Origin: Escherichia phage Ecwhy_1
Sequence record: MH791411.1
Strand: one strand, 5' to 3'
Length of the DNA: 64,000 nucleotides
Shown here: positions 1-64,000 of the stretch, piece by piece
Layout of the letters: the number at the start of each line of letters is the position of its first letter
How positions within the stretch are numbered: the first letter of the stretch is position 1
Program-made: the position numbers and the translations under genes
Notes under the pieces: model-generated
Seen by the model: only the letters and a program-made list of their open reading frames with translations
Told to the model about the DNA's origin: nothing
Database searches by the model: none

Positions 1-1473
1 AATGGAAATGAAGTTCTTGTTATGATTAACATCAAATATACTGCTGAAACCTGGGAATTTGATGCGAATGGCGTTGAATATGTGTTCGTTGGTGGTGATA
101 AAGTTCGTTTTTACTTCGTTTCTTCTAAAAAGATAACTGATATTAGTACTGGTAGTGTTCAAAGTGACAAAATTGAAATTTTATCATCAAATACCACAAG
201 CAATAGTAATGCTGGGTTGACAAGTAACATAGATTTCCAAATTTATGACACAATTCAACAAGAAAACGGGTATCTTGATGGTTCTCGTGTGGTTATCACC
301 TCTGAAAACGTTGATAGTAATGGAATCCCACTAGAACCTAATCAATTCAGAGAAATTGTACCAAATTGGACTGGTGAAGATTCAGTTAAATATGGTGGTA
401 TATTGGTTTTCCAAGAAAACGATGATTTCACTATATCAGTACTGTCATTACCGAATGATACTTTCACTATTCTTGATTCTTCATGGGCTTATACAATGGA
501 TCAAGCACTTGCAGAAACTAATGCGTATAAGAGAAGTGAATTTGTTCGCAACAATGCTATTCGATCAACAACATTGAGTGGTATCTATAGTAAAGGTTCA
601 GGCTTTATAGTTGGCTTTAACTATGATGGTAAATATTACTTCATTGAACAAACTGTTGGTAATAATAATGACCGTTTAAACCAATTAATTGAGAACTTGA
701 CCTATTCTGATGATACAACTGCTGCAACTCCTGAACTTGCGTTTTATCGTGCTATTGTTAATATCGGTACTAATGCTGATGTTAACCAAAAGTTAGATTA
801 TTATGGTTATAAAGATGTAACTTCACAATATACCGTAAAAACGAATGCAAGAACTGGTATTGATTTCCACTGGAAACATTATGCACCAGATGATAATCGC
901 ATTGACCCAAGTAGAACAAACTTGATTGACATGTATGTATTAACCAATTCATACAAAACTGAAGTTGATGTATGGTTGAAGAATGGAACACAAGGTAATA
1001 TGCCTAAACCGCCAACATCTGTTGAATTGAAAGACATTTTTAAAGAAGTTGAACAAAAAATAGTCATCAGTGACAGTATTATTTGGCATAGTGCAGAATA
1101 TCTACCATTATTTGGTGCGAGTGCTGCTGAAGATTATAAAGCAGATTTTAAAGTCGTCAAATTGCCTAACAGTACAATGAGTGATGATGAAATTCGTCAA
1201 AATGTCGTAGCACTAACTAACGAGTATTTTAATGTTGACAACTGGGATTTTGGTGAAAGTTTCTATTACACAGACTTGTGTACATACATTCATTCCCAAT
1301 TAGGACGACATATTAGTACTATTGTTATCGTAGCTCAAAACCCTAACTCTAAATTTGGCTCACTATTTGAAATCCCTTCACGTTCTGACCAGATTTTCTT
1401 AAGTACTGCATCAGTTGATAACGTACAGATAGTCAATTCCTTGGCTAAGAGTAACATTAACATTGGTTCATAA
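1..1473 (+). CDS. Structural protein, 5'-truncated; hypothetical, possibly fibre or tail associated
   Basis: ORF-track frame stays open back to base 1 (NGNEVLV...) so the gene starts upstream of the window. Long ORF with consistent codon usage; contains a DGKYYF motif related to the GDYYY motif in the downstream fibre-like proteins; followed by a hairpin terminator. Confidence 0.6.
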   Translation, partial: NGNEVLVMINIKYTAETWEFDANGVEYVFVGGDKVRFYFVSSKKITDISTGSVQSDKIEILSSNTTSNSNAGLTSNIDFQIYDTIQQENGYLDGSRVVITSENVDSNGIPLEPNQFREIVPNWTGEDSVKYGGILVFQENDDFTISVLSLPNDTFTILDSSWAYTMDQALAETNAYKRSEFVRNNAIRSTTLSGIYSKGSGFIVGFNYDGKYYFIEQTVGNNNDRLNQLIENLTYSDDTTAATPELAFYRAIVNIGTNADVNQKLDYYGYKDVTSQYTVKTNARTGIDFHWKHYAPDDNRIDPSRTNLIDMYVLTNSYKTEVDVWLKNGTQGNMPKPPTSVELKDIFKEVEQKIVISDSIIWHSAEYLPLFGASAAEDYKADFKVVKLPNSTMSDDEIRQNVVALTNEYFNVDNWDFGESFYYTDLCTYIHSQLGRHISTIVIVAQNPNSKFGSLFEIPSRSDQIFLSTASVDNVQIVNSLAKSNINIGS

Positions 1474-1480
1474 CACATTA

Positions 1481-1507
1481 AGGCGTTCTTCGGAACGTCT
1501 TTTTTAT
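1481..1507 (+). terminator. Rho-independent terminator
   Basis: aggcgttc-ttcg-gaacgtct hairpin (8-bp stem, one mismatch) followed by TTTTTT, directly after the stop of the first ORF. Confidence 0.6.
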
Positions 1508-1553
1508 ATCATAAATAAATCAAATGAATGAACGAATTATATGGAGTCCAAAA

Positions 1554-4500
1554 ATGACTAATAATTTTAAGTTTCAACCTACACAGATGGCTGAAGCAGT
1601 ACAGAAGAAGCTTTTCATAAAAAGATTGCCTGAGTGGATGCAAGGCTTAGAAGATATTCAGAAAGTCAGTGATGATGTTATCCAACAATGGTTTAATCCG
1701 GCTGAAAACGAATTAGTTGACGGCTACATTGGTGACATGGGTTCTCCGGCAGCAGCAGGGAACATCTTCTTACACGAGTCAACAGTCGCACGTCAACTAT
1801 ATCAGTTGTCCACTGCGTATGTCTCAAGAAATGATGACTCCAGCATTCGTTCAATTCAATTTTATGATGATCTAGTTGGCTATATGAATCATTACGGTGC
1901 ACTAACCGAAAATGAAAGCCGTTTGTTTAATGGTAAGTTCTATTCATGGACCCCACCAATTAACCCAAATAAAATGAACAACTACAGTTCATACCTATGG
2001 GATTCCAAGAATAGCTATAATATCACAACTCCAGATTATATTGTAATGGAACGTGGTGCAGAAAATGGTAACACTTGGTCACTACAAAACTTCTGGTACA
2101 CATTAGGTGAAACTTTAGAAGATGGTACTATCCTAACTGAAGAACTAATGCAAGATTCCCGTTTTGTTCGTGCTCGTGCACCAATTATCGAATACAATAA
2201 AAATATCGAACTAATGAACTACGGTACTAAATTCCGTGGGACAGTTGATTTGTTCTCTGATATTATTAAACCTGAAGATATCGTACAAAAAGATATTAAC
2301 AGCGGTATACGTATTGATGGTATTATTCCACAAGATGGTATGCGTATTCTTTTCACCAGTATTGGTAACAATGGTGAAAACAACCGAATTTATAAAGTAT
2401 ATGTTAAACGTATGCAAGATGGAACACGTGTGTATGGTCTAGCATTAGATCCAGACGAAGAATCTGAAAGCCGTCCGAGTGGTGAACCACAAGATGGTGA
2501 CGTAGTTCTTATTATCAAAGGTAATGAATTTGGTAACAGTTCCATGTATTGGGACGGTTCTCATTGGATTCAAGCACAGTCTAAAACTTCTGTGAACGTA
2601 TTTCCACAATTCCAATTGTATGACCGTAATGGTGTTAAACTAAACAACACTACTACCTATCCATCAAGTACTTTTACTGGTTCTTCACTATTTGGTTTTA
2701 AAATTAACTATAATTATGCAACTGATAGCGTTTATGGTTATAATATTGAACTAGGTGATTACAATTATTACACATATGAGAATTTCCTACAATCAACTCG
2801 TTATACTTACGAGCATTTGGGTGTGGAAGTTGAAATTGATGGACTATATTACTATAACGTAATTGGTGAAGGTAATACAATGAACCTAGAAACTGATTGG
2901 GTTCGTAGTACTGAATACTCCAAACAATATGTTAAACAAACTCCACAGGTTGAACGTACAGTAATGTTCCGCGTGTTCAGTACTGTTTATGACATGGAAA
3001 GTTTCAAAGACCCAGTTGAAGGAATGTATGCTTATGTAATTGAAGTTGACAGAACTTATCAATATTACAAAGCAGAACGTGAAACATATCTTGATTGGCA
3101 TGTTATCGTTGGTGATGGGGTACAAAGCGTTAAGTACAATCATACATTTGAATTGGCACAAAAAGTACTAGATAATTCTGATGATATTATCGAACTAGTT
3201 GTTGATGGTGTGGAAATAAAAGAATACACCAAAACTGTAGTTAATAATCAAGTACAAAGTATTACAATTGATAGCTCTGTTGATTTGGATGAAGATTCTG
3301 TTGTACAAATCAGAACTTATAGTAGCACTATCACTCCTAATAAAGAGTTGGGTGCATATGAAGTTCCAATTAACCTACAAAATAACCCATATAATTCAAA
3401 CATTGAATACATCAACCAAGGTGATTACACCCTGCACTTCCAAGATATTATTCAAAAGAATATTACATCTGGTTCTGCTGATGACTTTAACAATTACGAA
3501 GAACGTTTGGCTGCTGGTTTGGTTAATAATGGTGTAGGCACTAAAATTATTCAAAACGAAGCGTCCATGTTACCACTAATGGCACATACCGCTAATGAAG
3601 ATATTGATTTGTTTGAATCAATCATGTTTATGCAAGCAGAATACTTCCGCTTCATTAACAAGTTCAACACTCAAATGCTTCGTTTGTATGAAGAAGACCC
3701 AAGTGCTTTTCTTGGTAATAGTGCATCAAACATCGTAGATGCGATTCTAACAGCTATTAATATGGGACGTGATAGTACATTCCCATTCTACTATGACAAC
3801 GTTGCAAGCACTGCTGGGTTTATTCGTGCATTTGTCCCACCAACTCCACAGTTCTTGGGTATTTTGCAAGCTTATACACCACAAAAAGCAACATTCTTAA
3901 CTGCTGGTAGTAAATCTAGCTGTTATAATATCAGTCATACTGGTATTATTTCAAAAGCATACCGTGTTATCAATGGTGTTGATAAAATGGATGACGTAGT
4001 TTTTGAATTGGAAAATCGTATCTTTAATAGTATTGATCTTACTTTCAAGGATATTGATTATAAACCAGTACTAAACAGTGAAGACCTATTCCCAACTCCA
4101 TATTTCACTGGTACTGATTATAGTGCAGAAGAAAAGAAAACTCTATTACTACGTGGTTACATTAACTTCACAGCAACCAATGGCATTAGTAACAGTACTC
4201 ATGATTATGATGCAAATAACTGGAGAACTTGGAACTATACTGGTAGTTATTATGTTGTTGATGGTCAACGTACTGAAATTCCTGCTCGTGGTTCATGGCG
4301 TGCAATCTATACTGACCAATATGGCACATATCGTCCAGCAACCCATCCGTGGGAAATGATGGGCTTCTCTCAACGTCCTACTTGGTGGAACCAAGAATAC
4401 GAACCAACCGCAGTTCAAGTTGGTGAACGTGAGGGTGATGTTGTTTATGTGTATGAAGCACTAGTAATGAATGAAAATGGTGATTTGGTCCCAAGTGGAT

Positions 4501-7500
4501 TGTGGGATATTGATGGTACTATCGGTGATAGCAGTACTGGTACTATTTTGTCAGGTGAACGCCGTGGTCAATATGACAAATACAAGCGTTTCGGTGTACA
4601 GCCATTTAAAATCACTAAGACTGGCGAGAAAACCAGTACTGGTATTGATATTTGTGAAGTTGAGTATATTGCACCTGAAGTTTTAGGTCTTGTTAGTGGT
4701 AATTTAGATCATCGTGCAGAACCGTGGTCTTATGGTGACATGGGTGACATGGAATTCACTTACATGAACACTGCGATGTTTGCTTATGACCAAATGCTTC
4801 TTCTATACAAAGCAAAACCAGCACAGTTTGCAAACTATTACTGGGATACCCGTAATGATAACCTTAAACCAGTTTATACTGATGGTTCACAGTTCCTTTA
4901 TGGTGAAACTCGTAAGCGTCTAAACTTTGACAGTACTACATTAGTACATGGTGAGAAAAACACCCGTACTATCGGTTATCAAATGTTTGTTAGTGACTAT
5001 TTGATGTATCAGAATAAGAACATTACCACCAAATACGGTGACGTTGTTCGTTCTTCTTATGTCAATGTCGCTCACAAAATTGGTGGCTTTACTAAAGCAG
5101 ACCAATTGACATTCACTGCTAAATCTTTCGGTTTGATTTCACAAGAAAACCAAACTATCGGTCTAGTTCGTTCCAATAACATTCGCGATGAGCAAATGAG
5201 TGCAGTAAAAATTACTTGGAATGGTAGTGCATATCAAATTGATGGTTATGATTTAGTTGGTGCTAAATTTAAATATAAAATTCCAGTTAAAAATGGAAGA
5301 AAAGTAACTCTTAAATTGGAAGACAGAACTGTTGTTCATTACAATGAATGGAAATCTGAAGGTACATTAGAATATGGTAAAATATTCAATACATACCAAG
5401 AAGTTTATACTTTCATTTGTGGATATGGTGAATATCTAAAAGAACATGGCTGGATTTTTGAAGATGTAAATGATAGTGGTACTCAACAAGACTGGACAAC
5501 TATTGCTAAAGACTTTGTTATTTGGAGTCAGAATAATTTAAGTACTGGTGAGTTCATCTCCTGCACTCCAAGTGCAGCTAATGCTAAATTTGGTGCGGAT
5601 TTTGGTTCAGTTCAATCTGTTACACAGAATAGTGGTGGTGTTTGGTCACTACTCGATGATGAAAACCAAGGTATCCGTCAATATGAAATCGAAACTTCGC
5701 GTATCGGTAACGTATTCACAGTGAGAACTACATCTGAATCACAAAAACGTATGGCGTTGATTCGTTTGAGCCTAAGTTCATATGAACACGCAGTTGTTTT
5801 TGATGATAAAACTATCTTTGGTGATTACATTTACCAACCAACTTATGGTGCTATTCAAGAATTGATTAAAATGTATGGTTACATTACTGGGTCATGGACT
5901 GGTCGCCTACAAGCACCTGGTTTCATTATCCTAGAAGCAGGAACTTTACCATCATTTGAAAAATTAGTAACTGATTTTGAATTATATTATAATAGTGAAA
6001 CTCCTGTGAGTGATGTTCAGCTTCAAGAGTTATCAAATCACTTGATTGGCTATCAAACTCGTGATTATCTACAACGTATGATTAGTAGTGATGTTAGTCG
6101 TGTTGATTTCTATAAAGGATTCATTCATGACAAAGGTACTAACCAAGTAATGGAAAAAGTACTACGCGTTTCTAAATCTTACGACACTGATGAATATAAA
6201 GCACTTCAGGAATGGGCATTTAAGATTGGTACTTATGGTAATATCAATGGTAAGAAAAATCTACAATTTAAACTAATCAATGACCAATTTAAACAACAAC
6301 CACAGATGGTTTCGTTTGATGTTAATGCTACATCAAATGGTACTGGTAATGGTATTGTTTATTACGGTGAACAAGGGGTTGACTCACGCTGGATTACTCG
6401 TCCAAATGGTAAGTTTTCATTCCCAATGCGTAGTGGAAGAAGTGAGAATATCCAACTTCCAGACATTGGTCCTGTAACACTAGATGAAATTTCATACGTT
6501 ACTAAAGATTTCAGTACTGCATATAATGATCGTATCAATTATATGAATAACAGTGGTGAAATCCCAGATTCTGTATGGATGTTTAAAGATGGTAATGATT
6601 TGTGGAATATTTTCGAACTAGTAGACACTGAAGTTGAGATGCTCTCTATCGTTCCAATTGAAAATACCGATGTATATGCAGAACAATTCTGTAAAGTAAC
6701 TCTAAGTGATGATATCCCACTAAATGATGGTGATTATTATTACTTTGTTGATGAAACTAACTTTATGCCAGATACATTGACTATAGAAAGTCAATATTAT
6801 ACTGCGGGTAATGACCCTAGAGTTATGGTAGTTCCGTTTGACACTTCAATCACTATTGACTTCACTGATCCTGATACTCGCCCACGCTTGTATCGTTATG
6901 TTTCACGATTCAGTACTGAAGAGATGCGTCAGGAATACATTGACAGAAAATATAGTTTTAAAGCTCCACAAAGTACTTTGTTTGACCGCCCAACCACATA
7001 TGATGAGCGTACTAACATTACTGCGTTGTACCTAAACGTGTTTGACCCAATCAACGGTGTTATTCCTGGTGCAGCGATGCAGAACGTTACCTACACATCT
7101 CCAGTTGACCCAGCACAATACAACAGCAATGGTGAATTGATTCAAGCATGGGGTGCTGATAAAGTTGGTCAGGTTTGGTGGAACACCAGCACTGCTTTCT
7201 ACTTAGATTACACTCGTGCAATCTATGATGCTGATGGTAATGTGGATGTTGATGCAACAAATGAATATAAACGTTATAACTGGGGCAGATTGCTACCGCA
7301 CAGTACTGTTGATGTTCTTGAATGGGTATGTTCACCAGTTGAACCATATAACTGGGACAAATACTGCAAAGACGTTGCTAACAAAAATAAAAACAACACT
7401 ATGTACCTACCAAGCGGAACCGCATTGGAAGATAATTATAGTACGTTCTTAGAATATGATAGCACAACTGATACTTATGTTACAAAATACTATTTCTGGG

Positions 7501-10500
7501 TTCGTGATACAATCTATGTACCACCATTGCATTCCAGAACTAAATCTTGTACTGATATTGCTCGTATTATTAAAGAACCAGCACAGCTTAACATTCCTTG
7601 GTTTGCACCAATCAATGAAAGCTCGTTCATTCTAAGTAATATGCAATTTGAAGTCAACGATGACACAAGTATTTTAACTGTTTCTTATTACATGGATAAT
7701 ACTGAAGTTATTAAACATGACCAGTATCAATTATGTAAAGAAGGTGATAGCTATAACTTCAATCCATCAATCTGGACTTCTATGTGGAATTCTATGATTG
7801 GTCAAGAAACTACTGAATCAGGAACTGTTATTGATTTACTATATCCTTTAGTACCAAACGGTTTAGGTTCTAATAAGACTTGGTTCCAAGATGTAATTGA
7901 AGCTCGTAGAAACTTTGTAGAAAGTGCAAATAACTATTATCGCTCACAGAATATAACAACTAACACTGTTCTAATGGACGAAGTGTTTAATGTTAAAACT
8001 ACTGAAGTTAACCCGAATGAAGTATCATATCGTGTACTAACTTACAATAGTGAATTAGTCATTGCACCTGAAAGTGACAAGTTCAAAGAAAACGACGCAG
8101 TACTAGTAAGTACTAGTGGTGTATTACCTAACCCACTATCAACTAGCTCTGTATATTTTGTGCATATTGATGCTAATGGTTATATTCATCTAATGAATAG
8201 TCCATCAAGTGCTGGTAGTGTGGTTACCATTACATTGGAAAACCGTGGTGAAGGTCAACAGAAAATGATTAAACAATCAGACTATGTTGAAGCACTAGGA
8301 ACTTCATTGGACATGACCCAGTACTGGTCACTAGCAGATTGGTATGATATTGGCTACGATAAAAATACTGCATATACACAAGAATCCAGCCTAGAAGATG
8401 CAAACACTAAGAACTATCAAGTTGGTGACATTATCAGAATTACAGATGTTGATGGCATCTGGACATTGTACATTAAAGCACAATCACGTGATTCAGTTTA
8501 CTGGAAAGCAATTGGTCGTGAAAATAGTACAGTTGAATTGAATGATATGTTATACGCTGACTATACAGTTCGTGATGCTAATGGTTCGTTGAGTAATCGT
8601 GAGATTAACGTTCGTAAAGCACTAGCTTTATTGAAGAACTCATTCGACTTACATCAGAGTGAAATTGTGTTTGATATGGTTAAGTATGTTCACGTAGAAC
8701 AAAGCGTTGTTGATTGGGTATTCAAAACATCTTACATTTATATTGTAGGTTTAGAACAATCATTAGTACAGAACTATTCCAACGACAACTTGATTAATCA
8801 AATCGTTGAGTACTTTGAAGAAGTTAAACCATATAGAACTAAGATTCGTTCCCAGATTGAACAGAAAACTTCAGATGATGATTTAATTAAAGGTTTGTGT
8901 AATGATTTAGATCCTAATGGCTATATATTTGCAGATGGGACTTGGGTTAAAACGGAAAAAGACATTTGGGATTATGAATATGCTCAATTCAATGAGGTAA
9001 CTCAACGTTGGGAGCAAGTTGGTGAATTGCCAAGTGATTTCGTAACACCTAATCGCCGTTTCCAAGAAATTGATGTTATCATGCACTACGACAACACTCA
9101 ATGTAAACCAAATGATAATTTGGCAAGTGTTGATGTATTGGAAGAAGTGAATAAGAAATATCAATCTAATGCACAAGATGTTGTTAGTAATTTTGAATTA
9201 CAACGTTACAAATATACATTCCCAGAATACAGTGATGAAGATTTCGACCTATTGGTTGCTTATCAGATGCAATTGTATTACCCAGAATTGAACGTAACTC
9301 TAGGGATTGCTTACGGTGTTAACCAATGGTATGCAGACCATGCAGATGATTTGGTAGCAACCGCAGAATTCACAGAAACGTTGAATCGTGTATATAAAGA
9401 ATCAACACAAAATGAAATGTTTAATGACGTAAATCATTATGTTCAGTATAACACACTCTCTAACCGTTTGAAATTGTACACAGGTGCAGATGATGAAGTA
9501 ATTCATGATGAGGTTGGATGTGGATTTAGTGGGTTAACCTATGATGATAATCCAAGCACCAGACTACCGTTTGGTTATGCATCCAGTACTGATTATAACT
9601 TTGGTTACTTTGAAGTTAGTAGTGAGTTGTATAAAAAGTATGTTTCTTTAATTAAAGAAAACAATACTACTGCAACTGATGATGAAGTTAGAATTATACT
9701 TGAAGTTGAATATGGTGTTTATTCATATCGCCATGTAGATGAAGATGGAAATCAACGATTCTACAATGACGCAATTCATGTATTGTCTGGTATGCGTGGT
9801 TTGTATGACAAAGATGCTACCGACCATTATGAAAAGGCTGAAGAAATACTAAGTAGAATGCCTATTGATATTCATGCATTTACTATGATGCCACGAAAAT
9901 ATGTTTATGTTAATGTTAATGGTGTATACGAGAGTATCCCAGATGACCAAAGCATTGATGATTTCATGGAAGACAAATTCATAACTGACGGTCAACTAGT
10001 TCAATTGGCAGAAATAAATCTTGATGACTTACCTCTTGATAGAAATAACCCAATGTACAGTGATTATCAGCACATCCTAGATAGCATCACCGATGCTAAG
10101 TACTACGATGATATGAATGCATTTGATAACCTAGCACTTGAATCACAAACTTCCGAGTTAAAATGGGAAGTTGAAGGTGACGAAGTAGATCCGTACATAA
10201 TCGACATTTCTGATATTAACCCATCAGGAAGAAAGATTGGTCAGATTCGCTTCACAGTTGATGGTTATGGATTCAATAGTGTTTCACTAGTTCAATTGAG
10301 AGACAATAGTAGATATAAAACTGAAGGTATGGTTATCATCAACCCTTATAAAACAACAGAAGCAATTGTTAGTATTCCTTCTTACGCTAAGATTGAAAAT
10401 GATATTAGTAAATCATACAGTAAGTATGATGAAAAATACTTCTATAAAATTAAATCAATTGTTAGTGATACAGAAGCTGAAGTAATTGACAATACCCTAT

Positions 10501-11525
10501 CTGATGGTGATAAGGTTATGATATTCACAACTGATGGTGAAGATTATGTGAGATACCAAAACAATGCATGGGAAACCATCTTGAGTGTATCAAAAATCAA
10601 AACTGACACCACACCAACCTTGTACACAGTAAGAAACACTGCGAACGGAACTGTAGAACTACTAGATAGTACTGGAGTTGTACTTCGTTATGATAACATC
10701 ACTAAACAACAACAGAATGAACCAGCAATACCTCTAGCATTGAACATCGTTCGTATTAGAACCTTTGCTGATCCAGAATTCTTGGTTGATGGTGTTAAGT
10801 TGTATGAAACAAATAGAAACTATGCTATCGACGCAATGAACTATGAAGTATTCTACGACACAACACTATACGGTGGTTCTTATAATGATGGAATTACACC
10901 AGATGACGTTGATGTTTGGGTAGTGTCTAACGAGATATTTGAAGTTGATGGTGTTACCATTGATAACGGATATAACTTACCAATTACTGGTGCAGGTGTT
11001 CTTAGTGAGTTAGTGAGAACCAAAATGACTGATAGTGTGGAAATTAACGTGTTCGAGTATGATGTTGGTATTATTCAACCAGTACTGAATACTGAAGGGG
11101 TATGGGAATATGCATATCCACTAGTTAGTGATACATATATTGGTGTAGTTGGTGGAACCGTAACTAACATTACTGCTATCAGTGAAGAAAATACTACTTA
11201 TGTTTCACAACCAGATTCAGTTAGTCCATATAGTGTTACTAATAATGTTCTATCTGGTGCTGGTGCAAGTATGAATGATATTATTTCTCTTGGTTTTGAA
11301 AAAGTTGAAGTACGTTTTGCAAATAACTTACTCCGTGGGGTAATGTATAGTGCAGAACACGACTTTAAAGAGAATGTGACATATTCATTTAATGGCTTGA
11401 ACTTAGGTAAAGTTAATTTACTAAAACGTTATAGTGTTAACAGTTATCCAATCGAACTATCTGTTTACTCCGATAGTTTGCAAATAAGTGGTACTGACAT
11501 TAAAAATCTATTAGAAGTTAAATAA
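1554..11525 (+). CDS. Giant protein of about 3,320 aa; putative virion (tail/baseplate or fibre-associated) protein of unknown function
   Basis: One uninterrupted ORF of about 10 kb. The likely start is the ATG at 1554, which has GGAG 10 nt upstream (tggagtccaaaaATGact); the ATG at 1524 has no ribosome-binding site. Sits among structural genes and contains the DGDYYYFVDE motif shared with neighbouring fibre-like proteins. Internal antisense ORFs are short and AT-biased. Confidence 0.8.
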   Translation: MTNNFKFQPTQMAEAVQKKLFIKRLPEWMQGLEDIQKVSDDVIQQWFNPAENELVDGYIGDMGSPAAAGNIFLHESTVARQLYQLSTAYVSRNDDSSIRSIQFYDDLVGYMNHYGALTENESRLFNGKFYSWTPPINPNKMNNYSSYLWDSKNSYNITTPDYIVMERGAENGNTWSLQNFWYTLGETLEDGTILTEELMQDSRFVRARAPIIEYNKNIELMNYGTKFRGTVDLFSDIIKPEDIVQKDINSGIRIDGIIPQDGMRILFTSIGNNGENNRIYKVYVKRMQDGTRVYGLALDPDEESESRPSGEPQDGDVVLIIKGNEFGNSSMYWDGSHWIQAQSKTSVNVFPQFQLYDRNGVKLNNTTTYPSSTFTGSSLFGFKINYNYATDSVYGYNIELGDYNYYTYENFLQSTRYTYEHLGVEVEIDGLYYYNVIGEGNTMNLETDWVRSTEYSKQYVKQTPQVERTVMFRVFSTVYDMESFKDPVEGMYAYVIEVDRTYQYYKAERETYLDWHVIVGDGVQSVKYNHTFELAQKVLDNSDDIIELVVDGVEIKEYTKTVVNNQVQSITIDSSVDLDEDSVVQIRTYSSTITPNKELGAYEVPINLQNNPYNSNIEYINQGDYTLHFQDIIQKNITSGSADDFNNYEERLAAGLVNNGVGTKIIQNEASMLPLMAHTANEDIDLFESIMFMQAEYFRFINKFNTQMLRLYEEDPSAFLGNSASNIVDAILTAINMGRDSTFPFYYDNVASTAGFIRAFVPPTPQFLGILQAYTPQKATFLTAGSKSSCYNISHTGIISKAYRVINGVDKMDDVVFELENRIFNSIDLTFKDIDYKPVLNSEDLFPTPYFTGTDYSAEEKKTLLLRGYINFTATNGISNSTHDYDANNWRTWNYTGSYYVVDGQRTEIPARGSWRAIYTDQYGTYRPATHPWEMMGFSQRPTWWNQEYEPTAVQVGEREGDVVYVYEALVMNENGDLVPSGLWDIDGTIGDSSTGTILSGERRGQYDKYKRFGVQPFKITKTGEKTSTGIDICEVEYIAPEVLGLVSGNLDHRAEPWSYGDMGDMEFTYMNTAMFAYDQMLLLYKAKPAQFANYYWDTRNDNLKPVYTDGSQFLYGETRKRLNFDSTTLVHGEKNTRTIGYQMFVSDYLMYQNKNITTKYGDVVRSSYVNVAHKIGGFTKADQLTFTAKSFGLISQENQTIGLVRSNNIRDEQMSAVKITWNGSAYQIDGYDLVGAKFKYKIPVKNGRKVTLKLEDRTVVHYNEWKSEGTLEYGKIFNTYQEVYTFICGYGEYLKEHGWIFEDVNDSGTQQDWTTIAKDFVIWSQNNLSTGEFISCTPSAANAKFGADFGSVQSVTQNSGGVWSLLDDENQGIRQYEIETSRIGNVFTVRTTSESQKRMALIRLSLSSYEHAVVFDDKTIFGDYIYQPTYGAIQELIKMYGYITGSWTGRLQAPGFIILEAGTLPSFEKLVTDFELYYNSETPVSDVQLQELSNHLIGYQTRDYLQRMISSDVSRVDFYKGFIHDKGTNQVMEKVLRVSKSYDTDEYKALQEWAFKIGTYGNINGKKNLQFKLINDQFKQQPQMVSFDVNATSNGTGNGIVYYGEQGVDSRWITRPNGKFSFPMRSGRSENIQLPDIGPVTLDEISYVTKDFSTAYNDRINYMNNSGEIPDSVWMFKDGNDLWNIFELVDTEVEMLSIVPIENTDVYAEQFCKVTLSDDIPLNDGDYYYFVDETNFMPDTLTIESQYYTAGNDPRVMVVPFDTSITIDFTDPDTRPRLYRYVSRFSTEEMRQEYIDRKYSFKAPQSTLFDRPTTYDERTNITALYLNVFDPINGVIPGAAMQNVTYTSPVDPAQYNSNGELIQAWGADKVGQVWWNTSTAFYLDYTRAIYDADGNVDVDATNEYKRYNWGRLLPHSTVDVLEWVCSPVEPYNWDKYCKDVANKNKNNTMYLPSGTALEDNYSTFLEYDSTTDTYVTKYYFWVRDTIYVPPLHSRTKSCTDIARIIKEPAQLNIPWFAPINESSFILSNMQFEVNDDTSILTVSYYMDNTEVIKHDQYQLCKEGDSYNFNPSIWTSMWNSMIGQETTESGTVIDLLYPLVPNGLGSNKTWFQDVIEARRNFVESANNYYRSQNITTNTVLMDEVFNVKTTEVNPNEVSYRVLTYNSELVIAPESDKFKENDAVLVSTSGVLPNPLSTSSVYFVHIDANGYIHLMNSPSSAGSVVTITLENRGEGQQKMIKQSDYVEALGTSLDMTQYWSLADWYDIGYDKNTAYTQESSLEDANTKNYQVGDIIRITDVDGIWTLYIKAQSRDSVYWKAIGRENSTVELNDMLYADYTVRDANGSLSNREINVRKALALLKNSFDLHQSEIVFDMVKYVHVEQSVVDWVFKTSYIYIVGLEQSLVQNYSNDNLINQIVEYFEEVKPYRTKIRSQIEQKTSDDDLIKGLCNDLDPNGYIFADGTWVKTEKDIWDYEYAQFNEVTQRWEQVGELPSDFVTPNRRFQEIDVIMHYDNTQCKPNDNLASVDVLEEVNKKYQSNAQDVVSNFELQRYKYTFPEYSDEDFDLLVAYQMQLYYPELNVTLGIAYGVNQWYADHADDLVATAEFTETLNRVYKESTQNEMFNDVNHYVQYNTLSNRLKLYTGADDEVIHDEVGCGFSGLTYDDNPSTRLPFGYASSTDYNFGYFEVSSELYKKYVSLIKENNTTATDDEVRIILEVEYGVYSYRHVDEDGNQRFYNDAIHVLSGMRGLYDKDATDHYEKAEEILSRMPIDIHAFTMMPRKYVYVNVNGVYESIPDDQSIDDFMEDKFITDGQLVQLAEINLDDLPLDRNNPMYSDYQHILDSITDAKYYDDMNAFDNLALESQTSELKWEVEGDEVDPYIIDISDINPSGRKIGQIRFTVDGYGFNSVSLVQLRDNSRYKTEGMVIINPYKTTEAIVSIPSYAKIENDISKSYSKYDEKYFYKIKSIVSDTEAEVIDNTLSDGDKVMIFTTDGEDYVRYQNNAWETILSVSKIKTDTTPTLYTVRNTANGTVELLDSTGVVLRYDNITKQQQNEPAIPLALNIVRIRTFADPEFLVDGVKLYETNRNYAIDAMNYEVFYDTTLYGGSYNDGITPDDVDVWVVSNEIFEVDGVTIDNGYNLPITGAGVLSELVRTKMTDSVEINVFEYDVGIIQPVLNTEGVWEYAYPLVSDTYIGVVGGTVTNITAISEENTTYVSQPDSVSPYSVTNNVLSGAGASMNDIISLGFEKVEVRFANNLLRGVMYSAEHDFKENVTYSFNGLNLGKVNLLKRYSVNSYPIELSVYSDSLQISGTDIKNLLEVK

Positions 11526-11560
11526 CAAAAAGGAGAGCAAATGCTCTCCTTTTCTTTTTT
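11526..11560. terminator. Bidirectional intrinsic terminator
   Basis: AAAAA-aggagagc-aaat-gctctcct-TTTCTTTTTT; perfect 8-bp stem with an A-run on one side and a T-run on the other, lying between the convergent giant gene (+) and the ClpA-like gene (-). Confidence 0.8.
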
Positions 11561-13847
11561 ACGCAATAACTTTTTCTACTGCTTTAGTGCGTTTAGGTTT
11601 GATAGCCAATTTACCATCAATCACATCAAACGTCACGTTACCACCATTAACTAGAGAACCACACAACATCTCTTTAGCTAGTGGAACACGGATGTTTTGC
11701 TCAATAGTGCGTTTCATTGGACGTGCACCCATCCCAACTTTAACACCATTTGTTGCCAACCACTCACGTGCCGCTTTAGTCAGGGAAACTTTAACTTTGC
11801 GGTCTTTGATTTGTTCATTCAGACTACCCATGAACTTATCAATGATGCTGTCAATCGCTTCGCTGCTTAGGTCTTTGAATGTCACAATACTATCGATACG
11901 GTTGATGAATTCAGGTGGCAAGAATGCTTTAATAGCTTTATCTTGTGCTGTATCACTACCGCTCATCCCAATACTACGCTTGGTTGAATCTGCTGCACCA
12001 AGGTTAGTCGTCATAATAACAGTTACGTTATTGAAGTAAACAGTTTTACCTTGTGAACCAGTCAAACGTCCTTCGTCCAGAACCTGTAGGAAGGTTAGTA
12101 GTACTTTACGATCAGCTTTTTCGATTTCATCAAGCAACAGTACTGCATTCGGGAACTGCTCAATCTTGTCGAGTAGCAGACCGTTACCAGAATCGTGACC
12201 AACATAGCCTGGAGGTGAACCAATCAGTTTAGCAACAGTATGTTCCTGTGAAAACTCGGACATATCGAAACGAATCAGTTCGGAACCAGTTGCATCAGCC
12301 AGTGCTTTGGTAATTTCAGTTTTACCAGTACCAGATGGACCAACAAACATGAATGCACCTTGAACACTTGATTTATCACGCAGACCAGCACGAGCTACCA
12401 TCACGTTATCAACCAGTTTCTGTACTGCTTCTTCTTGACCGTATACACGAGAACGGAGTGCATCTGGTAGATTACGCATACGTTCACTTTCAGTGCAAGC
12501 AACCACGTTAATATCTAGGTTTGCGATACCTGCAACAACTTCTTGAATCAGTGCAACAGTGATGATGTTATCATCAGTTTCACGAGAACGTACTTTCGCT
12601 GCTGCCGCATCCATTAGGTCGATTGCTTTGTCAGGGAAGTGTTTGTTCTTCAGGAACTTATCACTTAGTGTAATAACTGCATCCATTGCTTCAGTACTGA
12701 ACTCTACGTTATGGAAAGTTTCATAAGTAGATTTCAAACCATTCACAATCGCACGGGTTTCATCAATTGTTGGCTCAACTACATCAATTTTCATGAAACG
12801 GCGAGTTAGTGCACTATCTTTTTCGATGTTTTTACGATATTCATCGTAAGTTGTTGCACCGATTACACGAATCTCACCACGAGATAGTGCAGGTTTGAGC
12901 ATGTTGCTCATATCCATAGAACCGTTGCTTGCTGACCCAGCACCAACCATAATATGGATTTCATCGATGAACACAATAGTGTTTTCACGTTTCTTCAGTT
13001 CTTTTAGTAGGTTATCGATACGTTCTTCGAACTCACCACGGTACTTAGTACCAGCAGTCAGTGCACCTACGTTCAGAGACAGAATTTCAACATCTTTAAG
13101 ATGCTCTGGTACTTCACCATCAGCGATTGCCTGTGCTAGACCATCAATGATTTGAGTTTTACCAACACCAGCTTCACCAGTCAGGATGGCATTCTTCTTA
13201 GTCTTACGGGCCAGAGTTTCAATCAGTGCAGAAAGCTCTTTCTGGCGACCAATCATTGGGTCAAGTTTACCTTCTTTTGCAAGTGCGGTTAGGTTAGTGG
13301 TGTAATCTTCTAAACCTTTTTGTTTGGACGATGGTTGCTGTTGTGCCACTTTTTTCTCCCCAGTTGGCTCATCACTAATGCTTTGAAGGTTGATTCCGTT
13401 GTCGATTGCTTCTACGTGCTTCTGTAGAGTTCGTGCTGCTTCAGTACAAGTGATACCCTCTTCACGCAATGCTGCTTCTAGTGCAGTATTTGGGAAGGAC
13501 AAACACTCAAACAGTACAAAATAAGCATCAATTGAGAAATCATCACGTTTAAGTTGCTCAATTACTGATTTCTTAGAAAGTTCCTGAACTACACGGTTCA
13601 CGAGAAGTGATGTGCGGTTCGCTTCATCACCATCAGCACTTTTAGGTGCATGTGGGAATGTTGTATTCTTCAGATATGCAATCAAACGACCGTGTAGGTT
13701 GTCTGCATCGATGTTCATATCTTCAAATACTGCTTTGATGCTATCGATTGTCAGTACTGTAGCACTTAGATGGTCAATAGTCAAGAATGTATGACCCAGA
13801 GAAGTTGCCAGTTCGTCGCTTTTTTTGAATAATTGGGTAAGATTCAT
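11559..13847 (-). CDS. clpA: ClpA-type ATP-dependent protease ATP-binding (unfoldase) subunit homolog
   Basis: ClpA-like N-domain (MNLTQLFKKSDELATSLGHTFLTIDHL...). Two AAA+ modules with Walker A motifs GEAGVGKT and GPSGTGKT and sensor/arginine-finger regions. KRSIGMSGSD aligns with the E. coli ClpA ClpP-docking IGL loop. The start is the ATG at 13847, preceded by AGGAGA; the ORF track's GTG at 13871 lies inside the promoter/5'UTR. Confidence 0.85.
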   Translation of the reverse strand: MNLTQLFKKSDELATSLGHTFLTIDHLSATVLTIDSIKAVFEDMNIDADNLHGRLIAYLKNTTFPHAPKSADGDEANRTSLLVNRVVQELSKKSVIEQLKRDDFSIDAYFVLFECLSFPNTALEAALREEGITCTEAARTLQKHVEAIDNGINLQSISDEPTGEKKVAQQQPSSKQKGLEDYTTNLTALAKEGKLDPMIGRQKELSALIETLARKTKKNAILTGEAGVGKTQIIDGLAQAIADGEVPEHLKDVEILSLNVGALTAGTKYRGEFEERIDNLLKELKKRENTIVFIDEIHIMVGAGSASNGSMDMSNMLKPALSRGEIRVIGATTYDEYRKNIEKDSALTRRFMKIDVVEPTIDETRAIVNGLKSTYETFHNVEFSTEAMDAVITLSDKFLKNKHFPDKAIDLMDAAAAKVRSRETDDNIITVALIQEVVAGIANLDINVVACTESERMRNLPDALRSRVYGQEEAVQKLVDNVMVARAGLRDKSSVQGAFMFVGPSGTGKTEITKALADATGSELIRFDMSEFSQEHTVAKLIGSPPGYVGHDSGNGLLLDKIEQFPNAVLLLDEIEKADRKVLLTFLQVLDEGRLTGSQGKTVYFNNVTVIMTTNLGAADSTKRSIGMSGSDTAQDKAIKAFLPPEFINRIDSIVTFKDLSSEAIDSIIDKFMGSLNEQIKDRKVKVSLTKAAREWLATNGVKVGMGARPMKRTIEQNIRVPLAKEMLCGSLVNGGNVTFDVIDGKLAIKPKRTKAVEKVIA

Positions 13848-13885
13848 GTATTCTCCTAAATGAGTAGTCACTCTAATTAATAAAC

Positions 13886-13913
13886 ATTATATCACATTCT
13901 TTGCGTTTGTCAA
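13886..13913 (-). promoter_or_regulatory. Sigma70-consensus promoter, TTGACA-N16-TGaTATAAT, reading leftward
   Basis: Minus strand reads ccTTGTTGACAaacgcaaagaatgTGaTATAATg: perfect -35, 16-nt spacer, extended -10. Sits about 33 nt upstream of the ClpA ATG. The same 12-mer (cattatatcaca on the + strand) recurs at 43184 and 55526. Confidence 0.7.
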
Positions 13914-13943
13914 CAAGGTAAATAAAGATATACCCGATTTATT

Positions 13944-15452
13944 TTGGAGACAAACATGGCATATAGAATGTGGAAAAAAGGTAGAACCAATGATTACAAG
14001 TTCATTGACTCTGCCATAGCAGAACAATACAACATCGGTGGTGTTGACATGTGGCTTTATGCCTATGTCGGACCAAAACAAGTCGCTGATAACACTGATT
14101 TATCATACGGCGGTGATTATTATGGATCAGATAGTACCGTTGTGTCAAGCATTGGTGATTTAATTTTTGGTGACACTCCAAGTCGTAACTATAATCTCGA
14201 AGCTATCACCTTAAGTTGCGTCTACCAAGTCCAAGAAGCAACTCCTGACTTGAAAATCCCAGGATTGTTCTTCAACTTTAACACTATGGACATCACAATT
14301 CATTATAACACAATGATTCAGCGTTTGGGAAGAAAAATTATGCCAGGTGACGTAATCGAACTTCCTAACTTACGTGATTTTGATGTACTTGGTAAAGATT
14401 CTGGTTTAAACCGCTTCTATGTAGTACAAGATGGGTTTAGAACGTCAGAAGGTTACTCAGTTACATGGCAACATCACATTTACAAACTCCGTGTTAAACC
14501 TCTTACTGATTCACCAGAGTACTCTGACCTTCTAGGTAACAATAACTACCCTGATGACCCAGATGATCCAAACAACGGCAATGGTAATACTGATGATGGC
14601 TCTTCAGAGAACAGCAGCTATGGTAATGAAATGGATATTATGAACCGTATCATTATGCAAGCTGATGATGAAGTACCATACATTCATTTTACTAACGAAC
14701 ACTTGTTCGATGACAGACCAGATACTGTTGATTTGTCTAAGTATATGCTAAATGGATACGAATTACCAGAGGAACCAGCAAATAAAATGTATTTCCTCAA
14801 GAAAACTTACCCAGTACTGAAAGAACTATCTAATGATACATGGATTTCTGTAGAAGTCAAGCGTGGAACAATCTTTCCTCGCAAACCGATGGATGGTGAC
14901 TTCTTCTTTAAAGAAAACGAGGCTGATGTCACTGGCTTCTCATTGTATCAATACGATAAATCTGCCAAAAAGTGGCTAAATTGTGATGTTGAGTATACTA
15001 CAGAAAGCACACCACCACAAGGGGTTGATGATTTTTATATTGAATACAAAGAACCACACATTTATCAGTACTTAAATGGTAAATGGGGAGAACCAGAAGT
15101 AACTTACGTTAATGACCCATTCACTTCTAATAGTGTTTATGGAAATATCGATTCACAACAAGATTATCGTCCTAAGATTCCTCCAGCACGAGGTACAGTT
15201 CCTGAAGGTAATATGTTCCCAAGTGATGCAGTTGATGGTGATTACTACTATCGTACCGATTATACACCAGTAACCCTATGGGAATACAGTGCGTCCAAGA
15301 ATTCTTGGGTGATTTTCGATTACGGTGGTAGAAAACCGTGGGAAGGTGCAGATCTTGCTCTAACAGAATTTGTTAATAGCCCGAACCGTGTACCATTACA
15401 TGATGCAGTTAAACCTAATACAGCGTATCGTATACATAAGGATTCAGAATGA
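13944..15452 (+). CDS. Structural protein, putative tail fibre or receptor-binding component (hypothetical)
   Basis: RBS tTGGAGAcaaacATG. Asn/Asp/Gly-rich linker (NNYPDDPDDPNNGNGNTDDG). Repeated C-terminal modules carrying DGDFFFKEN and DGDYYYRTDY motifs that are also present in the giant ORF and the 654-aa fibre. ATGA-coupled to the next gene. Confidence 0.6.
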   Translation: METNMAYRMWKKGRTNDYKFIDSAIAEQYNIGGVDMWLYAYVGPKQVADNTDLSYGGDYYGSDSTVVSSIGDLIFGDTPSRNYNLEAITLSCVYQVQEATPDLKIPGLFFNFNTMDITIHYNTMIQRLGRKIMPGDVIELPNLRDFDVLGKDSGLNRFYVVQDGFRTSEGYSVTWQHHIYKLRVKPLTDSPEYSDLLGNNNYPDDPDDPNNGNGNTDDGSSENSSYGNEMDIMNRIIMQADDEVPYIHFTNEHLFDDRPDTVDLSKYMLNGYELPEEPANKMYFLKKTYPVLKELSNDTWISVEVKRGTIFPRKPMDGDFFFKENEADVTGFSLYQYDKSAKKWLNCDVEYTTESTPPQGVDDFYIEYKEPHIYQYLNGKWGEPEVTYVNDPFTSNSVYGNIDSQQDYRPKIPPARGTVPEGNMFPSDAVDGDYYYRTDYTPVTLWEYSASKNSWVIFDYGGRKPWEGADLALTEFVNSPNRVPLHDAVKPNTAYRIHKDSE

Positions 15453-16792
15453 AAATAGATTATTATTATGATGGTCAATTTCGTCGAGTACTGAAACATC
15501 TTATCAGAGTGTTTGGTGAATTTCAAGTACAAAATGGTGTTGATGCTGACGGAAAACCAAAATATAAGAAAGTTCCTTGCCGCTATGCAGATATTTCACG
15601 TATGGCAGCAGCAATTATTAATGGTAACAGTGAGAACGTGCTTCCAACAGCACCAATCATGACCATTAGTGTAAACCAACTTAAACTAGATCGCAAGTCA
15701 GTTCGTTCAAACGCAAATGAAACATTAGTTATGGGGACTAACAAGTCCCCTGGAATTAACGAATATACTAAAGACTTAGATAAACAGTATAAAGTAACTC
15801 GTCATAACCCAGTACCTTGGACATTTACGTTTGATGTTAATATTTGGGTTACACAAACACAAACTAAAATGGAACTATTTGAGCAAATTTCAACATTGTT
15901 TGCTCCTAGTATTCAATTACAACTCTCCGAGAACCCACTGGATTGGACATCATTGAGTGATGTGGAGTTGATTGACTGTCAATTTACTACTCGTGGTTTC
16001 CCACAAGGAACCGATAGTGATTTGGATATAATGGTATTGACATTTGAAACCACAATTTGGTTCTCTTTGCCAGCTATTGTTGAGAAACCAAAACTTATCC
16101 AACAAATCACCACCAATATTAAAGGTGCTCGTGATGAACTTGATTTTGAAATTGGTAATTACTCGGATATCATTACTGATGTATTCACACCAAAGAACTT
16201 ATGTATTAAAGTTGATGAAATAACAAACTCTGAACTTAATATTCCAGATACTTACCAACTCACTCTTGTTAGTCAATCACTATCAGAAACATCACCAAAT
16301 GGTGGGATTTATTCATGGGAAAAATACCTTAAGTACTTGGACCCAGAATATGAAGACAAGACTGTAGGTATTAAATTCCAACAAGCTATAGAAGAGGATA
16401 ACCCACTAAAAGGACATATCTCTTCATTTGGGGAAGGGGCTGATTCTAACAAGATTGTAGTTCAGCTTGATAATAGTAATTATACTGTTGATTATACAAT
16501 ACATGGATTCATTAGTAAAGACTCTTTGTTATATAACGCACTACCTGAACAATATTATGTAAATAATAGCATACATAACATCATTTACAAAGAGACTGAA
16601 ATCCCAGCGAACTATTTGTTTAAAATTACCAATGATGGAGCAGAACTTATTGAGCCATCGCGAGTACACAACTATGTTTATAATATGGAAGATAGTGGAT
16701 ATTATAGATATAATGACAAATTCAAATGGCATAAGAGTATTATGTCAGTATATCGTCAGGGATATTGGAAAATAACTTTCACTGACAAATAA
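15449..16792 (+). CDS. Hypothetical structural protein
   Basis: Start overlaps the upstream stop by 4 nt (ATGA). Long ORF in the same transcription unit as the structural genes. No recognisable catalytic motif. Confidence 0.6.
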   Translation: MKIDYYYDGQFRRVLKHLIRVFGEFQVQNGVDADGKPKYKKVPCRYADISRMAAAIINGNSENVLPTAPIMTISVNQLKLDRKSVRSNANETLVMGTNKSPGINEYTKDLDKQYKVTRHNPVPWTFTFDVNIWVTQTQTKMELFEQISTLFAPSIQLQLSENPLDWTSLSDVELIDCQFTTRGFPQGTDSDLDIMVLTFETTIWFSLPAIVEKPKLIQQITTNIKGARDELDFEIGNYSDIITDVFTPKNLCIKVDEITNSELNIPDTYQLTLVSQSLSETSPNGGIYSWEKYLKYLDPEYEDKTVGIKFQQAIEEDNPLKGHISSFGEGADSNKIVVQLDNSNYTVDYTIHGFISKDSLLYNALPEQYYVNNSIHNIIYKETEIPANYLFKITNDGAELIEPSRVHNYVYNMEDSGYYRYNDKFKWHKSIMSVYRQGYWKITFTDK

Positions 16793-16804
16793 GGAGGTGT
16801 TGTT

Positions 16805-17269
16805 ATGAATGAAGCAGTAGGTGCTATATTTTTATCTAAAAGTACTGGACACATGATGTTAAACTTGAGATCAGAAAGAAGTACGTATTCTAACAACTGG
16901 GCATTTGTTGGTGGGAAGCTTGAGTATAATGAAACTCCGTTACAGGGTCTTATGCGTGAGATTAAAGAAGAGCTAGGTGATTCTATTCCAACGATAATAG
17001 ATATTATACCATTTGATGTATTTTGTACGAAGAATGGTAAATTTAAATATTATTCATTTGTCATTGTAGTTGAAAATGAATTCGTACCTACTTTAAATCA
17101 TGAGAGTTCTGGTTATGCATGGGTTAAGATTGGCTCATGGCCCAAACCATTACATCCTGGTGCAAAAAACACATTACTCAACACAAATTTAATGAAGGAT
17201 TTCTATTCATTGTGGGAAAGTATACGACAAGGTACACAGTTTGTCAACAGCTTACCATATCGATATTAA
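16805..17269 (+). CDS. Nudix hydrolase
   Basis: Nudix box GGKLEYNETPLQGLMREIKEELGD matches GX5EX7REUXEEXGU. GGAGG-type RBS (aaggaggtgttgttATG). Followed by a bidirectional terminator. Confidence 0.75.
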   Translation: MNEAVGAIFLSKSTGHMMLNLRSERSTYSNNWAFVGGKLEYNETPLQGLMREIKEELGDSIPTIIDIIPFDVFCTKNGKFKYYSFVIVVENEFVPTLNHESSGYAWVKIGSWPKPLHPGAKNTLLNTNLMKDFYSLWESIRQGTQFVNSLPYRY

Positions 17270-17278
17270 TAAAAAAAA

Positions 17279-17307
17279 GGAGCCAATGGCTCCTTTTTTC
17301 TTTTTAT
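17279..17307. terminator. Bidirectional intrinsic terminator
   Basis: AAAAAAAA-ggagcc-aat-ggctcc-TTTTTTCTTTTT between the convergent Nudix gene (+) and the 366-aa gene (-). Confidence 0.75.
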
Positions 17308-18404
17308 ACCCCAATTAGTGGGATACCTGTTATATTAAGTAGAACCGATGCTTGAAGCTTAACTGACTCACCTGCCGAAAGGTTGTTTACTATACCATCG
17401 ACGCGGAACCCTAAGTTTTTATTAGAGTTAAGAGAGTTAACCACCCAGTTTTCGTAATCCGCTTTTGTAATACCATTCGGATTTGGGAGAGTTGGGTCAA
17501 CACCATTAATTACCATAGATACATCCCAATTAGGGCGACTACTTGTAATTACATCCTTGATTGATTCTAGTTGTGTTATGCGACGTGGGTCTGGAATCTG
17601 ACTTGCACCAATTGAACCAGGAACAAATGTACCTTGGTTATCAACATAGAACTGACCTTTAATGAAAAATGTTTTTGAATTATACGGAAGAGAAACAATT
17701 TCACCTGATGAATCACTAACTTCACGAATCATAATTTTCAATTCATAAAAATAGTTACTACCAAATTCAAACACACCAGTACCATTTGTAAATGTTGTCC
17801 AGTTATTTGAATCAACCTGTGAAGTACCACCCATATTGAAGTACGCTAATGGCTTAGTACTGTTACTTTGTGTAAATTCAATATATTTCTTACCTGTATC
17901 ATAGTTGATATCAAGTAGTGTGGAGTACTCTTTATTTTCTGGACGAGATGTTTGAATTTCACGCCATTCTTTATTTTTCATTAGGACACGAAGGGAATCA
18001 CCATTACTGGTAAGAACCATACGACCCATAATACTATTTTCACCATCTGGTACTGTGTTGAAAATTGAAATCATTGGGATAGATGCCCAGTCAGCTTCAG
18101 ATGCAGTATCTACTGGCTGACGAGCATTATCAACTAATGCAAGAAGTAGTTCGCCAGTGTTGCCAGTATTTCTGTACCAAATCTGACCATTAACGTTACC
18201 ACGAGGTGCAGTAGCTCCACTGAAGTTCTCAACCAAGTGGAGGAAGTTTTCGTTCCATGCTTGACCGTAACCAACTTTATTTCGACCTGCAAAGTTTAAC
18301 GGTACTGGGTTACTACCAGGTTGGTTTGGTCCTAATATTACGTTATTTGGAATGGTAGCATAAACGCTACCATTACTTCTATAAATTGTATAACTTACAC
18401 TCAT
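17304..18404 (-). CDS. Hypothetical structural protein (tail/baseplate candidate)
   Basis: 366-aa ORF, first of three tightly packed minus-strand ORFs (366/202/165 aa) separated by 9-12 nt. Asn/Gly/Thr-rich beta-type composition. Confidence 0.55.
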   Translation of the reverse strand: MSVSYTIYRSNGSVYATIPNNVILGPNQPGSNPVPLNFAGRNKVGYGQAWNENFLHLVENFSGATAPRGNVNGQIWYRNTGNTGELLLALVDNARQPVDTASEADWASIPMISIFNTVPDGENSIMGRMVLTSNGDSLRVLMKNKEWREIQTSRPENKEYSTLLDINYDTGKKYIEFTQSNSTKPLAYFNMGGTSQVDSNNWTTFTNGTGVFEFGSNYFYELKIMIREVSDSSGEIVSLPYNSKTFFIKGQFYVDNQGTFVPGSIGASQIPDPRRITQLESIKDVITSSRPNWDVSMVINGVDPTLPNPNGITKADYENWVVNSLNSNKNLGFRVDGIVNNLSAGESVKLQASVLLNITGIPLIGV

Positions 18405-18416
18405 ATCATCACCTTA

Positions 18417-19025
18417 TTATTGTAGTTGGACACGAACTGTGTATTTGATTTGCAAAACACGGTTAGCACTTTTCTCAACTGGGTGAAAAATAATATGGGT
18501 AAGTGGAATACCGCTATCACCATTTGTATATAAACCCAATTCGTCAAATACATATGTCCCATCCATGCTAGTACCAGAGCTAACACCTTGGTCAGATGGC
18601 TCACCTAAACCTAATGTACAAATACAGACGATATCAGTGTAAGCTTGACCTGGAATGTGAACAGTTGTAATGTTGTTATATTGTGAATCAATACCAGCAG
18701 AGATACGTGGGTTGATTTTTTTCAGATAAGTCTGAGAATATAGACCACCGAAAGAAGTAACGCGTGGTTTCTTGTATGTGATACGACCAGTACTCAAAAC
18801 TACTGTTCCACCATTACCAAAACGCATCTCACTAATAGATCCAATAGGAATACCAGTACTATCTTGATTATAAGCCAACGCATTAGCAATAGCAGTACTC
18901 ATATTTTCAGGGTGAATTGCGTTTGATTTATCCAAAACGATTTTTTGGTTAGATGGATCAGTAACGTCAGTAATTAGTACATGACCCTTAACAAATAGTT
19001 TTGGTTGTTCTGTTTCTAATTTCAT
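18417..19025 (-). CDS. Hypothetical structural protein
   Basis: 202-aa ORF translationally close to its neighbours on both sides. Confidence 0.5.
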   Translation of the reverse strand: MKLETEQPKLFVKGHVLITDVTDPSNQKIVLDKSNAIHPENMSTAIANALAYNQDSTGIPIGSISEMRFGNGGTVVLSTGRITYKKPRVTSFGGLYSQTYLKKINPRISAGIDSQYNNITTVHIPGQAYTDIVCICTLGLGEPSDQGVSSGTSMDGTYVFDELGLYTNGDSGIPLTHIIFHPVEKSANRVLQIKYTVRVQLQ

Positions 19026-19034
19026 TTCTAATCC

Positions 19035-19532
19035 TTAGTAGTTAATTAAAATTTGTTCTAACTTACCAGCTAAACTTTTTTGTACATCAGATGGATACTT
19101 GCTAATGTAATCACGGTCAATACCAACTTTCAGATAGGTAAAGTTTCCGGTTAAGGTTTCAGCGAATGTACCAGTTGTACCTTGTTCTCTAATAAGGTCA
19201 CCACCATTTGGGTTAAGAATGACATTATCAGTAAATTCAAGATAGAAGTTGCAGCTTTCGGTAAATTTAATTGGGAACCAATCATCGTCAGATGGATTAC
19301 TTGCCAGTGTAGCGAGTACGTAAATTCTACCAATGAAGTTACGTAGGGTAAAGGATATTGTATGTAATCCTGTAGTACTACCATAATAGCCGCCACTAGC
19401 TAATGGTAATGTTTGTTCGTTCCAATGATAATCTAAGTTAGCAGGATACCAGCTATCTGATTCAGGAAATTCTTGCCATGAACCATCTTTAGTTTTTCTT
19501 TTGAAGAGGAAGTCTTTTGATCTTAATGCCAT
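19035..19532 (-). CDS. Hypothetical structural protein
   Basis: 165-aa ORF; first gene of the leftward three-gene unit, divergent from the collagen-like fibre gene. Confidence 0.5.
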   Translation of the reverse strand: MALRSKDFLFKRKTKDGSWQEFPESDSWYPANLDYHWNEQTLPLASGGYYGSTTGLHTISFTLRNFIGRIYVLATLASNPSDDDWFPIKFTESCNFYLEFTDNVILNPNGGDLIREQGTTGTFAETLTGNFTYLKVGIDRDYISKYPSDVQKSLAGKLEQILINY

Positions 19533-19641
19533 TGTTAAGCCCTTTTAGTAGTGAACTTTCATTTATTTATTAATGGCAACGAAATGTATTTTGTACTGAT
19601 AAATATTGGTATATGACATTAACTCATACAAGGGAAATATT

Positions 19642-20769
19642 ATGACAATTTCATTCAACAATGGGTCAGGTGGTTCATGTAATAATTCTGGCATCAAAAG
19701 TTTAGTTATTAACGCTGCTGGACATTTAATTGTAACCTATTCCGACAATACAATCCAAGACCTAGGTCTAGTGGTTGGACAAAATGGTGCTAACGGTAGA
19801 AACTTTTATCCAAATGAGATAGGTTTTGAAGTTCCTAATGAACTCTTCCGTGTTGGTGAAGAACTAGGGTGGTGTTATCTTAGTCTTGCAAATGGCACTA
19901 GTACTTTATATTTCAAATCAAACGATGCACAAGAAGCAATTAGTACTTGGAACCGTGTAGAGTTTGGTAAAGGCGATACTGGTGAAACTGGTAAACCATT
20001 CCACATTGACAGTTCTGGTACGGTGTTTCCAACAACTGGTCTTTTCAATAATTACACATTCTATAATACTGAAGATGGTAAATTATATTTCTATCAAAGC
20101 GTAACTGCAACATGGAGTGATGGTATTCCTTTCCGTGGTGAACAAGGTCTACGTGGTCGTTTCCATATTGATAGTACTGGTAGTCAATTCCCAAGCATTG
20201 ATAATCTACCACAAGATTATTGCTTCTATAACACGACAGATGGTAATTTGTATTATGTCGATATCGTAACTACATCATCAACCCCAACTAAAGAGTGGAG
20301 TGCTGGTATCTTATTCCGTGGAAAAGACGGTGAAGAAGGTAAGCAAGGTGAACAAGGTATTCAGGGTGAACCAGGTAAAGATACAGTTGTTATCATCAAC
20401 ACTATTGATCATTCATGGACTAACGCATTGTTAGTTATTGGTACATGCCCTGCTGGATACCTAGTAACTAATATCGAAGTTGATATTAACCAAGCATATG
20501 ATGAACCAGTAAATGAAATGTTTGTACGTTTCGGTGGTGAAGCACAAGAAGATATTGGTGGTACTGTAATTGCACCTGTTGATTATTTCGATATCAACCG
20601 CAAAATGCGTTACATTGTTAACGAAACCAACCACGAAGTATCAAGTAAAGATGAAATCATTTCTTGTGTATTCAATGATTCCGTAAACAACAGTTCATTT
20701 GGTGAAATGAAGATCGTTTGTACTTTATCATGGCAAGCACCTATTCAGCCTATTCAAGATAACATTTAA
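19642..20769 (+). CDS. Collagen-like repeat tail fibre protein
   Basis: Gly-X-Y triplet run GKDGEEGKQGEQGIQGEPGKD plus shorter runs (FRGEQGLRGR). Two repeated beta modules (FHIDSSGTVFPTTGLF.../FHIDSTGSQFPSIDNL...). Likely start is the ATG at 19642 (aagggaaatattATG); the ORF-track start at 19606 is a TTG. Confidence 0.7.
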   Translation: MTISFNNGSGGSCNNSGIKSLVINAAGHLIVTYSDNTIQDLGLVVGQNGANGRNFYPNEIGFEVPNELFRVGEELGWCYLSLANGTSTLYFKSNDAQEAISTWNRVEFGKGDTGETGKPFHIDSSGTVFPTTGLFNNYTFYNTEDGKLYFYQSVTATWSDGIPFRGEQGLRGRFHIDSTGSQFPSIDNLPQDYCFYNTTDGNLYYVDIVTTSSTPTKEWSAGILFRGKDGEEGKQGEQGIQGEPGKDTVVIINTIDHSWTNALLVIGTCPAGYLVTNIEVDINQAYDEPVNEMFVRFGGEAQEDIGGTVIAPVDYFDINRKMRYIVNETNHEVSSKDEIISCVFNDSVNNSSFGEMKIVCTLSWQAPIQPIQDNI

Positions 20770-20783
20770 AAGAGGGTTGATAA

Positions 20784-22925
20784 ATGGCAGTTTTTTCCAA
20801 TTTAGAAGGGACCATGATGCCAACATTCAAGTTGGGTAAACGTGGTGCTTCTATTAATTTTGTAAACGATTCTGTCGCAATCAAAGACTTTTTAGGCGAA
20901 ACGTTCCTACCTGTTAAGGTGGGAACTCCTAATGACGATGATTCCGCAGTAAACGTTAGGTATCTTGAAGATAACCCAAATGCTTTATTTGGCGTACTTC
21001 CACCAACAAATGACATTGGTAAAAATAACAACACTTATTTTCAAGTTGATTCTGAGGGTATTGTTGATATCTTTGCAAAAACAAATGATGTTTGGGTAAA
21101 ATCATTATACATTAATAAAAATGTCCTTTCCAGTGTTAACGGTGCTGATTATATCGGACTTATTACTGGAGGAACACTTCAACAGGCACAGTTTTACATA
21201 ACTCCAGAAGAGTTTGGTGCAAAAGGTGATGGCATCACTGATGACACGGCGGCGGTTAACGCATGTGCAGTTTATGCTAAAGAACACAAAATCCAAATTC
21301 AAGCTGGTGGTAATTATCGTATCAGAACTGCTGTTTATTTGAATGATATTCAATGGTTTGGTGGTACAATCACTGGTAACGGTGGCACAATGGTATCGGT
21401 ACTGAATAGTACAATCCAACAAGCAACATTAACAGGATGTTATTTAAAATTCTTTGGTGGTAATGGTAAATTTTATTTTAATAAATTTATTAATATTACA
21501 AGTACTGCTGCATTTCTAATGCAAGGTATGACTGAATCAGGTACTATCGACTTCTGCTTTAATGAAATGACACAATGTAAGTACGGTGTTCTTCAGCAAG
21601 GCACTGGTGAGAAAATGACCGTTGGGCGTTATTCATACAACCACATCCATGATATATATGGTGATGCAATTGAATTGAACGTAGTCAACTCACATTACCC
21701 AGACGGATTTGTAATAGAAGGTAACTTGATTGAAAACGTAGATGGTACAAATGCACCAATTCCTCTTTCAAACTGGGGTATTGGTATCGGTGTTGCAGGT
21801 TCTGGTCCTTATGATGTGAATGCTGATGATTCACAATATGTAAAAAAATTCGTTATAAAAAATAACCGCTTGTACAATGTCCGTCAATGTATTCACGTTG
21901 AGTTGGGTAAAGACTTTAAAATTCTCAATAATGAAGTTTATCCATCAACGTTGGTATCAATTGGTACTGGTTTGACAACCGCTGGTGTAATTACTTATGG
22001 TTCTGTTGATTTTATTATTGATGGCCTATCTGGGCATCTATTAAATGATCCATCAGTAACTAACCGTATGGTTTCTATTAACTGGGGCGTAACATCTGGT
22101 AAATTTGCTGGTCCTCCACGAAACTTTAAATTATGTAATCTCCACATTCCTGAGTCGTCTATTATTGTGTATACTTCAGGCTCTGATAATTGGCTAAATA
22201 CTACTGAACTTTCTAATATTACATGTAGTAGAATTCAATGGCGTGGATTGCCGTCATCTTCCAAGTTTAATAATATCAGTACTAAAGAACTTGATGTTAT
22301 TGGACAACACCTTGCAACTGAAGGTGAAGGAGGGGGCTTATATACTCGCTCTAAATATACATATACCAACTGGACTAATTGTGTTGTTCAAGATGATTGT
22401 AACATATCAAAATATAGTTTCTCAAGAATGTATGTTGACCGTATTGACCAATCATCTAATAACTTTAAAGTAACCACTGCAATTGATGGAACGGGTCATC
22501 GTGGACCTGTAGTAATACCTGTAGTTGAACAGTATTACGTGCCTTATGATGTTTTTCCTGGTGGGAGATATTTCCCAGCAGGAACAATTATCCATAAACA
22601 ATCAGGTGGAAAATTTATTGTTACAGTAGGTGGTTCTTTCTTTGGTCGATATGACACAATTAGACAAACAGTTGCAGGACAAACTTATATCGAAGCATTG
22701 GGTGTATCATGGGGTGATAATCAATATGCTAAAGCTGCTGGAACCGAAATCCTAATCACAGGAGCAGGGGAAAATGGCGAAGATTTAAAAACATATATCA
22801 CTAGAGCAGTTTATGTTGTTAATAATGCGTATCGTATCGATATTGCCGATCCGATTGTTACTGCTACCGCAGCAGGGGCATTATTGAAAGCTGCTCAACC
22901 AATAACATATATCACCCTATCTTAA
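20784..22925 (+). CDS. Tailspike/depolymerase with pectate-lyase-like beta-helix domain
   Basis: ITPEEFGAKGDGITDDTAAVNAC is the hallmark N-terminal motif of pectate_lyase_3/P22-tailspike-like beta-helix proteins. Repeated NN.L.N blocks are typical of parallel beta-helix rungs. The N-terminal 11 aa MAVFSNLEGTM are shared with the next gene. Confidence 0.75.
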   Translation: MAVFSNLEGTMMPTFKLGKRGASINFVNDSVAIKDFLGETFLPVKVGTPNDDDSAVNVRYLEDNPNALFGVLPPTNDIGKNNNTYFQVDSEGIVDIFAKTNDVWVKSLYINKNVLSSVNGADYIGLITGGTLQQAQFYITPEEFGAKGDGITDDTAAVNACAVYAKEHKIQIQAGGNYRIRTAVYLNDIQWFGGTITGNGGTMVSVLNSTIQQATLTGCYLKFFGGNGKFYFNKFINITSTAAFLMQGMTESGTIDFCFNEMTQCKYGVLQQGTGEKMTVGRYSYNHIHDIYGDAIELNVVNSHYPDGFVIEGNLIENVDGTNAPIPLSNWGIGIGVAGSGPYDVNADDSQYVKKFVIKNNRLYNVRQCIHVELGKDFKILNNEVYPSTLVSIGTGLTTAGVITYGSVDFIIDGLSGHLLNDPSVTNRMVSINWGVTSGKFAGPPRNFKLCNLHIPESSIIVYTSGSDNWLNTTELSNITCSRIQWRGLPSSSKFNNISTKELDVIGQHLATEGEGGGLYTRSKYTYTNWTNCVVQDDCNISKYSFSRMYVDRIDQSSNNFKVTTAIDGTGHRGPVVIPVVEQYYVPYDVFPGGRYFPAGTIIHKQSGGKFIVTVGGSFFGRYDTIRQTVAGQTYIEALGVSWGDNQYAKAAGTEILITGAGENGEDLKTYITRAVYVVNNAYRIDIADPIVTATAAGALLKAAQPITYITLS

Positions 22926-22939
22926 AGGAGATTATAAAA

Positions 22940-23839
22940 ATGGCAGTTTTTTCTAATTTAGAAGGAACCATGAAGAAGACCTTCATACTTGGTAAAAATG
23001 GTGCACAAATTGCCACTAATGGTAATGTTGTTCAAATCCAGAACTACACGGGTACACAACTTCTTCCTGTTTCAGCAGGTGACCCAACCGCAAATACACA
23101 CTTGGTTACATTGGGTTATTTGAATACACATAGCGGTGGTGGTGGTGGTTCCGGTATTTTACGTGGAACTATTGCACCATCTGAATCAATCGGTGTAGAT
23201 GGTGACGCTTACTTCTTAGTTGACAGTACTAATATTATTCAGATCTATATTAAAGACCTTGGTGTTTGGAAGCCTCTCCAAAGCACAACTCCAGGTACTG
23301 ATAGTTCTTACGTTACTACTGAAATCGTTCCTGTATCGGCATTTACATTAGTTCCTGGAACAACAGATCAATATACTTATTCTTTGCCTGAATCAGTACA
23401 TGGTCGTGGTCCAGATATTATGGTTCAGCTACAGGGTGATCCTGGTAACATCCCACTTGACACTGTATTCCAAACTAACGTCACTGTGAGTGGTATTGGT
23501 GACATTACGATTGATGTTATTGGTCAAATCACTGAATACACAAGTGTCAAAGTCAACATCATAGGAGCAACAACAATGACAGTACCTTATAGTAAATTAA
23601 TTAATATAGCAGATTGGGTAGCATCTGGTGATGATTACACCATTACTGTTCCAGCGTCAGAACATAACCAAACACCTGACAATTTGTATATTTCTATATA
23701 TTCAAATAAAACACCAGGCAGTACAGCAGCATCACCATTTGAACTGGTAATAACCGAAACTCAAATTGATGCAAGTGGTAATGTTACATTCACTTCTGAC
23801 GAAGCGTTTAGTGGTAAAATAGTAATTTCCGGTAAATAA
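22940..23839 (+). CDS. Second receptor-binding protein (short fibre/spike) sharing an N-terminal anchor with the tailspike
   Basis: Begins MAVFSNLEGTMKKTFILGKNGA against MAVFSNLEGTMMPTFKLGKRGA in the upstream gene; about 30 nt are near-identical at DNA level. Poly-Gly linker GGGGGSG. Followed by a terminator. Confidence 0.65.
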   Translation: MAVFSNLEGTMKKTFILGKNGAQIATNGNVVQIQNYTGTQLLPVSAGDPTANTHLVTLGYLNTHSGGGGGSGILRGTIAPSESIGVDGDAYFLVDSTNIIQIYIKDLGVWKPLQSTTPGTDSSYVTTEIVPVSAFTLVPGTTDQYTYSLPESVHGRGPDIMVQLQGDPGNIPLDTVFQTNVTVSGIGDITIDVIGQITEYTSVKVNIIGATTMTVPYSKLINIADWVASGDDYTITVPASEHNQTPDNLYISIYSNKTPGSTAASPFELVITETQIDASGNVTFTSDEAFSGKIVISGK

Positions 23840-23847
23840 AAAAAATA

Positions 23848-23881
23848 GTCCAGACTATGATTCATCTAGTCTGGATTTTTT
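23848..23881 (+). terminator. Rho-independent terminator
   Basis: ccagacta-tgattcatc-tagtctgg hairpin followed by ATTTTTT. Confidence 0.65.
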
Positions 23882-23887
23882 ATATCA

Positions 23888-23913
23888 ATAACTAAATATA
23901 TGTATATTAACAA
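23888..23913 (+). promoter_or_regulatory. Conserved upstream element (putative late promoter) of fibre gene 1
   Basis: aactaaatatatgtatattaacaagg is almost identical to aaactaaatataagtatattaacaaaag upstream of fibre gene 2 at 28971. About 45-65 nt upstream of the respective ATGs, while the 5'UTRs otherwise differ. Confidence 0.5.
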
Positions 23914-23957
23914 GGTCAAATGTATTTTATGCTTTTTGCCTATTTGGAGGGAACTAA

Positions 23958-26900
23958 ATGTACTCGATTAAAACAGATCTCGATATAACTGGTGGTGCAA
24001 CGGTTGCTAAAGATCTTCTTGTGAAAGGCGATGCAGTATTCAATAAAAATCTAACAGTTAATGGAACTGTAACTTTTGCTGACGCTGTATTCACTGCAAT
24101 TGAAGCAGAAACTGTAGACATTTCATCTACACTAGATGTTGCTGGTAAAGCATCATTGAATGGTGGAATTGAAGTTCATGGTAATTCCGTAATTGGTAAT
24201 TTGCCTGTTGGTTCTGATACTGCAACGATTAATTCTAATGCACAATTCCAAAGCCCAGTATCAATGGCAGGTAATCTAACACAAACCGCTGGCACTGCTG
24301 TACTAAAAGATACCCAAGTGGCATCAATGGATGTTCTTGGGACTTCTTCATTTAAAGGTAATATTACTGCTGAAACTGGCACTACCGCAGCATTTGACAA
24401 AATAACTGCAACTGATGCAACATTCACAAACACTGCAACTACTGATATCACATCAACTGGAACTGCAAACTTTAAAGATGTGAATATTTCCGGTACACTA
24501 GGTGGAACATTTAGTCTATCTGATGTTAATGCAACAACTCTAACTGTTTCTGGTTTAACCAGTCTACAAGGTGGTGTTACATTAGGTTCCAACATTACTG
24601 GTGTGAATAGTAGTGCAAACTTCCGTGATATTAAAATTGGTTCCAATGCTGCAAACACTAACTACCGTTTGAGCTTTAACTATTCTGCTCCAAGTCTTCG
24701 TCCAACTGTAATTCTACAGAACGAAATCCAATCAGAATTGATGTCTCCAGCTACCCTAAGTGTATTGAAAACTGCATCTTTTGGTGATTCGTCACTATCC
24801 ACTTTTGGTATTACTGGTAATGGTCTAAACAAACTAGATTACCTAACAGTATCTGGTAACTCTGTTCAAGATCCAACAACTCCACTATTACAAGTAACTT
24901 CAGGTAAAACTAAAGTTCATGATTTCGAAGTAACAGGAACTGCAACTATTCCTAACATTGAAAGTACTGGTACTGCTAATTTTAATAACATCAACGTATC
25001 TGGTACACTCGGTGGTACTTTCAGTCTTGATGATATTGAAGCAAACACACTAACTGTATCCGGTTTAACTAGCCTTGTTGGTGGTGTAACTTTAGGTGCT
25101 GATATTTCCGGTGCTAATAGTACTGCTAATTTTAAAGCAGTAAGTTTAGGACAAAACGCCGCCGATGCTAACGTTAAGTATGGTTTTGCTTATTCTGCCC
25201 CTGGTGCTCGCCCAACTGTAATTCTACAAAATGAAATTCAGTCTGAGCTAGTATCTCCAGCAGTACTTAATGTACAAAAAACTGCAACCTTTGGTGATGC
25301 ATCTCTTGCAACCTATGGTATCACAGGTAACGGTCTAAACAAACTAGATTATCTATCTATTACTGGTAATGGTACACAAAGTCCAGCTACCCCACAACTA
25401 CAAGTTGCTGGTAAATCAGTACTAAATGATGTTGAATTCACTGGTACTGTAACTGGTCTAACTGTTGATGTGAGTGGACAAGATCTAACTCCTAAATCAG
25501 TAGATGCTGCTGAAGCAATCAAAGGTCAAACCCTTGAATCAGTTGGTCAAACCACAGTAGGAACTAACCTACAAGTTGGTGGAACTGCTAATGTTGTTGG
25601 TGCACTAACTGGTACTGCTGCTACCTTCACTGGTGATGTAAGTGCTGCTAAAGGTACTTTCAGTGGTGATGTTAGCGTTACTGGTCAAACTGTAACTGTA
25701 CGTGATTTAGTAGTAACTGGTACAACTACTGGTGTAACTGCCCAAGCTGATGTTGATGGTCTTGATATCGCCCCAAATAAAGTTGATGTTACAACAACAC
25801 TATCTGTTGCTGGGGACACTACTTTAGCTGGCCTAACTGCTAGTTCAGTAACCAGTACTGGTGATGTTACTGGTGCGTCTGTATCTGGTAATACAGTAAC
25901 TGCGGCTGGGGCACTATCTGGTGGTTCTCTTGCAGTAACTGGTGCTGGTTCTATGGCTTCACTAACTGTTCCAAGTATTACTGGTGACACTACTTTTGCT
26001 AATAACGTAACTATTACTGGAACACTAACTCCGAGTAGTATAGATTTAAGCACTACTGATGTAAGTGCTGCTTCTTTAACAACTACTGGTAACGTAACTG
26101 TTGGTGGTTCTCTTGCAGTAACTGGTGCTATTGATTTGTCTGCTGCTGATGTAGTAACAAAATCAGTTAGTGCAACTAACCCAAGTACATTTGGTGTAAT
26201 TAATGCATCTTCTGTTGCCGCAACTGGTGACGTTTCAGGTGGCACACTAACTACTACTGGTGCAGCGAAAGTAGGAACACTAACTAGTACTGGTGTAGTA
26301 TCTGGTTCGCGTTTGTCTTCTGGTACTGCAACAATCACAACTTCTGTAACAGTTCCAACTTTACAAGCTGAAGCTGCTGGTGCTGGTACACTAAATCTAG
26401 CAAGTAATGTTGTCGCGGCAAAAGATCTAACTGTCACTGGTGTATTCAAACCTGAAGGTGGTCTTGATCTAACAACTGTTGATATTACTGCAAACTCACT
26501 AACTACTACTGCTGATGTTAATGTTGGTGGAAACTTAGTAGTTGATGGTACTTTTGACCTAAGTGCTGCTGATGTGTCTGTGAAATCTCTTGCAAGTGCA
26601 GAGACAATTACAAGTGCTGGTGTTATTACCGTTACCGATTCAACCAATACTAGTTCGTTACCTAAAATTACTTCAACTGATGCAACACTCTTTACAGTAA
26701 ATGCAGGTACTATTAATGCAACTGGTAACAGTGTACTACAAAGTGTATCAGCTACTCAAGTAACTGCTAATAGTGCTGAATTTTCTGGTGGTGGCCTTGG
26801 TCTTCAAGTTGATAATGATGCAAACGTTGGTGGTGCATTATCTGTTGGTGGCATTGCAACTGTTGGTTCTTTAACAACAACTGCTGCTTCTCTTAATATT

Positions 26901-28892
26901 GCAAAAAATACTGCAATCACTGGTGATTTAGCTGTATCTGGCACACTAACTGCTGGTTCAATCGACCTAAGCAATACTGATGTAACCGTTAAATCTCTTG
27001 ATTCACTAGGTAACGCACACATTGCTGGTAACCTAACTGTAGATGGTGCATTCGACTTAAGTGCAACTAACCTTGTAGCTGCAAGTCTAGCAAGTACTGG
27101 TTCTACTACTGTTGGAACTGATCTAGTACTAACAACTGGTGTTGTGACTGGTAGCCCAGCTATCTCTGGTAATACAACAATCGGTGGAACTCTTGGTGTA
27201 ACTGGTGCTGTTAACCTAACTGATATTGTTAATATCGGTAAGAAAGTAACAGTGAGTACTGGTGGTATTCAGGTAGTTGATGGTGGTATCAATACTAACA
27301 CAATTAACGTTTCTGGTGCTTCTACTCTAGCAGGAACTTCCATTACTGGAACTTTAGGTGTAACTGGTGCTTCTACTCTAGCAGGTGTATCTGCGACATC
27401 ACTAACAGTTTCTGGTGACAGTACTGTTCAGAAACTAACTGTCCAAGGTGAATTGATCCCACAAGGTGGTCTTGACCTAAGCGGTGCAGACATTACTGCT
27501 AATAGTCTAACTACTGCGACAACTATCAATGCAACTGGCCTAAGTACTCTAAGTGGTGGTGTTAGTACTTCTACTGTGACTGCATCTGGTCTAGCAACTG
27601 TTGGAAGTTTAACTTCTACTGCAAACGCATCAGTTGGTGGTAATTTGGGTGTAACTGGAACTCTAGGTGTTACTGGTGCAACTACTGTATCTTCACTAAC
27701 AGCTACTGGTGCAGTGAAAACTGGTACAACCCTAACTGTTGGTACTCCAGTTGGTGAACAACCTGAAACTGTACAGATCATTCCAGATACTTATATTGCT
27801 GGTAAATTGCGTGTAATCGGTGGTATTAACGCTGAAATCGACGTAAGTGGTCAAACACTAGAACCATATGCAATTGAAGCTGCTGCAACACTATCTGCTG
27901 TTGGTAACATTACTTCTGGTGCAACCATCGTTTCTAAAGCTGCAACAATTGGTGATGTTGGTTCACAAAACAACAACCTAACTGTTAATGGTAACGTAGT
28001 AACTAATGGTGACTTCACCGTTACTGGTGTACTAAATGCACAATTGAACCAAGCAGATTCCGATGTAGCTGTTAAGTCTTTGACTGCAACTAATAACGTT
28101 GCGGCTGGTACTTCAATCACTGCTGGAACATCCATCACTGCATCAGGCTTACTAAAAGGTAATTCGTTAGAAGTCACCACTACTGGTTCATTTGGTGGTG
28201 CAGTAACTATGTCAAGTGGTGCAAACATCACTGGTACTGTTGGTATCACTGCTGGTGACCTAACAGTAGGTGGTAATATCTCTGCAACTGGTACTGCTGG
28301 ATTCGGTGCAACAACCGTTTCTACCATTACAACATCAGGTTTAGCTACCCTTGCAAGTGCATCTGTAACTGGTGCTCTAACTGTAGGTGGTACATTAACT
28401 GCAAATGGTAACACTGTGATTGGTGATGCTGCTGCTGATACTTTAACTGTAAATGCAACATCTACATTTAAAGAGAACGCAACATTTGATAAGAACCTAA
28501 CAGTGACTGGTTCTATTAACACCACCACTGCAAACTTCACTACAAACAACATGGTAACTAAGAAATATTCTGTTATCCCTGCTAGTGTTACTGCTTCTAC
28601 TGCTGCTGTAGGTGGCACTTGGACACCAGATGGTACTACTAACGTATATCGCTTAACTCTTGACCAAAGTGTTACAATGGATTCCATCGCGGGTCTAATT
28701 GGTAGTGGTCAAGCATGTTCAGTGTATATCTATGTAACTCCATCTGTTGCTGATACTACTTTCACCTTCGGTGGTGCATACTCTGTAGTTTCTGGTACAG
28801 TAAGTGCTGTAGTTGGTCAAACAAGTATTATCCAAGTAATCTATGATGGTTTCAGTACTGTGTTTGATACCTTCGTTGCACAACGTGTATAA
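23958..28892 (+). CDS. Giant repeat-containing tail fibre protein 1 (1,644 aa)
   Basis: RBS tttggagggaactaaATG. Thr/Gly/Ser/Val/Ala-dominated beta-strand repeats (…TGT.TV.G.LT…). N-terminal, C-terminal and several internal blocks are collinear with the downstream 1,899-aa paralog. All long antisense ORFs here are codon-bias artefacts. Confidence 0.85.
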   Translation: MYSIKTDLDITGGATVAKDLLVKGDAVFNKNLTVNGTVTFADAVFTAIEAETVDISSTLDVAGKASLNGGIEVHGNSVIGNLPVGSDTATINSNAQFQSPVSMAGNLTQTAGTAVLKDTQVASMDVLGTSSFKGNITAETGTTAAFDKITATDATFTNTATTDITSTGTANFKDVNISGTLGGTFSLSDVNATTLTVSGLTSLQGGVTLGSNITGVNSSANFRDIKIGSNAANTNYRLSFNYSAPSLRPTVILQNEIQSELMSPATLSVLKTASFGDSSLSTFGITGNGLNKLDYLTVSGNSVQDPTTPLLQVTSGKTKVHDFEVTGTATIPNIESTGTANFNNINVSGTLGGTFSLDDIEANTLTVSGLTSLVGGVTLGADISGANSTANFKAVSLGQNAADANVKYGFAYSAPGARPTVILQNEIQSELVSPAVLNVQKTATFGDASLATYGITGNGLNKLDYLSITGNGTQSPATPQLQVAGKSVLNDVEFTGTVTGLTVDVSGQDLTPKSVDAAEAIKGQTLESVGQTTVGTNLQVGGTANVVGALTGTAATFTGDVSAAKGTFSGDVSVTGQTVTVRDLVVTGTTTGVTAQADVDGLDIAPNKVDVTTTLSVAGDTTLAGLTASSVTSTGDVTGASVSGNTVTAAGALSGGSLAVTGAGSMASLTVPSITGDTTFANNVTITGTLTPSSIDLSTTDVSAASLTTTGNVTVGGSLAVTGAIDLSAADVVTKSVSATNPSTFGVINASSVAATGDVSGGTLTTTGAAKVGTLTSTGVVSGSRLSSGTATITTSVTVPTLQAEAAGAGTLNLASNVVAAKDLTVTGVFKPEGGLDLTTVDITANSLTTTADVNVGGNLVVDGTFDLSAADVSVKSLASAETITSAGVITVTDSTNTSSLPKITSTDATLFTVNAGTINATGNSVLQSVSATQVTANSAEFSGGGLGLQVDNDANVGGALSVGGIATVGSLTTTAASLNIAKNTAITGDLAVSGTLTAGSIDLSNTDVTVKSLDSLGNAHIAGNLTVDGAFDLSATNLVAASLASTGSTTVGTDLVLTTGVVTGSPAISGNTTIGGTLGVTGAVNLTDIVNIGKKVTVSTGGIQVVDGGINTNTINVSGASTLAGTSITGTLGVTGASTLAGVSATSLTVSGDSTVQKLTVQGELIPQGGLDLSGADITANSLTTATTINATGLSTLSGGVSTSTVTASGLATVGSLTSTANASVGGNLGVTGTLGVTGATTVSSLTATGAVKTGTTLTVGTPVGEQPETVQIIPDTYIAGKLRVIGGINAEIDVSGQTLEPYAIEAAATLSAVGNITSGATIVSKAATIGDVGSQNNNLTVNGNVVTNGDFTVTGVLNAQLNQADSDVAVKSLTATNNVAAGTSITAGTSITASGLLKGNSLEVTTTGSFGGAVTMSSGANITGTVGITAGDLTVGGNISATGTAGFGATTVSTITTSGLATLASASVTGALTVGGTLTANGNTVIGDAAADTLTVNATSTFKENATFDKNLTVTGSINTTTANFTTNNMVTKKYSVIPASVTASTAAVGGTWTPDGTTNVYRLTLDQSVTMDSIAGLIGSGQACSVYIYVTPSVADTTFTFGGAYSVVSGTVSAVVGQTSIIQVIYDGFSTVFDTFVAQRV

Positions 28893-28911
28893 CATTTTAA
28901 ATTAATAATTA

Positions 28912-28944
28912 AAGCCAACTTTTTTAGTTGGCTTTTTCTTTTGT
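28912..28944 (+). terminator. Rho-independent terminator
   Basis: aagccaact-ttttt-agttggctt hairpin followed by TTTTCTTTT after the fibre-1 stop. Confidence 0.75.
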
Positions 28945-28970
28945 ATTAGATAATAGTGTTTTTGTGAATT

Positions 28971-28998
28971 AAACTAAATATAAGTATATTAACAAAAG
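28971..28998 (+). promoter_or_regulatory. Conserved upstream element (putative late promoter) of fibre gene 2
   Basis: Near-identical copy of the 23888-23913 element. Confidence 0.5.
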
Positions 28999-29041
28999 AT
29001 GGGTTATGAATATATAGTTCATCGTTATAGGAGGGGACTCT

Positions 29042-32000
29042 ATGTACTCGATTAAAACGGATCTTGATGTATCTGGTAATTCCACGGTAGGTAAGGATCT
29101 TTTGGTCAAAGGTAATGCAGTATTCAGTAATGACCTAACGGTTAATGGGGAAGTGTCTTTTGCTAACGCAGTATTCACTGCAATTACCGCTGGTTCTGTG
29201 AATGTCACAGGTGCATTGGATGTTGCTGGTAAGGCAACCTTATCCGGTGGTGCTGATGTTTCAGGTGCTGCGACATTTGCAGGAAACATTACTGCTGCTG
29301 GCGGCACAACTGCAAAATTTGATAACTTAGAAGCTAATTCAGGATCATTTGATTCTGTTGAATCAACTGATATTACTTCAACTGGCACAGCAACTTTTAA
29401 AGATGTAAACATTTCTGGTACACTTGGTGGTACTTTTAATCTTTCTGATATTAATGCTACAACACTTAATGTGTCTGGTGCTTCAGCACTAACTGGTTCA
29501 GTCACATTGGGTGCAAATATCACTGGTCTTGCAAGTACTGCAAACTTCCGTGATATTCGTATCGGGCCTAATGAAGCAGGTCAAGCATATAGACTAAACT
29601 TTGGTTACACCGTTCCAGGACAACGACCAACCGTTCTTCTACAGAACGAAGTTCAATCCGAACTAATGTCACCAGCTAAGTTGAATGTTCTACAAACTGC
29701 AACATTTGGTGATTCTTCACTTTCAACTTACGGTATTACAGGTAATGGTTTAAACAAATTAGATTATGTAACTATTTCTGGTAACGCAATTCAATCACCA
29801 ACCACTCCTTTACTTGAAGTAACTAAAGGTAAAACTAAAGTTGTTGATTTAGAAGTAACTGGTGTAGCAACTATTCCTAATATCGAAAGTTCTGGTACTG
29901 CAAACTTTAACAACATCAACGTATCTGGTACTATTGGTGGTAGTTTTGATTTAGATGATATCCAAGCAACAACATTATCAGTATCCGGTGCTTCAGCACT
30001 AACTGGTGCAGTTACATTGGGTGCAAACATCACTGGTCTAGCAAGTACTGCAACATTCAAAGCAATCAATTTGGGTCAAAATACCGCTGATGCTAACGTT
30101 AAGCTAGGTTTTGCATATACTGCACCTAGTGCACGTCCAACAGTCTTGTTAGCAAACGAAGTTCAATCTGAACTAATGTCTCCTGCTAAGTTGAACGTTC
30201 TACAAACTGCAACCTTCGGTTCTGCTGCACTATCTACCTATGGTATTACTGGTAATGGTCTAAACAAATTAGATTATCTAACAATTACTGGTAACGCAAC
30301 ACAAAACCCTGCTACTCCACAACTTCAAGTTGGTGGTAAAGCAATTCTTAATGATGTTGAATTTACAGGTACTGTAACTGGCCTAACTGTTGATGTGAGT
30401 GGACAAGATCTAACTCCTAAATCAGTAGTTGCTGCTGAAGCAATCAAAGGTCAAACTCTTGAATCAGTTGGTCAAACAACTGTAGGTTCATCTCTACAAG
30501 TTGGCGGTACTGCAACTGTTACTGGTGCATTATCTGCTGCCTCTGGTACTTTCAGTGGTGATGTTAGTGGTTCTAAAGGTATCTTCAGTGGTAGCGTATC
30601 CGGTACAAGTGCAACCTTTACTGGGGATGTTAGCGGTGATAACGCAACCTTTAGTGGCGATTTATCTGCTGTAGCTGGCACTTTCAGTGGTGATGTAACC
30701 GTAACTGGTCAAACAATCACTGTTAAAGACTTGGTAGTAACTGGAACTTCAACTGGTGTAACTGCAATCGCTGACGTTGACGGTCTTGATATTGCTCCAA
30801 ACAAAGTTGATGTTACAACAACTCTATCTGTTGCTGGTGAATCAACTCTTGCTGGTATTACAGCAACTTCAATCAATAGTACTGGTGCAATTGCAGGTAC
30901 TGCAATTTCTGGCTCTACTATTACAGCAACTGGTGAAATTTCTGGTGCATCATCTGTAGTAACTGGTCTTTCTAAATCTGGTAGCGTTGAAACTGGTGCT
31001 CTAAAGGCATCTTCTGTTGAAACTGCAATCATTAGCAACACTGCTGGTGTGTCAATAACAAACAACACTTCCATTGCAGGTAATCTATCTGTGACTGGAA
31101 CTGTTACCCCTGGTGCAATTGACCTAAGCACTACTGATATTGATGCTAAGTCCCTAACTACAACTGAAGGTGCTAACATTGGTGGTAACCTAGTTGTTGC
31201 AGGTACAGTTGATCTAAGTGCTGCTGACGTTGCTGTTAAATCTCTAACCAGTACTGGTGCAGTTATTAGTTCTGAAGGTACTGTAAGTAGTGTTCTACCT
31301 AAACTTTCCAGTACTGAAGCTAATATTACCACAGTAACTGCAACCACTGCAAATGCTACCACACTAAATGTAACTGGTACATCAACTCTAGCTGGTGTTA
31401 ACGCTTCTGGTGCTATTACTTCTGCAACTAACATTACCGCTACTGGTGTATTAAAAGGTGCATCTGTTGAAACTGCGTCAATCAGCAATGCTGATGGTGT
31501 AGCAATTAACAATAACACTACAATCACTGGTAATTTGGACGTATCTGGGACATTGACCCCTGGTGCAATTGACCTAAGCACTACTGATATTAGTTCTAAG
31601 TCTCTAACCACAACTGAAGGTGCTACAATTGGTGGCGATCTTGTGGTAGCAGGTACTGTTGACCTAAGTGCTGCTGATGTGTCTGTGAAATCTCTTGCAA
31701 GTGCAGAGACAATTACAAGTGCTGGTGTTATTACAGTTTCGGATACAGTGAATTCTAGCACTCTACCAAAACTAATTACTACTGATGCAACTATTGGTGC
31801 TGTCCATGCAGCTACTATTGAAACAACTGGTTCAAGTACACTAAAACAAGTATCTGCTACTGAAGTAACAGCTACAAGTATTGTACTAAATTCAGTTGGT
31901 GAAGGTTTACGTGTTGACAATAATGCAAACATTAATGGTATATTAAGTGTTAATAATATTACTTCTACCAATGATACTATTGCAATTGCGAAAAGTGCTG

Positions 32001-34741
32001 CTATTACTGGTGATCTGACCGTATCTGGAACTGTTACCCCTGGTGCAATTGACCTAAGTACTACCGATATTAGTTCTAAATCCCTAAGTACTACTGAAGG
32101 TGCTACAATTGGTGGTGACCTAGTTGTTAATGGTTCAATTGATTTAAGTTCTTCCAATGTTTCAGCAATTACCCTTGCTAGTTCTGGTAATACTACCGTT
32201 GGTGGTAACCTAGTACTAACAACTGGTGTTGTAACTGGCAGCCCATCTGTATCTGGCAACCTTTCAGTTGCAGGTACTGCGGCAGTAACTGGTGCAACTA
32301 CCCTAACTGATATCGTAAATATCGGTAAGAAAGTAACTGTAAGCACTGGTGGTATTCAAGTAGTTGCAGGTGGTATTAATACCGACGCTATATTAGTATC
32401 CGGTGATACAACTTTAAACAACACTACTGTAAACACTACCTTAAATGTAACTGGTCAAAGTACAGTAGCTGCACTAAGTGCTGCATCTTTGAATGTATCT
32501 GGTGATAGTACTGTTCAAAAACTAACAGTTGAAGGTGAATTGGTTCCACAAGGTGGTATCGACCTAACTGGTGCAGATATTTCTGCTAATAGTCTTGCAA
32601 CTGCTTCAACAATCACTGCAACTGGACTAAGCACACTAAGTGGTGGTGTAAGTACTACTAATGTTACTGCATCTGGTACAGTGAATGCTGGTAGTTTGGA
32701 TGTTACTAACAACGCAACCGTTGGTGGTAATTTGGGTGTAACTGGTTCATTAACTTCTGGTCCATTGAGTGTAACAGGTATTGCGAATATTACTGGTGTA
32801 ACAACTGTTGGTTCATTGGTTTCCGGTGCAGTATCTGGTAGTACTGGTACATTTAGTTCAACATTAGGTGTAACTGGTGCAGCTACATTTGACAATGACG
32901 TAACTGTTGAAGGTGTATTCACCCCAGCAGGTGGTTTAGACCTAACAACTTCTGATATTACGGCTAAGAGTTTGTCAGTATCTGAAACTATTCACTCTGA
33001 TGGTGCAGCTTCCTTTGGTGGTAACACAACAGTAGGTGGTACATTGGGTGTAACTGGTGCAGTAACTGCTCCATCGGCAACCCTAAGTGGTACTGGTACT
33101 GCACTAGCAGTAACTAATAATGCAACTATTGGTGGTACATTAGGTGTAACTGGTCAAGCATCACTTGGTTCTATAGTAACTTCTGGCGTTTCTGCAACAA
33201 GTGGCTCTTTCAGTACTACTCTTGGCGTTACTGGTGCTGCGACATTTGGTAACGATGTAACTGTAGTTGGAACACTAACTCCTGGTAGCTTAGATCTAAC
33301 TGGTGCAGATATCTCTGCTAAAACACTAACTCTATCTGAAACATTAAATGCAACAGGTAATACTACCCTTGGTGGAACATTAGGTGTAACTGGTTTAGCA
33401 ACAATTGGTGGAACACTAACGTCTGGTGCAGTAACTGCTCCATCTGCAACCTTGAATGGTTCAGGTACTGGTCTAGCAGTAACTAACAACGCAACCGTTG
33501 GTGGAACATTAGGTGTAGTTGGTCAAACAACACTAGGTTCTGTTAAAACTGGTGCAACTCTAACAGTTGGTACACCATTAGGTGAGCAGCCTGAAACTGT
33601 ACAGATTATGCCAGACACTTATATTGCTGGTAAACTACGTGTTGAAGGTGGTATTAACGCAGATATCGATGTTGGTGGACAAACACTAGAACCGTTTGCA
33701 GTAATAGCATCTGATTCTTTATCTTCTGCTGGTAATATTACTGCTGGTGCAGCAATTATTTCAAGTTCTGCAACAATTGGTGAAGTCGGTTCACAAAACA
33801 ACAACCTAATCGTTAATGGTAACGTTGTAAACAACGGTAACTTCACTGTTACTGGTGTACTAAATGCACAATTGAACCAAGCAGATTCCGATGTAGCTGT
33901 TAAGTCTTTGACTGCAACTAACAACGTATCTGCTGGAACCACATTAAGTGCAGGTACTGCAATTACTGCTGGTACTTCCATCACTGCAACTGGATTACTT
34001 AAAGGTAATACTTTAGAAGTTACTACTACTGGTTCATTTGGTGGTTTAGTAACTATGTCAAGTGGTGCAAATATCACTGGTGCAATGACCACTGCGGGTA
34101 ACATAACAGTGGGTGGCAATATCACTGCAACTGGTACTGCTGGATTCGCTGCAACAACCGTTTCTACAATTACAACAACAGGTTTGGCTACAATTGCAAG
34201 TGCATCCATTACTGGTAACGCAACAGTAGGTGGAACACTAACTGCGAATGGTAACGTAACATTAGGTGACGCAGCGGCAGACGTTCTAACCGTTAATGCA
34301 ACTTCATCATTTAAAGAAAATGCTGTGTTTGATAAGGCAGTAACAGTAACTGGTGCACTAACCACTACTAATGCTAACTTAACTACTACAACAGTAACTA
34401 CCAAAAAGTATGATGTAATCCCAACTCAAGTTACATCATCAGTAATTGCTCCAACCGGAACATGGACTCCAGATGGTACAAGTAACGTATACTTCATCAC
34501 TCTAGACCAAGATACCACGTTGGCTCCAATTACTGGCCTAATTGGTGGTGGTAAAGCTGCATCAGTATACATCTATGTTAAACAAGATACAACTGGTAAC
34601 AGAAACTTTACAACTGATGGTACTTATGCTGTTGTTGATGGTGAACTAAACAAAACTGCTGGTAGTGTGACCATTTACCAAGTAATTTATGATGGTGTAA
34701 GTCCAGTTACTGATTTGTTCATTGCACAACGTACTGCTTAA
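29042..34741 (+). CDS. Giant repeat-containing tail fibre protein 2 (1,899 aa), paralog of fibre 1
   Basis: RBS ataggaggggactctATG. Same N-terminus (MYSIKTDLD...) and C-terminus (…IYQVIYDG.S.V.D.F.AQR) as fibre 1. Carries three internal repeats of about 470 bp (31090, 31545, 32025) encoding SGTLTPGAIDLSTTDI.SKSLTTTEGATIGGDLVVAGTVDLSAADV.VKSL. Confidence 0.85.
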   Translation: MYSIKTDLDVSGNSTVGKDLLVKGNAVFSNDLTVNGEVSFANAVFTAITAGSVNVTGALDVAGKATLSGGADVSGAATFAGNITAAGGTTAKFDNLEANSGSFDSVESTDITSTGTATFKDVNISGTLGGTFNLSDINATTLNVSGASALTGSVTLGANITGLASTANFRDIRIGPNEAGQAYRLNFGYTVPGQRPTVLLQNEVQSELMSPAKLNVLQTATFGDSSLSTYGITGNGLNKLDYVTISGNAIQSPTTPLLEVTKGKTKVVDLEVTGVATIPNIESSGTANFNNINVSGTIGGSFDLDDIQATTLSVSGASALTGAVTLGANITGLASTATFKAINLGQNTADANVKLGFAYTAPSARPTVLLANEVQSELMSPAKLNVLQTATFGSAALSTYGITGNGLNKLDYLTITGNATQNPATPQLQVGGKAILNDVEFTGTVTGLTVDVSGQDLTPKSVVAAEAIKGQTLESVGQTTVGSSLQVGGTATVTGALSAASGTFSGDVSGSKGIFSGSVSGTSATFTGDVSGDNATFSGDLSAVAGTFSGDVTVTGQTITVKDLVVTGTSTGVTAIADVDGLDIAPNKVDVTTTLSVAGESTLAGITATSINSTGAIAGTAISGSTITATGEISGASSVVTGLSKSGSVETGALKASSVETAIISNTAGVSITNNTSIAGNLSVTGTVTPGAIDLSTTDIDAKSLTTTEGANIGGNLVVAGTVDLSAADVAVKSLTSTGAVISSEGTVSSVLPKLSSTEANITTVTATTANATTLNVTGTSTLAGVNASGAITSATNITATGVLKGASVETASISNADGVAINNNTTITGNLDVSGTLTPGAIDLSTTDISSKSLTTTEGATIGGDLVVAGTVDLSAADVSVKSLASAETITSAGVITVSDTVNSSTLPKLITTDATIGAVHAATIETTGSSTLKQVSATEVTATSIVLNSVGEGLRVDNNANINGILSVNNITSTNDTIAIAKSAAITGDLTVSGTVTPGAIDLSTTDISSKSLSTTEGATIGGDLVVNGSIDLSSSNVSAITLASSGNTTVGGNLVLTTGVVTGSPSVSGNLSVAGTAAVTGATTLTDIVNIGKKVTVSTGGIQVVAGGINTDAILVSGDTTLNNTTVNTTLNVTGQSTVAALSAASLNVSGDSTVQKLTVEGELVPQGGIDLTGADISANSLATASTITATGLSTLSGGVSTTNVTASGTVNAGSLDVTNNATVGGNLGVTGSLTSGPLSVTGIANITGVTTVGSLVSGAVSGSTGTFSSTLGVTGAATFDNDVTVEGVFTPAGGLDLTTSDITAKSLSVSETIHSDGAASFGGNTTVGGTLGVTGAVTAPSATLSGTGTALAVTNNATIGGTLGVTGQASLGSIVTSGVSATSGSFSTTLGVTGAATFGNDVTVVGTLTPGSLDLTGADISAKTLTLSETLNATGNTTLGGTLGVTGLATIGGTLTSGAVTAPSATLNGSGTGLAVTNNATVGGTLGVVGQTTLGSVKTGATLTVGTPLGEQPETVQIMPDTYIAGKLRVEGGINADIDVGGQTLEPFAVIASDSLSSAGNITAGAAIISSSATIGEVGSQNNNLIVNGNVVNNGNFTVTGVLNAQLNQADSDVAVKSLTATNNVSAGTTLSAGTAITAGTSITATGLLKGNTLEVTTTGSFGGLVTMSSGANITGAMTTAGNITVGGNITATGTAGFAATTVSTITTTGLATIASASITGNATVGGTLTANGNVTLGDAAADVLTVNATSSFKENAVFDKAVTVTGALTTTNANLTTTTVTTKKYDVIPTQVTSSVIAPTGTWTPDGTSNVYFITLDQDTTLAPITGLIGGGKAASVYIYVKQDTTGNRNFTTDGTYAVVDGELNKTAGSVTIYQVIYDGVSPVTDLFIAQRTA

Positions 34742-34807
34742 TAATTATAATAAAAAAAACGGTGTCATCAATTATGGTGACACCATCTTAACAAGTGAGG
34801 TAGATAT

Positions 34808-35587
34808 ATGTTTACATATGTAAAAGGTAGTTCTAAAGAAAATTATGAATTGGGTAACATCATCTCCAACCCAGTTGGTGTTAAGGGTTTAAAAGAACGC
34901 CCTGGGGCAACTCCAGATGATGAACAAACATATCGTTATTTGTACAGTGATATCCGTGCACTTTATGGTATTTCAAGTAAAGATGGTTCTGAAATTGAAC
35001 CTAATAACGCTGTTCGCAAAGAAGAGGGTTTCTGGTGGTTGGAATATAAGAATGTTGGTAATGTGAACGCAATTAATGAGAATTTGGAATATATTAAACT
35101 ACAAGATAGTAATCAACCAGTCATCACATTCTTAGAAGAAGCAGAAGGTGAATATAAAGAGTTAACAGTACTGAAAACTTATAATTATGTTGATATGGAC
35201 ATTGCAGCAGTTAAATCTGATCTGAAAGCACGCACAGTATCATCTCGTAGTGATCGTATTAATGCTGGTTATATGTTTAACGGTCATCGTTATAGTACTG
35301 ATCTAGCTGGTCGTCAAATGCTTCTTAATTATTATACACAAGTAACTTCCGGTTCTGATAGCGTTTCGATTTTCCTTGATGACGCAATTGTAAAACTATC
35401 TGCTGCTGAAATGACTCAACTATACACTGAAGCATTTGCTATGGTTGAATCCCTATTTGCAGAGTGTAATAAGCAATGTGCTGACATTGATGCAGTTCCT
35501 GATGCTGATGAAGATGCAATTTATAAAGCACAACAGGCGGCTGTATGGGTATATGAAGGTATTGATATTCCTGAGCGTATTCGTTAA
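34808..35587 (+). CDS. Hypothetical protein, putative fibre assembly/chaperone or fibre-associated protein
   Basis: 259-aa ORF immediately after the fibre genes; RBS gtgaggtagatatATG. No catalytic motif recognised. The functional call rests on position only. Confidence 0.5.
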   Translation: MFTYVKGSSKENYELGNIISNPVGVKGLKERPGATPDDEQTYRYLYSDIRALYGISSKDGSEIEPNNAVRKEEGFWWLEYKNVGNVNAINENLEYIKLQDSNQPVITFLEEAEGEYKELTVLKTYNYVDMDIAAVKSDLKARTVSSRSDRINAGYMFNGHRYSTDLAGRQMLLNYYTQVTSGSDSVSIFLDDAIVKLSAAEMTQLYTEAFAMVESLFAECNKQCADIDAVPDADEDAIYKAQQAAVWVYEGIDIPERIR

Positions 35588-35600
35588 TTTATATTTTTTT

Positions 35601-35630
35601 AAAGGTCAACTATGGTTGGCCTTTTCTTTT
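35601..35630 (+). terminator. Rho-independent terminator
   Basis: aaaggucaac-uaug-guuggccuuu (10-bp stem with one G-U pair) followed by TCTTTT. Confidence 0.65.
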
Positions 35631-35678
35631 ATCTAAAATAAATACTTAATATATAATCTATTCTGAGGAAATATTTAA

Positions 35679-37643
35679 ATGAGTATAAATCGAATTAGAG
35701 GTGATGGTGGTGTAATTATAGATAGTCAGGCATTTCTAGAATTACCTAAAGCACCGACTAAAGAAACCGCTGATGTGGTTAGATCAGGGATGATTAGATA
35801 CAATAAAGGATGGAAAGCATTTGAAGGTGTACTAGACTTTGAAGATGGTTCAATGGCATATCGACGTTTTGCAAACCTAGATGCAAACGGTAAACTTCTT
35901 ACTTCCCAATTACCAGATTCAGTAACTAGTGGTTTACAATTTGTTGGTACATATAATCCCATCCCAGATGATATCGATCCACCTTTAGCACAAACTCCAC
36001 TACCAGCACCATCACCATCGCTTAATGGTGATTATTATGTCGTTCGTGGTATAATGGATGCCGCACAAGCACATTATGAAGCAAATAATCCACAAACAAG
36101 TCCTGTTACATTTACACCTACAAATCCAACTGGACAAGGTAATTGGATTGAAATTTTATATTATGTTGACTCTAATCCAAATATATCTGGTGCTAAACTA
36201 GTAACATACGCTTTTGCTAGAATTATTACTGCATCTATTCCCAGTACTGGACATGATGGCCTTGAAAATTTAGCAACAGATACTGACTTGACCAAACCAT
36301 TTGCATCTGGTGTTCCAATGAACCAAACTGCACTTTCAGATGGTGATTGGATTATTATAACTGAAGATAAGAATATACGTCTTCGTCAGTCAAGAACAAG
36401 CATTTCCGCTGCTTCAGTATTATATGACAATACTGTAATGATTGCAAATCATCGCCAATTTAGAACAAACGCAGGGACCGTTCAAACATCCATAGATAAC
36501 GTTGTGATTGAGTGTTTACGTAGAACTGGCGATTCCATGTATAATGATGGAACAGACGGCTCTGGGCGTTTTGGGGTGGTGTATGGCAGTGCAGCAGCAC
36601 CAGCATTGACATTTAATAATAATCCGTTTGACCCAACGAACAACCCAGGTAATGACCCAACTAAGTGGTCCGATGCTAATACTGGTATATTCCATCCAGC
36701 AGATGATGCAATTGGTTTTACAACAGCCGGAACTGAGCGTGTTAGAATTAATAATGGAACATTAACATTATTCCAAACTACCGCTACACCAGCAGCTACG
36801 CCAGTAATACGTTTTGATAATGCATCAAACACAAACGTAGGGATAAGTGCAAGTAGTAATATTATTTCTTTAAGTTCAATGAATAAAGTTCAAGTTGAAT
36901 TTAAAAATGGTGAATCACATTTTCATGGAAATATTATTGTAGATGGATCAACATCACTAACTGGTGATTTAAACGCAGGTAACATCACTGCCAGCGGGAA
37001 TTTAGTTGTTAAAGGTAATACAACACTAGGCGACACTACTGGTGACACTATTACAGTTAATGGTGTTAGTACTTATAATGCAAATACTAATTTCAATGGA
37101 ACTAATAACAAATTCAAAAACATAAACTTACTAGAGAATGGTGTATTCACATTAGAAAGTACTACAAACCAAAGTGATATAAAACTACTTGGTGCAGACT
37201 TACGTTTCACTATGGGAAGTTATGCTGATGTAAGTATATATGATAACGGTGTTATTCGTACTCGTTTCAACCGATATGGTATTCAATTACCAGTACTGGC
37301 TACAATTGATAACTCAGTTGGTGTTGATGGTATGATTGCATACTCAAATACCGAACGTACATCGATGCAGAAGGTCCAAGGACAATGGGTTCCAATTGGT
37401 TCTGGTTCTGTACGTACTGACCCGTTTACTGCGTCAGCGTGGGTTTTAAACGGCTCATATTACACATTAACAGTAACTGCTAGTAACATAGTAACTGCTG
37501 AAATTCAAGAACTCGTAAGTACTGGTGTTTACACTCGTGTTGAAGTTGATAGTGTTACATTCAATGGAACAAGCGTAGTGTTCAGTATTCCTGCAACTCC
37601 TGATGTGAGATTTGCCGGACGTACACTGGTTACATTAAGATAA
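35679..37643 (+). CDS. Tail fibre protein (654 aa)
   Basis: RBS tgaggaaatatttaaATG. Beta-rich segment with NGTLTLFQTT and TGDLNAGNITASGNLVVKGNTTLGDTTGDTITVNG repeats like the giant fibres. SLNGDYYVV motif. Confidence 0.75.
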   Translation: MSINRIRGDGGVIIDSQAFLELPKAPTKETADVVRSGMIRYNKGWKAFEGVLDFEDGSMAYRRFANLDANGKLLTSQLPDSVTSGLQFVGTYNPIPDDIDPPLAQTPLPAPSPSLNGDYYVVRGIMDAAQAHYEANNPQTSPVTFTPTNPTGQGNWIEILYYVDSNPNISGAKLVTYAFARIITASIPSTGHDGLENLATDTDLTKPFASGVPMNQTALSDGDWIIITEDKNIRLRQSRTSISAASVLYDNTVMIANHRQFRTNAGTVQTSIDNVVIECLRRTGDSMYNDGTDGSGRFGVVYGSAAAPALTFNNNPFDPTNNPGNDPTKWSDANTGIFHPADDAIGFTTAGTERVRINNGTLTLFQTTATPAATPVIRFDNASNTNVGISASSNIISLSSMNKVQVEFKNGESHFHGNIIVDGSTSLTGDLNAGNITASGNLVVKGNTTLGDTTGDTITVNGVSTYNANTNFNGTNNKFKNINLLENGVFTLESTTNQSDIKLLGADLRFTMGSYADVSIYDNGVIRTRFNRYGIQLPVLATIDNSVGVDGMIAYSNTERTSMQKVQGQWVPIGSGSVRTDPFTASAWVLNGSYYTLTVTASNIVTAEIQELVSTGVYTRVEVDSVTFNGTSVVFSIPATPDVRFAGRTLVTLR

Positions 37644-37644
37644 T

Positions 37645-37678
37645 AAAAAAGGGAGACATAAGTCTCCCTTTTCTTTTA
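37645..37678. terminator. Bidirectional intrinsic terminator
   Basis: AAAAAA-gggagac-ataa-gtctccc-TTTTCTTTT between the convergent 654-aa fibre gene (+) and thyA (-). Confidence 0.8.
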
Positions 37679-38605
37679 TACAGCCATTGGTGCTTTGATT
37701 GTTGGCATTGGATCGTAATTAACTAATTTGAAAGAATCCATAGTGAAATCTTCAATATCAGTAATAGTAGGATCTAGCCATAATTCTGGTAATGTACGTG
37801 GTTCACGTTGGAGTTGCTCTTTTACTTGTTCAATATGGTTTTGATAGATATGGCAGTCGCCACCATTCCAAATAAATTCACCAACATCTAACCCTGTAAT
37901 TTGTGCAATCATATGAGTTAGTAGTGAGTAACTACTAATATTAAATGGCACACCAAGGAATAGATCAGCACTACGTTGATGAAGAATACAACTTAGTTTA
38001 CCCTGTACAACACAAAACTGCACAAAGCTATGACAGGGTGGCAAAGTCATAGCATCAAGCTCACCAACGTTCCATGCACTTAGAATGTGACGACGACCGT
38101 ATGGATCAGTATTGATACCTTCAATAACTTGTTTTAGCTGGTCAGTTACACGACGCATAATAACACCATGTGAACCAGTATAATCAATAACTTTATACCC
38201 TTTATCTTTTAGTTCTTGAATTTCTTCAGTACTGGAACTGAATTTATAATCTTCCCATTCACGCCATTGTTTACCATAAACTGGGCCAAGCTCACCATCA
38301 GAATACCCAAGGCTTACACCTTGATTAAGGTAGTTGTCTGTCCAAATTGTTTTCTTTTCTACATCACGTGTCCCGTGTAAAATTTCACACAGACGACGCT
38401 CATCGTGAGAACCTTCAATAAACCATAACAATTCTGAAGTCATTGCTTTCCAAGCCAAACGTTTAGTAGTTACTGCTGGGAAACCTTCTTTTAGGTCAAA
38501 ACGCATTTGTTGTCCGATTAGCTTGATAGTGCCAACACCAGTACGATCAACGCTTTCGACACCTTGATCCAGAATTCTTTGATATAGTTCTTGTAGTTGT
38601 TTCAT
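37676..38605 (-). CDS. thyA: Thymidylate synthase (ThyA family, T4 td-like with insertion)
   Basis: Near-collinear with E. coli ThyA: DRTGVGTIKLIGQQMRFDL, VTTKRLAWK, ELLWFI, catalytic PCH, SAWNVGELD, LGVPFNISSYSLLTHMIAQ, GDCHIY, KAP. Contains an insertion of about 50 aa (…EDYKFSSSTEEIQELKDKGYKVIDY…) as in phage T4 td. Confidence 0.9.
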   Translation of the reverse strand: MKQLQELYQRILDQGVESVDRTGVGTIKLIGQQMRFDLKEGFPAVTTKRLAWKAMTSELLWFIEGSHDERRLCEILHGTRDVEKKTIWTDNYLNQGVSLGYSDGELGPVYGKQWREWEDYKFSSSTEEIQELKDKGYKVIDYTGSHGVIMRRVTDQLKQVIEGINTDPYGRRHILSAWNVGELDAMTLPPCHSFVQFCVVQGKLSCILHQRSADLFLGVPFNISSYSLLTHMIAQITGLDVGEFIWNGGDCHIYQNHIEQVKEQLQREPRTLPELWLDPTITDIEDFTMDSFKLVNYDPMPTIKAPMAV

Positions 38606-39198
38606 TTTACGTCCTTGAAAAATGTAATAAAGTGTTCCATGTGTTTTTGTGTAGCATTACGTGAACCAATCCCAGTCCAATTACCGTGTGGTGCTGGTAT
38701 TGAGAATGTTTCAGTAAACTCTTTCAGTACTGTATCATAATAAAATACAGAGCGAGTGTTCATATCATAACAATATATTTCTGGATTGTCAACTGAATCC
38801 ATATACATCTGTACGGCCCATGCAGTTCCACCTGAAACTTGCGTAGGTGATGTAATATTTGCAATACAATATACTCTTTTTGTATTAAGTATCTGGTAAC
38901 TATTCCTTGCAAGTAAGTTATATACATACGAACCAGGCTTAGGAACTTTACGGCGTAAAGAGTAACATGCAATGTTTAATTGTTTTAATATTGAACTATC
39001 ACAAAGGATATTGGGTGGAATTTCTAATATAGTATTTTCATCTACGCTGCTTTGGTGACCCTTGAATGAAAAATTTATTACTTCAAATCCATTGTCTTTT
39101 GCATAGATAGAAAAAAGGCGGTCAGCACCTGCTGCCCCGCCACTGAAACATACATTAGATAAACCATTGATTGCTTCATCTAATTCTATTTTATTCAT
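38602..39198 (-). CDS. DprA/Smf-like Rossmann-fold (SLOG superfamily) protein
   Basis: CFSGGAAGADRLFSIYAKDNGFEV matches the DprA (S)GxAxGIDxxAH glycine-rich loop. LARNSYQILNTKRVYCIANITSPTQVSGGTAWAVQMYMD matches the DprA FPxRNRIIxGLSxxVxVVEAxxxSGSLxTA segment. Stop overlaps the thyA start (ATGA). Confidence 0.55.
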   Translation of the reverse strand: MNKIELDEAINGLSNVCFSGGAAGADRLFSIYAKDNGFEVINFSFKGHQSSVDENTILEIPPNILCDSSILKQLNIACYSLRRKVPKPGSYVYNLLARNSYQILNTKRVYCIANITSPTQVSGGTAWAVQMYMDSVDNPEIYCYDMNTRSVFYYDTVLKEFTETFSIPAPHGNWTGIGSRNATQKHMEHFITFFKDVK

Positions 39199-39203
39199 TT
39201 ATA

Positions 39204-39857
39204 TTATTTTGCTTTACGTTCAGCAAATGCCTGTTTAACTTTCTCAATTGCTTTGGTTTGTGAAATTCCTTCTGGGATTTCAATATAGAAAGTTTTGCTA
39301 TCAGGTGCTACAGGTGTTGCTTGAACTTGTGGACGTAGAGATGGTTCTAAGTTGTAAGCACGTTCAAAGTGCTCTTTAGCCAACTGCTCATAACGTTGTG
39401 CATCTTTAAGTAGTTGCTCAACAATGGTAGCTTCTTCAACAGAAGTATCGACTTCTTGTGGCTTGAATGGGTTGTATTCTTTAACTTTACCATCTTCATG
39501 TTTTTTAGCATCATTATCATTGATTGCGTTGTTTAGAACATCAAGAGAAATCTTACTGTTTCCACCAACATGCATATCAATATCACAAGTACGTGCACGA
39601 CGCAAATGTTGTAGATTATGAAGAACATCTAGCATTTTGCGACCGTCTAGATGACCAATCTTATGCATAACTTCCCACAAATCTACATTCGATTGACCTT
39701 GATTCATTACTAAATCTGCAACAGATTGAGCATATGCTTCAGGAAGTGAGTCGCGATAAACAATGAGACAATGTTCTGGATCATCAGGGAGTGAACGCCA
39801 TACCACAAATACTCGTGAACCCGTATTACGTACTACACCAACGTGACGAATAGCCAT
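39204..39857 (-). CDS. Hypothetical protein (217 aa)
   Basis: ORF in the same leftward operon, 2 nt from the downstream gene and 2 nt from the upstream one. Charged coiled-coil-like C-terminal half. Confidence 0.55.
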   Translation of the reverse strand: MAIRHVGVVRNTGSRVFVVWRSLPDDPEHCLIVYRDSLPEAYAQSVADLVMNQGQSNVDLWEVMHKIGHLDGRKMLDVLHNLQHLRRARTCDIDMHVGGNSKISLDVLNNAINDNDAKKHEDGKVKEYNPFKPQEVDTSVEEATIVEQLLKDAQRYEQLAKEHFERAYNLEPSLRPQVQATPVAPDSKTFYIEIPEGISQTKAIEKVKQAFAERKAK

Positions 39858-39859
39858 TA

Positions 39860-40105
39860 TTATTCTCCTTTATTTTGTTCAGCAGCAGCTTGTGCAGCAT
39901 CAGCTTCTTCTTGTGCTTTGATATCTTCGAGTGCAGAGTTAGCAAACTCAACAAACTTAGATACGACTGGAGCAACATCAACAAGTTCTTCGACTTTAAA
40001 TGAATTACGAGCCACAGCAGCTTCCATGATTTTAGCAGCGTTGATTAGGTCGATTAGGGTTAGTTGAATTTTTTCTGGTTCTTGTTCCATTTTAATACTC
40101 TCCAT
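39860..40105 (-). CDS. Small acidic hypothetical protein (81 aa)
   Basis: The ORF-track start at 40189 overlaps the promoter. The ATG at 40105 (MESIKMEQEPEK...) sits 20-25 nt downstream of the TGaTATAAT -10 element. Acidic and Ala/Glu-rich. Confidence 0.5.
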   Translation of the reverse strand: MESIKMEQEPEKIQLTLIDLINAAKIMEAAVARNSFKVEELVDVAPVVSKFVEFANSALEDIKAQEEADAAQAAAEQNKGE

Positions 40106-40119
40106 GTATGTTGTTACAA

Positions 40120-40140
40120 ATATAATTATATCACCTTTTT
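40120..40140 (-). promoter_or_regulatory. Extended -10 promoter (TGaTATAAT) for the leftward DprA-like/thyA operon
   Basis: Minus strand reads aaaaaggTGaTATAATtatatttgtaacaacatacATG. No good -35, but the TGn extension is present. Located just downstream of the VWA-gene terminator. Confidence 0.5.
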
Positions 40141-40156
40141 CCAAGCTGTCCCGCTG

Positions 40157-40187
40157 AAAAAAGTAGAGAACGGAATTTTCCGTTCTC
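40157..40187 (-). terminator. Rho-independent terminator (minus strand)
   Basis: gagaacgg-aatttt-ccgttctc, 8-bp perfect stem. On the minus strand it is followed by TTTTTT; placed after the VWA/metallopeptidase gene stop at 40200. Confidence 0.75.
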
Positions 40188-40199
40188 ATTATTTAGTAC

Positions 40200-41609
40200 T
40201 TAGCTACGTTGACGCTTTTTGTCAGCTTCATATTCGTAGTGTACAGTTTCGCCAAATGGTGCTTGTTTGTTAGGATTACTGTGGATAACAAACAGTGTCT
40301 TACAGTAATCAGGATCACCCCATGACTGCCACGGCTCACCATCTGTAAACATAATAAGCTGTTTAGGCTTATAGTTGTCATGCTTCATATGAACCCATAC
40401 TGCTTCAAAGTCAGTACCACCACCACCTTTCACTGGATATTCGAGAATCTTACTCTCTTCACCAGTTTTGTAATCTTTCACAGTATAAACTTCAGTATCG
40501 AACGTCATGATACGGATTTTAAATTGTTTAAACTGCTTAGTGATACCCAGTACTTCACTGATGAAATCACGGAGCATATCTTCAGAGATAGAACCGGATG
40601 CATCTAGTGCAATTGCAATATCAATATCATCATCTGGTTTCATACCAGGGAAGATTGGATTCCCGTAGAATGAACCAGAACTACCAAAACCAGCACCCCA
40701 TGAACGACGATTAGGATTTTGATAAGTTGCATCAGACTTCAACCAGCTACGCAGTGTGCGGTGAAGTTTGGAACGCCAGTCAATCTTAGGTTCTTTGAAG
40801 TTGTTAATCATACGTGCGATTTCAGCAGGAGTACCACCTGCACGAGCAGCATTCATCATTGCTGTTTTGAAATCATCCATATAATCACGTTTTTGTTTAT
40901 CACTTGAACCACCTTCTTGACCTTCTTGTGGAACGTCATGCTGGTCGATTGTTGTACCTTTGCCTTTACCATCTTTGATATCACCAAAAGTACCGCGTGA
41001 TTTACCTTCACCCTCACCACTACCAGCCTGTGGATTTCCTTCACCTTCTCCGTCTTGATCCTGCTTATCTTCTTCTTCGAGAATGTTATAAATCTCTTCA
41101 GCAGTCATACCATCGTACTTTTTATCGTACAGCCATTGGCTTTGGATTTTACCAATTTTATCACGAACAAGAATCTGGTTAATTGCATAGTCAGCAGCAC
41201 GGTTATAACGCTGCGGGTCACGCATACCACGACGCAAGAAGTGGTCATATGCACAGTGAAGAATCTCATGACAGATAACTGCAATCAGGTTTTCATCGGT
41301 CAAACCTTCTGTCATTTCTTTAAGTTGTTCTTCAGTTACTTCAGGATGTTTCTCACGAATTGCTTCTTCGTATGCTGACTTTTTGGATTGGTCCTGAATA
41401 CCCATGATGAATTCTACGTTGTAGAATAAATGCTTACCATCTACAGCCAAAGTACGACACCATGTGTTGTTTGCAACTGGACGCAGACGAGAAGCCAGTA
41501 CACCAAAGAATGGGAATGTTAGCATTAAAGATGTGCGAGCTAAGATCAGACGATCTTGACATTCTTTCTGGAGAGCCGGAGTAACATCACTGAAACGTTT
41601 ATCTGACAT
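40200..41609 (-). CDS. VWA-domain protein with N-terminal HExxH metallopeptidase-like domain (DUF2201-type partner of a MoxR ATPase)
   Basis: Zinc-binding motif VICHEILHCAYDH in the N-terminal half. C-terminal von Willebrand A domain with MIDAS motif IALDASGSIS, and …ILEYPVKGGGGTDFEAV…IMFTDGE. Gly/Glu-rich acidic linker between the two domains. Confidence 0.8.
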   Translation of the reverse strand: MSDKRFSDVTPALQKECQDRLILARTSLMLTFPFFGVLASRLRPVANNTWCRTLAVDGKHLFYNVEFIMGIQDQSKKSAYEEAIREKHPEVTEEQLKEMTEGLTDENLIAVICHEILHCAYDHFLRRGMRDPQRYNRAADYAINQILVRDKIGKIQSQWLYDKKYDGMTAEEIYNILEEEDKQDQDGEGEGNPQAGSGEGEGKSRGTFGDIKDGKGKGTTIDQHDVPQEGQEGGSSDKQKRDYMDDFKTAMMNAARAGGTPAEIARMINNFKEPKIDWRSKLHRTLRSWLKSDATYQNPNRRSWGAGFGSSGSFYGNPIFPGMKPDDDIDIAIALDASGSISEDMLRDFISEVLGITKQFKQFKIRIMTFDTEVYTVKDYKTGEESKILEYPVKGGGGTDFEAVWVHMKHDNYKPKQLIMFTDGEPWQSWGDPDYCKTLFVIHSNPNKQAPFGETVHYEYEADKKRQRS

Positions 41610-41632
41610 TTGTATTTCCTCGTTTAGTTAAG

Positions 41633-41660
41633 ATAAAAGAAGGATACCATGTGGTATCCT
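41633..41660 (-). terminator. Intergenic hairpin/partial terminator between the MoxR and VWA genes
   Basis: aggatacca-tg-tggtatcct inverted repeat. On the minus strand it is followed by TCTTTTAT. Lies in the 75-nt gap between the MoxR stop (41685) and the VWA start (41609). Confidence 0.45.
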
Positions 41661-41684
41661 CCTTGTCAACACTCTTTTTAATTA

Positions 41685-43013
41685 TTAACCAAGAGAGCGT
41701 GCTTTACGTACTAGGTCAGAGTACTTCATAACGAAGTCTTTAAACGCTGGTACATCTTTAATCGTAATCGCTACTTTATGAAGCGTGATGGTACGAATCG
41801 CCAGTACTGCCAGTTCTGCTTGAGTTGCAGAGAAGTTATGGTCTAGGAAGGTGATGAAGTTGTTGCACAGCTTACCCCAATCTTCCACTGGTAGACGTTG
41901 TTCTTGCTTCTCATTGTAGAGGTCGATAATTTTGTAAACCAGATTCAGAGTGATGAAGTAGTTCGCGGAAATATCAAGCGAAGCATCAATCTCTTTAATC
42001 TCACCCTGTAGGATGGACATGGTATCTGGTAGTTTAGCTACGTTATCAACATACTCGATGTATTCAGTTGCTACGCCTTCACCAACACGACCTGCAATCA
42101 TCGCACGGAACACTTCTTTATCAATGTTCTTAACTTTCTTCAGATCTTCGTAGCGTGCTACTGCTTCCCATGAACGTGGAGAAGTACCACCACAGTGAGA
42201 AGGATCTTGTGGGCTAAGGGTGTTGAAGTGTTTAGCACCAGTGTTGTTGATGAACGCTACAGTTGCTGGGTTCAAACGCTTACCAATCGCATAATCGTTA
42301 ATCCAATCTTGATGATAAGGAATCATTTCGATGTGGGTCATACGGTCACGCAGTGGTGTAGCTAGAGAGAACGTTACACCGCCATCAGTTTCACGGTTAC
42401 CTGCTGCGAGAATCAGTGCAGTCTTAGGTAGCTTCATCTCACCAACACAACGGTCGAGGATTAGCTGATAAGACGCTGCCTGTACAATCGGCATTGCAGA
42501 GTTGATTTCGTCAAACAGAATAACACCTTTCCAATCTGGAGACAGTTTCAGTACTTTAGGTGCTGCCCACACAACTGCTGTTTCAGCGATGTAATCTTGT
42601 GCACTAGCCAGTTCAGATTCAATCAGTTGCTTACCATCCATATCAAGGAACACTTTCTCTGGAACTGGGATACCGCGAAGGTCACTTGGTTCAATCTGAG
42701 ACAAACGGAAATCGATAAAGTTAGTGTCTTGGTCGATTAGTTTGGCTTCAAACGCTGCCAGTTCACGGCGAAGTTGATCAGCATTTTCAGTATCAGCTTC
42801 GATTTGTTGTTTCATGAACTCAATTTTTGCCACGTTATCTTTACGCAGTGGGTAGTTCTCATCAGCGTATTGACGTGCGATAGCAGATTTACCGATACCA
42901 GGGCTACCCCAAATCATCAGGCTATCTTGAATCATGTCAGCCAGTGCCATTGCTTCTTTAGCTTTCTTAGGAGTCAGTTTTACGTTCAGGATATCGTTGT
43001 TTTGAGTAGACAT
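41685..43013 (-). CDS. MoxR/CobS-like AAA+ ATPase
   Basis: Walker A IWGSPGIGKSAI, Walker B VILFDEINSA, sensor region TALILAAGNRETDGG. A coiled-coil insertion of about 50 aa lies between Walker A and B (EFMKQQIEADTENADQLRRELAAFEAKL). Adjacent VWA partner. Confidence 0.8.
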   Translation of the reverse strand: MSTQNNDILNVKLTPKKAKEAMALADMIQDSLMIWGSPGIGKSAIARQYADENYPLRKDNVAKIEFMKQQIEADTENADQLRRELAAFEAKLIDQDTNFIDFRLSQIEPSDLRGIPVPEKVFLDMDGKQLIESELASAQDYIAETAVVWAAPKVLKLSPDWKGVILFDEINSAMPIVQAASYQLILDRCVGEMKLPKTALILAAGNRETDGGVTFSLATPLRDRMTHIEMIPYHQDWINDYAIGKRLNPATVAFINNTGAKHFNTLSPQDPSHCGGTSPRSWEAVARYEDLKKVKNIDKEVFRAMIAGRVGEGVATEYIEYVDNVAKLPDTMSILQGEIKEIDASLDISANYFITLNLVYKIIDLYNEKQEQRLPVEDWGKLCNNFITFLDHNFSATQAELAVLAIRTITLHKVAITIKDVPAFKDFVMKYSDLVRKARSLG

Positions 43014-43053
43014 GTATATTTTCCTTTTGTTGGATAAAATCGTTTAGGTTTCT

Positions 43054-43082
43054 ATTATAGCCAATCCGTGGGCAAAAGTAAA
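43054..43082 (-). promoter_or_regulatory. Proximal promoter P3 (TTTACT-N17-TATAAT) for the MoxR gene
   Basis: Minus strand reads cTTTACTtttgcccacggattggcTATAATagaaacc, about 40 nt upstream of the MoxR ATG. Confidence 0.4.
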
Positions 43083-43120
43083 GGAACTGTGTTAAAAGAA
43101 TTTTTAACTTATCAGTTCCT
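43081..43120 (-). promoter_or_regulatory. 5'-leader stem-loop
   Basis: ggaactg-(23 nt)-cagttcc inverted repeat in the leader transcribed from the upstream tandem promoters. Confidence 0.3.
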
Positions 43121-43178
43121 TTGTTACTTCATGAATCATCCGTGTATTTAAAAAGGCATTTCTCTTTGCCGTCTTGAT

Positions 43179-43222
43179 GTGGTCATTATATCACATCGTT
43201 CAGGCTTGTCAACAACTTTTTT
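43179..43222 (-). promoter_or_regulatory. Tandem promoter copy 1: TTGACA-N16-TGaTATAAT (minus strand)
   Basis: + strand gtggtcATTATAtcacatcgttcaggctTGTCAAcaactttttt. Reverse complement gives a perfect -35 and an extended -10 with 16-nt spacer. Confidence 0.7.
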
Positions 43223-43269
43223 ATTTCTTTTTCAATCTCACATCTTGTGATTTTGAAAACTTGCTTCGT

Positions 43270-43315
43270 GGTGGTCATTATAACACATCATTCGGCGTTG
43301 TCAACATCTTTTTTT
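43270..43315 (-). promoter_or_regulatory. Tandem promoter copy 2: TTGACA-N16-TGtTATAAT (minus strand)
   Basis: + strand gtggtcATTATAacacatcattcggcgtTGTCAAcatcttttttt. A direct repeat about 91 bp from copy 1 with the same architecture. Confidence 0.7.
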
Positions 43316-43329
43316 CTTTATTTTCGAAG

Positions 43330-43707
43330 CTACATGTGCATCGAAAATAACATTCTAAAATCATCACCACACAATGTTAACTCTGTAACTATCATTGCGT
43401 CCGAGAGGTATATGTACTGCCCTTCTACATAGTAGGGTGAAGTACATATCCTATCAAGCGATGTAAAGATTATAGAACTTTTGAACTCTCTTTGCAAGGG
43501 GATTTTTGTAAATTCGTAAAGAATGTTTTCTTTACAAATTGTATATCCAAACTTGCTAAGTCTTAAACCACCGCCAGTTCTGAAATTTTCAAAAATTGAC
43601 ATCAGAAGCATACGGTCTGTTAATTCAGCGTCTGATCCATGTACTTCTCTAACTTTTAAAAGTACATCGTTTTGAAATTCAGTACTGTTGTGTGGTTCAG
43701 GAATCAT
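43330..43707 (-). CDS. Hypothetical protein (125 aa)
   Basis: ATG lies 4 nt after the stop of the upstream 130-aa gene (tightly coupled). No motif recognised. Confidence 0.45.
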   Translation of the reverse strand: MIPEPHNSTEFQNDVLLKVREVHGSDAELTDRMLLMSIFENFRTGGGLRLSKFGYTICKENILYEFTKIPLQREFKSSIIFTSLDRICTSPYYVEGQYIYLSDAMIVTELTLCGDDFRMLFSMHM

Positions 43708-43710
43708 AAA

Positions 43711-44103
43711 TTACATCCCCACGAAACCCTGTCTTGCTGCATATGAAGGAGCATCTTTAACTTTATAGTCTTGGACACCATCTTTACCAATTTTCGGACC
43801 CATATCTTTGGTTCCGAAGCAGCAATCAGTGGATTCATCAACTTCTTCAGTACTTTCATCATTATATCGAACATCCGATAAAATGTCACACGCTTTTTGA
43901 AGCTTTTCTACGATTTCTTTTTGATCTTCACCTGATTTAACCTTATCCACAATGTGGATAAGGCATTCGGTGATATCTTTAAGTAAATCGGTGGCAACAG
44001 CATCAGAAGGAGTCTCAACTGCAAAACTTTCTTCTTCAGTAGATTCTTCACTAGAAGTGATTTCATCTAATGCTTCAACCAATTCACGATAATTATATCC
44101 CAT
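43711..44103 (-). CDS. Acidic hypothetical protein (130 aa)
   Basis: Start 2 nt after the stop of the 330-aa acidic protein gene. Glu/Asp-rich. Confidence 0.5.
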   Translation of the reverse strand: MGYNYRELVEALDEITSSEESTEEESFAVETPSDAVATDLLKDITECLIHIVDKVKSGEDQKEIVEKLQKACDILSDVRYNDESTEEVDESTDCCFGTKDMGPKIGKDGVQDYKVKDAPSYAARQGFVGM

Positions 44104-44104
44104 C

Positions 44105-45097
44105 TTATTTGTCCCCTAGAAATTGTTGATATTTCTTCTGGAGACTTTCGAAAATGTCTTCGACTTCTTCATCGCTTTCATCTTCTAGTTCTTCGTTACC
44201 TTCCACTGACTCATCACTCTCATTAACATTGAGTGGGTTGTCACCTAGAGCAGTACCTGGAAACTTAGGTTCAAATTTGTGAACACGGTTCTCGTTACCG
44301 TCATTGTCATAGTACTCTGGTTCAGGACGATTGTCAACATCTTCATCAACGACACGTCTCCAGTAGAACTTGTTACCCTTGGTAATAACAACAAAGTGGT
44401 CACCTTCTACACCATTAGTTTTAGCTTGACCGTCACGAACAGCATCAGCTTCAGTGTTGTAAGGACCAAAATCAGTACTGTCACCTTGTTCTTCATCTTC
44501 AGAGATGGTTAGGTCTGGTAGGAAAGTGTTTTCTTCAACTTTAACTTCAGTATCTGGGTTACCTTCTACTGAATATTCATCTTCTGGTTCGTCTTGAAGA
44601 CCAGCTAGAGATAGCATACGACTGAAATCGAATTCTTCTTCGATGATTTCTTCTTCTTCTTCCTCTTCTTCAACTGATTCTAGTTGAGGTTGACCGGAAA
44701 GATCTAAAGAAAACTCTTCTTCATCTGCAACACCAGGCTCTTCGAACTCTGCATCCATACTTACTTCTTCAGAATCACCACCAAAATCACCAGCTTCAGC
44801 AGATAGTGAGTCAGCAGCTACTTCCAATGGGTCTTCAACTGGTGCATCAATCGCACCATCCATTGTACCACCAACTTCTTCTTCAGCACCCGCACCAATG
44901 GAATCCATGTCGAGTGGAGCGATTGGTGGTAGAGAAGGGGTCATAGACCCCATAGAAGGAACTGGAGCAGCAACAGGAGAAGCTTGACGCTCTGCTTGAC
45001 CAGCTAATGCAAGCATACGAGATAGTGTTTCTAGATCTTCAGATTCTAGACCTGCGATATCGATTTTAACTTGTGCTTCATTAATTTTTTTAGCCAT
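44105..45097 (-). CDS. Highly acidic protein with poly-Glu tract (virion assembly/internal protein candidate)
   Basis: EEEEEEEEIIEEEF run and very low predicted pI. Part of a leftward array of small acidic or coiled-coil proteins upstream of the tail tube/sheath genes. Confidence 0.55.
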   Translation of the reverse strand: MAKKINEAQVKIDIAGLESEDLETLSRMLALAGQAERQASPVAAPVPSMGSMTPSLPPIAPLDMDSIGAGAEEEVGGTMDGAIDAPVEDPLEVAADSLSAEAGDFGGDSEEVSMDAEFEEPGVADEEEFSLDLSGQPQLESVEEEEEEEEIIEEEFDFSRMLSLAGLQDEPEDEYSVEGNPDTEVKVEENTFLPDLTISEDEEQGDSTDFGPYNTEADAVRDGQAKTNGVEGDHFVVITKGNKFYWRRVVDEDVDNRPEPEYYDNDGNENRVHKFEPKFPGTALGDNPLNVNESDESVEGNEELEDESDEEVEDIFESLQKKYQQFLGDK

Positions 45098-45119
45098 TTT
45101 AAATAAATCCTTTTAGTTA

Positions 45120-46631
45120 TCAATCATTCTTATTTAATGATTTTAAAATTTGCACTGTTTCATCCTTTTTACCAGATAGTAAAATGTCAGCAGCAATTAG
45201 AGAAACCTCATCACCACGCGTTAAGAGTACTGTAATTTTCTTAGCGTAAGGTGATTCTTTAATTCGTGAAGCCAATGATTGAACTTCATCACCAGGAGCA
45301 GGAACTTCAGGTTCTGGCTCTGATACAGGTTCTGGTTCTTTAGTAGGTTCAGCTTTTGGTTCAACTACATCAGTACTTGATACTTCAGCATCTACTTTCT
45401 CTTCAGGTTCTTCTTCTTTCTTATCAGCATGTTCTGCATCATAACGAGCAAGAATGTCATCAGCAGTTGATTTTGGAATCAATTTACCTTCTGCACTGAT
45501 AAAGCGGTTACCACCGATATAAGAATACTCTGTGCCTTTCTTAGATTTTACTTTAGTTCCGATTTTCATTGCACCAGAACTGTTATGGCGAATTATATCA
45601 CGTTGAGCAGCACGTTCAACACTTTTTGCAGCACTAGAATTTAGTTGTTTTTTAGTTTCTACATCAAACCATGCATTTTTTTGTTTAATGTATGTTTTAC
45701 CTTTATTTGAAGTAATGCGGTAACCATGTGGAACCACAACAGATTCAGTTTCTTCAATCTCTTCATCTGCTTCATTAATGGATTCTTTTGTTGCGAATAC
45801 TGGCTGTTTTACTGGTTGTTTAGGTTGTTCTGGCTTTTCACCTGAACCAAAACGTTGTTCACCTGATTCATGATCACCAGTTAGTGAAGGAAAATCACCA
45901 GGGTTAGCCTTAACAAATTGCTGATATGCATTAAAGATTACATGTGCATTTTGTTCTGGAATTACAACATTACCATCATTATCACAAAATTCTTTACCAT
46001 TCCATTCTGAACGAGTATTACCTTGTACTAATGTAGATTTAATTGGAATTAGTTTGTTTTTTGGTGCTAATTGGCGAGCAATACGCATACCTTCATCGGA
46101 AAGTTTACGTGTCATTGCTGGGTCAACTGGACGTCCAGATTTTGCATCAACAAAACGGTGATTTTTAGGGATGAATTTAAATCCACTAACTTCCATACCT
46201 GCTGGAATAGAAATATCATCAGCATATGGTGGAAGGATATAGAATTTTAGGGAGTTCCATTCTTTTTGTAGAGTTTCTTTTGAAACATTATATACACGGT
46301 GGTCATCTGCCATTAGTTCAGTGATAATTTCACTTTCAGTTAGTAGAATTCCATCTTTAGAATTGAAACGATTTTCACCAAGAAATGTACACTCTTTACC
46401 TTCAAGAATATATTTTTTACCAATTTTATATTCACTAGAAGATAGATTGTGCTCAACAATCTGTTGTCGAGCACTTGCGTACATGGATGGGTATTTTTTA
46501 GGGTCTACCATTAACATATTATTGTCGTTAAACCAGAAACCTTCTAGAAATACATATTTGCCACCAGTGTGAGAAGTATATACATATCCATTAGGTACTG
46601 TGGTAGTTTCAGTACTGAAAAAATTATCCAT
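45120..46631 (-). CDS. Hypothetical protein with three internal YxxTSxxGxxY-type repeats and a Pro/Glu-rich linker
   Basis: Likely start is the ATG at 46631 (taAGGAGAatcaacacATG). Repeats: YVYTSHTGGKYVF, YRITSNKGKTYIK, EYSYIGGNRFIS. Acidic PEPEPV linker near the C-terminus. Confidence 0.55.
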   Translation of the reverse strand: MDNFFSTETTTVPNGYVYTSHTGGKYVFLEGFWFNDNNMLMVDPKKYPSMYASARQQIVEHNLSSSEYKIGKKYILEGKECTFLGENRFNSKDGILLTESEIITELMADDHRVYNVSKETLQKEWNSLKFYILPPYADDISIPAGMEVSGFKFIPKNHRFVDAKSGRPVDPAMTRKLSDEGMRIARQLAPKNKLIPIKSTLVQGNTRSEWNGKEFCDNDGNVVIPEQNAHVIFNAYQQFVKANPGDFPSLTGDHESGEQRFGSGEKPEQPKQPVKQPVFATKESINEADEEIEETESVVVPHGYRITSNKGKTYIKQKNAWFDVETKKQLNSSAAKSVERAAQRDIIRHNSSGAMKIGTKVKSKKGTEYSYIGGNRFISAEGKLIPKSTADDILARYDAEHADKKEEEPEEKVDAEVSSTDVVEPKAEPTKEPEPVSEPEPEVPAPGDEVQSLASRIKESPYAKKITVLLTRGDEVSLIAADILLSGKKDETVQILKSLNKND

Positions 46632-46644
46632 GTGTTGATTCTCC

Positions 46645-47190
46645 TTAAGAAAGCATACGCAAAAGTTGTTCACGCTGCTCTGGACTTAATTTTTGTAGAG
46701 CATCAGGGATACTAGAACCTTGTGCTTTTGGCTGTTCCTGTGGTGCTGGTTGTGGAGCATTGTCAGGTTGAGCTTGTGGTGCAGGACGTTGTTGTTCTTC
46801 ACCTTTATCATCATCACGATAATCATTCATCAAGTCACGTGCTGCTGCCAATAGAGCAGAACCAACATCTTTAGGAGTAAAAGTACGACGACTGTTATTT
46901 CCCAGGTGTTTTATATCAAGGTTATTTCCTTTGAAGAATTGTGCAACATCAGCATATGGTACTGATGGCTGTGCTTTACCGTATTTGCGACCAACATAGC
47001 GTTTAAATTCAGCCCAAAGACGGTTTGCTTCTGCACCAACTTCTTGTGCACCTTGTTCTACTTGACCACTACCGAAAAAGCCTTTTACTTTTCCTTTTGC
47101 ACTATCTACTGCACTTTGTGAACGACTATATGGACGAGCTTCATTTAGCTCTTCATCATTATAGTCTAACATTTCATTAAGTATACTCAT
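46645..47190 (-). CDS. Hypothetical protein (181 aa) with Gln/Pro-rich low-complexity C-terminus
   Basis: QQRPAPQAQPDNAPQPAPQEQPKAQ tract. Start 3 nt after the upstream gene stop. Confidence 0.5.
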   Translation of the reverse strand: MSILNEMLDYNDEELNEARPYSRSQSAVDSAKGKVKGFFGSGQVEQGAQEVGAEANRLWAEFKRYVGRKYGKAQPSVPYADVAQFFKGNNLDIKHLGNNSRRTFTPKDVGSALLAAARDLMNDYRDDDKGEEQQRPAPQAQPDNAPQPAPQEQPKAQGSSIPDALQKLSPEQREQLLRMLS

Positions 47191-47193
47191 GTC

Positions 47194-47727
47194 TCAATCC
47201 TTTTTACCAAAACCAGCACTCATATATTGAGAGTATTTATTGTCACTTTTAACTGCTTCAATCGCATCTTTAACTGCGGTTACAGCACGTTCTTCACCAG
47301 CTAAATCATGGCTGTCTTCTGGTTTGCCAAAATCAACACCAATTACTGGTTCGTAATCGTCAAAGTCAATATCATCTTCGAGTTCGGTCATTTCTTGTTG
47401 ACGTGGTTCATCTTTACTACGTACACGGATTAGAGCTTCAGTCATACTTAGTAGGTTGCCAATTTCATACATTAGTACGTTTGATTGAACACCACGGTGG
47501 CATTTGAAATCAAACATCCAAATTTCACCACAATCTAATTCATAAAAATCTAGTGGTCTTTCCATGAAAATAGTTTTCTTTAGTGCACCAATATCAAATG
47601 CATCATAACGATCCATTAGGCGTTGTGATACTTTACTTAGTTGCTCATTGGTAGGTTCAACTGCAAACTTGACTCGGTATTCAAAAACTGGTTTTTTATC
47701 CGTTAGGATTTGTTGTAATCTATTCAT
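47194..47727 (-). CDS. Hypothetical protein (177 aa)
   Basis: ORF with an acidic C-terminal region; tightly spaced with its neighbours. Confidence 0.5.
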   Translation of the reverse strand: MNRLQQILTDKKPVFEYRVKFAVEPTNEQLSKVSQRLMDRYDAFDIGALKKTIFMERPLDFYELDCGEIWMFDFKCHRGVQSNVLMYEIGNLLSMTEALIRVRSKDEPRQQEMTELEDDIDFDDYEPVIGVDFGKPEDSHDLAGEERAVTAVKDAIEAVKSDNKYSQYMSAGFGKKD

Positions 47728-47754
47728 TTTAATAACTCCATAAGGTCGTTTAAG

Positions 47755-48771
<1,017 letters not shown>

Positions 48772-49866
48772 TTAAAAATCTCCTAATATGTTACCTAATC
48801 CGAATTTTGAGCTTGCAGAAGAAACGATGCTTCCTAAACCAATAGCATTTGCACCTCTTGTCACTGCGGAACCTATGTTTCGGATGGTATCAGGAGTAAT
48901 GTCACCACGAAGGATATCACCAGCACTACTGATTATATCACTAACTGATGTTCCTGCTCGGATAATTTTACCAACTGTCGAAATTCCTTTAGTTTTGTCA
49001 TCAAGTTCACCAAAGTACTTAAAGAATCCACTCACACCAAGACCTTCAGTATCGGTGATGAGTTGTGCAATTTCCATTGTAGGGACACCAATACTCAAGT
49101 ACCCTTCAGGACCAAAGTTGTTACACGCTTCATAACGCATAGTCAAAGATAATAGTGCTGGGTCACCTTCACTTTCCATAGATTTAGTTTCTAATTGTAT
49201 ATCTTCGATGAATACATTTATCATGTTATGAACTGTATAGGTTTCATTATCAATTTCATAGATATTAATTGATTTGAAAAAGTACTGGTTGTCGTAGTTA
49301 CCATTGTTCATTACAGAACGACCCCAGTTTCCACCTAAACCATTGAAATTTTCGGGTGTACTGAGTACGTCATTTCGGTAAGATTGTGGGTTCTTGTCAA
49401 AGAAGTCACCATAGTAGAACTTACGATATGCGTCCATTAGGAGATATCCAGCACCATCAACAGTATCGTAGAAGACAACATTACTTGGTTTATAAACAAT
49501 ATCACCAGTAACTAAACGTTTTTTGTTGTATTGGTTTACGGTTTCAACACTAAAAGAAAAACTAGGAAGTGTTACATCTTTTACAAAGCACGATACATTA
49601 TTAACATCAAAATCAGTATGTGTATCTGGGAGTTGGGTTTTAATAAAGTTCTTTGCGAACGGGGTTAGTACAAATTCGATAATAAAACTGTTCTTAAATT
49701 TTGGTAAATTATAGAATGAAAAACCCATTTCACCTGCTGTACCAAACACACGTTGTGCAGCGTTATAATTCTCAAAAGCTGGTTCTCTAATGATGTTGAT
49801 ATTGTCAATAACACCATTAACTATACTAGTTCCAGTACTGACAAATGAATCAAAAAAATCACTCAT
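48772..49866 (-). CDS. Hypothetical tail/baseplate protein (364 aa; tube-initiator-like by position)
   Basis: Start 1 nt after the stop of the 142-aa gene; lies directly downstream of the two tube-like genes. Gly/Ser-rich C-terminus. The functional call rests on position only. Confidence 0.45.
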   Translation of the reverse strand: MSDFFDSFVSTGTSIVNGVIDNINIIREPAFENYNAAQRVFGTAGEMGFSFYNLPKFKNSFIIEFVLTPFAKNFIKTQLPDTHTDFDVNNVSCFVKDVTLPSFSFSVETVNQYNKKRLVTGDIVYKPSNVVFYDTVDGAGYLLMDAYRKFYYGDFFDKNPQSYRNDVLSTPENFNGLGGNWGRSVMNNGNYDNQYFFKSINIYEIDNETYTVHNMINVFIEDIQLETKSMESEGDPALLSLTMRYEACNNFGPEGYLSIGVPTMEIAQLITDTEGLGVSGFFKYFGELDDKTKGISTVGKIIRAGTSVSDIISSAGDILRGDITPDTIRNIGSAVTRGANAIGLGSIVSSASSKFGLGNILGDF

Positions 49867-49877
49867 GGGTTATCTCC

Positions 49878-50654
49878 TTATAATCCAATGCTACCGAAAA
49901 CACGGTCAATGATATCTAATCCTTGGTTTACGTTTTCAGGTAAAAGTGAATTTATTCTAGTACTGTACATTTCTTCGATATTATCGAATTGGATACAATT
50001 ATCAGGTTTTATTGTAATAACCATTTCAACAGGAGAACTTGAACTATAGTCAAGTGAATCATATGATATATTTTGTATAACACATCCTGTTAGTACAAAG
50101 TACTCCATAACGCCAGCACTATTGTATGATGAACCACCAATGAACTGATCAACAGCGTTGACTAATCCAGTATTGTTGGTAGCGGCAGTTGTTGCATTAA
50201 CTAATGTGTTTCTTCCCAAGTCTTCTAGTGTATCATCAGAGTTGCGACCATTCAACATCTGAATGACAATTCCGAACTTATATGAACCATAATCATGGTC
50301 AGTTCTGGAAGTAATTCTTCGTTGAAAATCTAATTGTTTCTGTAATTGTCTTGACAAGGCTTTTGCTGATGCATTACCAACTGAATCACGGATAGTTAAA
50401 GTAATTGGGTCCCAATCGTGACTACCAATGTAAGATGTATTTGTTGTAAATTGATATAGTTTATGAGTACTGAAAGTAACAGTAGGTCTATCAACTTTAT
50501 CAACATCTAATGCAATGTGATCACGCTCATCTATATCAGTACCGAAATTATATACAATAACACGAAATTTGTATTTTGCTTTCGGTTGTAACATTGAACG
50601 GTTACGTCCTGATGGTAGAGGAACGCCATATTTATTAATCATGTTATTTGCCAT
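49878..50654 (-). CDS. Tail tube-like protein, paralog 2
   Basis: N-terminus MANNMINKYGVPLPSGRNRSMLQPKAKYKFRVIVYNFG is clearly paralogous to the 228-aa gene (MATMLDRYGVPLAGGGRISMKQPKAKYKFRVVFFGFG). Located downstream of the sheath gene. Confidence 0.5.
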   Translation of the reverse strand: MANNMINKYGVPLPSGRNRSMLQPKAKYKFRVIVYNFGTDIDERDHIALDVDKVDRPTVTFSTHKLYQFTTNTSYIGSHDWDPITLTIRDSVGNASAKALSRQLQKQLDFQRRITSRTDHDYGSYKFGIVIQMLNGRNSDDTLEDLGRNTLVNATTAATNNTGLVNAVDQFIGGSSYNSAGVMEYFVLTGCVIQNISYDSLDYSSSSPVEMVITIKPDNCIQFDNIEEMYSTRINSLLPENVNQGLDIIDRVFGSIGL

Positions 50655-50703
50655 AGCAACCTCTTTTATTTTATAAGGTATTATACTTTATTTAGCATAA
50701 AAA

Positions 50704-50732
50704 AAGCCCCGAACTAGTTCGAGGCTTACGTT
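50704..50732 (-). terminator. Rho-independent terminator (minus strand)
   Basis: aagcctcgaac-tagttcggggctt palindrome followed on the minus strand by TTTTTTT, between the two tube-like genes. Confidence 0.65.
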
Positions 50733-50743
50733 TAAAAGAAAAA

Positions 50744-51430
50744 TTAATTTTCGTAGAAGTTACTATCTGGTAGAGTAGTACTACTAATGTTGGTTTGTGC
50801 ACCACTAATAGAGGTAGCAGTGGATGGGTTACCGAAACCAGTAATTTCATCACCGAACGCTTCACCATTAGGACCGAGTTTTGCACAGCCGTCTGGTTGA
50901 ATTGTCATAGAAATAACTTGTGCTTCACTTGAGGAATAATCCCAGTCACCAAAGTTACTAGATTCGATAAAGCAGCCTTGACATACCCAAGTACTCAAAG
51001 TACCTTCAAAAAGGTTAGAAGTGTTTTCACTATTGGAGCCATCTAGCTCTTGAATCCACATTTCAAATTTGAACTGGGAATCAGTCATACGAGATTCTTG
51101 ACTGTAATAGTTAAATTCTTTACGCATTTGGTTATAAAGAGCTTTAGCAGAAGCATTACCAACTGAATCACGGAAAGCCACATCAATAGTATCCCAAGTA
51201 TACTTACCTTTATAGTGAGCAGAACTGTTATAACTATGCACAGTGACGTTTTCATGTGATACAGATACAGCACCAACGGTGTTGGTATCTAGGGTAATCA
51301 TATTGCCATCGTCGTTAGCACCGAAGCCAAAGAAAACAACACGGAATTTATATTTTGCTTTAGGTTGTTTCATAGAGATACGACCACCGCCAGCGAGCGG
51401 AACGCCATATCGATCAAGCATTGTAGCCAT
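50744..51430 (-). CDS. Tail tube-like protein, paralog 1
   Basis: Paralog of the 258-aa protein. First structural gene after the sheath, with its own upstream AT-rich promoter-like element (gataaataatataaag) and RBS caggagaatataaATG. Confidence 0.5.
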   Translation of the reverse strand: MATMLDRYGVPLAGGGRISMKQPKAKYKFRVVFFGFGANDDGNMITLDTNTVGAVSVSHENVTVHSYNSSAHYKGKYTWDTIDVAFRDSVGNASAKALYNQMRKEFNYYSQESRMTDSQFKFEMWIQELDGSNSENTSNLFEGTLSTWVCQGCFIESSNFGDWDYSSSEAQVISMTIQPDGCAKLGPNGEAFGDEITGFGNPSTATSISGAQTNISSTTLPDSNFYEN

Positions 51431-51587
51431 TTATATTCTCCTGTTATGGAATGACATCTTTATATTATTTATCTATTACTTACACTTTTATTGAAGTATC
51501 TCATCAACAGGAAACCAATCTATATTCACACAATACAAGTACTTTTTTTCTTGTTTATGATCTGTATAGTTTACACCAACCGACCAT

Positions 51588-51734
51588 TTACCATTTGTGT
51601 AAACATTGTATTCTCGAATTATACCGACAATGTTCCAAATTTTGTATAAAAGCTTTAAGGATTTTTACGGCATCGTCCTGTGTTGCTACAGTTTTACTTA
51701 CATCTTGTAATGTTTTTTTAAGTATTTCTTCCAT
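51588..51734 (-). CDS. Small ORF (48 aa) between the sheath and tube genes
   Basis: Not in the ORF track (below its length cutoff). ATG preceded by AGGAAtaat; translation MEEILKKTLQDVSKTVATQDDAVKILKAFIQNLEHCRYNSRIQCLHKW. Confidence 0.3.
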   Translation of the reverse strand: MEEILKKTLQDVSKTVATQDDAVKILKAFIQNLEHCRYNSRIQCLHKW

Positions 51735-51788
51735 ATTATTCCTGATCGTTGAATTAATAACATAACGTATTTAATTTTAAACAATAAA

Positions 51789-51812
51789 AAAGGGAACCAA
51801 AAGGTTCCCTTA
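51789..51812 (-). terminator. Rho-independent terminator (minus strand) after the sheath gene
   Basis: gggaacc-aaaa-ggttccc hairpin flanked by AAAAAA (+), which gives a T-run on the minus strand. Confidence 0.75.
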
Positions 51813-51817
51813 GTGTT

Positions 51818-54481
51818 TTATTGAGTCTTTTCAATACGAATAGGTACGTAAATGAAGTTGATAGACTTAGTAGGTTGGATTGCAATATCCATCCAAAGTT
51901 CGTTACGGTCAATACGTTCAGAAGTGTTGTTACTTTCGTCACAAACTACTGCGAAGTTATATAGACCTTGTTGTTGAACGATTTCAGCTAGGAAGCTATT
52001 CACTACACCACTGAATTCCTGACGAGTACTTGGAGTATTCAAACGGAATAGGAATGGTTCAGAGATGATTTCTAGTTGACGACGAATGTAAACAACCAAA
52101 CGAGCAACGTTAACACGGCTTAGTGCAGAGGTTTGGTTAGCAGATAGTGTTTTATCACCATATACTAGCAAGCCACGGTTAGGACGCATTGCAATTGGGT
52201 TAATGTTGTTGGTATACATCACGTCACGTTGACCTTGGTTGTATACTACTGGTTGATATTCACCTTCACTGTTAATGAAACCAGTACTTGCAGCGTTGGT
52301 TACAACACCACGAGTAGTACCAGCAGGTGGATACCACACATAACTAACACTATCACTGTACGCATAGGTACGCATTGCAACAGTACTGCCTGGAACTGCA
52401 ACTTCTTCACCATCAACGTTAGTACTTAAACACCAGCCCATGTACTGAGCAGCATAATCATATGCAGAAGTACGGCCTACTGAACCATTACTTGGTGCGT
52501 TGTTTGCGTTGGTAGCCCATTCTTGAACTGCACTACCGTTTCCGGTTGGGTTCAAACGAGCAGGTACATCAGTTACGATAAACGCTGTTTCTTTACGATC
52601 AGTGTTTAGGGTAATACATTCATCTAGAGTTTCTACATAACCAGGAACACAGATTAGGTTAAAGTTGATGAATTCAGAACGGATATCATCATTACCGATG
52701 ATTACAGCAGCTAGTGCTTCAACGATTAGTTTGCGTTGTGCTGCACGACCGAATAGACCTGCACCATCAAGACTAACACCACTAACAACTTGCCATTGAC
52801 CATTAACCATTTTCTTAACAACACCTTCGGTATTACCGAGGTCAATTGCAAGCATACCATTCTGATAAAGAGCAGCAGAAGCAACTTGTTCAGGGAAGTT
52901 AAAGTCAGCGAAAATCATACCGTTTAGAGTACTTTGGTCAGTATTGTCTAGTTTAACCCACTCACCATCAACGTTACGATAGAAATCATAACCATCAATT
53001 CCTTGAGATAGAGGGCGTACCCAAATTAGACGGTCTGCCGAAGGTTCATCAACTTGAACATATTTGTTATCTTCTTGTACTAGATCCCATTCGTCATTTG
53101 CAACATCTGCAATGTACATGGTAACAGTTAGGTTATCGGAATTACCGAAATCATACCAAATAGTACCGTCTTTAGCAATACTACGTGGAACAGAAGAGCT
53201 AACACGTAAGTTATTAACGTTAACTAGAGAATAGTTGTTACTATCTACAGTTAGTTTAGCTAGTTCATTCGCTGCAAAAATATCATCACCGCTTTGGGTA
53301 ACTTTAAAGCTATAACCTTTGGTGTTTGTAACTACCAAACCGCCATTAGATTCACGTTTGAATTTGAATCCATCATTGATAAGATCAGCACTAACATTTA
53401 GATTATCGATGATAGTTTGAGTATTAATTACGCCACCTTGTGGTACTGCAAGTACTTTAACAGATTTGTTTAGGTAAGCGAAAGTCAAATAACTATTTTC
53501 ACCAGCTTGCTCAATAACAGTTTCACCTAGTGGTACTGCTGGAGCACTAATTGCTGATAGTTTTGCACTTTGAATATAGAAAGAGAAACTCTTACTATCG
53601 TCATCAAAACGGCAAGCAATATAACTGTTGTTTAGTACACCACTCTTAGCTTCAACTTCTTGGAAAGAATTACCAGTATATGCTGGAACGATATTCCAAA
53701 CTTGAGTTAGAGATGCATAACGTTTTAGAACAAAGCGAGTGCCAAAATAGTTTGAACCATTTTGAGTATAACCATCACGAATCCATACGTTACCTTGTTC
53801 AACAGTTGAACCAACTGGAACTTTGTTGATTGGTGATAGATAAGTTTCAACCTGTACTAGACCAGATGCTGCACGTTTGTACATAAGCATTTGACCATTA
53901 CTTGGCTTATAACGTAGAACTAGATCATCAACGTTTAGACCAACTAGGCTAACATCGTCAACTTCTTCAGAACTTACGATGGTAACAGGCTTCAATTGCC
54001 AGTCATAGAAGCTGCTTGGGCTGTCTTTCTTAGCAACATAAGCTTCAATTTGTGATTGAGCAGCATCAAACCATAGAGTACCATTTGGTACTGGACCAGT
54101 TGGTGCAGTTGCACTTGGTGATAGTTGAGCTAAATCGATATCAGCACGAATAACATATGCACGGTTGGTGATGCCTAGATAAGAATACACAGCATGTAGA
54201 CCATATTCGTTTAGTTCGTCACCTTGAACAACTGAACCATTGTTCATTTGGAAAATTGGTGAGCCAAATGTATCTAGTGAGCTTTTCTGTGATGTTAGTA
54301 GCTGTAGTTTACCAGCGTTTGCTTTAGTGGTTCCCGCAGCGATTGCACTGCTACCAGGAACAAGTTTGTCTTCAGCAGTAGCGATTACAAATAGTGGTAC
54401 TGTGCCAGGAGCAGCAGCAGTACTCATACTTTCATCAGTTACTGAAATGGAAACGCCAGGTGAGAGTAGATCTCCTGCCAT
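51818..54481 (-). CDS. Contractile tail sheath protein (887 aa)
   Basis: N-terminus MAGDLLSPGVSISVTDES matches the conserved sheath N-terminal signature (T4 gp18 MTLLSPGIELKE…). Size and position next to tube-like genes fit. RBS tttggaggatttaatATG. Confidence 0.65.
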   Translation of the reverse strand: MAGDLLSPGVSISVTDESMSTAAAPGTVPLFVIATAEDKLVPGSSAIAAGTTKANAGKLQLLTSQKSSLDTFGSPIFQMNNGSVVQGDELNEYGLHAVYSYLGITNRAYVIRADIDLAQLSPSATAPTGPVPNGTLWFDAAQSQIEAYVAKKDSPSSFYDWQLKPVTIVSSEEVDDVSLVGLNVDDLVLRYKPSNGQMLMYKRAASGLVQVETYLSPINKVPVGSTVEQGNVWIRDGYTQNGSNYFGTRFVLKRYASLTQVWNIVPAYTGNSFQEVEAKSGVLNNSYIACRFDDDSKSFSFYIQSAKLSAISAPAVPLGETVIEQAGENSYLTFAYLNKSVKVLAVPQGGVINTQTIIDNLNVSADLINDGFKFKRESNGGLVVTNTKGYSFKVTQSGDDIFAANELAKLTVDSNNYSLVNVNNLRVSSSVPRSIAKDGTIWYDFGNSDNLTVTMYIADVANDEWDLVQEDNKYVQVDEPSADRLIWVRPLSQGIDGYDFYRNVDGEWVKLDNTDQSTLNGMIFADFNFPEQVASAALYQNGMLAIDLGNTEGVVKKMVNGQWQVVSGVSLDGAGLFGRAAQRKLIVEALAAVIIGNDDIRSEFINFNLICVPGYVETLDECITLNTDRKETAFIVTDVPARLNPTGNGSAVQEWATNANNAPSNGSVGRTSAYDYAAQYMGWCLSTNVDGEEVAVPGSTVAMRTYAYSDSVSYVWYPPAGTTRGVVTNAASTGFINSEGEYQPVVYNQGQRDVMYTNNINPIAMRPNRGLLVYGDKTLSANQTSALSRVNVARLVVYIRRQLEIISEPFLFRLNTPSTRQEFSGVVNSFLAEIVQQQGLYNFAVVCDESNNTSERIDRNELWMDIAIQPTKSINFIYVPIRIEKTQ

Positions 54482-54575
54482 ATTAAATCCTCCAAAAATA
54501 ATTGGTTATTCGAATTATATTCGTATAGTCTTATTTATTGAAGGATTTGAATGTCAAGTCCTAATTGTTTTAATT

Positions 54576-55202
54576 TCACTTATTGGCATAAATAACGCTC
54601 AATGCTTGTTGGTGCAACGCTTCAATTGTGCTATTATTTTGTACAATGATATCAGGATTATTGATACCAATCCACGCCCATTCAGATTCATGAACTGATT
54701 CTAACTCAATTGGTTTCATGCTAATATCACCTTTATTAAAAGATGCTGCTAAACCATACCAGTGTGGGAGGGTACGCTGAACTTCAATCACAATACCATT
54801 TAATGAACGAATCATTTTTAGTTCATTTGGAAATCGGCAGTCAGTAATGATAATATTCCCTTCAACAGATTGCATTGACTTCTCTAAGCTATGGACCCAA
54901 ATATCATTATGAAAGTACTTACGCAAAATATTAGTACCGTAATTCTGTAATACCCAACGAGGGGAAACATCATCACGCCCCAACTTCTCACACCAGTACT
55001 GGTCTGGCTCTTCACGGAGTTTACGACTTTCCTTAGTCGAACCCTCAAGCATTTCACGATCCCATCCAAAGATAGCAGCAACTGAATCTTTAAGATTAGT
55101 TGCAAATGACATTCTTGTGTAACCATTATTGATAAAAGTTTCACCAAAAGTATCTTTGCCACTACCGATAGTACCGTTAATTGCAATTATTTGTCTTTCC
55201 AT
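54576..55202 (-). CDS. Deoxynucleoside monophosphate kinase (T4 gene 1-like)
   Basis: P-loop AINGTIGSGKDTFGE (T4 gp1 has FLSGVKRSGKDTTAD). ITDCRFPNE block resembles T4 VPDTRQDHE. Confidence 0.6.
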   Translation of the reverse strand: MERQIIAINGTIGSGKDTFGETFINNGYTRMSFATNLKDSVAAIFGWDREMLEGSTKESRKLREEPDQYWCEKLGRDDVSPRWVLQNYGTNILRKYFHNDIWVHSLEKSMQSVEGNIIITDCRFPNELKMIRSLNGIVIEVQRTLPHWYGLAASFNKGDISMKPIELESVHESEWAWIGINNPDIIVQNNSTIEALHQQALSVIYANK

Positions 55203-55220
55203 AATACTTCTCCATGTATA

Positions 55221-55499
55221 TTATATAAGTACTACTAAATCCTTTCCTACTAAACATTCAAGTAATCCAACTATAAACTCACTCCCATAATATATAGTAA
55301 CATAAGTGATGTAGAATGTTTCTCCATTATCATCACGACATATACTCGCCCACGCGTTTATTCGATCTCTACCGAAAACATCTACGATTGATTCTTTTAT
55401 AAATTTCCAGTTCTTTTCGGTTGATTCATAATCCAATGTAGGTGCTCCACAAGTATATTTGTTATACATTGCATACACTGCATCTATGTTGTTATTCAT
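55221..55499 (-). CDS. Hypothetical protein (92 aa)
   Basis: ORF directly downstream of a TGTGATATAAT element; RBS aaaggaacctgacATG. Confidence 0.5.
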   Translation of the reverse strand: MNNNIDAVYAMYNKYTCGAPTLDYESTEKNWKFIKESIVDVFGRDRINAWASICRDDNGETFYITYVTIYYGSEFIVGLLECLVGKDLVVLI

Positions 55500-55525
55500 G
55501 TCAGGTTCCTTTAGATTAATATTAT

Positions 55526-55537
55526 CATTATATCACA
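55526..55537 (-). promoter_or_regulatory. Extended -10 promoter element TGtGATATAAT (third exact copy of the cattatatcaca 12-mer)
   Basis: Exact 12-mer cattatatcaca on the + strand. No TTGACA at -35 because the terminator hairpin sits there. 28 nt upstream of the 92-aa gene ATG. Confidence 0.45.
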
Positions 55538-55540
55538 ACA

Positions 55541-55570
55541 TATAAAAAAAGACCCCATATAGGAGTCTTT
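55541..55570. terminator. Bidirectional terminator
   Basis: AAAAAAA-gacccc-atat-aggagtc-TTTTTTTT (imperfect stem) after the 263-aa gene. Confidence 0.55.
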
Positions 55571-55578
55571 TTTTTGTT

Positions 55579-56370
55579 TTATCCGATAATCATTCCAAGT
55601 GGGTCACCACCATCTTTGTATCTCTTCAACTGTTCTTTAAGCTGTTCTTGAAGTTGTGCACCTTCATTACGTAATGTATCACCATCCATAGAGAATGTAC
55701 CCTGTGGTCCAGGCAATGTAGCAAATTTAGCACGGTTGCGACCCAACATAATCATAGCTTCAGACAATGCCCAGTCACGTAGCCAAGGATAGCTTTGTTG
55801 ACGTTGGAATAGCAATGGTTCAGGTATATTATGATATACATGTAATAGCACTTCTTCAGTACCGCGAATATCACGATCAATTATTAGTTTTTTGGTCATT
55901 GGGTTGAACTGGAAGATGATTTCTCTACCAAACATACGCCCAACTAATTCTTGGAATTGAAAACTAAAATCATAAGTAGTTAAGTCATAACCACCAGCGT
56001 TACGTGCAGACGTTAAAAGGTAAGTGTTGGTAAATGCGAGTGAAAAAGGGTCTACTGAGTTACCACTACCAGAACTTAGATAACCGTTACCATAACGATA
56101 AATCTGTTTGACAATTTCAACTTCAGTAGGAAGCATGTATACAGATTGTGAATCATAGAATTTCATGTTCAAGAATGCTTCTTCTTTTGAAGCAGAACTC
56201 CATGCTCGGTAGTTTGATACCGCATTATCAATTGCAATTTCCAATTGACCATCAGTAATTTCAACTTCAACTGCACCAGCACCTAACATTTGAGTGATAA
56301 CATCTTTCAGTTTTTCACGATGATCAAAGTTTGGAGCATCTGGGTTTCCACCCATATAATCGTAAGACAT
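55579..56370 (-). CDS. Hypothetical protein (263 aa), possibly virion or neck associated
   Basis: Likely start is the ATG at 56370 (aatGAGGTGcttttttATG); the ORF-track start is 5 codons upstream, inside the SD. Confidence 0.5.
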   Translation of the reverse strand: MSYDYMGGNPDAPNFDHREKLKDVITQMLGAGAVEVEITDGQLEIAIDNAVSNYRAWSSASKEEAFLNMKFYDSQSVYMLPTEVEIVKQIYRYGNGYLSSGSGNSVDPFSLAFTNTYLLTSARNAGGYDLTTYDFSFQFQELVGRMFGREIIFQFNPMTKKLIIDRDIRGTEEVLLHVYHNIPEPLLFQRQQSYPWLRDWALSEAMIMLGRNRAKFATLPGPQGTFSMDGDTLRNEGAQLQEQLKEQLKRYKDGGDPLGMIIG

Positions 56371-56420
56371 AAAAAAGCACCTCATTAATGTTTATATACA
56401 TTATTTAGAGGTGCTAATAG

Positions 56421-56639
56421 TTATTTGGAATTATACAAGCAATACAAGTATACCATAGGAGCAAAATGTTCGGTATCAACTAAGTATATTAACTGGGTGT
56501 CATATATACCGTACAAATCTCGAAATTTATCTCTGTACAGCAACAATGACTTATTGTTGTGTGGGTCAACCCAGTACTTTAAGTCATTGTAGTGCAACGT
56601 GTTATTACGGTAACCTGATAATATTTGTTTTTTAGCCAA
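56421..56639 (-). CDS. Hypothetical protein (72 aa)
   Basis: ORF whose start overlaps the stop of the 125-aa gene by 8 nt. Confidence 0.4.
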   Translation of the reverse strand: MAKKQILSGYRNNTLHYNDLKYWVDPHNNKSLLLYRDKFRDLYGIYDTQLIYLVDTEHFAPMVYLYCLYNSK

Positions 56640-57009
56640 CTTTTTTACAATTACTTAGTAAATGCATGATGGCATCAGCGGTAAATGGTCCCAGTACTAA
56701 AACTTCTTCTCCATTACCGAAGATACTCAATGGTACAGATTGTTGTCCTGCTAGATATTCGATTTGTTCTAATTCGAAAATGTCATCAGCAGCATAAACA
56801 ACCTGTTCCATTTCATTATCTTTAATCCATGACTGCCAATGTTCTTTAAACTGCTTCGCTTCGTATTCCAGTACATAGTTAGGTGATTCTGGATTGTACT
56901 GATGTAGCATTGTCATACCAGCCATAACCAGTTCTTTTGGTGATGGAGTAGAATCTTTCAGTACTACGATAGCTTGGATAGTTTTAACTTTAACGTTTTG
57001 AGCAGCCAT
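56632..57009 (-). CDS. Hypothetical protein (125 aa); weak resemblance to Pth2-type peptidyl-tRNA hydrolase
   Basis: Segments KTIQAIVVLKDS… and …EEVLVLGPFTADAIMHLLSNCK resemble the start and the C-terminal …IGLGP…KITGKYKLL of Pth2 proteins. Judged by eye only. Confidence 0.3.
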   Translation of the reverse strand: MAAQNVKVKTIQAIVVLKDSTPSPKELVMAGMTMLHQYNPESPNYVLEYEAKQFKEHWQSWIKDNEMEQVVYAADDIFELEQIEYLAGQQSVPLSIFGNGEEVLVLGPFTADAIMHLLSNCKKVG

Positions 57010-57021
57010 TAGATACCTCTA

Positions 57022-57339
57022 TTATAGAATGATTTTGTTATCAGGAACAATCAGTGCTGGTTTTTCTTCGATAGCCTTGATTGCTTCAACATAAGCTTCA
57101 ACTAGTGCAGGGTTTGCATCGCTGATGCTAATGATGTTGGATTTATAAAAAATAACGCCTTTTTCAGAACTAATGAATTCTAGATAATCACGTAGAATGA
57201 TTTCACCTTGTTCGTCAGTACCTAGCTGTGCTGGGTAGTTAACTACTACTGCTTCTGGTGCATCATTTTGTAGAATTGCTAGTACTGGGCCAACGCTGTT
57301 GATGTTTAGTAGTTTAACGGTCATAGTCATTTTTGTCAA
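57022..57339 (-). CDS. Hypothetical protein (105 aa)
   Basis: ORF 12 nt upstream of the 125-aa gene. Confidence 0.45.
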   Translation of the reverse strand: MTKMTMTVKLLNINSVGPVLAILQNDAPEAVVVNYPAQLGTDEQGEIILRDYLEFISSEKGVIFYKSNIISISDANPALVEAYVEAIKAIEEKPALIVPDNKIIL

Positions 57340-57349
57340 GTCCTTTTGT

Positions 57350-57829
57350 TTATTTTAGAATGTATAAGTGTTTTTCTGCATTAACCAGTCTGTGGTCAAT
57401 GATTTCTTTGATAACGTTCCAGTTACCACCGCCTAAATCGGCTCCAATTTTCGGGAAGTGTACATGGATCTCTTGTGGTTCATTTTTAATGAATTCATTC
57501 ATCGAGTTAAATGCAAGGTCAATCGCATCATAACTTACATACTTCTTACCATCATTACCATAATACTCTTGTGTAATGCAGTTTGCAATAATTAAGTTAT
57601 TATTTGGTGCTGCATAGACAACTTCACCCAATTTCAAACCATTCTGATTGGTATAACGTGTATGATACACATCATATGCCAATTGGTGACGCTTTCTTAA
57701 TTCTTTTGCAAAACCAGAACCCATCTTACCCTGAGCGTTACAACCATGAGCGATAATATGTAATGCAGTTTGATCAGTAGTAACAGTACTGAATAAATCA
57801 AACAGATTACCACAATGTTCATGTATCAT
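57350..57829 (-). CDS. Macro-domain protein (ADP-ribose binding or processing)
   Basis: HIIAHGCNAQGKMGSGFAKEL matches the macro-domain core (…H.CN…G.MG.GIA…); about 160 aa is typical of a stand-alone macro domain. Confidence 0.6.
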   Translation of the reverse strand: MIHEHCGNLFDLFSTVTTDQTALHIIAHGCNAQGKMGSGFAKELRKRHQLAYDVYHTRYTNQNGLKLGEVVYAAPNNNLIIANCITQEYYGNDGKKYVSYDAIDLAFNSMNEFIKNEPQEIHVHFPKIGADLGGGNWNVIKEIIDHRLVNAEKHLYILK

Positions 57830-57848
57830 TATATTCTCCGAAAAGAAA

Positions 57849-57870
57849 GGACTCTGTAATCAGAGTCCTT
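57849..57870 (-). terminator. Rho-independent terminator (minus strand)
   Basis: aggactctg-taat-cagagtcct, 9-bp stem. The minus-strand T-rich run comes from + gaaaagaaag. Confidence 0.65.
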
Positions 57871-57880
57871 AATTTATATT

Positions 57881-58138
57881 TTATTCTTCTTCACCGAATC
57901 GAATTTTTTTCAATTCTTTTCGTTGTTTGCGAGCAATGGTACTTTTGTGAAGTCTATTACCACGTTTTGTGTCTTTCGTAATGTACCATGAATCTTCTGG
58001 TGCATTATAATCACAATAACCATCTTCTGTAATCGTCCCTAAGAAAGCAGACTTTTTAGGAATGGATGTTTGAGCTTTAGCAGCGAATTGGCCTTTTGCT
58101 AATTGTTCACGAAAACTGAGCATAATAGTATCTCCCAA
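57881..58138 (-). CDS. Hypothetical basic protein (85 aa)
   Basis: Lys/Arg-rich C-terminus. Confidence 0.45.
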   Translation of the reverse strand: MGDTIMLSFREQLAKGQFAAKAQTSIPKKSAFLGTITEDGYCDYNAPEDSWYITKDTKRGNRLHKSTIARKQRKELKKIRFGEEE

Positions 58139-58168
58139 ATTGTTACGAAGAACTTGTGTTCTTCATTA

Positions 58169-58411
58169 TTATTTAGGGTTGCTCGAAACCTCTACTGAAG
58201 CGATGAATGCCAAAATATCATCTTTACTGAAAGCTTCAATAATATAAGCAACCGCTTTATCGTACTGTTCTTTCTTAGTAGTGTATTCTTTCATTTTGTG
58301 AATTTTACGTTGTGCTTTAACTTTTGCAGCTTCCATATCAGGCATTTTAAATTCAACACCCAATGTGTCAGCTAAATGTTTTGCACGAGATGATACTTTA
58401 TCAATATTCAT
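58169..58411 (-). CDS. Hypothetical protein (80 aa)
   Basis: ORF whose stop overlaps the glutaredoxin gene start by 1 nt. Confidence 0.45.
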   Translation of the reverse strand: MNIDKVSSRAKHLADTLGVEFKMPDMEAAKVKAQRKIHKMKEYTTKKEQYDKAVAYIIEAFSKDDILAFIASVEVSSNPK

Positions 58412-58659
58412 TAATTCCAGCGACCTTCTTTAAGACCTTCAACGAAACCAGTACAGCCACCTGGAACGTAAACATCGTTTACGAAAATTTGTGGAACCTG
58501 TCGTACTGGCTCACCACATAGTTCAGATAGTTTAGCACCATCAATACCAGCGGTAACAATATCGATAAACTCCATATCAAATTTGTTATTTTCACATACT
58601 GCTTTAGCAGTGTCGCAGAATTTACAACCAGTAGTGCGACCATAAATTTTAACTTTCAT
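58411..58659 (-). CDS. nrdC: Glutaredoxin/NrdH-like thioredoxin-fold protein (T4 NrdC-like)
   Basis: MKVKIYGRTTGCKFCDTAK has the CxxC active site inside the beta-alpha-beta start of a thioredoxin fold. Overall size and layout resemble T4 NrdC (KVYGYDSNIHKCVYCDNAK). Confidence 0.7.
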   Translation of the reverse strand: MKVKIYGRTTGCKFCDTAKAVCENNKFDMEFIDIVTAGIDGAKLSELCGEPVRQVPQIFVNDVYVPGGCTGFVEGLKEGRWN

Positions 58660-59062
58660 TTCTTTTCCCTTTATTTCGTTGAAACATTGTAACAGCCTTT
58701 ATTATACTGTTACACATTCGTTCAGTCAAATACTTTTGACAATCTAGTACATCAATGTACATGAACTTATCCAATTCTGGGTGACTTCTACCATATCTGT
58801 TTGTGTAAGTACTTTTACACTCCAACTCTTCTGGTATAGGCTTATCTTTGGCTGTATAGAAAAATAAAACTAAACGTTTCCCCTTTCTATACGATACATC
58901 ACCAAGAAACAGAAGATCATCTTCATCGATTTCATATCCTGTCTCTTCGTAGCATTCACGTACAGCAGCCTCTTTAAATGTTTCTGTACCTTCAGTTTTA
59001 CCTTTAGGTAAGTCCCAGTGATTCTGTCCGTGTTGTATGCCCGATAAGTATCTGACCATCAC
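58649..59062 (-). CDS. Nudix hydrolase (second copy)
   Basis: Nudix box LPKGKTEGTETFKEAAVRECYEETGYEI (GX5EX7REUXEEXGU). Confidence 0.75.
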   Translation of the reverse strand: MMVRYLSGIQHGQNHWDLPKGKTEGTETFKEAAVRECYEETGYEIDEDDLLFLGDVSYRKGKRLVLFFYTAKDKPIPEELECKSTYTNRYGRSHPELDKFMYIDVLDCQKYLTERMCNSIIKAVTMFQRNKGKRNES

Positions 59063-59168
59063 GATAAAATATTATACCACAGCTATAACGCATAATCTTA
59101 TCTCTTTATCATCAAGTGATGTTCAGATACTAGTAATTATATCAGAAGATGTTAACTTGTCCCAGCTT

Positions 59169-60284
59169 TTAGAACATTTGCTTGATTGCTTCAATACGCA
59201 ATTCAGCAACAAAATCACGAATCTCCGATGTTTGGAGTTCACCATCTTTCACTAACTGCTGAATATCAGGTAATTCAACATCAGTATAACGATCATAAAC
59301 TTTAATAATCAAATCTTCAAGTTCAGAATCAATTTCTTTGTTCAAAATGAAGTTTTCCAGTACTTTGTAAAGGAAATCTTCACCACCATTGTTTTTGATA
59401 TTCATATCCAGTAAGATTTGTCCCATTTCAACTGGGGTCTTCTTACGGAAGGTTTTAATATCTTCACGGAAACGCTTGATGTAATTACTAAACTTAACGT
59501 ACTTAACTGGAACCTTAATGGAACCGTTAAGTACTGAATCATTATTTACTTCTTCATTTTCAAGAAGTACTGTCCATAAGAAATATGGTTTATATTCTTC
59601 TGTACAATTTGCAGCGATAGAATCAATTAATTCCAGACGTTTCTTGGTAACTGGAACTGTAGTAAATGCCTTTTCGTAATAACCAAATTGTACCAGAGTT
59701 TTGATAAACTTGGAAGGGTTTTCTTCAGAAAGTGCTTTTTCGAATTCAACAAAAACACGATCTGGAACTAGATGGTCTAGTTCACCAGTACTAACCATAT
59801 CTTTACACATTGTCATAGTATCATCATGGATTGTAAAGTCGGAGTAACGCGTAGCGAAACGGGCCAAACGTAGAACACGCAATGGATCTTCTTTAAAGTG
59901 TTCTGATACATGACGAAGTACTTTGTTCTTGATATCAGCTTTCCCGCCATAAGGGTCGATGTGAATCTGGAGTACTGGATCATATGCAATACTATTGATT
60001 GTGAGATCACGACGATATAGATCTTGTTCTAGTGTCACACCTTTTGTATTCACTTCGAAGCCACCATATCCAGTACCAGTTTTACGCTCAGTACGGGCTA
60101 ATGCGTGTTCATTACCTTCTGGACTTAGATATACAGGGAAATCCTTACCTACTTGCTTGTATCCAATACTTTGCAAGTATTTAATATCGGATTCGGTAGC
60201 ACCGACAATAACATAATCTTTGTCTTTTGCACGGATACCCATTAAACGGTCACGAACGTAGCCACCAACCAAATACTTTTTCAT
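59169..60284 (-). CDS. cca: CCA-adding tRNA nucleotidyltransferase (class II, head/neck/body only)
   Basis: MKKYLVGGYVRDRLMGIRAKDKDYV, GYKQVGKDFPVYLSPEGNEHALARTERKTGTGYGGF, RRDLTINSIAYD and EDPLRVLRLARFATRY are collinear with the E. coli CCA N-terminal half. No HD domain. Confidence 0.85.
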   Translation of the reverse strand: MKKYLVGGYVRDRLMGIRAKDKDYVIVGATESDIKYLQSIGYKQVGKDFPVYLSPEGNEHALARTERKTGTGYGGFEVNTKGVTLEQDLYRRDLTINSIAYDPVLQIHIDPYGGKADIKNKVLRHVSEHFKEDPLRVLRLARFATRYSDFTIHDDTMTMCKDMVSTGELDHLVPDRVFVEFEKALSEENPSKFIKTLVQFGYYEKAFTTVPVTKKRLELIDSIAANCTEEYKPYFLWTVLLENEEVNNDSVLNGSIKVPVKYVKFSNYIKRFREDIKTFRKKTPVEMGQILLDMNIKNNGGEDFLYKVLENFILNKEIDSELEDLIIKVYDRYTDVELPDIQQLVKDGELQTSEIRDFVAELRIEAIKQMF

Positions 60285-60285
60285 A

Positions 60286-60408
60286 TCATTCCCCCATCAA
60301 CCAATCACGTAGACGTTCCCAGAAGCCTTTTGGCTGATATTCTGGATATTCATATTCATCTGTTCCTTGCTCGGAAACACCCCAATCTTCTTCTAATACT
60401 GTAATCAC
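60286..60408 (-). CDS. Acidic micro-ORF A (40 aa), translationally coupled to cca
   Basis: Not in the ORF track (below its length cutoff). GGAGG-cattGTG start. Translation VITVLEEDWGVSEQGTDEYEYPEYQPKGFWERLRDWLMGE. Stop TGA lies 1 nt before the cca ATG. A paralog sits at 61418-61543. Confidence 0.4.
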   Translation of the reverse strand: MITVLEEDWGVSEQGTDEYEYPEYQPKGFWERLRDWLMGE

Positions 60409-60419
60409 AATGCCTCCAA

Positions 60420-60857
60420 TTAAATTAATCTATCACGTAGACGGTCGTAATATTTTGCATGTATATCTAGTATACACTGAAATGATGGATAGTCAATACT
60501 AAATGTATCATCAATGAACATGTACTGAAGAAGTGTTTCTGGTCCATTATCAACAACTGGTAATGTCCCTTCTTTTTTTGATAGGGTGTGCCACATCAAC
60601 TCACTTTCAATATGGTGAGTTGCGTATGTCAATTCAATCTTACTTTTTCGTAGTAAAATTAACAATTCATCATTGTCATCGAGTGCATTACGAAATTTAA
60701 TACGAACTGTACCCTGGAAATTATTAGTGTACATAACACGATGATGATTGTATGAAATTAAACCACGTCTTTCAGTACTGATTTCATGTTCAGCAAAGTA
60801 CTTTAACGTTTCATTAAATTTTGGAATTTTACTTGCGTCCACCAATGTAATCCTCAT
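60420..60857 (-). CDS. Hypothetical protein (about 145 aa), paralog of the adjacent 137-aa protein
   Basis: Shares the motif LLQYMFIDDTFSIDY with YLQYQFIDDTFGFDF in the adjacent 137-aa gene. Confidence 0.5.
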   Translation of the reverse strand: MRITLVDASKIPKFNETLKYFAEHEISTERRGLISYNHHRVMYTNNFQGTVRIKFRNALDDNDELLILLRKSKIELTYATHHIESELMWHTLSKKEGTLPVVDNGPETLLQYMFIDDTFSIDYPSFQCILDIHAKYYDRLRDRLI

Positions 60858-61242
60858 ATACATGATATACGTTCATTATACTATTATATAGTTCAAAGTC
60901 AAATCCAAATGTGTCATCAATGAACTGGTATTGCAGATATTCTTCATATGAAGCATCAATTGGTAATGATCCAGCACGAATATCATCTGATTTAAAATCG
61001 TCAATGTATCTTAATGTTATGTCTTCATCAACAGTAATATCTATCATCAACGTATCGTCACTGTACCAAAGGTTATGTATACGGATGTAAAGTTTCTTAG
61101 CACGATTAAAACTAGATACATTGGTATTGCGATGGAGTTTATCTAAGTTGAAGTAAAAACCAGGCTCGTTTTTACTTATGTTTTTCATATGTTCTGCAAT
61201 CGAATCAATTATATAATCAATGTTGAATGTTCTCATAAACAA
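60829..61242 (-). CDS. Hypothetical protein (137 aa), paralog of the adjacent 145-aa protein
   Basis: Tandem duplicate. Its 3' end overlaps the start of the next gene by about 29 nt. Confidence 0.5.
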   Translation of the reverse strand: MFMRTFNIDYIIDSIAEHMKNISKNEPGFYFNLDKLHRNTNVSSFNRAKKLYIRIHNLWYSDDTLMIDITVDEDITLRYIDDFKSDDIRAGSLPIDASYEEYLQYQFIDDTFGFDFELYNSIMNVYHVYEDYIGGRK

Positions 61243-61418
61243 ATCTCATAGCGGTTTGTGTTTGGATTGTAGCAATAGGTATCATTAATTTTAACACCAG
61301 GTTTAAGTGTTATTGTTGTTCCTACTTCAGTACTGGGTTCTGCATCACAATAAATCATCACACCAACGCCACAGATTAAAGCTAAGATACAAATAATAGC
61401 ACATATTGTATATTCCAT
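61233..61418 (-). CDS. Small single-pass membrane protein (61 aa)
   Basis: MEYTICAIICILALICGVGVMIYCDAEP…: one hydrophobic helix followed by a Cys-containing soluble tail. SD gatGGGGGAGtgATG. The ORF-track start is a TTG 6 codons upstream. Confidence 0.45.
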   Translation of the reverse strand: MEYTICAIICILALICGVGVMIYCDAEPSTEVGTTITLKPGVKINDTYCYNPNTNRYEICL

Positions 61419-61543
61419 CACTCCCCCATCAGCCAATCAAAGAGACGTTCCAAGAAGCCATTAGGCTTGTATTCTGGTTCTTTGTTCACGTCGGTTTCTT
61501 GTTCATAAACACCCAAATCTTCTTCAAGTATAATTGTATTCAT
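61418..61543 (-). CDS. Acidic micro-ORF B (41 aa), paralog of micro-ORF A
   Basis: Not in the ORF track (below its length cutoff). MNTIILEEDLGVYEQETDVNKEPEYKPNGFLERLFDWLMGE. Its ATG overlaps the upstream TAA by 1 nt and its TGA overlaps the downstream ATG by 1 nt. Confidence 0.4.
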   Translation of the reverse strand: MNTIILEEDLGVYEQETDVNKEPEYKPNGFLERLFDWLMGE

Positions 61544-61926
61544 TATATATTATACTCTATTATACCATCATCACTTTCACCAGACAACCACTTAATGTAA
61601 TTTACTTTGTAGAAATTAATCAATGCATAAGTGCTGTACTCAATCAACAAGTGATCTCTCAAGAATTCGTCTTGAGCATATCCATCTTCATCCAAATCTG
61701 TTGGAATATCAGTTTCTTTGTCTTGAATGTGTAAAGTTATTGTGTCTTTTGTTATACAAATTGTTATATGATTACAAATAGTAATGATGATTATGCTATA
61801 TGTTCTATTGAAATATATTGTGAAATCTTCATTAATATTATATCTTCGACTTTCTTCATATTTCTGATATGGGTCGAAATGTGATAAATTAACTTTAATT
61901 AATGTATTTCTCAACTTACACCTCAA
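61544..61926 (-). CDS. Hypothetical protein (127 aa)
   Basis: ORF translationally coupled to micro-ORF B. Confidence 0.45.
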
Positions 61927-62307
61927 TCATATAAAGTAATTATACATTTTATTGTACAATATAAAAAGGTCTTTAACATTATCATAAGTAATATCAGATA
62001 CATCATGAATTAATGATAACTGGAAAAATGATGCTTCGTCTATCTCTACTGGGATTATAACATCATAGTCTTCGTCAATTTTATGGGTGTAGTATTTTAT
62101 GTGATCAGCATTCAACACAAGGTTGTATTTTGTATCATCTTCAATTAATCCGACAAATTGAGATTTTTGATTAATAAAAAATCCAATCCCAACACAACGG
62201 TTATCTGGATATGGATAGTACCATCTATTAATAACTAGGTGTTCAGGTAAGTCCATATCATGTGTTGATATTAAAGATTTTACAATTCCCATCCAGGAAT
62301 AATTCAT
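61927..62307 (-). CDS. Hypothetical protein (126 aa)
   Basis: ORF abutting the next gene with no gap. Confidence 0.45.
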   Translation of the reverse strand: MNYSWMGIVKSLISTHDMDLPEHLVINRWYYPYPDNRCVGIGFFINQKSQFVGLIEDDTKYNLVLNADHIKYYTHKIDEDYDVIIPVEIDEASFFQLSLIHDVSDITYDNVKDLFILYNKMYNYFI

Positions 62308-62327
62308 AATTAAAACTCCATAAGAAA

Positions 62328-62349
62328 AGGGACAGAATAATCTCTGTCC
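62328..62349 (-). terminator. Rho-independent terminator (minus strand)
   Basis: gggacaga-ataatc-tctgtccc, 8-bp stem with T/A-rich flanks, after the HPF gene. Confidence 0.65.
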
Positions 62350-62361
62350 CTTTATTATATC

Positions 62362-62694
62362 TTACTCTTCGTCTTCAGTCAAGTCTTCTTGAACTGGATG
62401 TTCGGGGTGGTTACGGCGATGCAATTTGATGCTTTTGTCTTTACCTAAGACAGTTTCCATTTTTTCAAATGAATCACCAATTGCTTTGTATAAATCTGCA
62501 TCATCGGCGGTGACAATCTTACCACCTGATGTTAAAGTTACGGAATATTGATTCTTATGCTCTTTCTTCACATGAACACCGATATAAAGTACTGAAGAAT
62601 CACTAAACTTCGTTAGTGCATTTGCTTCTGCATGAATCGCGTCATTGATTGCTGGAGTAATATCAACATTACCTTGGATAACTAAATCTAGCAT
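62362..62694 (-). CDS. hpf: Ribosome hibernation-promoting factor/RaiA family protein
   Basis: MLDLVIQGNVDITPAINDAIHAEANALTKF…VHVKKEHKNQYSVTLTSGGKIVTADDADLYKAIGDSFEKMETVLGKDKSIKLHRRNH is collinear with bacterial HPF (M.LNITG.HVEITPAL…L.V.G..I.A….D.Y.AID….KL.RQL.KHK). Confidence 0.7.
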   Translation of the reverse strand: MLDLVIQGNVDITPAINDAIHAEANALTKFSDSSVLYIGVHVKKEHKNQYSVTLTSGGKIVTADDADLYKAIGDSFEKMETVLGKDKSIKLHRRNHPEHPVQEDLTEDEE

Positions 62695-62719
62695 AATTTA
62701 CCTACCTTTTTTTTTAGTT

Positions 62720-63646
62720 TTAAAGATTACTAACTAACAATTCTGCACGGTTTCCTACTTGACGATACCATAGAGAATTCTTAATTTCTTTTTTGAACTT
62801 GTTATTATTTTGATTATCAACGCTTTTCCATAATTTATTGAAAGTATTTAACTTATCAACTCCTAATGTAAATGCCATCTCAAATAAAATTCGTTGTTGT
62901 TCAGCCGTAAGGTTTGTTGCATTTCTTTTCTTCAATAATAAAACTAAATCATTATTAGTTCGTTCCATGTCAGACAATAAAAGTTTATGTGCTTGTGACT
63001 TCGTAATACCATTACGATACTTACTTGCATCTGATTCTTTCTTTCCAAGATAATGTCCGTACCCAATAGTGAAGTTACCTTTTATATCACGATACGGATA
63101 AAATTTAGAATTTCGATATGGAACTCCAACTTTCCCACCAAGTAAACGTCGTTTGTTCTTGGACTGAAATTCAATAGAACCTTCAGCTTCTTTGATGTGA
63201 TTGACAATTTCTGGATCTTTATAATCAAACAGTACAGTCACATCTGGTAACAATACGTGCTTCAAATCCTCTTTTGTTGGGATAAAGATACCCTGAGAAG
63301 TATGAAGAGTTGCATTTAAGTTGATGTTCTTCAACAAAATGACATAATCTTCAATCTGTACATTTTTAGGTTTAAATTTCTGTGCAATAGAATAATAACT
63401 ATCACCAGGTTGAACCGTATAATGTTTCTCGCTGCTTGGAACTGCTTTTGGTACTGACACCTGTGGTAGTTCCTGCTTTTGAATTTGCGTAACTTGTGGT
63501 TTTAAATTATGCACCTGACTTTCGTCTAATGATGATGCACGATCACTTTGAGAAAAACCATAAAATCCAATCGCAGCGAATAGGGCTGATGAAACTAATA
63601 CGCCTACGGCAATTTTAGTTTTCAGTTCTTTTTTCGCTTTTTTCAA
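62720..63646 (-). CDS. Peptidoglycan hydrolase: signal-anchor (SAR-like) + LysM + GH24 lysozyme
   Basis: Probable TTG start 4 nt after AAAGGAGG. The N-terminus then reads MKKAKKELKTKIAVGVLVSSALFAAIGFYGF, a basic n-region followed by a Gly/Ala/Ser-rich helix. LysM (YTVQPGDSYYSIAQKF). T4-lysozyme-like core (GNFTIGYGHYLG…ITKSQAHKLLLSDMERTNNDL…ILFEMAFTLG…SLWYRQVGNRAE). Confidence 0.75.
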   Translation of the reverse strand: MKKAKKELKTKIAVGVLVSSALFAAIGFYGFSQSDRASSLDESQVHNLKPQVTQIQKQELPQVSVPKAVPSSEKHYTVQPGDSYYSIAQKFKPKNVQIEDYVILLKNINLNATLHTSQGIFIPTKEDLKHVLLPDVTVLFDYKDPEIVNHIKEAEGSIEFQSKNKRRLLGGKVGVPYRNSKFYPYRDIKGNFTIGYGHYLGKKESDASKYRNGITKSQAHKLLLSDMERTNNDLVLLLKKRNATNLTAEQQRILFEMAFTLGVDKLNTFNKLWKSVDNQNNNKFKKEIKNSLWYRQVGNRAELLVSNL

Positions 63647-63762
63647 AACGCCTCCTTTGTTGGTTGTTAACAATGAGCAATCACAAAGAGGGCAAAGAGG
63701 CCATTTGCAAAAGCCTCATTGGACTTTCTACAGTACTCAGTTGTTCTTTGGAACATTTAAGT

Positions 63763-63790
63763 AGTATAGCATACTTTTTAGTTATATCAA
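63763..63790 (-). promoter_or_regulatory. Candidate sigma70 promoter TTGATA-N16-TATACT for the lysin gene
   Basis: Minus strand reads TTGATAtaactaaaaagtatgcTATACT, about 115 nt upstream of the lysin start. Confidence 0.35.
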
Positions 63791-63813
63791 GACCTATTTA
63801 CCAAATAACCACA

Positions 63814-64000
63814 TTAATCGTAGTATGTTCTACCAATGGTGATGTGATATTTGAAATATTTAGATGCCAAACCCAGTTCATTACGAATATGTGCAATGAA
63901 ATCATCTTCAAACTCTATGATAAAGAATGACCCAGGTTTCTTATTGTCTTTTACTTCTTCGATGAAAGGATCGAACTTAATCTTAACTTTCATACCATCG
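63814..64000 (-). CDS. Hypothetical protein, 5'-truncated by the window edge
   Basis: Open minus-strand frame from the window end to the TAA at 63814 (…FIIEFEDDFIAHIRNELGLASKYFKYHITIGRTYYD*). Only about 62 C-terminal residues are visible. Confidence 0.4.
   Translation of the reverse strand, partial: DGMKVKIKFDPFIEEVKDNKKPGSFFIIEFEDDFIAHIRNELGLASKYFKYHITIGRTYYD

What the first reader, a model, noticed from the sequence alone, without database searches (positions are those of the whole stretch)
56632..62694. Translation-targeted auxiliary gene set: HPF, CCA-adding enzyme, possible Pth2-like protein
- Within 6 kb on one strand the phage encodes a ribosome hibernation factor (clear HPF/RaiA signature), a minimal class-II CCA-adding enzyme lacking the HD domain, and a 125-aa protein with weak Pth2-like features.
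- A CCA enzyme implies repair of tRNA 3' ends, for example after host anticodon/CCA-targeting nucleases or for phage tRNAs lacking encoded CCA.
- A phage HPF suggests active control of ribosome dimerisation or hibernation during infection.
- Together these point to a strategy of protecting or reprogramming the host translation apparatus, possibly as counter-defence against translation-targeting abortive-infection systems.
Basis: partly seen in the sequence, partly recalled or inferred. Interest (0 to 1): 0.6.

Follow-up and report, generated by a model that had tools for sequence, protein, structure and literature searches.

The report
Known jumbo-phage translation genes: HPF, CCA, Pth2-like
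This stretch of an Asteriusvirus-type jumbo coliphage does carry a ribosome-hibernation-factor homologue, a tRNA CCA-adding enzyme and a Pth2-fold protein, but all three are already annotated in close relatives, the CCA enzyme most simply serves the phage's own CCA-less tRNAs, and the Pth2-like protein lacks the Pth2 catalytic residues.

Summary
All three ORFs lie on the minus strand at the stated coordinates.

- **HPF/RaiA homologue (62362-62694):** it scores above Pfam's cut-off.
- **CCA-adding enzyme (59169-60284):** a class-II enzyme with every catalytic motif intact and the HD motif segment deleted.

The window is 98% identical to Escherichia phage Turkey3 (Asteriusvirus-like). There these genes are already named RaiA, CCA tRNA nucleotidyltransferase and peptidyl-tRNA hydrolase. 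Papers on RaK2 and Sharanji, and Mizuno 2019, already discuss such genes.

In two relatives, 3 of 6 and 4 of 7 phage tRNAs lack an encoded CCA. Maturation of the phage's own tRNAs is therefore the simplest role for the CCA enzyme. The HPF homologue carries a conserved RaiA-like acidic C-terminal tail.

The three genes are separated by at least 11 unrelated ORFs and by terminator-like hairpins, and RaK2 has no HPF at this position. A coordinated counter-defence module is not supported, though it is not excluded. Novelty and interest are low.

The parts
62362..62694 (-). Short HPF/RaiA-family protein, 110 aa, with a C-terminal extension ending in an acidic cluster (…RRNHPEHPVQEDLTEDEE).
   Evidence: Pfam S30AE scores 43.1 bits against a cut-off of 23.7. 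It hits solved HPF chains. Identity is 29% to E. coli HPF and 25% to RaiA. The tail is conserved in UE-S1, EJP2, Hallingskeid and the distant contig L007, and parallels RaiA's …EEVEEE. dN/dS is 0.13.
62326..62353 (-). Terminator-like hairpin directly after the HPF stop codon (AAAGGGACAGA…TCTGTCCCTTT followed by TCTTAT).
   Evidence: Found by the pattern scan and read in the sequence. A terminator is annotated at the same place in phage UE-S1. The overall terminator count is not above chance (5 found against 3.8±2.3).
59169..60284 (-). Class-II tRNA nucleotidyltransferase (CCA-adding type), 371 aa, without the HD phosphohydrolase motif.
   Evidence: Pfam PolyA_pol and PolyA_pol_RNAbd match, as does phrog_2244 tRNA nucleotidyltransferase at 9e-117. 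The NCBIfam multifunctional Cca model is matched only at positions 1-204 of 409, at 281 bits against a cut-off of 451. All motifs are invariant against E. coli Cca and the HD segment is deleted. dN/dS is 0.10.
56632..57009 (-). Pth2-fold protein, 125 aa (phrog_14786), lacking the canonical Pth2 catalytic residues. It is the last gene before the neck (gp13/Ad2) gene.
   Evidence: The residue table shows that equivalents of S. solfataricus K16/K18/Q22/H25/D86/G88/T90 are not conserved and that loop 91-98 is deleted. dN/dS is 0.056. The family has only 24 representatives among 1.84 billion proteins. The phAPEC6 orthologue gp281c is not in the virion proteome.
57350..57829 (-). Macro-domain protein, 159 aa, T4 Tk.4-like and DarG-like. 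It is a context gene, not part of the translation theme.
   Evidence: Pfam Macro is weak at 0.0031. It matches phrog_335 'phosphatase' at 1.3e-44 and PADLOC DarG at 3.4e-9. RaK2 annotates the orthologue as Tk.4.
57022..57339 (-). 105-aa protein of unknown function (phrog_527). It follows the macro gene in the window, RaK2, L006 and L011.
58649..59062 (-). NUDIX hydrolase (NudE-like), directly downstream of the CCA gene.
   Evidence: Pfam NUDIX at 7.9e-12 and phrog_1185. RaK2 annotates the orthologue as nudE.
58411..58659 (-). Glutaredoxin, 82 aa.
   Evidence: Pfam Glutaredoxin at 9.8e-9.
62720..63673 (-). LysM + phage-lysozyme protein. Its stop codon lies 25 bases upstream of the HPF start, so the two genes are probably co-transcribed.
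   Evidence: Pfam Phage_lysozyme and LysM match. The lysozyme-HPF pair is also seen in L007, EJP2 and Hallingskeid.
55579..56385 (-). Neck protein (gp13 / head-tail adaptor Ad2). It marks the start of the structural block and always lies directly downstream of the Pth2-like gene.
   Evidence: phrog_211. The adjacency is seen in L007, L010, L011 and RaK2.

Best explanation
The segment is a vertically inherited block of non-structural auxiliary genes of RaK2/121Q-type jumbo myoviruses. Here the phage is Asteriusvirus-like, 98% identical to phage Turkey3. The block lies between a LysM-lysozyme gene and the neck/sheath genes. Its three translation-related genes most likely act independently of one another.

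1. **CCA enzyme.** It is a catalytically intact class-II tRNA nucleotidyltransferase that has lost the HD phosphohydrolase motif. Its most likely job is to complete, and keep repaired, the 3' CCA of the phage's own tRNAs, about half of which are encoded without CCA. E. coli tRNA genes encode CCA, so host Cca is only a repair enzyme (established knowledge). This step is inferred from relatives' tRNA genes.
2. **HPF homologue.** It is a short HPF-family protein with RaiA-type architecture: the core plus a roughly 20-residue tail with an acidic end. By homology it is predicted to sit in the 30S decoding channel of vacant host ribosomes. Like RaiA, it would hold them as inactive 70S rather than promote RMF-dependent 100S dimers. 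This is inferred, not shown.
3. **125-aa protein.** It is a true homologue of Pth2 by fold and profile but has lost the Pth2 catalytic and signature residues. It is probably not a canonical peptidyl-tRNA hydrolase. Strong purifying selection shows that it has some other, unknown function inside the cell rather than in the virion. The best guess is that it binds an acceptor-end or other ester ligand, or hydrolyses one using different residues.
For: - **Phage identity and existing annotation:**
- **CCA enzyme:** motifs are intact and the HD segment is deleted. tRNA genes without encoded CCA number 3 of 6 in fEgEco12 and 4 of 7 in Sharanji. The RaK2 paper already proposed maturation of the phage's own tRNAs (PMC3622015).
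- **HPF homologue:**. The tail is conserved across phage homologues down to 28% identity and parallels E. coli RaiA. Mizuno et al. proposed that viral HPF competes with cellular homologues to prevent dimers (PMC6375957).
- **Pth2 fold:**. **Lost catalytic residues:**. **Selection:**. **Not virion-associated in phAPEC6:**
- **Block conserved in distant relatives but HPF dispensable in RaK2:**
Against: - The tRNA evidence comes from relatives that are 95% and 84% identical in this region. The window itself has no tRNA gene, and the rest of its genome was not available.
- Host Cca could mature CCA-less phage tRNAs, as it does for T4 (established knowledge). The phage enzyme is therefore not strictly required, and its benefit is unproven.
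- The only experiment on a phage HPF, the more distant rV5 protein, found no ribosome association and no effect on 100S.
- The phage HPF core is slightly closer to E. coli HPF than to RaiA. The RaiA-like reading rests on the tail alone.
- Loop alignments between the 125-aa family and Pth2 are uncertain by a few positions. K25 is nearly invariant among close relatives and could act as a substitute lysine.
- The catalytic roles of K18/D86/T90 are recalled from the literature and were not re-read here.
- Conserved order of HPF…CCA…Pth2-like at about 27% protein identity could reflect functional coupling.
Confidence: 0.6

Rival explanations
1. The three genes form a functional counter-defence set that protects or repairs the translation apparatus against abortive-infection toxins aimed at translation. 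Examples are tRNA 3'-end modifiers or nucleases such as CapRel, MenT/AbiE-type nucleotidyltransferases and GNAT toxins.
For: - The order lysozyme-HPF…CCA-NUDIX-Grx…Pth2-like-neck is kept in a contig whose proteins are only about 27-55% identical.
- Relatives add a YqeY domain protein to the same block.
- RaK2-type phages also carry PNK and RNA ligase elsewhere.
- The neighbouring macro domain resembles the antitoxin DarG, so anti-defence genes do occur in this block.
Against: - At least 11 unrelated ORFs lie between the three genes.
- Terminator-like hairpins split the block.
- HPF is missing at this position in RaK2.
- The CCA enzyme lacks the HD end-healing motif.
- The Pth2-like protein lacks the catalytic residues.
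- There are no hits to defence-system models.
- Synteny in phages is largely inherited.
Confidence: 0.15
2. The 125-aa protein is an active peptidyl- or aminoacyl-tRNA hydrolase, as annotated in phage Turkey3. It would recycle tRNA from drop-off products during the translation burst, or reverse N-acetyl-aminoacyl-tRNA made by GNAT toxins, using a re-arranged active site.
For: - It is a genuine Pth2 homologue.
- It is very strongly constrained, with dN/dS 0.056.
- Canonical Pth2 genes are common in large phages.
- Asteriusvirus genomes mostly lack the canonical ORF188-type Pth2 that RaK2 has, so this protein could fill that role.
Against: - None of the Lys, Gln, His, Asp, Gly or Thr positions is conserved, and the PGT loop is deleted in almost all 22 family members.
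- RaK2 keeps both this protein and a more canonical Pth2, which suggests different functions.
- E. coli has an essential Pth1 of its own (PMC4929431).
Confidence: 0.25
3. The HPF homologue is a translation shut-off or ribosome-preservation factor expressed together with the lysozyme. It would silence or protect ribosomes at a defined stage of infection, or in stationary-phase hosts, by true hibernation that includes 100S formation.
For: - Its start lies 25 bases after the lysozyme stop, and a hairpin follows it.
- The core is closest to E. coli HPF at 29% identity.
Against: - The conserved RaiA-like tail predicts antagonism of dimerisation rather than promotion (established knowledge of RaiA).
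- A blanket inhibitor would also block phage translation.
- rV5 HPF had no effect on 100S.
Confidence: 0.2

Closest known systems
E. coli RaiA (YfiA/pY) and short HPF (YhbH), Pfam PF02482
   Same: It has a single S30AE domain of about 90 residues and no long-HPF dimerisation domain. Like RaiA, it has a roughly 20-residue C-terminal extension with basic residues followed by an acidic end.
   Different: Identity is only 25-29%. It falls below NCBIfam's HPF/YfiA cut-off at 34.7 bits against 40.9. It is more acidic overall, with pI 5.1. Ribosome binding is untested.
Phage-encoded HPF homologues (Cronobacter phage GAP32, rV5-like coliphages; Mizuno et al. 2019, PMC6375957)
   Same: It is the same kind of gene in large myoviruses. 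GAP32 belongs to the same jumbo-phage group and its protein is 111 aa.
   Different: The rV5-type proteins are a separate, more distant lineage and were not found by tblastn at E<=1e-3.
E. coli multifunctional Cca (class-II CCA-adding enzyme with HD domain)
   Same: The head and neck domains match, with motifs A-E invariant and 38% overall identity.
   Different: The HD metal-binding segment is deleted, so no 2',3'-cyclic phosphodiesterase or phosphatase activity is expected. The score is 281 bits against an equivalog cut-off of 451.
RaK2 gp031 and other phage tRNA nucleotidyltransferases (phrog_2244)
   Same: It is an orthologue in the same genomic position, next to nudE and a glutaredoxin gene.
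   Different: No material difference was found.
Archaeal/eukaryotic peptidyl-tRNA hydrolase 2 (Pth2, PF01981) and viral Pth2 (RaK2 ORF188, mycobacteriophage Myrna gp36)
   Same: The α/β fold and core residues are shared: the Trp of helix 2, the Pro before β3 and the C-terminal GP.
   Different: It lacks the GKGK lysines, the AQxxH motif and DxGxTxxxPGTxT. It has a family-specific insertion (Q-Y-x-P…G..E) after helix 1.
Atu0240 / DUF2000 (PDB 2gax), a Pth2-fold protein of unknown function
   Different: Identity is 14% and there is no sequence-level hit. Its function is also unknown.

Membership tests
HPF/RaiA (Ribosomal_S30AE, PF02482) | Sequence match to the S30AE domain above the curated threshold | tested here: met
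   43.1 bits against 23.7, covering profile positions 5-84 of 88. It also hits solved HPF chains down to E=9.6e-8.
HPF/RaiA (Ribosomal_S30AE, PF02482) | NCBIfam HPF/YfiA equivalog cut-off | tested here: not met
   TIGR00741 scores 34.7 bits against a cut-off of 40.9, and PRK10470 scores 23.3 against 125. It is a divergent member.
RaiA subtype | Short form with a C-terminal tail that occupies the RMF site and blocks 100S formation | tested here: inconclusive
   A tail of similar length with an acidic end is present and conserved. Its position on the ribosome cannot be tested here, and the core is marginally closer to HPF.
HPF/RaiA | Binds the 30S decoding channel and inhibits translation | not testable with these tools
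   A related experiment on rV5 HPF found no ribosome association (PMC6375957).
Class-II CCA-adding enzyme | Motif A (GGxVRD…DxD), motif B (RRD) and motif D (EDxxR) | tested here: met
   G7G8xV10R11D12, D21/D23, R91R92D93 and E132D133P134L135R136 are invariant against E. coli Cca.
Multifunctional Cca (E. coli type, NF008137) | C-terminal HD phosphohydrolase domain | tested here: not met
   The model is matched only at positions 1-204 of 409. The HD segment is deleted. Pfam HD is positive for the E. coli control and absent for the phage protein.
Class-II CCA-adding enzyme | Adds the full C-C-A, as opposed to CC-only or A-only enzymes | not testable with these tools
   This is inferred from the best match to gammaproteobacterial CCA-adding models and the conserved loop ERKTGTGYGGF.
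Pth2 (PF01981) | Sequence match above the Pfam threshold | tested here: inconclusive
   The window protein has no hit at E<=1. Its RaK2 orthologue scores 30.2 bits and L007 scores 34.2 bits, both above the cut-off of 23. 8 of 11 relatives hit at E<=1.
Pth2 (PF01981) | Pth2 α/β fold | tested here: met
Pth2 (PF01981) | Catalytic and signature residues: S. solfataricus K18, D86 and T90 (roles recalled from Fromant et al. 2005, not re-read here), and the DxGxTxxxPGTxT motif, which is invariant in five solved Pth2 structures | tested here: not met
   The aligned columns are variable in all 22 family members, and loop 91-98 is deleted.
Pth2 (PF01981) | Hydrolyses peptidyl-tRNA | not testable with these tools
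Co-regulated translation/counter-defence module | Genes adjacent and co-transcribed | tested here: inconclusive
   All are on the same strand. However, they are separated by at least 11 ORFs and two hairpins, and promoter-like sites are not above chance (48 against 43.4±6).
Co-regulated translation/counter-defence module | Components co-occur across relatives | tested here: not met
   RaK2 keeps the CCA and Pth2-like genes but has a non-HPF ORF at the HPF position. In L011 the Pth2-like gene sits next to different genes.

The most novel reading that the evidence does not exclude
The 125-aa protein founds a small, phage-only branch of the Pth2 fold: 24 representatives among 1.84 billion proteins, with dN/dS 0.056. 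It has dropped the hydrolase residues and gained a conserved insertion. It may act as a non-catalytic binder or decoy for tRNA acceptor ends or for a host factor, for example by shielding aminoacyl- or peptidyl-tRNA from, or titrating, a host toxin aimed at tRNA. Alongside it, the RaiA-tailed HPF homologue would keep host ribosomes out of RMF-driven 100S dimers, so that the phage can replicate in slow-growing cells.
Probability: 0.12. Interest if true: 0.55.

Novelty: already known. Interest (0 to 1): 0.22.

Why it matters
Large phages that bring their own translation accessories show how viruses take over or protect host protein synthesis. For this locus, the genes and the idea are already in the databases and the literature.

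Three refinements come out of this check:
- The CCA enzyme matches a concrete need, because about half of the phage tRNAs are encoded without CCA. It also lacks the end-healing HD motif.
- The HPF homologue is RaiA-like in its tail, which gives a testable prediction that it opposes ribosome dimerisation.
- The 'peptidyl-tRNA hydrolase' label carried by at least one relative (phage Turkey3) is probably an over-annotation of a Pth2-fold protein with a different function.

Tried and rejected
- **125-aa protein alone.** Searching the window protein on its own gave nothing useful: no Pfam, NCBIfam or PADLOC hit, and only one non-significant PDB hit at E 1.1. Homology appeared only through family profiles and structure.
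- **Related loci.** The search for related loci with the 22-sequence alignment failed because no stretch was conserved enough. The closer alignment found only 121Q and RaK2 in IMG/VR.
- **Pth2 active-site literature.** The Powers et al. 2005 paper (PMC2253226) is not held. The catalytic roles of K18/D86/T90 therefore rest on memory, backed by the invariance of the motif in the solved sequences shown.
- **Structural role for the Pth2-like protein.** This was considered because the gene is always adjacent to the neck gene. It was rejected as unlikely because the phAPEC6 virion proteome lists the neck protein gp280c but not gp281c-gp293c.
- **Transcription signals.** Sigma-70-like sites are not above chance. 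The T4 late-promoter motif TATAAATA is absent. No transcription units are claimed beyond the hairpins.
- **Non-coding RNA.** Rfam finds nothing in 55000-64000. The 246-nt gap upstream of the neck gene folds only marginally better than shuffles, z -2.1.
- **Literature on phage HPF.** Searches for experimental work on jumbo-phage HPF found none beyond Mizuno 2019.
- **HPF charge.** Comparing the charge and pI of the HPF core was uninformative.

Full report
**What the window is.** A megablast of 56000-63800 against GenBank phages finds 39 records, almost all jumbo coliphages of the 121Q/PBECO4 (Asteriusvirus) type. The best is Escherichia phage Turkey3, at 97.9% identity over 100% of the query. 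In Turkey3 the three genes of the finding are already named 'ribosome-associated inhibitor A', 'CCA tRNA nucleotidyltransferase' and 'peptidyl-tRNA hydrolase'. RefSeq and other records call the first 'HPF/RaiA family ribosome-associated protein'. Going by Turkey3's annotation of the matching region, most of the rest of the window is structural: sheath, tube/baseplate and tail fibres. The window has no tRNA gene.

**Checking the observation.** All ORFs are on the minus strand at the stated coordinates.

*HPF homologue (110 aa, 62362-62694).*
- It matches Pfam Ribosomal_S30AE at 43.1 bits against a cut-off of 23.7.
- It hits solved HPF and RaiA-type chains.

*CCA enzyme (371 aa, 59169-60284).*
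- It has the PolyA_pol head and RNA-binding neck domains.
- It is full-length phrog_2244 'tRNA nucleotidyltransferase'.
- The E. coli-type multifunctional Cca model matches only its first 204 of 409 positions.
- Aligned with E. coli Cca, GGxVRD, D21xD23, RRD, DPYGG and EDPLR are invariant. The segment carrying E. coli's GIHT…CHDLGK…HHGH residues is deleted, both here and in a distant relative.
- Pfam HD is found in the E. coli control but not in the phage protein.
'Minimal' is too strong, because a 165-aa C-terminal region remains.

*125-aa protein (56632-57009).*
- Alone it has no Pfam or PDB sequence hit.
- 8 of 11 close relatives hit Pfam PTH2.
- The RaK2 orthologue (64% identical) and a 27%-identical relative both exceed Pfam's cut-off.
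- A 22-sequence family profile hits six archaeal Pth2 structures, with E from 1.5e-5 to 6.5e-3.
- Foldseek against viral models returns viral Pth2 proteins.
- The Pth2 resemblance is therefore real homology.

All three genes are under purifying selection against phage UE-S1, with dN/dS of 0.056, 0.10 and 0.13.

**The Pth2-like protein is not a canonical Pth2.** I aligned S. solfataricus Pth2 to the family model and read off the columns.
- Positions equivalent to K16, K18, Q22, H25, D86, G88 and T90 are variable across all 22 members. The window protein has P, P, E, M, G, G and E there.
- The eight-residue loop 91-98 (the PGT loop) is deleted in nearly all members.
- In the five solved Pth2 sequences printed, the motif DxGxTxxxPGTxT is invariant.
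- The catalytic roles of K18/D86/T90 are from my memory of Fromant et al. 2005. I could not re-read a source.

What the family keeps is the fold's core: W61, P93 and G107-P108. It also has its own insertion, Q-Y-x-P…G..E. The family is tiny, with 24 representatives at E<1e-3 among 1.84 billion proteins.

RaK2 carries both this protein (ORF037) and a second, more canonical Pth2 (ORF188, 58.6 bits). ORF188 retains the GK, AQxxH and D-x-G elements. That second type is widespread in related jumbo phages but nearly absent from Escherichia records.

The phAPEC6 orthologue (gp281c) is not among the 62 virion proteins, while the adjacent neck protein gp280c is. A structural role is therefore unlikely.

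**The CCA enzyme has an obvious client.**
- In fEgEco12 (95.5% identical in this region), ARAGORN finds six tRNA genes. Ser(tga), Ser(gct) and Met encode CCA. Asn and both Thr genes have discriminator + C-A-A.
- In Sharanji (84% identical), four of seven (Gly, Ser, Asn, Thr) have CA(A/T) instead of CCA.
- E. coli tRNA genes encode CCA, and T4 tRNAs that lack it depend on host Cca (established knowledge).
- The RaK2 authors already proposed that gp031 matures the phage's tRNAs.
- Loss of the HD motif means the enzyme cannot by itself heal phosphate-blocked ends. This weakens the 'repair after nuclease attack' reading for this protein on its own. RaK2-type phages carry PNK and RNA ligase elsewhere.

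**The HPF homologue is RaiA-like in architecture.**
- Its core is 29% identical to E. coli HPF and 25% to RaiA.
- It has a C-terminal extension, RRNxPxHPVxxDLTEDEE, that is conserved in UE-S1, EJP2 and Erwinia phage Hallingskeid.
- The acidic end also persists in a contig protein only 28% identical (QEDEE). It parallels RaiA's …RR…EEVEEE, which HPF lacks.
- In E. coli the RaiA tail blocks RMF binding and 100S formation (established knowledge, from memory).
- The prediction is therefore 70S silencing or stabilisation and antagonism of dimerisation. This is the idea Mizuno et al. raised for viral HPF.
- The same paper found that rV5 HPF did not co-purify with ribosomes and did not change 100S levels. 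Function therefore remains open.

**Is it a module?** In transcription order the genes run as follows:
- lysozyme, then HPF, then a hairpin;
- five small ORFs, two of them tandem paralogues, and a short unlisted one that Turkey3 annotates;
- CCA, NUDIX, glutaredoxin, two small ORFs, then a hairpin;
- macro, a 105-aa ORF, then the Pth2-like gene;
- a 246-bp gap, then neck, dNMP kinase and sheath.

This backbone is kept in RaK2 and in an 87-kb metagenomic contig at about 27-55% protein identity. However, RaK2 has a non-HPF ORF at the HPF position. In another contig the Pth2-like gene has entirely different upstream neighbours. Its one constant neighbour is the neck gene.

None of the three proteins hits a defence-system model. 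Promoter-like sites are not enriched. I read this as an inherited block of independent auxiliary genes. A coordinated counter-defence role is possible but has no positive support.

**Novelty.** Phage HPF genes (Mizuno 2019), the RaK2 CCA enzyme and Pth2, and the Sharanji list of S30EA, CCA, IF3, a tRNA deaminase and seven tRNAs are published. Close relatives of this very sequence carry the annotations. The finding is correct but already known.

The small additions here are the CCA-less tRNA count, the conserved RaiA-like tail, and the evidence that the 'peptidyl-tRNA hydrolase' label is probably an over-annotation.

Noticed in passing
window 57350-57829 (-): This macro-domain protein (T4 Tk.4-like) matches the ADP-ribosyl-glycohydrolase antitoxin DarG: PADLOC 3.4e-9 and NCBIfam 3.4e-6, the latter far below its cut-off. 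It could reverse DarT-type DNA ADP-ribosylation. In the window, RaK2, L006 and L011 it is followed by a roughly 105-aa protein of unknown function (phrog_527).
   Followed up: partly
window 60420-60863 and 60829-61242 (-): Two adjacent, slightly overlapping ORFs (147 and 137 aa) belong to the same family, phrog_20693. They share a C-terminal LQYxFIDDTF motif, so they form a tandem paralogue pair between HPF and CCA.
   Followed up: no
whole window: The T4 late-promoter octamer TATAAATA does not occur once in 64 kb of 35-40% GC sequence. Shuffles give 7.0±2.8 occurrences.
   Followed up: no
window 56386-56631: There is a 246-bp unannotated gap between the Pth2-like gene and the neck gene, where distant relatives have only 44-50 bp. 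It contains a 72-aa TTG ORF (56421-56639) with no PHROG hit. The RNA fold is marginal (z -2.1) and there is no Rfam hit.
   Followed up: partly
L017 (RaK2 164253-164666); tblastn: RaK2-type phages of Klebsiella, Yersinia, Erwinia, Serratia, Pectobacterium, Cronobacter and Xanthomonas carry a second, more canonical Pth2 (ORF188 type). Among Escherichia records only two hold it (EJP2 is the one listed), so most Asteriusvirus genomes have only the divergent Pth2-fold gene.
   Followed up: partly
L018 5629-5720 (Sharanji) vs L003 2874-2963 (fEgEco12): One phage tRNA-Ser has anticodon ACT in Sharanji but GCT in fEgEco12. Sharanji is reported to encode a tRNA-specific adenosine deaminase. The phage tRNA-Met genes are unusually long, at 79-90 nt.
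   Followed up: no
L007 7587-8021; L011 1-133: Distant relatives carry a YqeY/GatB-type domain protein inside the same auxiliary block. L011 also has PRPP synthase, NAPRTase and a glutathionylspermidine-synthase-like gene just upstream of the Pth2-like gene.
   Followed up: no
L020 1958-3211 (Erwinia phage Hallingskeid); L019 2839-4092 (EJP2): In Hallingskeid, a 417-aa gene annotated as RNA ligase lies about 2 kb upstream of the lysozyme-HPF pair. EJP2 has an unannotated gene of the same length at the matching place. No equivalent was seen in the window's end or in the corresponding stretch of Turkey3.
   Followed up: no
Salmonella phages SD-1_S14, SD-2_S15, SD-6_S16; P0006: In these roughly 310-320-kb Salmonella phage records, the HPF match covers only the C-terminal 36-50% of the protein. 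The Pth2-like protein of SD-6_S16 has an internal 17-residue deletion and a different C-terminus. These may be decayed copies or assembly problems.
   Followed up: no

Follow-up and report, generated by a model that had tools for sequence, protein, structure and literature searches.

Macrodomain and Nudix hydrolase genes in an Asteriusvirus jumbo coliphage: probably separate accessory genes

Gene content of the macro and Nudix loci

The window analyzed here, a 64,000-nt stretch of DNA, belongs to an Asteriusvirus (121Q/PBECO4-like) jumbo coliphage and is 99.8% identical to phage Turkey3. An earlier note on this DNA had described a macrodomain gene near a glutaredoxin gene and a Nudix hydrolase gene, here called Nudix-1, and a second Nudix gene, here called Nudix-2, at 16.8 kb; all four genes are present (Table 1). 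The distance of 0.8 kb given for the macro gene and Nudix-1 corresponds to 820 nt from the macro start to the Nudix stop, and the glutaredoxin gene and the end of Nudix-1 have 11 nt in common. In RefSeq, the homologues from 121Q are entered as "macro domain-containing protein" and "nudix hydrolase."

Table 1. Positions of the macro, Nudix and neighboring features in the window
Feature	Position	Strand	Description
Macro gene	57350..57829	-	159 aa, stand-alone macrodomain, contains HGCNAQGKMGSGFAKEL; ALC1-like class, SCO6735/BT1257 subclass
Mosaic (apparently allele-swapped) 5′ tract of macro gene	57460..57829	-	Nucleotide identity versus relatives
Terminator-like hairpin	57847..57870	both strands	10-bp stem, between orf85 and macro gene
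orf85	57881-58138	-	Small ORF, no known function (phrog_15319 / phrog_34640 for the orf85/orf80 pair)
orf80	58169-58411	-	Small ORF, no known function, between glutaredoxin and macro genes
Glutaredoxin	58411..58659	-	82 aa, Pfam Glutaredoxin 35.7 bits, GrxA/T4 NrdC-like, CKFC active site
Nudix-1 longest uninterrupted ORF	58649-59062	-	137 aa, start GTG 59062, Pfam NUDIX 45.8 bits, box GKTEGTETFKEAAVRECYEETGY
Nudix-1 downstream frame	58649..59029	-	GQNHWDLPKGK ... stop; T4 NudE.1 homologue by sequence; phrog_1185 at 1e-45
Nudix-1 upstream frame	59031..59093	-	Canonical N terminus MRYSCGIIFYRDGQILIGHTT, first beta-strands of Nudix fold
Putative +1 frameshift site	59027..59036	-	ACA(59036-59034)-ACA(59033-59031)-C(59030)-GGA(59029-59027); 0-frame codon CGG
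CCA-adding tRNA nucleotidyltransferase	59169..60284	-	Pfam PolyA_pol 69 bits + PolyA_pol_RNAbd; annotation in relatives; upstream neighbor
Nudix-2	16805..17269	+	154 aa, Pfam NUDIX 56.7 bits, box GKLEYNETPLQGLMREIKEELGD, phrog_1198
Terminator-like hairpin after Nudix-2	17273..17299		12-bp stem, A-run before, T-run after, between convergent genes

The hairpin upstream of the macro gene parts a block containing the CCA-adding enzyme, Nudix-1, glutaredoxin, orf80 and orf85 genes from a block containing the macro gene, orf105, orf125, orf72 and a neck gene. Of these, orf85 is syntenic in every Rak2-like locus. The CCA-adding enzyme is encoded 1.3 kb from the macro gene, HPF is encoded in the same region, and the neck gene lies downstream. 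Two of these neighbors carry labels in relatives, "peptidyl-tRNA hydrolase" for orf125 in Turkey3 and "methylamine utilization" for orf105 in vB_Ec-M-J; PDB sequence searches gave nothing credible for either protein, Pfam and NCBIfam were empty, and both labels are unconfirmed.

Nudix-2 sits amid structural genes, as previously described, with a T4 gp15-like tail sheath stabilizer gene 12 nt upstream and counterparts of 121Q "structural proteins" downstream. It had also been said to be flanked by terminators, but a hairpin was found on the downstream side only, and the nearest one upstream (15292-15311) lies ahead of the tail gene.

The two Nudix genes

Both Nudix translations contain the Nudix box GX5EX7REUXEEXGU and exceed the Pfam NUDIX cut-off of 21.1 bits. 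In tblastn searches, matches coincided with genes annotated as nudE in T4-like phages, and P0125, an intact relative of Nudix-1, was 40% identical to T4 NudE over 124 amino acids (E = 1e-20). T4 NudE.1 hydrolyzes ADP-ribose, NAD, FAD and Ap3A and decaps NAD-RNA in vitro, and NAD pools are unchanged upon its inactivation. As the T4 NudE.1 counterpart, Nudix-1 would be a pyrophosphatase for the same four compounds and would decap NAD-RNA; a MutT-like specificity for dNTP sanitation only, which the earlier note had weighed, is not indicated for Nudix-1. From sequence comparison we conclude that Nudix-1 and T4 NudE.1 are homologous.

The 137-amino-acid Nudix ORF covers just part of a frameshifted gene, its downstream frame; the canonical N terminus, MRYSCGIIFYRDGQILIGHTT, is read in another frame starting at ATG 59093. 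Relative to 19 intact Rak2-like genes, the window gene contains an extra C, and a 1-nt insertion interrupts the ORF for the complete Nudix fold in 34 of 34 Asteriusvirus records, where the joined Nudix-1 protein matched by tblastn in two pieces spanning 3n+1 nt. In 25 records of other genera, the match was in one piece and the gene was intact. A pattern scan of IMG/VR for the shift site returned 121Q only. At the site, frame 0 reads CGG, a codon that the long ORFs of the window do not use in frame (0 of 18,579 codons, with 193 out-of-frame occurrences).

Production of full-length Nudix-1 would need a +1 ribosomal frameshift at ACA-CGG-A, and the shifted product would be a protein of ~17 kDa containing the junction peptide DGQILIGHTTGQNHWDLPK. 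One explanation is that the frameshift in Asteriusvirus is programmed, that output is set by slow decoding of CGG, such that the site acts as a sensor of tRNA-Arg(CCG) or of translational stress, and that the enzyme is perhaps redox-coupled to the adjacent glutaredoxin. We offer this explanation tentatively, as plausible but somewhat short of probable. No tRNA able to explain quadruplet decoding was found within the window, and the two tRNA-Thr(UGU) genes of phage fEgEco12 look standard, with 7-nt anticodon loops according to ARAGORN.

Alternatively, Nudix-1 may not be recoded in Asteriusvirus, being either a dead gene or the source of a truncated protein that starts at an internal GTG or ATG (59062/59059) and lacks the first beta-strand. 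The longest uninterrupted ORF does begin at that GTG, every database annotation uses it, and re-pairing of the P-site ACA in the +1 frame is impossible, unlike at typical slippage-type +1 sites. The downstream frame, however, has a dN/dS of 0.09 relative to 121Q since the shift arose, and because of that ratio we reject the idea that the gene is dead. Moreover, the internal start lacks a Shine-Dalgarno sequence, AAGAG precedes ATG 59093, and the segment that would be lost is predicted to be strand E2-8 in a confident model of an intact relative. Across eight Asteriusvirus genomes, MRYSCGIIFYRDGQILIGHTT is identical or differs by I to V and is otherwise changed synonymously in the upstream frame (frame A), whereas the same changes would be G to D or V and S to L in frame B, a constraint read from only four variable sites. 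The 0-frame CGG also argues against an unrecoded gene. We consider the absence of recoding possible but rather doubtful.

Adjacency of the Nudix and glutaredoxin genes was found in 20 of 20 Rak2-like loci (19 from IMG/VR, 121Q among these; 121Q is counted twice). The two are fused in six relatives according to protein clusters, all of them uncultured, and the fusion was confirmed on three independent contigs; fusion in the 19 IMG/VR loci was ruled out, as the genes are separate in every one. C82 is invariant in the Nudix family, and C37 and C117 are present in at least 90% of its members. We conclude that the genetic tie of Nudix-1 is to the adjacent glutaredoxin gene and not to the macro gene, and a functional tie to the glutaredoxin may accompany it.

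Nudix-2 is conserved in Rak2-like, PA5oct-like and other jumbo phages. It scored 35.7 and 34.4 bits with the NCBIfam MutT models (cut-offs, 148 and 97.9), which does not support a MutT 8-oxo-dGTPase, and 32.5 bits with the NudI model (cut-off, 95). The earlier note had joined Nudix-2 to the macro gene and Nudix-1 in one functional combination, but its best matches are MutT/NudI/RppH-type enzymes, all of them under the family cut-offs. Nudix-2 may be a MutT/NudI/RppH-like hydrolase that is cotranscribed with the tail gene.

The macro protein and its relation to Nudix-1

PDB profile and fold searches indicated that the macro protein has the three-layer alpha/beta/alpha macro fold and is a confident ALC1-like macrodomain, the nearest solved relatives of which are BT1257 and SCO6735, followed by Poa1p, DarG and TARG1. 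Membership rests on this evidence because the Pfam PF01661 score, 17.9 bits, is under the gathering cut-off of 22; many homologues do match PF01661. The protein is a single 159-amino-acid domain without a DarT-binding domain. The Gly-rich loop whose absence the earlier note would have counted against a macro domain is not missing: both diphosphate loops are present, G34-K-M-G-S-G39 and P126-K-I-G129-A-D-L-G133-G-G. Within the corresponding patterns, HGCN..G.MGSG and PKIG..LGGG, residues G34, G39, P126 and G129 are invariant in 34 relatives and G134 and G135 are conserved in at least 90% of them; in a 10-sequence alignment that includes T4 Tk.4 and PhiKZ gp104, conservation of G37 and G133 is at least 90%.

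The macro protein has all of the traits of the SCO6735/BT1257 subclass, namely Gln in place of the catalytic Lys, the positioning Asn and an extended mobile loop, the length of which is within 1 residue of that of SCO6735. N31 and Q87 are invariant in the 34 relatives and align with SCO6735 Asn27 and Gln85. TARG1/DarG-type catalysis is not indicated, as TARG1 K84/DarG K80 is replaced by Gln87 and TARG1 Asp125 by Gly133, with residue equivalences taken from PMC9411070. SCO6735 cleaves thymidine-linked ADP-ribose from DNA and also strips protein-linked ADP-ribose, and mutation of its Asn27 or Gln85 abolishes or nearly abolishes thymidine-ADP-ribose-DNA hydrolysis (PMC9411070).

The macro protein also shares a widespread phage protein family, phrog_335, with T4 Tk.4 (AdfM). 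The two aligned with an hhalign probability of 99.4% (E = 4e-21), with the N..TQ motif in register, and matched in BLASTP with an E value of 1e-13. Knockout of T4 tk.4 (adfM) sensitized the phage to DarTG2, and DarTG2 was the single, specific hit of tk.4, as reported in one preprint that contains no Tk.4 biochemistry (bioRxiv 10.1101/2025.11.20.689424). Removal of DarT2 ADP-ribose from DNA has been reported for a second phage macrodomain, PhiKZ AdfM, which is more distantly related (PMC13309987). In its most likely role, the macro protein would bind ADP-ribosylated single-stranded phage DNA and cleave the ADP-ribose put on thymidine by host DarT2-type toxins, and its activity would restore phage replication in hosts that carry DarTG2. 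If catalysis is of the SCO6735 type, Asn31 would position Gln87 on the distal ribose, the attacking water would be held by the backbone, and the diphosphate would be held by the two Gly-rich loops. Sequence cannot fix the substrate, because SCO6735 also acts on protein-linked ADP-ribose and Poa1p is structurally nearly as close. Moreover, the surroundings of the macro gene are translation- and tRNA-related and not an obvious anti-defense island, which counts against an anti-DarT role. [quoted passage not shown]

The macro gene also differs between close relatives. Its 3′ 110 nt and both flanks are 100% identical to vB_Ec-M-J and BF17, whereas the remaining tract is 40 to 90% identical to the same phages, and the window allele is shared with Turkey3 only. 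The dN/dS of the macro gene is 0.30 to 0.36, and that of most neighbors is 0.03 to 0.10 (0.22 for orf105 and 0.19 for orf80). Judged from these alignments, the macro gene is mosaic, with an allele swapped between genomes that are otherwise identical, a pattern compatible with an arms-race locus.

An alternative is that the macro protein reverses the ADP-ribosylation of protein or RNA rather than DNA, acting for example against CmdTAC-like mRNA-modifying defenses or against ADP-ribosyltransferases active during infection. Both SCO6735 and TARG1 remove protein-linked ADP-ribose, a defense that ADP-ribosylates RNA exists and phage erasers have been suggested to counter it (PMC11825919), and the neighborhood is translation-related. 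The DarTG2 phenotype of the T4 family member points instead to DNA, as do Lys95 and Lys96 in a mobile loop of SCO6735 length, given that the loop of SCO6735 favors DNA binding. We consider a protein or RNA substrate unlikely.

Another possibility, raised by the earlier note as a functional combination and already contained in the general macro/Nudix counter-immunity hypothesis of Iyer et al. 2022 (PMC9503650), is that the macro and Nudix proteins act jointly on soluble NAD-derived molecules: the gcADPR or His-ADPR of Thoeris, ADPr-1″-P, or free ADP-ribose from DSR/SIR2 NADases. Opening or trimming of the signal would fall to the macro protein and cleavage of the diphosphate to Nudix, and signaling or NAD-depletion immunity would be blunted as a result. 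Consistent with a joint pathway, the two genes lie close together, their order is kept in 20 of 20 Rak2-like loci, and ADP-ribose and NAD are T4 NudE.1 substrates. A terminator-like hairpin separates the genes, however, and outside the Rak2-like clade a macro gene lay within 4 kb of Nudix-1 homologues in 0 of 59 other phage loci; independent recurrence of the linkage was therefore rejected, as it was found only inside that clade as inherited synteny. The T4 homologues of the two genes are ~6 kb apart and their mutants differ in phenotype, and loss of T4 NudE.1 left NAD pools unchanged. Moreover, the nearest characterized macro relatives act on macromolecular ADP-ribose, on DNA or protein, and not on cyclic signals, and nothing ties the macro or Nudix genes to Thoeris, DSR or NAD depletion. 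The countermeasures to Thoeris and NAD depletion named in PMC13464706 are the NAD+ reconstitution pathways NARP1-3; that no NARP-type NAD+ salvage or reconstitution domain was found by Pfam among the proteins encoded at 54.5 to 61.2 kb (10 macro-locus neighbors) also counts against a joint pathway, which we regard as quite unlikely.

Least probable, and in our view very improbable, is a Poa1p-like ADP-ribose-1″-phosphate phosphatase that clears by-products of NAD-dependent RNA or tRNA repair (KptA/Tpt1- or sirtuin-type) in a translation-maintenance neighborhood: legacy annotations read "Appr-1-p processing / phosphatase" and the CCA-adding enzyme and HPF genes are close, but Pfam indicated no KptA/Tpt1, 2H phosphoesterase or RNA ligase domain in 10 flanking proteins, in sequence the macro protein is closest to BT1257 and SCO6735 and has the catalytic Asn/Gln pair of the latter, and DarTG2 counter-defense is the only genetic phenotype known in the phrog_335 phage family.

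Two observations count against treating the genes as separate. The macro-Nudix-glutaredoxin synteny is kept across several genera, which is compatible with a shared role and weighs weakly, and any free ADP-ribose that the macro protein released would suit an enzyme of the NudE.1 type as a substrate. The broader proposal of the earlier note, that these are NAD/ADP-ribose-handling accessory enzymes with a possible role against immunity, agrees with the domain assignments, with the family shared with T4 AdfM and with the homology of Nudix-1 to NudE.1. We conclude that there are probably, if by a modest degree, three separate accessory genes and not one pathway: a macro gene for a DarT2-ADP-ribose eraser, a Nudix-1 gene that provides a NudE.1 counterpart via the +1 shift, and a MutT/NudI/RppH-like Nudix-2 gene.

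Significance and comparison with known systems

The gene set is ordinary, in that the genes are of known sorts of phage accessory gene and both the macro gene and Nudix-1 have characterized T4 counterparts; among jumbo phages, macro domains occur in ~56% and Nudix domains in ~45% (PMC9503650). Asteriusviruses have been proposed for therapy against APEC, UPEC and O157. The macro gene is likely a DarTG2 counter-defense gene, and otherwise identical phages carry different alleles of it, which makes it a candidate determinant of host range and a gene worth genotyping. The presence of a +1 frameshift at an avoided codon throughout the genus gives a testable hypothesis on the control of a phage NAD/ADP-ribose-metabolizing enzyme, and the coupling of Nudix and glutaredoxin gives another on its regulation.

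The Nudix domains of E. coli MutT, NudI, BdRppH and Dcp2 are the best PDB and NCBIfam matches of Nudix-2 and have the canonical Nudix box in common with it, but its scores lie far under all family cut-offs and no specificity is assignable. Nudix-1 resembles T4 NudE.1 (gene e.1), likewise a small single-domain enzyme, in the Nudix box WD[LI]PKG...REC.EETG and in the conserved Cys of the motif C.S.[YF]. The Asteriusvirus copy differs in being split by the +1 frameshift, and whereas T4 nudE adjoins the lysozyme gene, Nudix-1 always adjoins, and in relatives is sometimes fused with, glutaredoxin.

For the macro protein, PhiKZ gp104 AdfM and the DarG2 macrodomain are of the same ALC1-like class, and both remove DarT2 ADP-ribose from DNA. 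PhiKZ AdfM is only 19% identical to the macro protein, the catalytic Lys (PTK) of PhiKZ AdfM and DarG is Gln (ITQ) in the macro protein, and PhiKZ AdfM is imported into the phage nucleus, whereas Asteriusviruses are not chimalliviruses. SCO6735 (PDB 5E3B) and BT1257 (PDB 2FG1/2AFC) are the best sequence and structure matches, with Gln in place of the TARG1/DarG catalytic Lys, its positioning Asn kept and a long mobile loop, although identity to the macro protein is ~29%. SCO6735 Lys34 and Lys89, which position DNA, correspond to Ser38 and Gly91, with Lys35, Lys42, Lys95 and Lys96 nearby, and SCO6735 is an SOS-type chromosomal gene whereas the macro gene is phage encoded. T4 Tk.4 differs in its 28 to 32% identity, in having a loop behind the TQ motif that is shorter by 4 residues than in the window protein, where it equals the SCO6735 length, and in genomic context, with tk.4 lying between tk and vs. 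Both T4 Tk.4 and the macro protein, however, are stand-alone phage macrodomains of ~155 to 160 amino acids that have the HGCN, N..TQ and P[KR]IGAG.G.GNW motifs in common.

Gene content around the macro and Nudix loci

The window's relatives are Asteriusvirus jumbo myoviruses, 350-385 kb long: it shares 99.8% identity with Escherichia phage Turkey3, 95-97% with several further coliphages and about 84% with 121Q and PBECO4. ORF translation recovered the macro, Nudix and glutaredoxin genes where the earlier note had placed them, and RefSeq already labels their 121Q counterparts "macro domain-containing protein (Appr-1-p processing)", "glutaredoxin" and "nudix hydrolase (NudE)". Both Nudix ORFs, Nudix-1 beside the glutaredoxin gene and Nudix-2 on the plus strand, scored above the Pfam cut-off with a textbook Nudix box, and the glutaredoxin was GrxA-like by Pfam and NCBIfam. 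The minus-strand order is CCA-adding tRNA nucleotidyltransferase, Nudix-1, glutaredoxin, the small ORFs orf80 and orf85, a hairpin, macro, orf105, orf125, orf72, a gp13-like neck protein, a hairpin, orf92, dNMP kinase and tail sheath. Strong terminator-like hairpins stand at unit boundaries, and the surroundings include translation-related accessory genes, the CCA-adding enzyme and an HPF/RaiA factor, the Pfam Ribosomal_S30AE domain of which was detected in relatives. The "peptidyl-tRNA hydrolase" label of orf125 in Turkey3 found no support in Pfam, NCBIfam or the PDB. We conclude that the macro and Nudix genes belong to kinds already known and that the added interest lies in a macro allele swap, a Nudix-glutaredoxin coupling and, above all, a +1 frameshift shared by the whole genus, at a codon that is not used elsewhere in frame.

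Positions of genes, hairpins and sequence tracts in the window
Feature	Position	Strand	Remark
Macro gene	57350-57829	-	159 aa
Divergent (recombinant) tract of macro gene	57460-57829	-	5' 370 nt, start codon to about nt 57460
Nudix-1 ORF	58649-59062	-	137 aa
Nudix-1 split by 1-nt insertion (ACA ACA C GGA)	59027-59093	-	N-terminus in one frame, rest in +1
Glutaredoxin	58411-58659	-	adjoins Nudix-1
Nudix-2	16805-17269	+	154 aa
orf125	56632-57009	-
CCA-adding tRNA nucleotidyltransferase	59169-60284	-	translation-related accessory gene
HPF/RaiA ribosome-hibernation factor	about 62.36-62.69 kb	-	position carried over from Turkey3 and 121Q annotation
Terminator-like hairpin	57847-57870	scored on both strands	precedes macro gene, between orf85 and macro
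Terminator-like hairpin	55544-55574	-	after neck gene
Terminator-like hairpin	17273-17299	+	3' of Nudix-2; A-run before stem, T-run after

The Nudix-1 reading frame and its glutaredoxin neighbor

Upstream of the annotated Nudix-1 ORF lies ATG 59093, preceded by a Shine-Dalgarno-like AAGAG. The frame that starts there specifies the family's canonical N-terminus, MRYSCGIIFYRDGQILIGHTT, then meets CGG and, nine codons on, a stop. The +1 frame carries the remainder (GQNHWDLPKGK...), and the junction reads CAT ACA ACA C GGA CAG. In nineteen Rak2-like loci of other genera the sequence is the same except that the extra C is absent, and the gene is unbroken. When the conceptually joined 147-aa protein was used as a tblastn query, its matches came as two segments covering 3n+1 nt in 34/34 Asteriusvirus records and as a single segment in 25 records of other Rak2-like genera. 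The split appeared in no database annotation, and the 137-aa ORF of the earlier note, while present, is only part of a frameshifted gene.

Differences at variable positions 5' of the shift site were synonymous or I to V when read in the upstream frame, but G to D/V and S to L when read in the downstream frame, and 3' of the site the pattern was reversed. Selection acts on the upstream frame as far as the site and, past it, on the downstream frame. The 0-frame codon at the site is CGG (Arg), which occurred in frame at 0 of 18,579 codons in window ORFs of at least 200 aa and out of frame 193 times in the same ORFs. A somewhat less likely alternative is that Nudix-1 is made as a truncated protein from an internal GTG, without the first beta-strand (E2-8 of the model); decay was ruled out by a downstream-frame dN/dS of 0.09 between the two Asteriusvirus lineages and by the frame-specific constraint on either side of the site. 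We conclude that Nudix-1 looks like a putative case of "hungry-codon" +1 programmed frameshifting, fixed in Asteriusvirus.

At 28.5 per 1000, the P-site codon of the shift site, ACA, is a frequent one in this phage. In fEgEco12, a close relative, ACA is read by the products of two tRNA-Thr(UGU) genes in tandem (PP777464 about 294,987-295,140; 3988-4141 of locus L096), the anticodon loops of which were standard by ARAGORN.

The Nudix-1 and glutaredoxin ORFs, which together span 58411-59062, overlap by 11 nt and are neighbors in 20/20 Rak2-like loci. The close family of Nudix-1 is small, with 43 clusters, every one from Rak2-like jumbo phages. In six protein clusters of uncultured relatives the two domains are fused in one polypeptide of 226-227 aa, and the fusion was verified on three metagenomic contigs, independent of one another and alike in synteny (loci L093-L095, 3501-4184). 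Moreover, C82 is invariant in the Nudix-1 family and C37 and C117 occur in at least 90% of members. We conclude that Nudix-1 is, by gene arrangement, linked to glutaredoxin and not to the macro gene; the fusion, adjacency and conserved cysteines hint at redox control.

Intact family members share 40% identity (E = 1e-20) with T4 NudE, which has two of the conserved cysteines, C37 and C82. T4 NudE.1 hydrolyzes ADP-ribose, Ap3A, FAD and NAD and decaps NAD-RNA in vitro; a catalytic mutant delays lysis with bulk NAD and NAD-cap levels unchanged. The activities on ADP-ribose and NAD-RNA that the earlier note ascribed to Nudix enzymes are reasonable for Nudix-1 because this relative shows them. A fold search with Nudix-1 yielded no finer specificity.

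Separate macro and Nudix genes

Nudix-2 is conserved among jumbo phages, Rak2-like and PA5oct-like ones included. Its best matches, each far under its equivalog cut-off, were BdRppH, NudI, MutT and the Dcp2 Nudix domain; a MutT-like sanitizing role is a possibility. Rather than being flanked by terminators, as had been claimed, Nudix-2 is bordered by a strong hairpin on its downstream side only, between convergent genes, and abuts a T4 gp15-like tail gene 12 nt upstream. Because of this arrangement, Nudix-2 is likely expressed late, together with the tail gene.

Joint processing of ADP-ribose derivatives by phage Macro and Nudix proteins has been proposed (Iyer et al. 2022, PMC9503650), and the earlier note suggested such a combination here. 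The order from the CCA-adding enzyme through Nudix-1 and glutaredoxin to macro holds in every sampled genus of the Rak2-like phages, with protein identities of 45-80%, and ADP-ribose freed by the macro protein would be a NudE.1 substrate. However, a 10-bp GC-rich hairpin with a T-tract separates orf85 from macro, 0/59 loci with Nudix-1 homologues in other phages have a macro gene within 4 kb, the T4 macro and NudE homologues are about 6 kb apart, and the known phenotypes of T4 tk.4 and NudE.1 are unrelated. Joint processing is possible, with no added support from the window, and a joint system directed at Thoeris or DSR signaling is improbable. We conclude that the macro and Nudix genes are probably independent accessory genes that are neighbors by descent.

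The macro allele and its relatives

In nucleotide comparisons with vB_Ec-M-J, BF17 and CMSTMSU, identity was 98-100% for each flanking gene and only 77% for the macro gene. Against vB_Ec-M-J and BF17, identity is 40-90% over its 5' 370 nt (40-55% in sub-blocks) and 100% over its 3' 110 nt and both intergenic flanks. The window allele was found otherwise only in Turkey3. The dN/dS was 0.30-0.36 for macro and 0.03-0.10 for most neighbors (orf105, 0.22; orf80, 0.19). We conclude that the macro allele was replaced via recombination within an otherwise clonal background, which fits host-driven diversification (an arms-race signature).

A second divergence island is orf147 (60420-60863), with an identity to vB_Ec-M-J and CMSTMSU of about 80% where most neighbors reach 99-100%. 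Positions 60286-61543 (minus strand) look as if a two-gene module had been duplicated in tandem: the ORFs of 40 and 41 aa (60286-60408 and 61418-61543) are clearly paralogous, and orf147 and orf137 share a ...LQY.FIDDTF..D motif.

The macro ORF scored under the Pfam threshold (17.9 versus 22 bits), but phmmer against the PDB returned BT1257 (1e-15) and SCO6735 (2e-10), and a profile of 34 family sequences reached Poa1p, DarG and TARG1 at 1e-11 to 1e-15. By homology it is unambiguously a macrodomain. Structure and sequence matches ranked BT1257 and SCO6735 above Poa1p, DarG and TARG1, with viral, MacroD and PARG types far below, and the protein is therefore placed in the ALC1-like class. Both glycine-rich ADP-ribose-binding loops, including the phosphate-binding loop on which the earlier note had staked the assignment, are kept throughout the family alignment.

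The family corresponds to phrog_335 (annotated "phosphatase"), with tblastn matches in 2,466 of 50,697 phage records, including T4-like, rV5-like, Felix O1-like, Pakpunavirus and other phages. Homology of about 30% identity to T4 Tk.4 and SCO6735, together with conserved catalytic residues, suggests that the protein most likely reverses DarT2-type thymidine ADP-ribosylation of phage DNA. Counter-defense against ADP-ribosylation is thus likely for the macro protein, the probable target being DarTG2 DNA modification and not Thoeris or DSR.

T4 Tk.4 falls in the same PHROG (1e-65) and matches the window protein by BLASTP (E = 1e-13) and hhalign (probability 99.4%, N..TQ motif in register); a 2025 transposon screen named tk.4 adfM, as its loss sensitizes T4 specifically to DarTG2 (bioRxiv 10.1101/2025.11.20.689424). 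Gln87 stands at the position of the TARG1/DarG catalytic lysine, with Gly at that of TARG1 Asp125. SCO6735 has the same Gln-for-Lys situation and a "mobile loop" of matching length. Its Gln85 and positioning residue Asn27 are both needed to hydrolyze ADP-ribose linked to thymidine in DNA (PMC9411070); in the alignment their counterparts in the window protein are Gln87 and Asn31, both invariant. PhiKZ gp104, also named AdfM, strips DarT2 ADP-ribose off DNA in vitro (PMC13309987). This phage macrodomain is more distant, however: it shares just 19% identity with the window protein and retains the DarG-type lysine.

What the first reader, a model, noticed from the sequence alone, without database searches (positions are those of the whole stretch)
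60286..61543. Duplicated acidic micro-proteins (40-41 aa) translationally coupled to downstream genes
- Two unannotated small ORFs share a strong motif, I.LEED.GV.EQ.TD…EPEY.P.GF.ERL.DWLMGE*, and about 75% DNA identity over about 120 bp (60290-60415 versus 61422-61545).
- Copy A has GGAGG-N4-GTG and ends 1 nt before the CCA-enzyme ATG.
- Copy B overlaps the stop of the upstream gene (TAATG) and the start of a 61-aa membrane protein (TGATG).
- Highly acidic, Trp/Tyr-containing peptides of this size recall DNA mimics, anti-restriction proteins and small anti-defence inhibitors. They could alternatively be translational couplers or regulatory leader peptides.
- Conservation of the peptide sequence, not only the RNA, argues that they are translated.
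Basis: seen in the sequence. Interest (0 to 1): 0.65.

Follow-up and report, generated by a model that had tools for sequence, protein, structure and literature searches.

The report
Conserved jumbo-phage microprotein, with decaying duplicate
The two 40-41-residue acidic ORFs are real: copy A belongs to a small microprotein family of unknown function that RaK2-like jumbo phages always keep between their ribosome-hibernation and tRNA CCA-adding genes, while copy B is a redundant second copy that is losing its function.

Summary
Two minus-strand ORFs, 60286-60408 (40 aa) and 61418-61543 (41 aa), share 25/37 residues and about 75% DNA identity.

The window is an Asteriusvirus-like E. coli jumbo phage, 99.6% identical to phage Turkey3. 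Both ORFs are already annotated there as hypothetical proteins and match PHROG 34272 (unknown function).

Copy A is a genuine protein-coding gene.
- dN/dS among orthologues is 0.03-0.24.
- The motif MIxVLEEDWGVS(D/E)...SFW(D/E)(K/R)LxDWL is kept in phages of Xanthomonas, Erwinia, Salmonella and Klebsiella, with synonymous codon turnover.
- An exhaustive HMM search found only 14 representatives. All are 38-65 aa and none is fused to another domain.
- Every examined member lies between the HPF and CCA-enzyme genes.

Copy B occurs in only 6 phage records.
- It has lost the family-invariant Trp9.
- It carries two in-frame stops in phage ph0011.
- It differs from the ph0011 copy by 0 synonymous and 6 non-synonymous changes.

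The two-copy state is the union of two single-copy architectures (121Q-type and JNE01-type).

Function is undetermined. The model shows a disordered acidic peptide with a C-terminal amphipathic helix. I infer that it binds a conserved partner through its two motifs. DNA-mimic, leader-peptide and RNA-element readings are not supported.

The parts
60286..60408 (-). Microprotein copy A (40 aa, GTG start; VITVLEEDWGVSEQGTDEYEYPEYQPKGFWERLRDWLMGE). This is the functional family member.
   Evidence: ORF. phrog_34272 at E=3e-31. Full-length match in about 35 Asteriusvirus records. dN/dS 0.03-0.24. 99-100% identical in relatives whose flanking gene is only 82-92% identical.
60413..60417 (-). Shine-Dalgarno GGAGG, 4 nt upstream of the copy A start codon
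   Evidence: Sequence. The same site precedes an ATG start in 121Q-type phages.
61418..61543 (-). Microprotein copy B (41 aa, ATG start; MNTIILEEDLGVYEQETDVNKEPEYKPNGFLERLFDWLMGE). Redundant paralogue evolving under relaxed constraint.
   Evidence: ORF. Present in only 6 phage records. W9L, S12Y, G15E and W31L fall at conserved positions, and W9 is invariant in 21 family members. The ph0011 orthologue has TAG and TAA in frame. Comparison with the ph0011 copy gives 0 synonymous and 6 non-synonymous differences.
59169..60284 (-). tRNA CCA-adding enzyme (371 aa). Downstream neighbour of copy A and the 3' boundary of the interval that always holds the microprotein.
   Evidence: Pfam PolyA_pol plus PolyA_pol_RNAbd; phrog_2244.
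61233..61418 (-). 61-aa protein with an N-terminal hydrophobic segment and several cysteines. Downstream neighbour of copy B.
   Evidence: phrog_4189. 74% identical to the JNE01 orthologue.
60420..60842 (-). FAM140: member of the 120-150-aa paralogous family that fills the HPF-CCA interval. Upstream neighbour of copy A.
   Evidence: phrog_20693. AF2 pLDDT 87.8, topology alpha-beta6-alpha2. No confident PDB fold relative.
60829..61236 (-). FAM135: paralogue of FAM140
   Evidence: phrog_20693. BLASTP to FAM140 E=2e-8.
61543..61914 (-). FAM123: family member immediately upstream of copy B. Gained or lost together with copy B.
   Evidence: Family HMM E=4e-23. Absent together with copy B from 121Q-type genomes.
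61927..62307 (-). FAM126: family member, first gene after the HPF terminator-like hairpin
   Evidence: phrog_36582. Family HMM E=5e-28.
62362..62694 (-). HPF/RaiA-like ribosome hibernation factor. This is the 5' boundary of the interval.
   Evidence: Pfam Ribosomal_S30AE.
61419..61878 (-). Segment (most of FAM123 plus copy B) that is absent from 121Q-type genomes. The indel ends exactly at the 3' end of copy B.
   Evidence: blastn of the window against 121Q.
60286..61225 (-). Segment (FAM135, FAM140 and copy A) that is absent from JNE01/Turkey5-type genomes. The indel ends exactly at the 3' end of copy A.
   Evidence: blastn of the window against JNE01 and Turkey5; annotation tables.

Best explanation
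Copy A is a translated, selectively maintained microprotein of a small family (phrog_34272). The family is restricted to RaK2-like jumbo phages and is part of their lysozyme - HPF - [variable paralogue array] - CCA enzyme - NUDIX - glutaredoxin module.

The peptide is strongly acidic and largely disordered on its own. It has two conserved elements:
- an N-terminal motif, h-h-E-E-D-W-G-V;
- a C-terminal amphipathic helix, S-[FW]-[WY]-[DE]-[KR]-L-x-[DE]-[WF]-L.
An acidic linker of variable length joins them.

Inferred, not shown: the peptide works by docking these two elements onto a protein partner and folding on binding. The partner must be conserved across hosts as distant as Xanthomonas and E. 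coli. It could therefore be a conserved phage protein of the same module (the CCA enzyme, HPF, or the adjacent paralogue family) or a highly conserved host translation or RNA factor.

In Asteriusvirus the last codons of the gene also carry the ribosome-binding site of the next gene.

Copy B is a second, anciently diverged allele. The window combines the JNE01-type architecture (FAM123 - micro - 61aa - CCA) with the 121Q-type architecture (61aa - FAM - FAM - micro - CCA). Being redundant, copy B is drifting towards loss of function.
For: Shown:
- Purifying selection on copy A, omega 0.03-0.24.
- Copy A type versus JNE01 type: dS about 1.4-1.7, omega 0.06.
- The N-motif is kept through synonymous changes, including TCN/AGY serine switches, across four phage clades.
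- 12 clusters were found in 5.8 billion proteins. 14 representatives were found in an exhaustive scan of 1.84 billion proteins, all 38-65 aa.
- Every examined member lies between the S30AE/HPF gene and the PolyA_pol/CCA gene where both flanking genes are on the contig. This includes the four most distant ones.
- AF2 models only helix 27-38 with moderate confidence; the rest is low.
- Linker length varies from about 6 to about 35 residues.

Copy B:
- Two stops in ph0011, and loss of the invariant W9.
- 0 synonymous and 6 non-synonymous differences between the window and ph0011 copies.
- Mismatch density is 4.8% in ph0011 copy B against 1.6% in the adjacent FAM123 gene. Copy A is 99% identical next to a 92% identical neighbour.

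Architecture: collinearity breaks lie exactly at the 3' ends of the two micro genes.
Against: - No direct evidence of expression. A lysate proteome of phage fENko-Kae01 flags the neighbouring HPF, CCA and NUDIX proteins but not its microprotein.
- Copy B is intact and nearly identical in the four reliable two-copy records (Turkey3, fEgEco12, WPEC5, EC.P1). The whole FAM123-microB-61aa block is 99-100% identical among them, so this says nothing about selection. A changed but retained function for copy B is not excluded.
- RaK2, GAP32 and Eneladusvirus phages have full-length CCA homologues but no detectable microprotein. The CCA enzyme therefore does not strictly need it.
Confidence: 0.6

Rival explanations
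1. The microprotein is the constant partner of the variable 120-150-aa paralogue family (FAM). Each cassette of FAM gene(s) plus micro would encode a complex, for example an effector with a small regulator or inhibitor. The duplication would then reflect gain of a second cassette.
For: The gene immediately upstream of the micro is a FAM member in every lineage except the XaC1 type, often with overlapping stop and start. The indels separating the three Asteriusvirus architectures are FAM(s)+micro blocks that end at the micro stop codon. FAM members detectable by HMM in the 64-kb window occur only in this interval.
Against: The interval is packed with FAM genes, so adjacency is expected by position alone. 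XaC1-type phages have the micro but no detectable FAM member. RaK2 has a FAM member but no micro. There is one micro per array of 1-5 FAM genes, so no 1:1 pairing. No complex prediction was possible.
Confidence: 0.2
2. Both copies are functional and copy B has acquired a new function, that is, a new target specificity after W9L, S12Y and G15E.
For: Copy B keeps an open frame, an ATG start and the C-terminal helix motif in Turkey3, fEgEco12, WPEC5 and EC.P1.
Against: Those records share a 99-100% identical block, so the intact frame carries little information. ph0011 has two nonsense codons. The changes hit the only invariant aromatic residue of the family. All differences between the two copy B lineages are non-synonymous. 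Most Asteriusvirus genomes lack copy B.
Confidence: 0.15
3. DNA-mimic, anti-restriction or anti-defence inhibitor: the acidic peptide imitates nucleic acid and blocks a host DNA- or RNA-binding defence protein.
For: Net charge about -8, pI 4.06. It sits in a module with tRNA-repair and translation genes, which jumbo-phage comparative work interprets as counter-defence against RNase effectors (PMC7824862). T7 gp5.9, at about 52 aa, is a small acidic mimic (from my own knowledge).
Against: There is no rigid fold to display charges: pLDDT 61 and a single helix. The conserved residues are hydrophobic or aromatic motifs plus EED, not a periodic acidic surface. No sequence relative in PDB or Pfam. 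The PADLOC library holds defence proteins, not counter-defence proteins, so it was not informative and was not run.
Confidence: 0.08
4. Pure translational coupler or regulatory leader peptide: only the act of translating the ORF matters, for expression of the CCA enzyme or the 61-aa gene.
For: The stop codon lies 1 nt before, or overlaps, the next start codon. The next gene's Shine-Dalgarno sequence (GGGGGA) lies in the last codons.
Against: The peptide sequence is under strong purifying selection and is conserved across genera while the DNA diverges. The downstream gene differs among lineages: CCA enzyme, 61-aa gene, FAM member, or a 355-aa zinc-finger protein. Munch has its own separate Shine-Dalgarno sequence. 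There is no attenuator-like structure; z-scores are -0.85 and -0.44.
Confidence: 0.07
5. Untranslated repeat or RNA element.
For: Copy B in ph0011 keeps 95% nucleotide identity despite two stop codons.
Against: No Rfam hit. Folding energy is no better than shuffled sequence. Copy A shows a codon-level selection signature. The similarity of ph0011 copy B is explained by recent divergence, because its flanks are 96-98% identical.
Confidence: 0.02

Closest known systems
PHROG phrog_34272 / GenBank hypothetical proteins (121Q gp538, PBECO4 gp034, XaC1_258, CPT_Munch_219, ENKO_221)
   Same: It is the same family. Copy A matches the 40-position profile end to end (E=3e-31) and copy B matches at E=3.5e-16. 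The orthologues sit in the same genomic position.
   Different: Nothing differs in kind. The family has no assigned function, and no paper on it was found.
Small acidic phage inhibitor proteins that mimic nucleic acid (Ocr, Arn, T7 gp5.9, phi29 p56); recalled from my own knowledge
   Same: Small size, strongly negative charge, phage early or accessory gene context.
   Different: Those are folded, usually dimeric scaffolds of 50 aa or more with ordered acidic surfaces. This peptide is 38-53 aa and predicted mostly disordered. Its conservation lies in two hydrophobic/aromatic motifs. No sequence or structural relation was detected.
Intrinsically disordered acidic toxin-binding tails of type II antitoxins (for example the MazE C-terminus ...NIDWGEPKDKEVW); recalled from my own knowledge
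   Same: Acidic, disordered, Trp-containing segment that would fold on a partner. There is a short 'DWG' resemblance.
   Different: There is no DNA-binding domain, no adjacent recognisable toxin and no significant similarity. A PDB sequence search at E<=10 returns only a nucleoporin. This is an analogy only.
Translationally coupled small ORFs in phage operons
   Same: Stop/start overlap, with the next gene's Shine-Dalgarno sequence inside the ORF's 3' end.
   Different: Here the peptide sequence itself is conserved across genera, and the downstream gene is not constant.

Membership tests
phrog_34272 microprotein family | Full-length match to the family profile | tested here: met
   Copy A E=3.2e-31 over positions 1-40 of 40. 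Copy B E=3.5e-16 over positions 4-40.
phrog_34272 microprotein family | Invariant N-terminal core E-E-x-W-G-V (E6, E7 and W9 invariant in 21 diverse members) | tested here: met
   Copy A has LEEDWGV. Copy B has LEEDLGV, so W9 is lost and this feature is not met for copy B.
phrog_34272 microprotein family | Location between the HPF (S30AE) and CCA-enzyme (PolyA_pol) genes of a RaK2-like jumbo phage | tested here: met
   Both copies lie between 62362-62694 (HPF) and 59169-60284 (CCA enzyme). The same holds in all other loci examined where both flanking genes are on the contig.
Functional protein-coding gene (versus pseudogene) | dN/dS well below 1, and an intact frame in all orthologues | tested here: met
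   Copy A: omega 0.03-0.24, intact in all loci read and full-length in about 35 tblastn matches. Copy B: not met. It has two stops in ph0011 and 0 synonymous against 6 non-synonymous differences.
DNA-mimic / anti-restriction proteins | Strong net negative charge | tested here: met
   11 D+E against 3 K+R, pI 4.06.
DNA-mimic / anti-restriction proteins | Stable fold that presents acidic side chains in a DNA-like array | tested here: inconclusive
   AF2 with a 13-sequence alignment gives pLDDT 61 and pTM 0.26, with only helix 27-38 modelled. A fold formed on oligomerisation or on binding cannot be excluded.
DNA-mimic / anti-restriction proteins | Binds and inhibits a DNA-binding enzyme | not testable with these tools
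   Needs biochemistry or genetics.
Regulatory leader peptide / attenuator uORF | A downstream RNA switch or terminator whose formation depends on translation of the uORF | tested here: not met
   No terminator-like site lies in or after either ORF. RNA folding z-scores are -0.85 and -0.44. No Rfam family matched.
Regulatory leader peptide / attenuator uORF | Fixed association with the regulated gene | tested here: not met
   The downstream gene varies: CCA enzyme, 61-aa gene, FAM member, or 355-aa zinc-finger protein.
Relative of the 120-150-aa paralogue family (FAM) of the same interval | Detectable profile-profile or HMM similarity | tested here: not met
   hhalign probability 0.1%. hmmsearch scores are at background level. 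Only the FAM140 tail shows a local resemblance (p about 0.003 before correction for six tests).

The most novel reading that the evidence does not exclude
The microprotein is a dedicated bipartite binding peptide of the phage's translation and tRNA-maintenance module. It might be a regulatory subunit of the phage CCA-adding enzyme or HPF. It might instead inhibit a conserved host tRNA- or ribosome-targeting factor, or act as the constant partner of the fast-evolving paralogue array. On this reading the HPF-CCA interval would be a previously unrecognised counter-defence or host-takeover island, with one constant peptide and a variable set of effectors.
Probability: 0.2. Interest if true: 0.6.

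Novelty: new member of a known kind. Interest (0 to 1): 0.3.

Why it matters
- It gives a firm example of a 40-aa phage gene that is real. The evidence is a selection signature, cross-genus conservation and strict synteny. Gene callers handle such genes inconsistently: both micro copies and the 61-aa gene are missing from the ph0011 annotation, and the micro is mislabelled as 'nudix hydrolase' or 'tRNA nucleotidyltransferase' in WPEC5 and CMSTMSU.
- It shows that the apparent duplication is a mosaic of two genome architectures, with one copy decaying. This is a small, clean case of redundancy followed by loss of function in a jumbo phage.
- It marks the HPF-CCA interval as a hypervariable island holding 1-6 paralogues of an uncharacterised alpha-beta6-alpha2 fold plus one constant microprotein. 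That makes it a sensible target for functional screens.
- The function itself remains unknown, so the immediate significance is modest.

Tried and rejected
1. Homology of the micro to the C-terminal part of the neighbouring FAM family: rejected (hhalign probability 0.1%; HMM scores at background). Only the FAM140 tail gives a nominal p of about 0.003.
2. Homology to GAP32_185 and to the C-termini of pEa_SNUABM_47 gp184 and fHe-Yen9-04 g182, which sit in the same position and look similar by eye (MLDEYMGWDD...NFWGSLIxxDIL): not supported (hhalign probability 1.3-1.9%).
3. Resemblance of ERLRDWLMG to the CCA-enzyme N-terminal motif GGYVRDRLMG: it is limited to Asteriusvirus and absent from other clades, so it is treated as chance.
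6. IMG/VR scan: only one locus, a duplicate of a contig already held.
7. Promoter scan: 29 hits against 29.1 expected, so uninformative.
8. Literature and proteome supplement: nothing on this protein.
9. The 1-nt deletions in both copies in CMSTMSU lie in the G-run of an UNVERIFIED record that has 20 gaps in 2.6 kb. They are treated as sequencing errors.
Full report
**What is in the sequence**

All genes in 58.4-63.7 kb are on the minus strand. Copy A is 60286-60408 (GTG start, 40 aa). Copy B is 61418-61543 (ATG start, 41 aa).
- The two share 25/37 residues (E=8e-17).
- DNA identity is 77% over 114 nt.
- A tblastn of both peptides against the whole 64-kb window finds no third copy.

- GGAGG-CATT-GTG upstream of copy A.
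- TGA-T-ATG between copy A and the CCA-adding enzyme gene (59169-60284).
- TAATG between the upstream 123-aa gene and copy B.
- TGATG between copy B and a 61-aa hydrophobic, Cys-rich protein (61233-61418).

**Where the window comes from, and whether the ORFs are known**

The region is 99.6% identical to Escherichia phage Turkey3. It is 84-97% identical to about 35 Asteriusvirus jumbo phages such as 121Q and PBECO4.
- Both ORFs are annotated in Turkey3 as hypothetical proteins.
- Copy A is gp538 of 121Q.
- Both match PHROG phrog_34272, which has unknown function.
- Pfam and PDB sequence searches give nothing.

**Copy A is a real, constrained gene**

Within Asteriusvirus, pairwise Nei-Gojobori dN/dS for copy A is 0.03-0.24, with dS up to 0.95.

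In close relatives of the window, copy A is 99-100% identical while the adjacent FAM140 gene is only 82-92% identical.

Homologues exist in phages of four other host genera:
- Xanthomonas (XaC1_258),
- Erwinia (Hallingskeid),
- Salmonella (Munch, 7t3, SE_PL),
- Klebsiella aerogenes (fENko-Kae01).

The motif MIxVLEEDWGVS(D/E) is kept through synonymous changes: Leu TTA/CTA/CTT/CTC, Gly GGT/GGA/GGC, Ser TCC/TCT/AGT/AGC.

The family is small and always stand-alone:
- A word-indexed search of 5.8 billion proteins found 12 clusters.
- An exhaustive HMM scan of 1.84 billion representatives found 14, all 38-65 aa and never fused to another domain.
- In a 21-sequence alignment, E6, E7 and W9 are invariant. 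M1, I2, G10 and V11 are nearly so.
- A second conserved block, S-[FW]-[WY]-[DE]-[KR]-L-x-[DE]-[WF]-L, follows an acidic linker of about 6 to about 35 residues.

**Strict synteny**

Every member whose context could be read lies between the HPF/RaiA-like gene (Pfam Ribosomal_S30AE) and the CCA-adding enzyme gene (PolyA_pol), where both flanking genes are on the contig. These belong to a module ordered lysozyme - HPF - ... - CCA - NUDIX - glutaredoxin. This holds for the four most distant members as well, with E-values of 2e-4 to 8e-4.

The micro is directly upstream of the CCA gene in 121Q-type, XaC1-type and Munch-type phages and in several metagenomic contigs. It is separated from the CCA gene in others:
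- by one to three genes in Hallingskeid-like phages,
- by the 61-aa gene in JNE01 and Turkey5,
- by an inserted 355-aa treble-clef zinc-finger protein in phage A4.

RaK2, GAP32 and Eneladusvirus phages have full-length CCA homologues (58-67% identity) but no detectable microprotein. So the CCA enzyme does not need the micro, and coupling to the CCA gene is not obligatory.

**The rest of the interval**

The other genes between HPF and CCA belong to one fast-diverging family of 120-150 aa (FAM). Its members share an (S/T)EEE(F/Y)FQxS motif.
- The window has four members, and the family HMM finds none elsewhere in the 64 kb.
- AF2 gives a confident model for FAM140: pLDDT 87.8, pTM 0.83, topology alpha-beta6-alpha2.
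- There are structural relatives among uncharacterised proteins of PBECO4, RaK2, GAP32, CBB and fHe-Yen9-03.
- The micro is not detectably related to this family.

**Origin and fate of copy B**

Copy B is found in only six records: Turkey3, fEgEco12, WPEC5, EC.P1, CMSTMSU and ph0011.

Three architectures exist:

| Type | Gene order |
|---|---|
| 121Q-type | HPF - FAM - 61aa - FAM - FAM - micro - CCA |
| JNE01/Turkey5-type | HPF - FAM - FAM123 - micro - 61aa - CCA |
| Window | HPF - FAM - FAM123 - microB - 61aa - FAM - FAM - microA - CCA |

The window is the union of the other two. Pairwise blastn shows what the window has extra:
- relative to JNE01, 61225-60286 (FAM135, FAM140 and micro A);
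- relative to 121Q, 61878-61419 (FAM123 and micro B).
Each break lies exactly at the stop codon of a micro gene.

The single JNE01/Turkey5 copy has copy B's position and flanks but keeps the family consensus (EEDWGVSEQGTDEY). Copy A against this allele gives dS of about 1.4-1.7 and omega 0.06. The two alleles therefore separated long ago. Two histories fit: an old two-copy state with reciprocal losses, or recombination between the two single-copy architectures within the shared 61-aa gene. I cannot tell which.

In the two-copy phages, copy B has changed at conserved positions: W9L, S12Y, G15E, E18V, Y19N, K28N and W31L.
- In ph0011 it carries TAG at codon 9 and TAA at codon 13.
- The window and ph0011 copies differ by 6 non-synonymous and 0 synonymous substitutions.
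- In ph0011 the mismatch density in copy B (4.8%) is three times that of the adjacent FAM123 gene (1.6%).
- Copy B is intact in four reliable records. However, the whole FAM123-microB-61aa block is 99-100% identical among them, so this says nothing about selection.
- The 1-nt deletions in CMSTMSU lie in a G-run of an UNVERIFIED record full of indels.

I conclude that copy B is a redundant paralogue under relaxed constraint. Acquisition of a new function cannot be excluded.

**What it is not**

- An RNA element is unlikely. There is no Rfam hit in the window, and folding z-scores are -0.85 and -0.44.
- A leader peptide is unlikely. The peptide is conserved, the downstream gene varies, and there is no attenuator.
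- A DNA mimic is unsupported. Only the charge fits (pI 4.06). AF2 with the family alignment gives pLDDT 61, with only helix 27-38 (KGFWERLRDWLM) modelled.

**How it most likely works (inference)**

Two short conserved motifs joined by a linker of variable length, strong acidity and disorder in isolation are the anatomy of a peptide that folds on a partner. The N-terminal hydrophobic strand plus the EEDWG turn would dock at one site. The amphipathic helix (F29/W30/L33/W36/L37 face) would dock at another.

The N-motif is invariant in phages of Xanthomonadales and Enterobacterales. The partner should therefore be either a phage protein common to all of them (the CCA enzyme, HPF, NUDIX, or the FAM or small neighbours) or a very conserved host component of translation or RNA metabolism. 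The constant position inside a translation and tRNA-maintenance module favours that functional area. Comparative work on jumbo phages interprets CCA-adding enzymes as part of RNA repair against host RNase effectors (PMC7824862). No paper on this peptide was found. A lysate proteome of fENko-Kae01 flags its neighbours but not the peptide.

In Asteriusvirus the last codons (ATG GGG GAR) double as the Shine-Dalgarno sequence of the next gene. This explains the extra DNA-level conservation of the 3' end shared by both copies.

**Verdict**

Copy A is a real, already catalogued but uncharacterised microprotein family. Copy B is a decaying duplicate produced by modular rearrangement. The function is unknown. 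The finding is of moderate-to-low interest unless a partner is identified.

Noticed in passing
window 60420-62307 (-): 61927-62307, 61543-61914, 60829-61236, 60420-60842: Array of four diverged paralogues (120-150 aa, motif (S/T)EEE(F/Y)FQxS) fills the HPF-CCA interval. Copy number varies from 1 to about 6 among related phages. AF2 gives a confident alpha-beta6-alpha2 fold (pLDDT 87.8). There is no convincing PDB relative, only a weak p32/Mam33-like topology. The only structural relatives are uncharacterised jumbo-phage proteins.
   Followed up: partly
window 60296-60318, 60424-60446, 61428-61450: A 23-nt motif recurs at the 3' ends of micro A, FAM140 and micro B. It encodes ERLRDWLM, DRLRDRLI and ERLFDWLM. 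The micro A versus FAM140-tail protein alignment scores above shuffles (p about 0.003, six tests). This is not seen for other micro/FAM pairs. It is either chance or a local conversion.
   Followed up: partly
window 61233-61418 (-): 61-aa protein with an N-terminal hydrophobic segment and several cysteines (phrog_4189). It is conserved in Asteriusvirus and is the shared gene at which the two single-copy architectures could have recombined.
   Followed up: partly
L015 (Escherichia phage A4) 3133-4200: A 355-aa protein with a treble-clef zinc finger (DUF4379) is inserted exactly between the microprotein and the CCA gene. It may be a mobile endonuclease-type insertion.
   Followed up: partly
window 62326-62353, between HPF (62362-62694) and FAM126: An 11-bp G+C-containing hairpin followed by a T-rich tract on the coding strand. 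It is annotated as a terminator in phages G17 and UE-S1. A near-consensus TTGACT-17-TATAAT promoter-like site lies just upstream of it (62382-62354).
   Followed up: no
L017 (ph0011), L034 (WPEC5), L036 (CMSTMSU): Annotation problems in public records. ph0011 annotates neither micro copy nor the 61-aa gene. WPEC5 labels micro A 'nudix hydrolase'. CMSTMSU labels both micro copies 'tRNA nucleotidyltransferase' and has many frameshifts.
   Followed up: no
L026 (GAP32) 3289-3498; L027 (pEa_SNUABM_47) 3115-3498; L028 (fHe-Yen9-04) 3124-3504: Proteins directly upstream of the CCA gene in phages that lack the microprotein end with motifs that resemble it by eye (M(L/F)DEYMGWDD ... NFWGSLIxxDIL). GAP32_185 is only 69 aa. 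Profile comparison does not support homology (probability 1.3-1.9%).
   Followed up: yes
L008, L009, L031 (Hallingskeid-like metagenomic contigs): NUDIX and glutaredoxin are fused into one 227-aa protein downstream of the CCA gene. They are separate genes in the window and in most relatives.
   Followed up: no
window 1-64000: No tRNA or tmRNA genes and no Rfam family at gathering threshold in the whole 64-kb window, although it encodes a CCA-adding enzyme.
   Followed up: no
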